Assembly: GCA_964398645.1 (NCBI GenBank)
Contig: CAYNNU010000048.1
Span: forward strand, 1-12,996
DNA: 12,996 bases
From: an uncultured Spirochaeta sp.
GTDB lineage: Bacteria > Spirochaetota > Spirochaetia > DSM-27196 > DSM-8902
Direction: 5' to 3'
Below are positions 1 through 12,996 of the stretch, piece after piece. Both the position numbers and the translations under genes were made by a program. How positions within the stretch are numbered: the stretch's first letter is position 1; every line of letters starts with the position of its first letter. Below the pieces are notes generated by a model, which saw nothing but the letters and a program-made list of their open reading frames with translations, searched no databases and was not told the origin of the DNA.

Positions 1-1017
1 TTAGGTAGTTGGCAAATCACCTACAATTCGCATTGCAGTAGCAGCCATGTTGTACCCAACGCCGGATCCAACCATAACTACCAGATCACCCTTCTTCACT
101 TTTCCCTGCTCAAGAGCATCGTTCAGGGCCATTGGAATACATGCGGAACCGGTGTATCCCCATTTATCCATAATCATATGAGCTTTGGACTGATCGATTC
201 CCAAGTCATCCATAACGGTGATGATTGCGTGCTTGTTAACCTGGGTAAACACAATCTGATCAATGTCTGAAAGCTTGAACTTATTTTCTTTTGCAAGGTC
301 ACGAATCAAGTGTGGCCAATGCTTTGTATTGATATCCGCAGGATATTCGCCAACAAGCTTAACTTTTGTGCGACCAGCTTCAACTGATTCTACAGAAGCA
401 GGCTCAGCTGTTCCACCAGAATAAATTCCCCAAGCCTTGGCATACTGACCATCAGCAATCATTTTTGTTCCCATGAAAGCCTTCTTTTTACCAGGCTGCA
501 AAATAGCGGCACCAGCACCGTCGCCGTAGAAAAAGCGGGTAATATCATTATCATCAGCAAGTTTGCGCATCATGTACACGCTAACAACAAGCACGTTCTT
601 CAGAGCATCATTTGCTTCCATCAGTGAAGCACCGATTCCAATACCGGCAGGAAAGGTTGCACATGCACAAGCAACATCAAAAGTACCGGCATTTTTTGCT
701 CCCAGCTTGTGCTGAAGCACTGTAGATGTAGCAGGAGTAAGATAATCAGGTGAGTCAGTACCCAAAATGATCAAATCGATATCCATGGGTGTAAGGCCGG
801 CACGCTCAATTGCCTGCTGACATGCAGGAACAGCAATATCAGAACTTGCCCAGTCATCGGGTGCATACCCGCGCTGAAGTATTCCAGAACTCTTTTCGAG
901 CTTATCAACTACTTCGCCAAGATTAATTTTAGAAAAATACTCTTTTAATTCAGCATTCTTTACAATCCGGTCCGGGACATACATGCCCGTTGAAACAATG
1001 TTCGCTTTTTGCGCCAT
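1..1017 (-). CDS. 3-oxoacyl-ACP synthase III (FabH/KAS III)-like protein; complete, stop codon TAA at 1-3 (minus strand)
   Basis: The translation aligns along its full length to FabH. It shares the N-terminal motif IVSTGMYVPDRIVKNAEL, the active-site Cys context FDVACACATF (compare FDVAAACAGF in E. coli FabH), FYGDGAGAAIL, and the C-terminal VGSGVGYN. The ATG at 1015-1017 (MAQKANIV...) has a GGAG about 8 nt upstream on the minus strand. The track's start at 1023 is a TTG alternative start rendered as M. The positions that align to FabH His244 and Asn274 read Thr (FTQVN) and Tyr (WGYTGS). Confidence 0.85.
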   Translation of the reverse strand: MAQKANIVSTGMYVPDRIVKNAELKEYFSKINLGEVVDKLEKSSGILQRGYAPDDWASSDIAVPACQQAIERAGLTPMDIDLIILGTDSPDYLTPATSTVLQHKLGAKNAGTFDVACACATFPAGIGIGASLMEANDALKNVLVVSVYMMRKLADDNDITRFFYGDGAGAAILQPGKKKAFMGTKMIADGQYAKAWGIYSGGTAEPASVESVEAGRTKVKLVGEYPADINTKHWPHLIRDLAKENKFKLSDIDQIVFTQVNKHAIITVMDDLGIDQSKAHMIMDKWGYTGSACIPMALNDALEQGKVKKGDLVVMVGSGVGYNMAATAMRIVGDLPTT

Positions 1018-1116
1018 ACACAATCTCCAGAATAATTAGATTAGCATTCAGGTTATCAATTTCCCGATGCCGGTACATGGTATTTCATGCATCCATGCAA
1101 TGTCAAGAAAAAAGAC

Positions 1117-1145
1117 TTGCACTATTCTAAATCCGGCATTATAGT
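1117..1145 (+). promoter_or_regulatory. Sigma70-like promoter for the regulator/transporter operon (TTGCAC -17 nt- TATAGT)
   Basis: A -35 hexamer TTGCAC (1117-1122), exactly 17 nt of spacer, and a -10 hexamer TATAGT (1140-1145) lie about 50 nt upstream of the ATG at 1195. The -10 overlaps the left arm of the palindrome. Confidence 0.4.
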
Positions 1146-1177
1146 ACTATTGTACTAGTTAACTAGTACAATAGTAC
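1144..1177. promoter_or_regulatory. Perfect 34-bp palindromic operator, candidate binding site of the adjacent YtrA/GntR repressor
   Basis: GTACTATTGTACTAGTT|AACTAGTACAATAGTAC is a perfect inverted repeat centred on TT|AA. Each arm carries two GTAC(T)A half-sites, which fits GntR-type GT...AC operator logic. It overlaps the -10 element and the predicted transcription start, and sits directly upstream of the GntR gene, suggesting autoregulation. Confidence 0.6.
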
Positions 1178-1194
1178 ATTCCAGGGAGATTTCG

Positions 1195-1593
1195 ATGGTA
1201 AAGCCGGCAATCCAGTTTTCCATAGATCACAGCAACGGGGTACCCTACTATAAACAAATCATTTTACAGGTTGAACTTGCGATCGCTGATTCACGCCTTC
1301 AGTCAGGCGACCAACTGCCAACCGTGCGTAGTCTCGCCGTTGAATTGCAAATAAACCCCAACACCGTTGCCAAGGCATATCACCAACTGGAACTGCGGGG
1401 TATTGTGAATACCCAGCAAGGAACTGGCACCTTTATTTCAAACCGGACAATACCGGTGTCAGATATTGAAAAAGAACGCATTTTGGCAGAAATTTGCCAA
1501 AGCACCGTGAGTAAAGCCGGCGCATACGGCTTTTCTATTCCAGATATCATCGATCAATTACAGGAAATGAATACCAAGGAGGACCTGGCATGA
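1195..1593 (+). CDS. GntR-family transcriptional regulator, YtrA subfamily (short C-terminal domain)
   Basis: The 132-aa product has an N-terminal winged-HTH of GntR type (PTVRSLAVELQINPNTVAKAYHQLELRGIV...QQGTGTFIS). Its C-terminal domain is only about 50 aa, as in the YtrA subfamily, whose members usually control adjacent ABC-transporter operons. RBS GGGAG sits 6 nt upstream. The stop overlaps the next start in an ATGA. Confidence 0.85.
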   Translation: MVKPAIQFSIDHSNGVPYYKQIILQVELAIADSRLQSGDQLPTVRSLAVELQINPNTVAKAYHQLELRGIVNTQQGTGTFISNRTIPVSDIEKERILAEICQSTVSKAGAYGFSIPDIIDQLQEMNTKEDLA

Positions 1594-2699
1594 GTATTTT
1601 TTCAGAGAAACTCTTTTCCCACGATCAATACCGAATAAAAAATCTGCCGAAACGCCGCATACCGATAGACTTCCGCTTTTCTACCTTCTCCTTTTTGAGC
1701 ATGCTGTTTCTATCAGGCGGGTTTATCTCTCTTATATTTGTGTTTGACGGGCCAATCCCAGCAACCGACCTGCAAGGGGCCGCCGCCGGCCTGTTCGCCG
1801 GAGCACTTTTACTGATTCTTCTACCCCACTGGGTAATGCTGGTTCTGGCTCTCTTTGTTGCTGGAGGAGTTCAGACCATACTAAGCGGCGCTCCCCCCGC
1901 ATCACCTTGGCTGGCCGCATTGCCGGCAGCCGTACTCATTCCATCTGCAATGCTGCAAATCATCACCCACTGGGACAAGGCCATCATTTTACGCGCCGGG
2001 AAATTTCAACGGGTACAGAACGCGGGTCTCTTTCTGCTCATCCCCTTTCTGGACCGCATTGCCGCCAAAGTAGACACACGCATCCGCGTTACCGATTTCA
2101 GTGCCGAGCGCACACTTAGCCGCGACAATGTTCCGGTCCACATTGATGCAATCTGCTTCTGGATGATCTGGGATGCCGGCAAAGCAATACTGGAACTGGA
2201 AAATTATCTGGAAGCCATCACCCTCTCGGCTCAGACCGCCTTGCGGGACGCCATTGGAACCCATGATCTAAGCACTCTACTTTCCGAAAGAGACAAAGTA
2301 GGCCGTGACCTCCAACAAATCCTGGACACCAAAACTGATCCCTGGGGAATTACCGTACTTTCGGTTGAATTTACCGACATCATCATTCCAAAAGAGTTAG
2401 AAGATGCCATGAGCAAAAAGGCCCAGGCCGACCGTGAACGGCAGGCTCGCCTCATTCTGGGCGAAACAGAAATCGAGCTGGCACAGAATATGTGTACAGC
2501 CGAACAACATTACAAAGACAATCCCGAAGCCTTTCAACTGCGCGCAATGAACATGGTGTATGATGCACTGCGACAAAGCAAAGGCTCAGTAGTACTTATT
2601 CCATCTTCGGCGGCAGAACAGATGAATCTGGGCAGCCCGCTAGGAACAATAGCCCTGCAGAAATCTCTGCAAAATAAAACAGAAGGAGAAACGCCATGA
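1590..2699 (+). CDS. SPFH/band-7 (stomatin/HflK/C-like) membrane protein with an extended multi-TM N-terminal region
   Basis: Residues from about 130 onward show the SPFH signature (ILRAGKFQRV...FLLIPFLDRIA...RVTDFSAERTLSRDNVPVHIDAICFWMIWDA...DPWGITVLSVEFTDIIIP...AQADRERQARLILGETEIELA...GSVVLIPSS). The N-terminal 130 aa are very hydrophobic and contain about 3-4 predicted TM helices. RBS AAGGAGG sits 7 nt upstream. There are ATGA overlaps with both the upstream regulator and the downstream ATPase. Confidence 0.85.
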   Translation: MSIFSEKLFSHDQYRIKNLPKRRIPIDFRFSTFSFLSMLFLSGGFISLIFVFDGPIPATDLQGAAAGLFAGALLLILLPHWVMLVLALFVAGGVQTILSGAPPASPWLAALPAAVLIPSAMLQIITHWDKAIILRAGKFQRVQNAGLFLLIPFLDRIAAKVDTRIRVTDFSAERTLSRDNVPVHIDAICFWMIWDAGKAILELENYLEAITLSAQTALRDAIGTHDLSTLLSERDKVGRDLQQILDTKTDPWGITVLSVEFTDIIIPKELEDAMSKKAQADRERQARLILGETEIELAQNMCTAEQHYKDNPEAFQLRAMNMVYDALRQSKGSVVLIPSSAAEQMNLGSPLGTIALQKSLQNKTEGETP

Positions 2700-3400
2700 T
2701 ACGCGTACAAAACGTCGAAAAAAACTATATTGATGGTGACACCACGGTGCATGCCCTGCGAGGAGTAGACCTGCACATCAAAAGTGGAGAATTTATGTCG
2801 ATTGCAGGGCCTTCCGGCTCAGGCAAAAGCACCCTGCTCAACCTGATTGGCTGCCTGGACAGTATGGACAGCGGTGAAATCCTTATCGAAGGAACCGCAA
2901 TCAGCCACATGAACAAAAAACAGCTAGTGGAATTACGGCGCGAAAAAATCGGCTTTGTATTTCAAAGCTTCAACCTGATCCCAGTACTTACCGCATACGA
3001 AAATATTGCAATAGTTGTTTCCCTTTTGAATATTTCAAAAGACGAAGTACACGAACGTTGCATGAATCTGCTCAAGGAAGTCGGCTTGGAAGGACTGGAA
3101 AACCGCCGGCCGGCTAAACTCTCTGGCGGACAACAACAGCGAGTTGCCATCGCTCGGGCACTCATTAAAAACCCGCTGATGGTACTGGCAGATGAGCCAA
3201 CAGCAAACCTGGACTCTGAAAACGGCGAGGCCATCCTGAAACTCATGAAGAAAATTAACCAGGAACACGGCACAACCTTTGTATTTTCCACCCATGATCC
3301 AATGGTTATGAACTACGCCGACAGGCTGTGCCGATTACAAGATGGCCTGATTACCAGCGATGAAGCAGTTCAACATACTCCAGCAGGGGGCTTGGCATGA
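2696..3400 (+). CDS. ABC transporter ATP-binding protein, LolD/MacB-type
   Basis: It has Walker A GPSGSGKST, Q-loop, ABC signature LSGGQQQRVAIARAL, Walker B LMVLADEPT and an H-loop (STHD). It is 234 aa with no fused membrane domain. RBS AAGGAG sits 7 nt upstream. ATGA overlap with the next gene. Confidence 0.95.
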   Translation: MIRVQNVEKNYIDGDTTVHALRGVDLHIKSGEFMSIAGPSGSGKSTLLNLIGCLDSMDSGEILIEGTAISHMNKKQLVELRREKIGFVFQSFNLIPVLTAYENIAIVVSLLNISKDEVHERCMNLLKEVGLEGLENRRPAKLSGGQQQRVAIARALIKNPLMVLADEPTANLDSENGEAILKLMKKINQEHGTTFVFSTHDPMVMNYADRLCRLQDGLITSDEAVQHTPAGGLA

Positions 3401-4677
3401 AAACAAAAAAGAATCATAAGCTTCTGCTGTTGATACTTTCCCTCAAGAACTTGTCCCGGCATAGGCGAAGAACAATCATTACAGCCATTGCAATTGCCGC
3501 CGGCACAGCTATTTACATAGCAACCACCTCTCTCATTGCCGGCTTTTCCAGCGAGTCAGACCGCAACCTGAAGGAATTTGAACTAGGCAACGTAGGAATC
3601 TTTGCCATGGATTATTGGGCAGAGAAAGACCAGCACCCGCTGGATCACATGCTGGAAAACCCGCAAGCCACACTGGATGCATTGCGTGCGCAGGACATCC
3701 CGGCTGTGGAACGCCTGAATTTCAAAGGCGAATTGATTATCCACTATGATCCATTTCCAGAGGATGGCTCTATTCCTATGCAGTTTTCTGCTATCGACCC
3801 TCAAGAAGATGACCAGGTCTTTCATCTGAAAGACACCCTCATAGAGGGACGCTGGCTGGAAGATGGCGATGAAATTCTGATTGGCCGTTGGCTAGCCGAC
3901 AAGATCGGCGCCGAAGTAGGCTACTATGTAAGCGTAACCACTCGCACCCGAGACGGCTTTCGACAATTGATGGATTTTCAGATTGTGGGGATCTTTGAAA
4001 GCTTTAACCCGCAGATCGATCGGAAAGTATTATATATTCCACTAGACACAGCCCACATGTACCTGGAAACCGGCGGCGCAGTAAATACCATCCATGCCTT
4101 ACTACCGGAAAATCAACCCGGTACAGCCGATGTACAGCCAATCCGGGACATTTTGCAGGAAGCCCTTCCAGCAGAGAGCCAGCAAATTGAGGTTTTGAGC
4201 TTTGCGCAAATGAACGAAGAAATGGCGGCACTTATGCAAATGTCCGATACAGCAACCGGTATACTCCTGTTTCTACTTGGAATCATTGCCGTCGTTGGCG
4301 TTTCCAATACCATGCTTATGTCAGTGATGGAGCGGCAGAAAGAAATCGGCACTATGCGGGCCCTTGGCTTTCGCAACGGCGAAATACGTCAGCTATTCAT
4401 GTTAGAAGCTGCCGGCATCGGCCTTATTGGCGCAATCGGCGGGCTCATTATCGGCGCCATTCTCGTGGGCCTCATGGTTAACGTTGGTATCGATTACGGA
4501 TTCCTGCTGGAGGATGCGGATATGGAATTCCGCCTGGGCAACGTGCTCCACGGAGTTTGGAACACTGCAGATATGCTGAACGTGGCCATCTTCGCCTTTC
4601 TCTTTTCCGGCTTGGTAGCTTTGTTTCCCGTTCGTAACATGCTAGGCAAGCAGGTAACCGAAAACCTGCGGCAATAA
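3397..4677 (+). CDS. ABC transporter permease, FtsX/MacB/LolC-E family (4 TM with a large periplasmic domain)
   Basis: The 426-aa product has TM1 near the N-terminus, a soluble periplasmic domain of about 230 aa, and a C-terminal FtsX domain with three TM helices (...SVMERQKEIGTMRALGFRNGEIRQLFMLEAAGIGLIGA...). Size and topology match LolC/LolE and MacB membrane domains. Confidence 0.9.
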   Translation: MKTKKNHKLLLLILSLKNLSRHRRRTIITAIAIAAGTAIYIATTSLIAGFSSESDRNLKEFELGNVGIFAMDYWAEKDQHPLDHMLENPQATLDALRAQDIPAVERLNFKGELIIHYDPFPEDGSIPMQFSAIDPQEDDQVFHLKDTLIEGRWLEDGDEILIGRWLADKIGAEVGYYVSVTTRTRDGFRQLMDFQIVGIFESFNPQIDRKVLYIPLDTAHMYLETGGAVNTIHALLPENQPGTADVQPIRDILQEALPAESQQIEVLSFAQMNEEMAALMQMSDTATGILLFLLGIIAVVGVSNTMLMSVMERQKEIGTMRALGFRNGEIRQLFMLEAAGIGLIGAIGGLIIGAILVGLMVNVGIDYGFLLEDADMEFRLGNVLHGVWNTADMLNVAIFAFLFSGLVALFPVRNMLGKQVTENLRQ

Positions 4678-4705
4678 TTGCCGTACTGGATGCAAGGAGG
4701 CACCC

Positions 4706-5944
4706 ATGAATTTTATCGAAATTGCATTCCGCAATCTATTTAGAAACCGACGACGCAGCATCTTGTCCCTTATGGGAGTTGTTGTTGCTTCCCTTTCAAT
4801 TACCTTCCTATTCTCAATGTTAGCGGGTCTTTCCGACGACATCGAAAAAAATGCTTGGGAATACGAAACCGGCGAGGTTCATGTTCGCAACCAGCTGTAC
4901 AACAAATACGAATACCTATATCCAGTCCAATATGTTGTTCCCAACTACACGGAACTGACCCAGTTTCTGCGTGAACGACAAGGAATTGCCGCAGTGAGCC
5001 CAAGGATTCAAGTTCCAGGCATTTCATTTATTGGCGAAGAGCAAATCAGCGCTGTGGGCATCGGCCTGGACATGGAAAGTGAAAGCGAATACCAAAACCT
5101 TGGCGACATTGTCATTGATGGCCGGCTTCCCGAGCCAAACAGCAACGAAGCCCTTATTGGCGCAGGGCTTGCACAAAAACTGGGCGTAACTATTGGCGAC
5201 GAAGCCACCTTTATGACGCAAACTCGTTACCGCAGCTCCAACGCATTTACTGTAGACATTGTCGGCATTGCTGCATTCCCGGTTACTGCCATGAATTCCC
5301 GCACCTACGTTCTGCCCATCGAACGGGCCGATTACTACATGCGGATGGATGGTGGCGCCAGTGAAATCCTGATCAAAACGACTGAGCACGAGCCCGAGCG
5401 AACCACGGCGGAACTCAATGAGTTCTTTTCCCAACACGCGGCCGAGGGCTGGAATCAGCTGGAAGCTCGATCTTGGACAAAAATCAGTGCCGGATATGCT
5501 TCTTTATCCATGGCAGGAGCAATTTACAGCATCATGGCTCTCATCTTTTTTCTGCTAGCCGCAACAGTAATAATCAGCACAACCATGATGATTATCAACG
5601 AACGCACCCGGGAAATTGGAACGCTCTCTGCCCTGGGAATGAGCGAGGGCCAACTGGTTCGCCTGTTCTTTACCGAGGCCGCTCTTCTGGGCTTTGCCGG
5701 GGCCTTTATCGGCGTTCTTCTTGGCATTGCCATTACTGTGCCTGTTGGAATCACCGGCTTGGACATTTCCGCCAAAATGGACATGATGGACATGGGAATA
5801 TCCAGCCTGCTCTACCCACGCATCAACATTATGTCTACCGTTGGTGTTTTCTTCTTTGCGTGGATAACCAGCATGGCAGCAACCTACCCTTCAGCACAGC
5901 GAGCCGCTAAATTGAAGCCAGTCGAAGCTCTGCGGGCTGTATAA
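4706..5944 (+). CDS. Second ABC transporter permease, FtsX/LolC-E family (paralogous partner)
   Basis: The 412-aa product has the same architecture: TM1, a periplasmic domain, and a C-terminal FtsX domain (...IINERTREIGTLSALGMSEGQLVRLFFTEAALLGFAGA...). RBS AAGGAGG sits 7 nt upstream. Double stop TAATAA at the end. Confidence 0.9.
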   Translation: MNFIEIAFRNLFRNRRRSILSLMGVVVASLSITFLFSMLAGLSDDIEKNAWEYETGEVHVRNQLYNKYEYLYPVQYVVPNYTELTQFLRERQGIAAVSPRIQVPGISFIGEEQISAVGIGLDMESESEYQNLGDIVIDGRLPEPNSNEALIGAGLAQKLGVTIGDEATFMTQTRYRSSNAFTVDIVGIAAFPVTAMNSRTYVLPIERADYYMRMDGGASEILIKTTEHEPERTTAELNEFFSQHAAEGWNQLEARSWTKISAGYASLSMAGAIYSIMALIFFLLAATVIISTTMMIINERTREIGTLSALGMSEGQLVRLFFTEAALLGFAGAFIGVLLGIAITVPVGITGLDISAKMDMMDMGISSLLYPRINIMSTVGVFFFAWITSMAATYPSAQRAAKLKPVEALRAV

Positions 5945-5958
5945 TAAAGGAGAACAAA

Positions 5959-6744
5959 ATGAATATACATATTGAGAAAACCAACAGACCGAAGATTCCA
6001 GCCATGCTGATTCTTGGCGTTCTTCTAAGCTGTATTATTTCCAGCCCCCTATTCGCCCAAAATAGCGGACTTACAGCAGCACAGATCATCGATCGAATGG
6101 AAGCAAATCAAACACAGCAAACCAGCATTTCCCAGGGACGAATGATTATTTCAGACCGCTTTGGAGAACGAGTCAGCACTTACCAAGCATGGTCGGAAGG
6201 CTCAAACCGCTTTTTGGTTGAATTCACCTCTCCGCACGAACGGGGACAAAAGGTTTTGCGCCGCGACGACAGCCTGTTCCTGTACTACCCTGATGCACGC
6301 GAAACAATTCGCCTGCAAGGCGCAGCTCTACGCGATTCCCTGCTTGGCTCCGACATTTCCTATGAGGACATGACCGGAAACCGCGGACTGGAAGACAACT
6401 ATACCTTTGAACTTTTAGGAACCGAGGAGTACGACGGAAGACAGTGCTACAAAATCAGATTGACTGCCCGGCAAGCCAACGTGGCCTATCCGGAACAAAT
6501 TATCTGGGTGGACTCACAGGATTTTGTTATGCGCAAAAGCGAGCAATATGCCCGTAGCGGCCGCCTGCTGAAAACCACCCGGGTGCTGGCAACAACAATT
6601 GCCGGCGGCTATCACTTTCCAACCCACATGGAAATTGTCGACGAAACCCGTAGCTCAAGCAAAACGGAAATGATTACCGAAGACATTCAACTTGATGTGC
6701 AACTGCCTGCCAACATTTTTTCTTTGGAGGAACTTTCGTGGTGA
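5959..6744 (+). CDS. LolA-like periplasmic protein ('outer membrane lipoprotein-sorting protein' family, LolA_like/PF17131-type)
   Basis: It has an N-terminal signal peptide (charged n-region, then MLILGVLLSCIISSPLFA, with a possible cleavage ...LFA|QNS or a relaxed lipobox LLSC). From memory, the family-typical motifs are present: AAQIIDRMEAN, FLVEFTSP..G, DDSLFLYYPD, and the hallmark GSDISYEDM. RBS AAGGAG. Overlaps the next gene. Confidence 0.75.
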   Translation: MNIHIEKTNRPKIPAMLILGVLLSCIISSPLFAQNSGLTAAQIIDRMEANQTQQTSISQGRMIISDRFGERVSTYQAWSEGSNRFLVEFTSPHERGQKVLRRDDSLFLYYPDARETIRLQGAALRDSLLGSDISYEDMTGNRGLEDNYTFELLGTEEYDGRQCYKIRLTARQANVAYPEQIIWVDSQDFVMRKSEQYARSGRLLKTTRVLATTIAGGYHFPTHMEIVDETRSSSKTEMITEDIQLDVQLPANIFSLEELSW

Positions 6745-7847
6745 GATTTGCGGCTTGCATCATACTACTGCTTTTTTCCGCTGCTATGCTTCCCGCCCAG
6801 TCGGCATCGACCATCCGGTTGGATATAGAAAACCTGGCTGTCTTCTCTTGGGATGGCAGCCAGGCATTGGGAGCAGGCACAAGCAGCGCATCAGTTGATT
6901 TCCTATCGGCGCCCTCATCATCTGTGCAGGGCCGGCTGCAAATGGATTTCAACCTGCTGCGTGATCAAACTACCGGCGCTTTAACCCCCTATCTGAGCCT
7001 TCCCAGAGCCTCCATCCGCTTCCGTTTTCCAGTAACAGACAGCTATTCCATCAGAATTACCACCGGCCGCGACCGGCTAAGCTGGGGACTGGGAAGCCTG
7101 TTTAAAGCCGGCGATATTCTTTTTGGCGCAGATGGCAGCAGCAGTGCCGACCTGACCCAAAGCGGCGATGTCCGCGACGAAACCGCCTGGCTGACGGCTA
7201 TCTACTTTCCGCTTGGCGGGCTTGGATTTCTGGAAACAGTCTACTTGCCCCCGCTTATGCAGATTCCAACCAACACAGATCCTCAGCCTATTCTACCGCT
7301 GGATTACAGCCGCGCCGGCTTACGCATTCACAGCGCAGTTGGACCGGTCAGCCTTGAAACAGCCTGGCTGTACGATGGAGAGCGCAGCCCGCTGAATACC
7401 TACACAAGCCCGCGAAATCATTTTGCCCAATCCATACAGTGGAATCTGCTGGGCGCAGACATCTACTCTTCCGCCGCGCTGAACATACCCATTACCGCAG
7501 AACGATCTACCGCAAACCTTGTTCAGGATTATGGCAGCTTGTCGGCTGGAGTTTTCCGCTCTTTTTCCCCAGCCTACGGGCAGAGCCTAAGCGCACGTGC
7601 TGAAATTCTGCTTCAACCAGCCGAAGATACGCCGTGGCAGCTGTACCCGGAGCTCATTTGGGCACCGAACCGCAGCCAAACCTGGCTAGCCCGCGCAGTA
7701 ATACGCGAAGGCCAAAGCGATATTACCCTTGGAGGATTTCGAGCGCTGTACCAGGGTTTTTCAGTGGTATTTTTTGCCGCAGGAAGTTTTTCGGATGAGC
7801 AGGATACTACTTTCGCGATTGCCGCCGGCATTCAATACCAATTTTAA
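6738..7847 (+). CDS. Secreted protein, probable outer-membrane beta-barrel (C-terminal ...IQYQF)
   Basis: GTG start, with GGAGG 7 nt upstream, in a GTGGTGA overlap with the LolA-like gene's stop. Signal peptide MVRFAACIILLLFSAAMLPA|QSAS. It is Ser/Gly/Ala/Leu-rich with alternating hydrophobic patterns. The terminal aromatic Phe is typical of BAM-dependent OM barrels. No recognisable catalytic motifs. Confidence 0.6.
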   Translation: MVRFAACIILLLFSAAMLPAQSASTIRLDIENLAVFSWDGSQALGAGTSSASVDFLSAPSSSVQGRLQMDFNLLRDQTTGALTPYLSLPRASIRFRFPVTDSYSIRITTGRDRLSWGLGSLFKAGDILFGADGSSSADLTQSGDVRDETAWLTAIYFPLGGLGFLETVYLPPLMQIPTNTDPQPILPLDYSRAGLRIHSAVGPVSLETAWLYDGERSPLNTYTSPRNHFAQSIQWNLLGADIYSSAALNIPITAERSTANLVQDYGSLSAGVFRSFSPAYGQSLSARAEILLQPAEDTPWQLYPELIWAPNRSQTWLARAVIREGQSDITLGGFRALYQGFSVVFFAAGSFSDEQDTTFAIAAGIQYQF

Positions 7848-9037
7848 GAAGATTGATGCTGGCCGGCATGATCTTTGACCGAGCTGCCGAAGAACAACAG
7901 CAAAAAAAAGCCCAGGCTGGTAAAACCAGCCATAGCAAGAAAAACCCCACTCACGGATTTTTCCGCCACAAAGCCGCCAAGATTTGCCGAAACAAATAAG
8001 CCTAGGCTAAACATCATATTAAACGCCAAAGACATCCGGCCGCGGAAGCGCTCCGGCGAGCAGTCCATCAAATATCCCATAATGCGCGGAAAAATGACCC
8101 CATGAGCAACCCCATAGCCCGCGCCGGCAAGCGCTAGCAGTGTATAGCCACCAGCCAAGTAGGCGGACAGCAAACTTAAAGGTAAAACCGCCAGAGGAAT
8201 AGCGAGCACATACACCAGTTTATAGCGATCAAAAAGCTGACTGACGCTCAAGCGCAAAAGCGCAACCATAATTGGATAGGCAATATAAAAGGGCCGAACC
8301 AGCCCAATCCCCCGTGCCAGCACTAAATCCGGCAAAAAGGCCACAAAGGTGCCAAAGCCTGCGCCCAGAGTAAAAACCCAAAAAAGAGGCAATATATAAT
8401 GACGATGCCCCAGCACCTCGATAAATTCGCGCCAGCTAGAACGGCTGTTCTTCTCTACCGGCGGCCTGGCCGGATATAAAAGAGCCGAGATCAACGCCAG
8501 CGCAAACAGGCAAAAGGAAAAAATATACAGCCGCGTTAGCCCGCCGCTGTCAAACATAATTTCGCCGACCGCCGCTGCTGTTAAACCCCCAGCCTGTCCT
8601 ATCAAGCCGAACAGCGCAATCCCGCGGGCACGGGAACCGGCCGGCAGCACCCGGCCCAAGGCAGCATTGTAGCTAATCATCATTACGGCAAAAAGCGCAC
8701 CCTGCACGGCACGCGGAATTGCAAAAAAAGCCGAGTCTGGAACCGGTAAAAAATACAAAGCCGGCACTGCCATCCCCACCAGCATGGCAACAGCCAGAAT
8801 ACGCCCCGCCCGAAAGCGATCCACGACCGCAGCAAGAAACGGCAAAACCAGTAAAGCTCCAGCCCCTGTCCAGCCCATAATAAAGCCGGTACGAACCGGA
8901 CTAATCCCCTGCAAAGAGAAATGCTTAGGCAGTAAATTGAAACTTTCACTGGCGCTCACCCCAAAATACATGGCCGCGCCCAACAGGAAAAAAACAGCCG
9001 CCGATGCCCCGGCAGACCCCGCTGAATTATTCTTCAT
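7844..9037 (-). CDS. Major facilitator superfamily (MFS) transporter
   Basis: The 397-aa product is very hydrophobic, with about 12 predicted TM segments and an MFS-like D-R-x-x-R loop (VVDRFRAGRIL) after TM2. It is convergent with the beta-barrel gene, and the two stop codons overlap (TTAA at 7844-7847). Confidence 0.85.
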   Translation of the reverse strand: MKNNSAGSAGASAAVFFLLGAAMYFGVSASESFNLLPKHFSLQGISPVRTGFIMGWTGAGALLVLPFLAAVVDRFRAGRILAVAMLVGMAVPALYFLPVPDSAFFAIPRAVQGALFAVMMISYNAALGRVLPAGSRARGIALFGLIGQAGGLTAAAVGEIMFDSGGLTRLYIFSFCLFALALISALLYPARPPVEKNSRSSWREFIEVLGHRHYILPLFWVFTLGAGFGTFVAFLPDLVLARGIGLVRPFYIAYPIMVALLRLSVSQLFDRYKLVYVLAIPLAVLPLSLLSAYLAGGYTLLALAGAGYGVAHGVIFPRIMGYLMDCSPERFRGRMSLAFNMMFSLGLFVSANLGGFVAEKSVSGVFLAMAGFTSLGFFLLLFFGSSVKDHAGQHQSS

Positions 9038-9905
9038 CCAGCTCTTCTTGCACCGGCACCCGTTCGGCCCGCTTTTTTACCCTGCCGAAAAATGAAAAAT
9101 GGGGTATCATAACAGCCGGCTTGGCTGAAATCATTATTTCTTCACCGGTAGCCGGGTTCCGACCCATCCGCGCCTTCCGCGCCGGCCGCTGATGCAGGGA
9201 AAGACTTCCCAGCCGACCCAGAGGCACCCGCTCGCCCATCATCATTCCTGCTTCCACCATTGATAGGTAATCATCAATGATTTCACGAGTCTGAGCCTGG
9301 GTTAAATCAGTGCGCGAAGCAATATAGCGCACGATATTCTGCATGGTAAAATGATCCAGATCGCCGGAAACAAGGGTGAGGGTTCTATTTATCTTGGCAA
9401 AACCATTGGTTAGAAACAACATGGCTTCGCGCAAACGCTTATCTTGCTCATCCGGTTTCACATCATCGGCAAAACTGGTAACCATCAATATTTCTGATGA
9501 ACGGGCAACGGGTGAACCGGCAAACTGAGCAACCTCATCAAGCTTCAAGTTGCTTTGCAACTGCACCCCTTTTGCATAAATTACATCCGGCACGTCGTGC
9601 CGAAGTTTGATGCTGGCATATTCGAAGCGGCGGCCGCCGGGGCCCTTGCCCTCTCGATTACTTTCCAGGCCAATAAGGGAACCGGAATAGGTAAGCAGCA
9701 TTACCGCGCGCCCATCATCCATAGAAAACGAATCCAGCTGCTGCATATCCAAAGCATCAGCCTGCTCCTGATACAAACGCCGCTTTTCCAGCCAATTACG
9801 GGTAATCATCTCCAGAGATTCATCCCCGTCGGGCAAACCACTGGTTGCAGTAATTGTCCGTAAATGGTCTTGAATGCGTTGCGGCAAGATGTCGAATTGC
9901 TCCAT
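9027..9905 (-). CDS. Two-domain protein with an uncharacterised N-terminal domain (~190 aa) and a C-terminal HU/IHF-family DNA-binding domain
   Basis: The C-terminal ~95 aa align to HU/IHF: FTMQNIVRYIASRTDLTQAQTREIIDDYL...GERVPLGRLGSLSLHQRPARKARMGRNPATGEEIMISAKPAVMIPHFSFFGRVKKR, compared with E. coli HU ...RAERTGRNPQTGKEIKIAA.... The N-terminal 190 aa carry no motif I recognise. RBS GGAGG sits 7 nt upstream. The 3' end overlaps the MFS start by 11 bp. Confidence 0.8.
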   Translation of the reverse strand: MEQFDILPQRIQDHLRTITATSGLPDGDESLEMITRNWLEKRRLYQEQADALDMQQLDSFSMDDGRAVMLLTYSGSLIGLESNREGKGPGGRRFEYASIKLRHDVPDVIYAKGVQLQSNLKLDEVAQFAGSPVARSSEILMVTSFADDVKPDEQDKRLREAMLFLTNGFAKINRTLTLVSGDLDHFTMQNIVRYIASRTDLTQAQTREIIDDYLSMVEAGMMMGERVPLGRLGSLSLHQRPARKARMGRNPATGEEIMISAKPAVMIPHFSFFGRVKKRAERVPVQEELDEE

Positions 9906-9975
9906 ATTACTGCCTCCAATCTTCCACCATTATAGCAAAAAAACAGCGGGCGAAAATGGAAAAAGCCCGTGAAAT

Positions 9976-9985
9976 GTGCTATATT
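9976..9985 (+). promoter_or_regulatory. Possible extended -10 element (TGcTATATT) for the lipoprotein operon
   Basis: TG at 9977-9978, one nt, then TATATT at 9980-9985, about 40 nt upstream of the ATG at 10029. There is no convincing -35. This is a weak call. Confidence 0.25.
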
Positions 9986-10028
9986 TTTCTGTACGAATAA
10001 GTAATGAAGCAATTAAAAGGAGTTGGCC

Positions 10029-12182
10029 ATGCGATTTTTCAAAATAACGGCTTTCCTACTGACAATGCTGATTATAGCCCTATCCGGCTGTGATCTGCAA
10101 ATGCCGCAGGAAGTCCATGTCACTGGATCCCCGAGCTACGAATTGCCCGCAGGAACCATGGAATTTGATCTTATGCAGGAGCTTGATTTGGAAAACCAGA
10201 TTGAAACTGCCCTGCAGGATTATGTTGATACCCAGAATAATATGACACTGAGTGTCGTAAACGACGTATACACAATAACGATTACCGAAAGTATGCTCGT
10301 TTCCGACATTTTGGGAGAAACGTCCATCGATATGTCAGATATTGAAGGGATTACCCCTACAACACTGCCTGCAGTGAGCGGGAATCTTCCGGCAGCGGTG
10401 TCCCTGACCCAAAACGCAAGCGATACTGTACCAGCCGGAACATACGGTCCGGGTGATACAACCGGAATAGACAGCAATTCCCAGCTTTTTACCCTTGGTA
10501 TAGCCGATTTTGTTTCCGGTACAATCGGCACTGGTACTTTCGGCATTACCATTACGCCGGACCATGCTGGTGTTACTATCGATCTCGACTCGATCGAACT
10601 GGTGCAGGATGCCACTACCCTAAAAACCTGGACCGACGGTGAACTGACTGGCCACAGCATTTCCCTTGATTTAGACGGAATTGGCTTGCTTTCAAGCAAT
10701 GATCTTACGTTCAACTACTCCTTTACCTACACCATTGCAGACGGAACGACCCTAACAGATGGCATAGATAACGGAGTTAATCTTGCCTTTGACATGTCTG
10801 TAACACAGTTTTCCACCCTGGTAATTGATGATTCCGGCAACGGCGATTTTGCTCCCCAGGGAGGCAGTGCTGATTCCATCATCGACCCTGCCCTTTCTGA
10901 TATGGTAAAGAGCATTCAGCTGGACCCAGCCCATCATTCACTTGATTTTACCATCACTAACAACTTGCCAGCCGACATCACTATTACTATTTCTTCCGAC
11001 GTATTGCTGGGCGTCGGTGGCACCGCTTCAGTTTCTTATGCAGCTGGCGATGACGCCACAAAATCCATTACCCTCTTGGACACAATCGATCTGACCTCTC
11101 TTGCCGACCTTGGCGGCGGGAACTTTGGTGTTGATTTTGATTTTGAACTTAGTTTTGATGGCTATAGTGAGGCACTGCAGCAAATGACGCTGACAAATGT
11201 CACCCTTGGCAACCCTTACAGCTTTAGCGGCTCCGTTGCACTGGATGCAACAGTAGACACCGTTACCCTGGGCGGCATCTCCGAAACCGGAAATTATCCC
11301 GATACAGCCGGCGGAGAAACACCTTTCAACTTGGCTGACATGCTGGATATGGTCCCCGCCGGAATAAATCTTTCCACCATAGAAATGAATGCAGCTGTTA
11401 ACGGCATTACTGATTTCAGCGGAGACGTTGTTCTGCTGGGTATAGACGGCGGCAGCGTAAGCGACGTGCTGGCTGGCACCTGGAATGGCGGTGTTGGCGC
11501 TGAAGATCCAGACCCAACGCATGCCGACTACAGCGGCCTTGCATTTACAACATCCTTTAGCCTAGACACCCTTAGCGACCTGTTGAATCAACGGCCAACA
11601 GCATTAGAACTGGCTTATGCAGTGAATGTAGACAATGCCACCATCGACCCATCCGACCTCACCCAGTATTCAATCGATGCAAGCATAAGCGTTCCCATGG
11701 CACTGGAGATCGTGCCTGCCGAAGGTGTCAACCAAGTCTTCGATGGAACAAATTATCTGATGGTTGAGTTTGATATGGACGGAGAAACGATTCTTCCATA
11801 CACAATTACTGACGACCTATTAGGACGAACCGTTGCTGATGAAATGGAAGAAGATTATGGCGAGTTCTTTGACATGCTGCAATCAGCAGCACTCAATATG
11901 CAGCTGAATAACGACTCCGGCATGAGCGCAATGTTTCGTATCTATCAGGCAGGAGCCCCGGATTTTGACAAGCAGTTGCCAATAACCACAGGACGGCACC
12001 GGTTGGAAATGACCGATGCGGATATTACCTTTATCCGGGAAAATCTATTCACACCGGAATTGCAGGTGTGGCTGCCAGAAGGAACCCTGTCCTTCAATCC
12101 GGAGCCGGCATTGACCTTTGCCCTTTGGCTAACGGTCCTCGCTGAAATCGACTATACATTCCCACTGCAAGGGGAGGAATAA
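10029..12182 (+). CDS. Large acidic Thr/Asp/Gly/Ser-rich lipoprotein (surface/envelope protein of unknown function)
   Basis: The ATG at 10029 has GGAG 6 nt upstream; the track's start at 10023 is a TTG artefact. The lipoprotein signal peptide is MRFFKITAFLLTMLIIALSG|C with lipobox L-S-G-C. The mature protein of about 695 aa is strongly acidic by eye, with well over 100 D/E against roughly a dozen K/R. It is rich in T, G, S, D, with many short beta-strand-like alternations (TITITP, FTITNN, ITITIS). No enzymatic motifs. Confidence 0.8.
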   Translation: MRFFKITAFLLTMLIIALSGCDLQMPQEVHVTGSPSYELPAGTMEFDLMQELDLENQIETALQDYVDTQNNMTLSVVNDVYTITITESMLVSDILGETSIDMSDIEGITPTTLPAVSGNLPAAVSLTQNASDTVPAGTYGPGDTTGIDSNSQLFTLGIADFVSGTIGTGTFGITITPDHAGVTIDLDSIELVQDATTLKTWTDGELTGHSISLDLDGIGLLSSNDLTFNYSFTYTIADGTTLTDGIDNGVNLAFDMSVTQFSTLVIDDSGNGDFAPQGGSADSIIDPALSDMVKSIQLDPAHHSLDFTITNNLPADITITISSDVLLGVGGTASVSYAAGDDATKSITLLDTIDLTSLADLGGGNFGVDFDFELSFDGYSEALQQMTLTNVTLGNPYSFSGSVALDATVDTVTLGGISETGNYPDTAGGETPFNLADMLDMVPAGINLSTIEMNAAVNGITDFSGDVVLLGIDGGSVSDVLAGTWNGGVGAEDPDPTHADYSGLAFTTSFSLDTLSDLLNQRPTALELAYAVNVDNATIDPSDLTQYSIDASISVPMALEIVPAEGVNQVFDGTNYLMVEFDMDGETILPYTITDDLLGRTVADEMEEDYGEFFDMLQSAALNMQLNNDSGMSAMFRIYQAGAPDFDKQLPITTGRHRLEMTDADITFIRENLFTPELQVWLPEGTLSFNPEPALTFALWLTVLAEIDYTFPLQGEE

Positions 12183-12185
12183 GCC

Positions 12186-12996
12186 ATGAACAAAAGAACT
12201 TTTTACAATTCCCTGCGCAGAAGTATTCTGGTTGCAGGATTCGCCCTGCTGACAATGTCGGCAGCTGCATTTTCCACTGACGCATTCAACCACGGAGATA
12301 ACCCGGTCTTTCTAAGCACCGGCTCCCGCTCTTTGCTGGATATCTCTGTAAATCCGGGAATCGGACTTACAAACAGCTACTTTACCCTGGACAAAATTTT
12401 CACGCCGACCATCATCATCGATTTTGATGATATCTACGAATCGATCGGCACCGGCGGGTACCGCATTGGCACAACCATCGATACCCACGCCCACGGCACC
12501 ATGCACCTCTTTGGCATTGGCGTCGGCGGCTATGCATCCGTAACCGGCTCAGCCCGTGTTACCCTTCCACAGGAAATGATTGGTCTTCTTACCCAAGGTA
12601 TTGAGCTAAATAATCCCTATGAAGGCACCGGAGAAGCATTCGTTCAGACCTTCGTTGAATACGGCGGCTACGGCAGCTTCCAGCTGGGCAATTTTACCAT
12701 CGGCACAAAAATTGCCCGCTATATCCCCTTGGCATATACCAAGAACGGCGAAGCCCTATTTGAAGCACAGGCAAACCAGGACGGCACGGTAACAGCAAGC
12801 GCTACGGTCTCCGCCCAATTGTATTCAGCAATGGATTTGGAAAACCCGGACAGCATGATGGATCAAAATGATATTTTACGCTATCTATCCGAATCCGGCG
12901 GTACAAAATTTGATATCGGCTTTGTATACAATCCGGATCGAAACCGACCGCTGTGGGGAGCTTCATTGCTGAACATTCCTTTAGGCGCAGCTAACC
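12186..12996 (+). CDS. Secreted beta-rich protein, probable outer-membrane/envelope protein; 3' end truncated by the window edge
   Basis: The frame stays open from the ATG at 12186 to the window end, about 270 codons with no stop, which is why the ORF track omits it. GGAGG sits 8 nt upstream and the gene begins 3 nt after the lipoprotein stop. Signal peptide MNKRTFYNSLRRSILVAGFALLTMSAAAFS. The product is Gly/Thr/Tyr-rich with amphipathic beta-strand-like alternations (GYRIGTTIDTH, FQLGNFTIGTKIARY). Confidence 0.7.
   Translation, partial: MNKRTFYNSLRRSILVAGFALLTMSAAAFSTDAFNHGDNPVFLSTGSRSLLDISVNPGIGLTNSYFTLDKIFTPTIIIDFDDIYESIGTGGYRIGTTIDTHAHGTMHLFGIGVGGYASVTGSARVTLPQEMIGLLTQGIELNNPYEGTGEAFVQTFVEYGGYGSFQLGNFTIGTKIARYIPLAYTKNGEALFEAQANQDGTVTASATVSAQLYSAMDLENPDSMMDQNDILRYLSESGGTKFDIGFVYNPDRNRPLWGASLLNIPLGAAN

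Follow-up and report, generated by a model that had tools for sequence, protein, structure and literature searches.

The window analysed is a 12,996-nt stretch of a contig from an uncultured Spirochaeta sp., in which seven co-directional genes lie behind a putative promoter and a perfect palindrome, as follows.

1117-1145, + strand: putative sigma-70 promoter (-35 TTGCAC at 1117-1122, 17-nt spacer, -10 TATAGT at 1140-1145)
1144-1177, no strand: operator, a perfect 34-nt palindrome (GTACTATTGTACTAGTT/AACTAGTACAATAGTAC)
1195-1593, + strand: gene 1, YtrA-type GntR repressor, 132 aa
1590-2699, + strand: gene 2, stomatin-type SPFH protein, 369 aa
2696-3400, + strand: gene 3, ABC ATPase of the LolD/MacB/DevA/FtsE group, 234 aa
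3397-4677, + strand: gene 4, FtsX-family permease a, 426 aa
4706-5944, + strand: gene 5, FtsX-family permease b, 412 aa
5959-6744, + strand: gene 6, periplasmic LolA3-type (PF17131) protein, 261 aa
6738-7847, + strand: gene 7, predicted 18-stranded outer-membrane beta-barrel of an unannotated family, 369 aa

The tight packing described in the initial annotation was confirmed from the ORF coordinates and the sequence. Three 4-nt ATGA overlaps (1590-1593, read in the sequence, and 2696-2699 and 3397-3400, from the ORF coordinates) join genes 1 to 4, and a 7-nt GTGGTGA overlap (6738-6744) joins genes 6 and 7, the start codon of gene 7 lying inside the Trp-stop end of gene 6. Gaps do not exceed 28 nt, the length of the gene 4/gene 5 junction, which contains AAGGAGG; the 14-nt gap between genes 5 and 6 contains AAGGAG. 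It was concluded that genes 1 to 7 constitute one real operon, which is probably autoregulated.

The palindrome is an inverted repeat of 17 + 17 nt with zero spacer, complementary at 17/17 bases, with GTACTAGTTAACTAGTAC (1152-1169) as its core and two tandem GTACTA half-sites in each arm. It starts within the TATAGT hexamer and overlaps the putative -10/+1 region, in agreement with the earlier claim of a perfect palindrome over a promoter, although the promoter itself is a prediction. Its hexamers are weak, matching 8 of 12 consensus positions, and the site was not listed in a promoter scan because this match falls under the scan threshold; promoter-like sites in the scan were no commoner than chance. 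A sigma-70 promoter at 1117-1145 is suggested by its position and by the better -35 boxes (TTGACA/TTGACG) found at the equivalent position in orthologous loci. In 47 of 67 loci the motif GTAYTA-N6-TARTAC occurs in the 150 nt preceding the GntR gene, against a total of six occurrences in 926 kb outside these regions. The gene 1 repressor would bind the palindrome and keep the promoter shut off, with derepression following a membrane or envelope signal.

The product of gene 1 belongs to the GntR family (PF00392, E 2.4e-14, residues 19-81) and aligns over nearly its full length with the short GntR regulators PmtR and Rv1152, with scores under their equivalog cut-offs. The gene 2 product matches Band_7 (PF01145, E 8e-34), with PH stomatin, human stomatin and QmcA as its nearest solved chains, and has three or four N-terminal hydrophobic segments at 33-126. 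In 62 of 63 metagenome loci the gene immediately before SPFH encodes a GntR protein, and ABC/FtsX genes followed an SPFH gene of the gene 2 lineage in 57 of 60. The association of SPFH and YtrA-type proteins with the transporter module, noted initially, is thus present, but not as a fixed part of the unit: three loci (L008, L012 and L017) have a TetR repressor in place of both genes and no SPFH gene, and TetR was also found in a Persicobacter locus. The SPFH protein and the YtrA repressor are an exchangeable regulatory module. Because the stomatin-type protein always accompanies GntR and is missing where TetR is the repressor, it was assigned to the regulatory half of the operon, where it may form an oligomeric membrane cage or microdomain organising or gating the ABC complex. 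Inducible efflux systems typically have dedicated local repressors. Among characterised systems, Bacillus subtilis ytrABCDEF and Staphylococcus aureus pmtR-pmtABCD likewise have a short GntR repressor first in its own operon and a palindromic operator at the promoter, and the former also has an FtsX-type permease. These are, however, monoderm systems without a LolA-like protein, barrel or stomatin, and the likeness is confined to regulatory logic.

Genes 3 to 5 encode an inner-membrane type VII ABC machine with one ATPase and two FtsX permeases, as had been proposed. The gene 3 product (ABC_tran, PF00005, E 1.9e-35) contains Walker A (GPSGSGKST), signature (LSGGQQQR) and Walker B (LVLADEPT) motifs, and its best NCBIfam matches, to DarD, LolD, DevA, FtsE and MacB, were every one under the equivalog cut-off (for LolD, 230 against 308). 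Genes 4 and 5 are paralogues of about 25% identity, both matching PF02687 (FtsX) and PF12704 (MacB_PCD) and both with a large periplasmic domain; the gene 4 product has four transmembrane helices and a periplasmic domain of about 240 aa. The nearest solved chains were LolE and LolF for gene 4, followed by MacB, LolC and YtrF, and LolF and LolE for gene 5, with FtsX and YtrF also among the solved relatives of the pair. The possibility that this pair represents the canonical LolCE was rejected, since its TIGR02212 scores (95.7 for gene 4 and 127.3 for gene 5) fell far below the cut-off of 362. The operon shares its permease architecture and LolD/MacB-type ATPase with MacAB-TolC and other type VII tripartite pumps, but its ATPase is a separate polypeptide, it has no TolC-like trimeric duct, and Pfam found no HlyD or membrane-fusion protein among the seven products, in line with the earlier conclusion that this is not a MacAB-TolC-type pump.

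The LolA-like protein, soluble and periplasmic, was identified as a member of LolA_like (PF17131, E 2.6e-53), a family listed as 'TP_0789-like', with the LolA/LolB half-barrel fold and a conserved FSLEELTW C-terminus. Its overlap with gene 7 is kept in 15 of 17 loci. Structure prediction for gene 7 gave an 18-stranded barrel, in agreement with the outer-membrane barrel first suggested, with AlgE and Occ porins as the best-fitting neighbours and MOMP, chitoporin and maltoporin as further ones. All structural predictions of the initial annotation were borne out. DUF1302 is similarly an 18-stranded barrel with Occ channels and AlgE as its nearest solved folds (PMC13499233). Gene 7 had no Pfam match at E<=1 and no detectable match to PF06980 (DUF1302), and hhalign comparisons with the Prevotella DUF1302 and an Aliiroseovarius protein were negative; against a Burkholderia protein only a 24-column GRDRLSWGxG motif aligned, with 42% probability. 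Gene 7 resembles DUF1302 in predicted fold, without demonstrable sequence homology in these comparisons.

The operon is conserved across free-living spirochaetes (Spirochaetia), with named matches in Spirochaeta, Alkalispirochaeta, Sediminispirochaeta and Sphaerochaetaceae and all seven genes in Spirochaeta lutea; in some spirochaete lineages it is absent or replaced. The five-gene core (ABC-FtsX-FtsX-LolA-like-barrel) was found in 14/14 related genome loci, as far as the contigs reach. Genes 3 to 7 were all detected directly after GntR-SPFH in 19 of 25 sufficiently long metagenome loci, a count that includes loci in which they follow SPFH where the contig begins there; one apparent exception among the 25 carries a diverged gene 7 homologue. 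The gene order is strongly conserved in dozens of independent loci rather than sporadic. That unrelated genes had come together by chance, or that they form an anti-phage defence island, was given practically no credence. Only generic ABC and FtsX domain matches to PADLOC models were obtained, no operon gene matching a defence-specific model, and both ideas were refuted by synteny: gene order is kept at protein identities down to 25-30%, and start/stop overlaps and operator are conserved while the flanking genes change from genome to genome.

Given the similarity of the permeases and of gene 6 to Lol components, it was considered whether the ABC complex extracts a subset of lipoproteins (e.g. 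spirochaetal surface lipoproteins), which the LolA-like protein carries to a barrel that inserts or flips them at the outer membrane and so replaces the LolB missing in spirochaetes. Like LolCDE-LolA-LolB, the operon combines a single ATPase with a pair of paralogous FtsX permeases that both carry a periplasmic domain; the permeases align full-length with LolE/LolF, better than with MacB, and gene 6 has the LolA/LolB fold. No LolB is known from spirochaetes, and such a route has been proposed computationally for Borrelia BBJ23-29 (PMC13078400). In Borrelia burgdorferi lp38 BBJ23-BBJ29, homology of the permease is detectable (22% identity, E 2e-11), but there is just one permease gene, GntR and SPFH genes are lacking, and the barrel, of Omp85-like type, has no relationship to gene 7. 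Any kinship between BBJ28 and gene 6 would be very distant (hhalign probability 8%, no tblastn match). The operon differs from LolCDE-LolA-LolB in its repressor control, in a gene 6 product of the PF17131 rather than the PF03548 type, and in having an 18-stranded barrel and no LolB. Against lipoprotein transport, the scores fell below the LolCE and LolD cut-offs. The solved homologue, LolA3 of Porphyromonas gingivalis, binds LolB very weakly and lacks the LolA Arg and LolB Leu signatures (PMC13103446). In Flavobacterium johnsoniae, gliding and T9SS function were unaffected by deletion of lolA3, and removal of all LolA/LolB genes still left surface lipoproteins localised (PMC11885536). Furthermore, control by interchangeable GntR and TetR repressors suits an inducible function better than housekeeping biogenesis, and elsewhere LolA3-type proteins are paired with RND/MMPL pumps, which do not handle lipoproteins. 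A lipoprotein route was therefore considered unlikely. Of the lipid, glycolipid or lipoprotein cargo envisaged in the initial annotation, the hydrophobic character is retained as probable and the lipoprotein is the least supported member, in view of the LolA3 data (PMC13103446).

In B. subtilis, an operon responsive to cell-envelope stress and encoding an FtsX-type permease is under YtrA-type control. By this precedent, ATP hydrolysis could move the periplasmic domains as in FtsEX or YtrBCDEF, activating or repositioning the LolA-like protein and barrel and remodelling the envelope under stress with no cargo at all; FtsX and YtrF are among the solved permease relatives, and a stomatin partner suggests membrane organisation over transport. 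This was judged rather improbable, as the nearest relatives are the cargo-handling LolE/LolF, with alignments covering the periplasmic domains, gene 6 has a grooved lipid-carrier fold (PMC13103446), the LolA3-type and barrel pair is driven elsewhere by true RND pumps, and Pfam found no hydrolase or peptidoglycan enzyme in the operon.

The parallel drawn initially with clusters of DUF1329, DUF1302 and a transporter holds at the level of architecture, in cassettes from other phyla: Prevotella (MMPL-LolA_like-DUF1302), Burkholderia and Ralstonia (LolA_like-ABC-fused FtsX-380-aa protein, the last with a weak DUF1302 match) and Aliiroseovarius (ABC-FtsX-LolA_like-hypothetical). The combination is not wholly undescribed, AmeABCD (PMC6394551), a published DUF1302/DUF1329/RND cofitness cluster (10.1101/072470) and BBJ23-29 (PMC13078400) being close analogues. 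AmeABCD of Castellaniella defragrans and the proteobacterial DUF1302-DUF1329-BNR-RND(HAE3) clusters also combine a barrel, 18-stranded and near Occ/AlgE folds like gene 7, with a LolA-superfamily protein and an energised transporter, without an HlyD-type adaptor. They differ in using a PMF-driven RND pump instead of a type VII ABC (ATPase plus two FtsX), in having a BNR/Ycf48-like propeller, in a DUF1329 protein of about 450 aa against the short PF17131 type here, in a DUF1302 barrel recognised as such, and in lacking the stomatin and YtrA repressor. Gene 6 itself shares PF17131 with P. gingivalis LolA3 (PGN0947, PDB 9tp6) and Treponema pallidum TP0789. In the P. gingivalis operon TetR-MMPL-LolA3-hypothetical, LolA3 likewise lies beside a membrane transporter, under a dedicated repressor, with a further protein after it (DUF1302 in Prevotella), and TP0789 adjoins the RND protein TP0790; in both, unlike here, the partner is MMPL/RND and not ABC.

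These analogues bear on the direction of transport. Deletion of ameABCD (DUF1302 + DUF1329 + BNR + HAE3 RND) lowered monoterpene tolerance and raised Nile Red accumulation (PMC6394551), the behaviour of an exporter. DUF1302/DUF1329 mutants of Pseudomonas putida, however, were less fit on Tween 20 and butyl stearate, fatty-ester defects that some authors ascribe to uptake or catabolism and not to export (10.1101/2020.07.04.188060), and the P. gingivalis LolA3 operon was among the strongest induced under hemin limitation (PMC10470040), which is no obvious efflux signal and counts against export. The barrel's neighbours Occ, MOMP, chitoporin and maltoporin are also uptake channels. A hydrophobic nutrient (fatty acids, esters, sterols or haem-like compounds) might accordingly be admitted by the barrel, shuttled inward by the LolA-like protein and delivered by the ABC complex to the inner membrane. 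Such scavenging was nonetheless thought quite improbable: the alternative engines beside LolA3-type proteins are RND/MMPL exporters, and Pfam found no importer-type substrate-binding protein in the operon. No type VII (FtsX/MacB-fold) ABC transporter, a class reviewed in PMC5985334, is known to import; there is no transmembrane route for substrate in these transporters, which work from the periplasmic side.

The operon is therefore read, with moderate confidence, as most likely a self-contained, inducible trans-envelope exporter of a hydrophobic or amphiphilic molecule, its cargo, transport direction and physical contacts being deduced from the comparisons above. A lipoprotein is a less likely cargo than an endogenous lipid, a xenobiotic or a lipophilic toxin. 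The cargo would be handed on to the LolA3-type protein, occupy its hydrophobic groove, and be released into or through the outer membrane by that protein working with, and probably docked on, the barrel; translational coupling between genes 6 and 7 and a published AlphaFold-Multimer prediction for DUF1302-DUF1329 point this way. The spirochaetal operon parallels the known, barely studied 'transporter + LolA-superfamily + DUF1302 barrel' cassettes, with a type VII ABC complex as its engine.

The seven genes of the cassette lie on the + strand with the junctions given in the initial annotation: three ATGA overlaps of 4 nt each (the first read directly, the other two taken from the ORF coordinates), a 28-nt gap between genes 4 and 5 with AAGGAGG inside it, a 14-nt gap between genes 5 and 6 with AAGGAG inside it, and a 7-nt GTGGTGA overlap between genes 6 and 7. 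The coordinates of the cassette, from the ORF listing, and of its two immediate neighbours are as follows.

1-1023, - strand: FabH-like KAS III gene (PF08545/PF08541, read on the identical contig L001), divergent from the operon
1195-1593, + strand: gene 1, YtrA-type GntR regulator
1590-2699, + strand: gene 2, SPFH/stomatin protein
2696-3400, + strand: gene 3, ABC ATPase
3397-4677, + strand: gene 4, first FtsX permease
4706-5944, + strand: gene 5, second FtsX permease
5959-6744, + strand: gene 6, LolA3-type (PF17131) protein
6738-7847, + strand: gene 7, predicted barrel
7844-9037, - strand: MFS transporter gene, convergent with gene 7

The stop codons of gene 7 and of the MFS gene overlap by 4 nt (7844-7847), leaving no intergenic room for a terminator in either direction, and a 171-nt intergenic region separates the KAS III gene from the operon. 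The KAS III gene is listed with a TTG start, its true start likely being the ATG two codons later. Neither neighbour was kept beside the cassette in other genomes and both were therefore left out of the system, the KAS III gene being probably unrelated to the operon. As the neighbours vary among genomes, the cassette was considered a self-contained unit. No Rfam family or tRNA was found in the window. Beyond the MFS gene, and overlapping its start, a gene at 9027-9905 (-) encodes a 292-aa protein whose residues 188-278 form an HU/IHF-type DNA-binding domain (PF00216, E 2e-15), the N-terminal ~185 aa having no family match. A 719-aa protein encoded at 10023-12182 (+) is acidic and Thr/Asp/Gly-rich, carries a lipoprotein-type signal (…IIALSGC) and matched nothing in Pfam or NCBIfam; it is probably a large spirochaetal surface lipoprotein. 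A partial ORF (12186-12996, +; MNKRTFYNS…) begins 4 nt past this gene and runs off the window end. With its signal-peptide-like N-terminus and Gly/Thr/Tyr-rich composition, its product may be a second envelope protein, co-transcribed with the lipoprotein gene.

Recurrence of the gene order was investigated by neighbourhood searches. A genome scan with a gene 7 profile gave 14 loci from Spirochaeta, Alkalispirochaeta and other Spirochaetia, and the order ABC–FtsX–FtsX–LolA-like–barrel was kept in all 14, as far as the contigs reach. In the window, as at the related loci, gene 6 is followed by gene 7, and diverged gene 7 homologues occupy the same slot in Spirochaeta lutea and on another long contig. 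A metagenome scan with an SPFH profile yielded at least 384 relatives, with named sources including Sphaerochaetaceae and Sediminispirochaeta. Among the best 80 of these, GntR lay directly upstream of SPFH in 62/63 cases and ABC/FtsX directly downstream in 57/60, while genes 3-7 were found by tblastn at 19 of the 25 loci with at least 6.2 kb of downstream sequence. Four loci initially appeared to have no gene 7; one of these held a diverged homologue and another did not. Within the same 80 loci, the GntR–SPFH pair stood by itself at two and a third FtsX gene was present at eight. The arrangement from SPFH through to the barrel, which had been proposed from one sequence, is thus recurrent across genomes and metagenomes. 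These counts speak against the rival explanation that the genes are together by chance or for defence, and anti-phage defence was rejected because it drew generic domain matches only.

The engine of the cassette had been described as one ATPase with two FtsX permeases in the LolCDE/MacB architecture, with which the domain matches agree. The best NCBIfam matches of gene 3 were DarD, LolD, DevA, FtsE and MacB, and its translation has Walker A, the ABC signature and Walker B all intact. Genes 4 and 5 are paralogous (~25% identical), each with an FtsX domain (PF02687, E 5.5e-19 and 1.4e-18, respectively) and a MacB_PCD domain (PF12704; gene 4 E 1.9e-11, residues 26-238; gene 5 E 1.1e-10, residues 18-236). 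In gene 4, TM1 and three C-terminal hydrophobic segments were detected, and in gene 5 TM1 and two segments reached threshold with a fourth below it. Genes 3-5 therefore have the make-up of a type VII (MacB/FtsX-fold) system, with FtsX permeases of four TM segments, a periplasmic MacB_PCD between TM1 and TM2 and an ATPase of the LolD/MacB/FtsE clade. A non-transport mechanotransmission device is a less likely rival to an exporter. A third FtsX-type gene, resembling gene 4 most closely, lies between the SPFH and ATPase genes at the related metagenome loci L046, L048, L052, L053, L054, L066, L070 and L085.

Another rival explanation, also less likely, is a lipoprotein route, and the closest solved chains to genes 4 and 5 were indeed LolE and LolF, with LolC, YtrF and MacB ranking behind them. 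Unlike canonical LolCDE, however, the window proteins did not reach the equivalog scores for this system. Genes 4 and 5 scored 95.7 and 127.3 against a cut-off of 362.45 for LolC/LolE (TIGR02212), so that the FtsX pair is not the canonical LolCE; orthology with the latter would, according to the initial annotation, have refuted its proposal. Gene 3 scored 229.9 against 307.75 for LolD (TIGR02211). The cassette also differs from a MacAB–TolC-type tripartite pump, since no HlyD/membrane-fusion adaptor was found by Pfam or NCBIfam among the ten window proteins scanned, bearing out the earlier reading, and a TolC-like trimeric outer-membrane factor is absent from the operon.

Gene 6 matched PF17131 over model positions 2-183 of 184 (180.8 bits, cut-off 30; E 2.6e-53) and not the canonical LolA family PF03548, and a PDB sequence search returned 3buu, 9tp6, 3bk5 and 4z48. 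An AF2 model built from 29 orthologues (pLDDT 89) has the unclosed beta-barrel of the LolA superfamily with extra strands and a C-terminal helix, as had been anticipated for this protein. The N-terminal segment is hydrophobic and includes a Cys at position 25. As this Cys was not conserved among 28 orthologues, whose cleavage sites are AxA-like, a lipoprotein was discounted and the product is predicted to be a soluble, periplasmic protein with a signal-peptidase-I-type signal. All orthologues end in FSLEELTW or a near variant, the motif (I/L)FSL(E/D)ELTW (6715-6744 in the window) being nearly invariant, and this motif may serve to dock the protein on the barrel or on the permease. A similar 'IFSL' occurs close to the C-terminus of Borrelia BBJ28 (L105, 21220-21948), within an otherwise insignificant alignment. 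Structure 9tp6 is P. gingivalis LolA3, which has a 13-strand sheet and a hydrophobic groove, binds LolB only very weakly and carries neither the Arg signature of LolA nor the Leu signature of LolB (PMC13103446). An F. johnsoniae lolA3 deletion had no phenotype in gliding or secretion (PMC11885536).

Gene 7 belongs to no Pfam or NCBIfam family. A word-indexed search found 22 relatives only, those with named sources all being spirochaetes, and 315 cluster representatives out of 1.84 billion came up when the profile was searched exhaustively. The AF2 model (pLDDT 79, pTM 0.74) consists of a signal helix and 18 strands, in keeping with the membrane barrel that had been suspected, and its best Foldseek match was AlgE (TM-score 0.60). 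This 18-stranded barrel, with Occ channels and AlgE as its nearest solved folds, has the features of the DUF1302 type, for which an 18-stranded barrel with an Occ channel and AlgE as its two nearest folds has likewise been reported, together with an AlphaFold-Multimer complex of DUF1302 and DUF1329 (ipTM 0.84; PMC13499233, 2026). Sequence comparison, however, did not support homology to DUF1302. Neither gene 7 nor any of 21 family members matched PF06980 at E<=1; hhalign gave 0.15% probability against a bona fide Prevotella DUF1302 and was negative against an Aliiroseovarius 480-aa and a Persicobacter 378-aa protein; and only one short motif aligned with a Burkholderia DUF1302-like 380-aa protein (42% probability). 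As homology could not be demonstrated, shared architecture and position are claimed, and not family membership. The parallel drawn in the initial annotation with DUF1329, DUF1302 and transporter clusters therefore stands for the barrel fold, for the LolA-superfamily and transporter neighbours, and for the Prevotella order MMPL–LolA_like–DUF1302, which equals the LolA-like–barrel arrangement of the window, but was not found at the level of sequence.

Nearly all members of the gene 7 family start with 'MV', because the start codon lies within ATGGTRA/GTGGTGA, a stretch shared with the Trp-stop end of gene 6. This start-stop overlap was kept in 15 of 17 loci, suggesting translational coupling, and on the strength of the conserved overlap the two products probably form a stoichiometric complex. 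At the GC-rich locus L082 (12192-13493), where genes 3-6 are diverged, the LolA-like gene is followed by one for a 433-aa protein not detectably of the gene 7 family, in which only the GR..L..G.G motif region aligns with gene 7 (hhalign probability 3%); the outer-membrane partner may have been replaced there.

Upstream of gene 1, a perfect palindrome of 17+17 nt (1144-1177) begins within the hexamer TATAGT (1140-1145), which lies 17 nt after TTGCAC (1117-1122), so that the described overlap of palindrome and putative promoter was borne out. A generic promoter scan did not list this pair, and promoter-like sites were not in excess. Given weak hexamers that such a scan passes over, the promoter is proposed from its context. 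The motif GTAYTA-N6-TARTAC was found in the 150 nt preceding the GntR start at 47 of 67 loci, with only 6 matches elsewhere in 926 kb, and at orthologous loci it follows a TTGACA-type promoter by a few bases. The window palindrome has two tandem half-sites per arm. Gene 1 (132 aa) has an N-terminal GntR winged helix-turn-helix (PF00392, E 2.4e-14, residues 19-81) and no second Pfam domain, hence no FadR/HutC/MocR effector domain. It aligned end to end with two short YtrA-type regulators, PmtR (125-aa model) and Rv1152 (120-aa model), and its very short C-terminal domain (~50 aa) would place it in the YtrA subfamily, as would its place at the head of an ABC-transporter operon and the candidate palindromic operator at its own promoter.

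Gene 2 has a Band 7 domain (PF01145, E 8e-34) preceded by 3-4 hydrophobic segments and followed by a predicted coiled-coil C-terminus, as expected of an SPFH/stomatin protein. Its closest solved relatives were stomatins and QmcA: PH stomatin (E 2e-38) and human stomatin (~1e-34), in PDB entries of 16 chains each, and QmcA (E 4e-30), in an entry of 26 chains. SPFH/stomatin relatives form oligomeric cages, and many prokaryotic stomatin operons include an NfeD-type partner gene. No such partner was found by Pfam among the window proteins, the conserved neighbours of the SPFH gene being GntR upstream and ABC downstream. At loci L073 (6567-8173) and L096 the GntR–SPFH pair occurs with no ABC, LolA-like or barrel genes within 7 kb downstream, suggesting that repressor and stomatin are able to stand as a pair by themselves. 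At L008, L012 (Alkalispirochaeta alkalica) and L017, GntR and SPFH are both missing, and the ATPase gene is bordered by a TetR gene; a Bacteroidota version of the cassette is TetR-linked too. This replacement argues that GntR and SPFH are an exchangeable regulatory or organising module and that the five downstream genes are the functional core.

Among known systems, the Borrelia BBJ23–29 cluster, with an Omp85-family barrel and the LolA-like BBJ28, embodies a similar published idea (PMC13078400) but has the permease as its sole homologue of the window genes. By hhalign, BBJ25 and BBJ29 gave at most 0.15% probability against the gene 7 profile and BBJ28 gave 7.8% against that of gene 6, and orthology was therefore rejected except for the permease. 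Elsewhere PF17131 accompanies MMPL/RND pumps, as in Prevotella, on several proteobacterial plasmids and in a TetR–MMPL–LolA3–hypothetical operon of P. gingivalis, which is induced by hemin limitation. T. pallidum TP0789 (PF17131) is numbered beside the RND protein TP0790. TP0785-0788 were discarded as ABC/FtsX partners of TP0789, since TP0784-0786 have been assigned as LptC/A/B and TP0790 as an RND pump (PMC8407342). PF17131 is also found with type VII ABC genes, in Burkholderia and Ralstonia (LolA_like–ABC–fused FtsX–380-aa protein with a weak DUF1302 match), Aliiroseovarius and Persicobacter. The occurrence of the LolA3-plus-barrel outer half with either an RND pump or a type VII ABC argues for a portable module, by which the periplasm and the outer membrane would be crossed.

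Published work on analogues bears on the direction of transport, for which hydrophobic-nutrient uptake is the less likely rival to export. Experimental evidence for AmeABCD indicates hydrophobe efflux (PMC6394551). In a cofitness study 'export of a cell wall component' was put forward (10.1101/072470), and fatty-ester use was the role suggested by RB-TnSeq (10.1101/2020.07.04.188060). Literature searches on PF17131, TP0789, 'outer membrane lipoprotein-sorting protein' with FtsX, and combinations of YtrA, SPFH, stomatin, FtsX and LolA did not return the cassette, nor was the seven-gene unit, or a cassette of type VII ABC, PF17131 and barrel in general, found described. The general design of transporter, LolA-superfamily protein and DUF1302-type barrel is already known; new here are the ABC engine, the unannotated barrel family, the dedicated stomatin and the conserved YtrA operator.

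The best-supported reading is that the cassette is an inducible, adaptor-free trans-envelope exporter. The repressor would sit on its operator until an envelope or membrane signal relieved repression. From family knowledge and gene context, the Lol-like ABC complex would then pull out a hydrophobic cargo and hand it to the LolA3-type protein, the coupled 18-stranded barrel would provide the outer-membrane step, and the stomatin would organise or gate the inner-membrane complex. A more far-reaching version, which we regard as unlikely, is an unrecognised conduit class, in which a stomatin cage surrounds the Lol-like type VII ABC extractor, the LolA3-type protein plugs the AlgE/DUF1302-like barrel or stays permanently docked on it, endogenous envelope lipid or glycolipid (or a subset of surface lipoproteins) is exported to the spirochaetal outer membrane, and the stomatin doubles as a membrane sensor releasing the effector-domain-less YtrA repressor. 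If true, such a conduit would be a lipid or lipoprotein delivery route to the outer membrane in a phylum without LolB, and the first defined client of a bacterial stomatin other than a protease.

For spirochaetes, and for diderms generally, the operon bears on how hydrophobes traverse the periplasm when LolB and a TolC-type duct are both lacking. PF17131/LolA3 proteins, DUF1302-like barrels, bacterial stomatins and YtrA repressors are each widespread and of obscure function, and the four are joined here in a single unit that is conserved, tightly coupled and equipped with a clear regulatory switch, offering defined partner pairs (repressor and operator, stomatin and ABC complex, permease and LolA3, LolA3 and barrel). 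If export were confirmed, the exporter would represent an adaptor-free alternative to tripartite efflux pumps and would aid the annotation of thousands of 'outer membrane lipoprotein-sorting protein' genes, which are probably misnamed.
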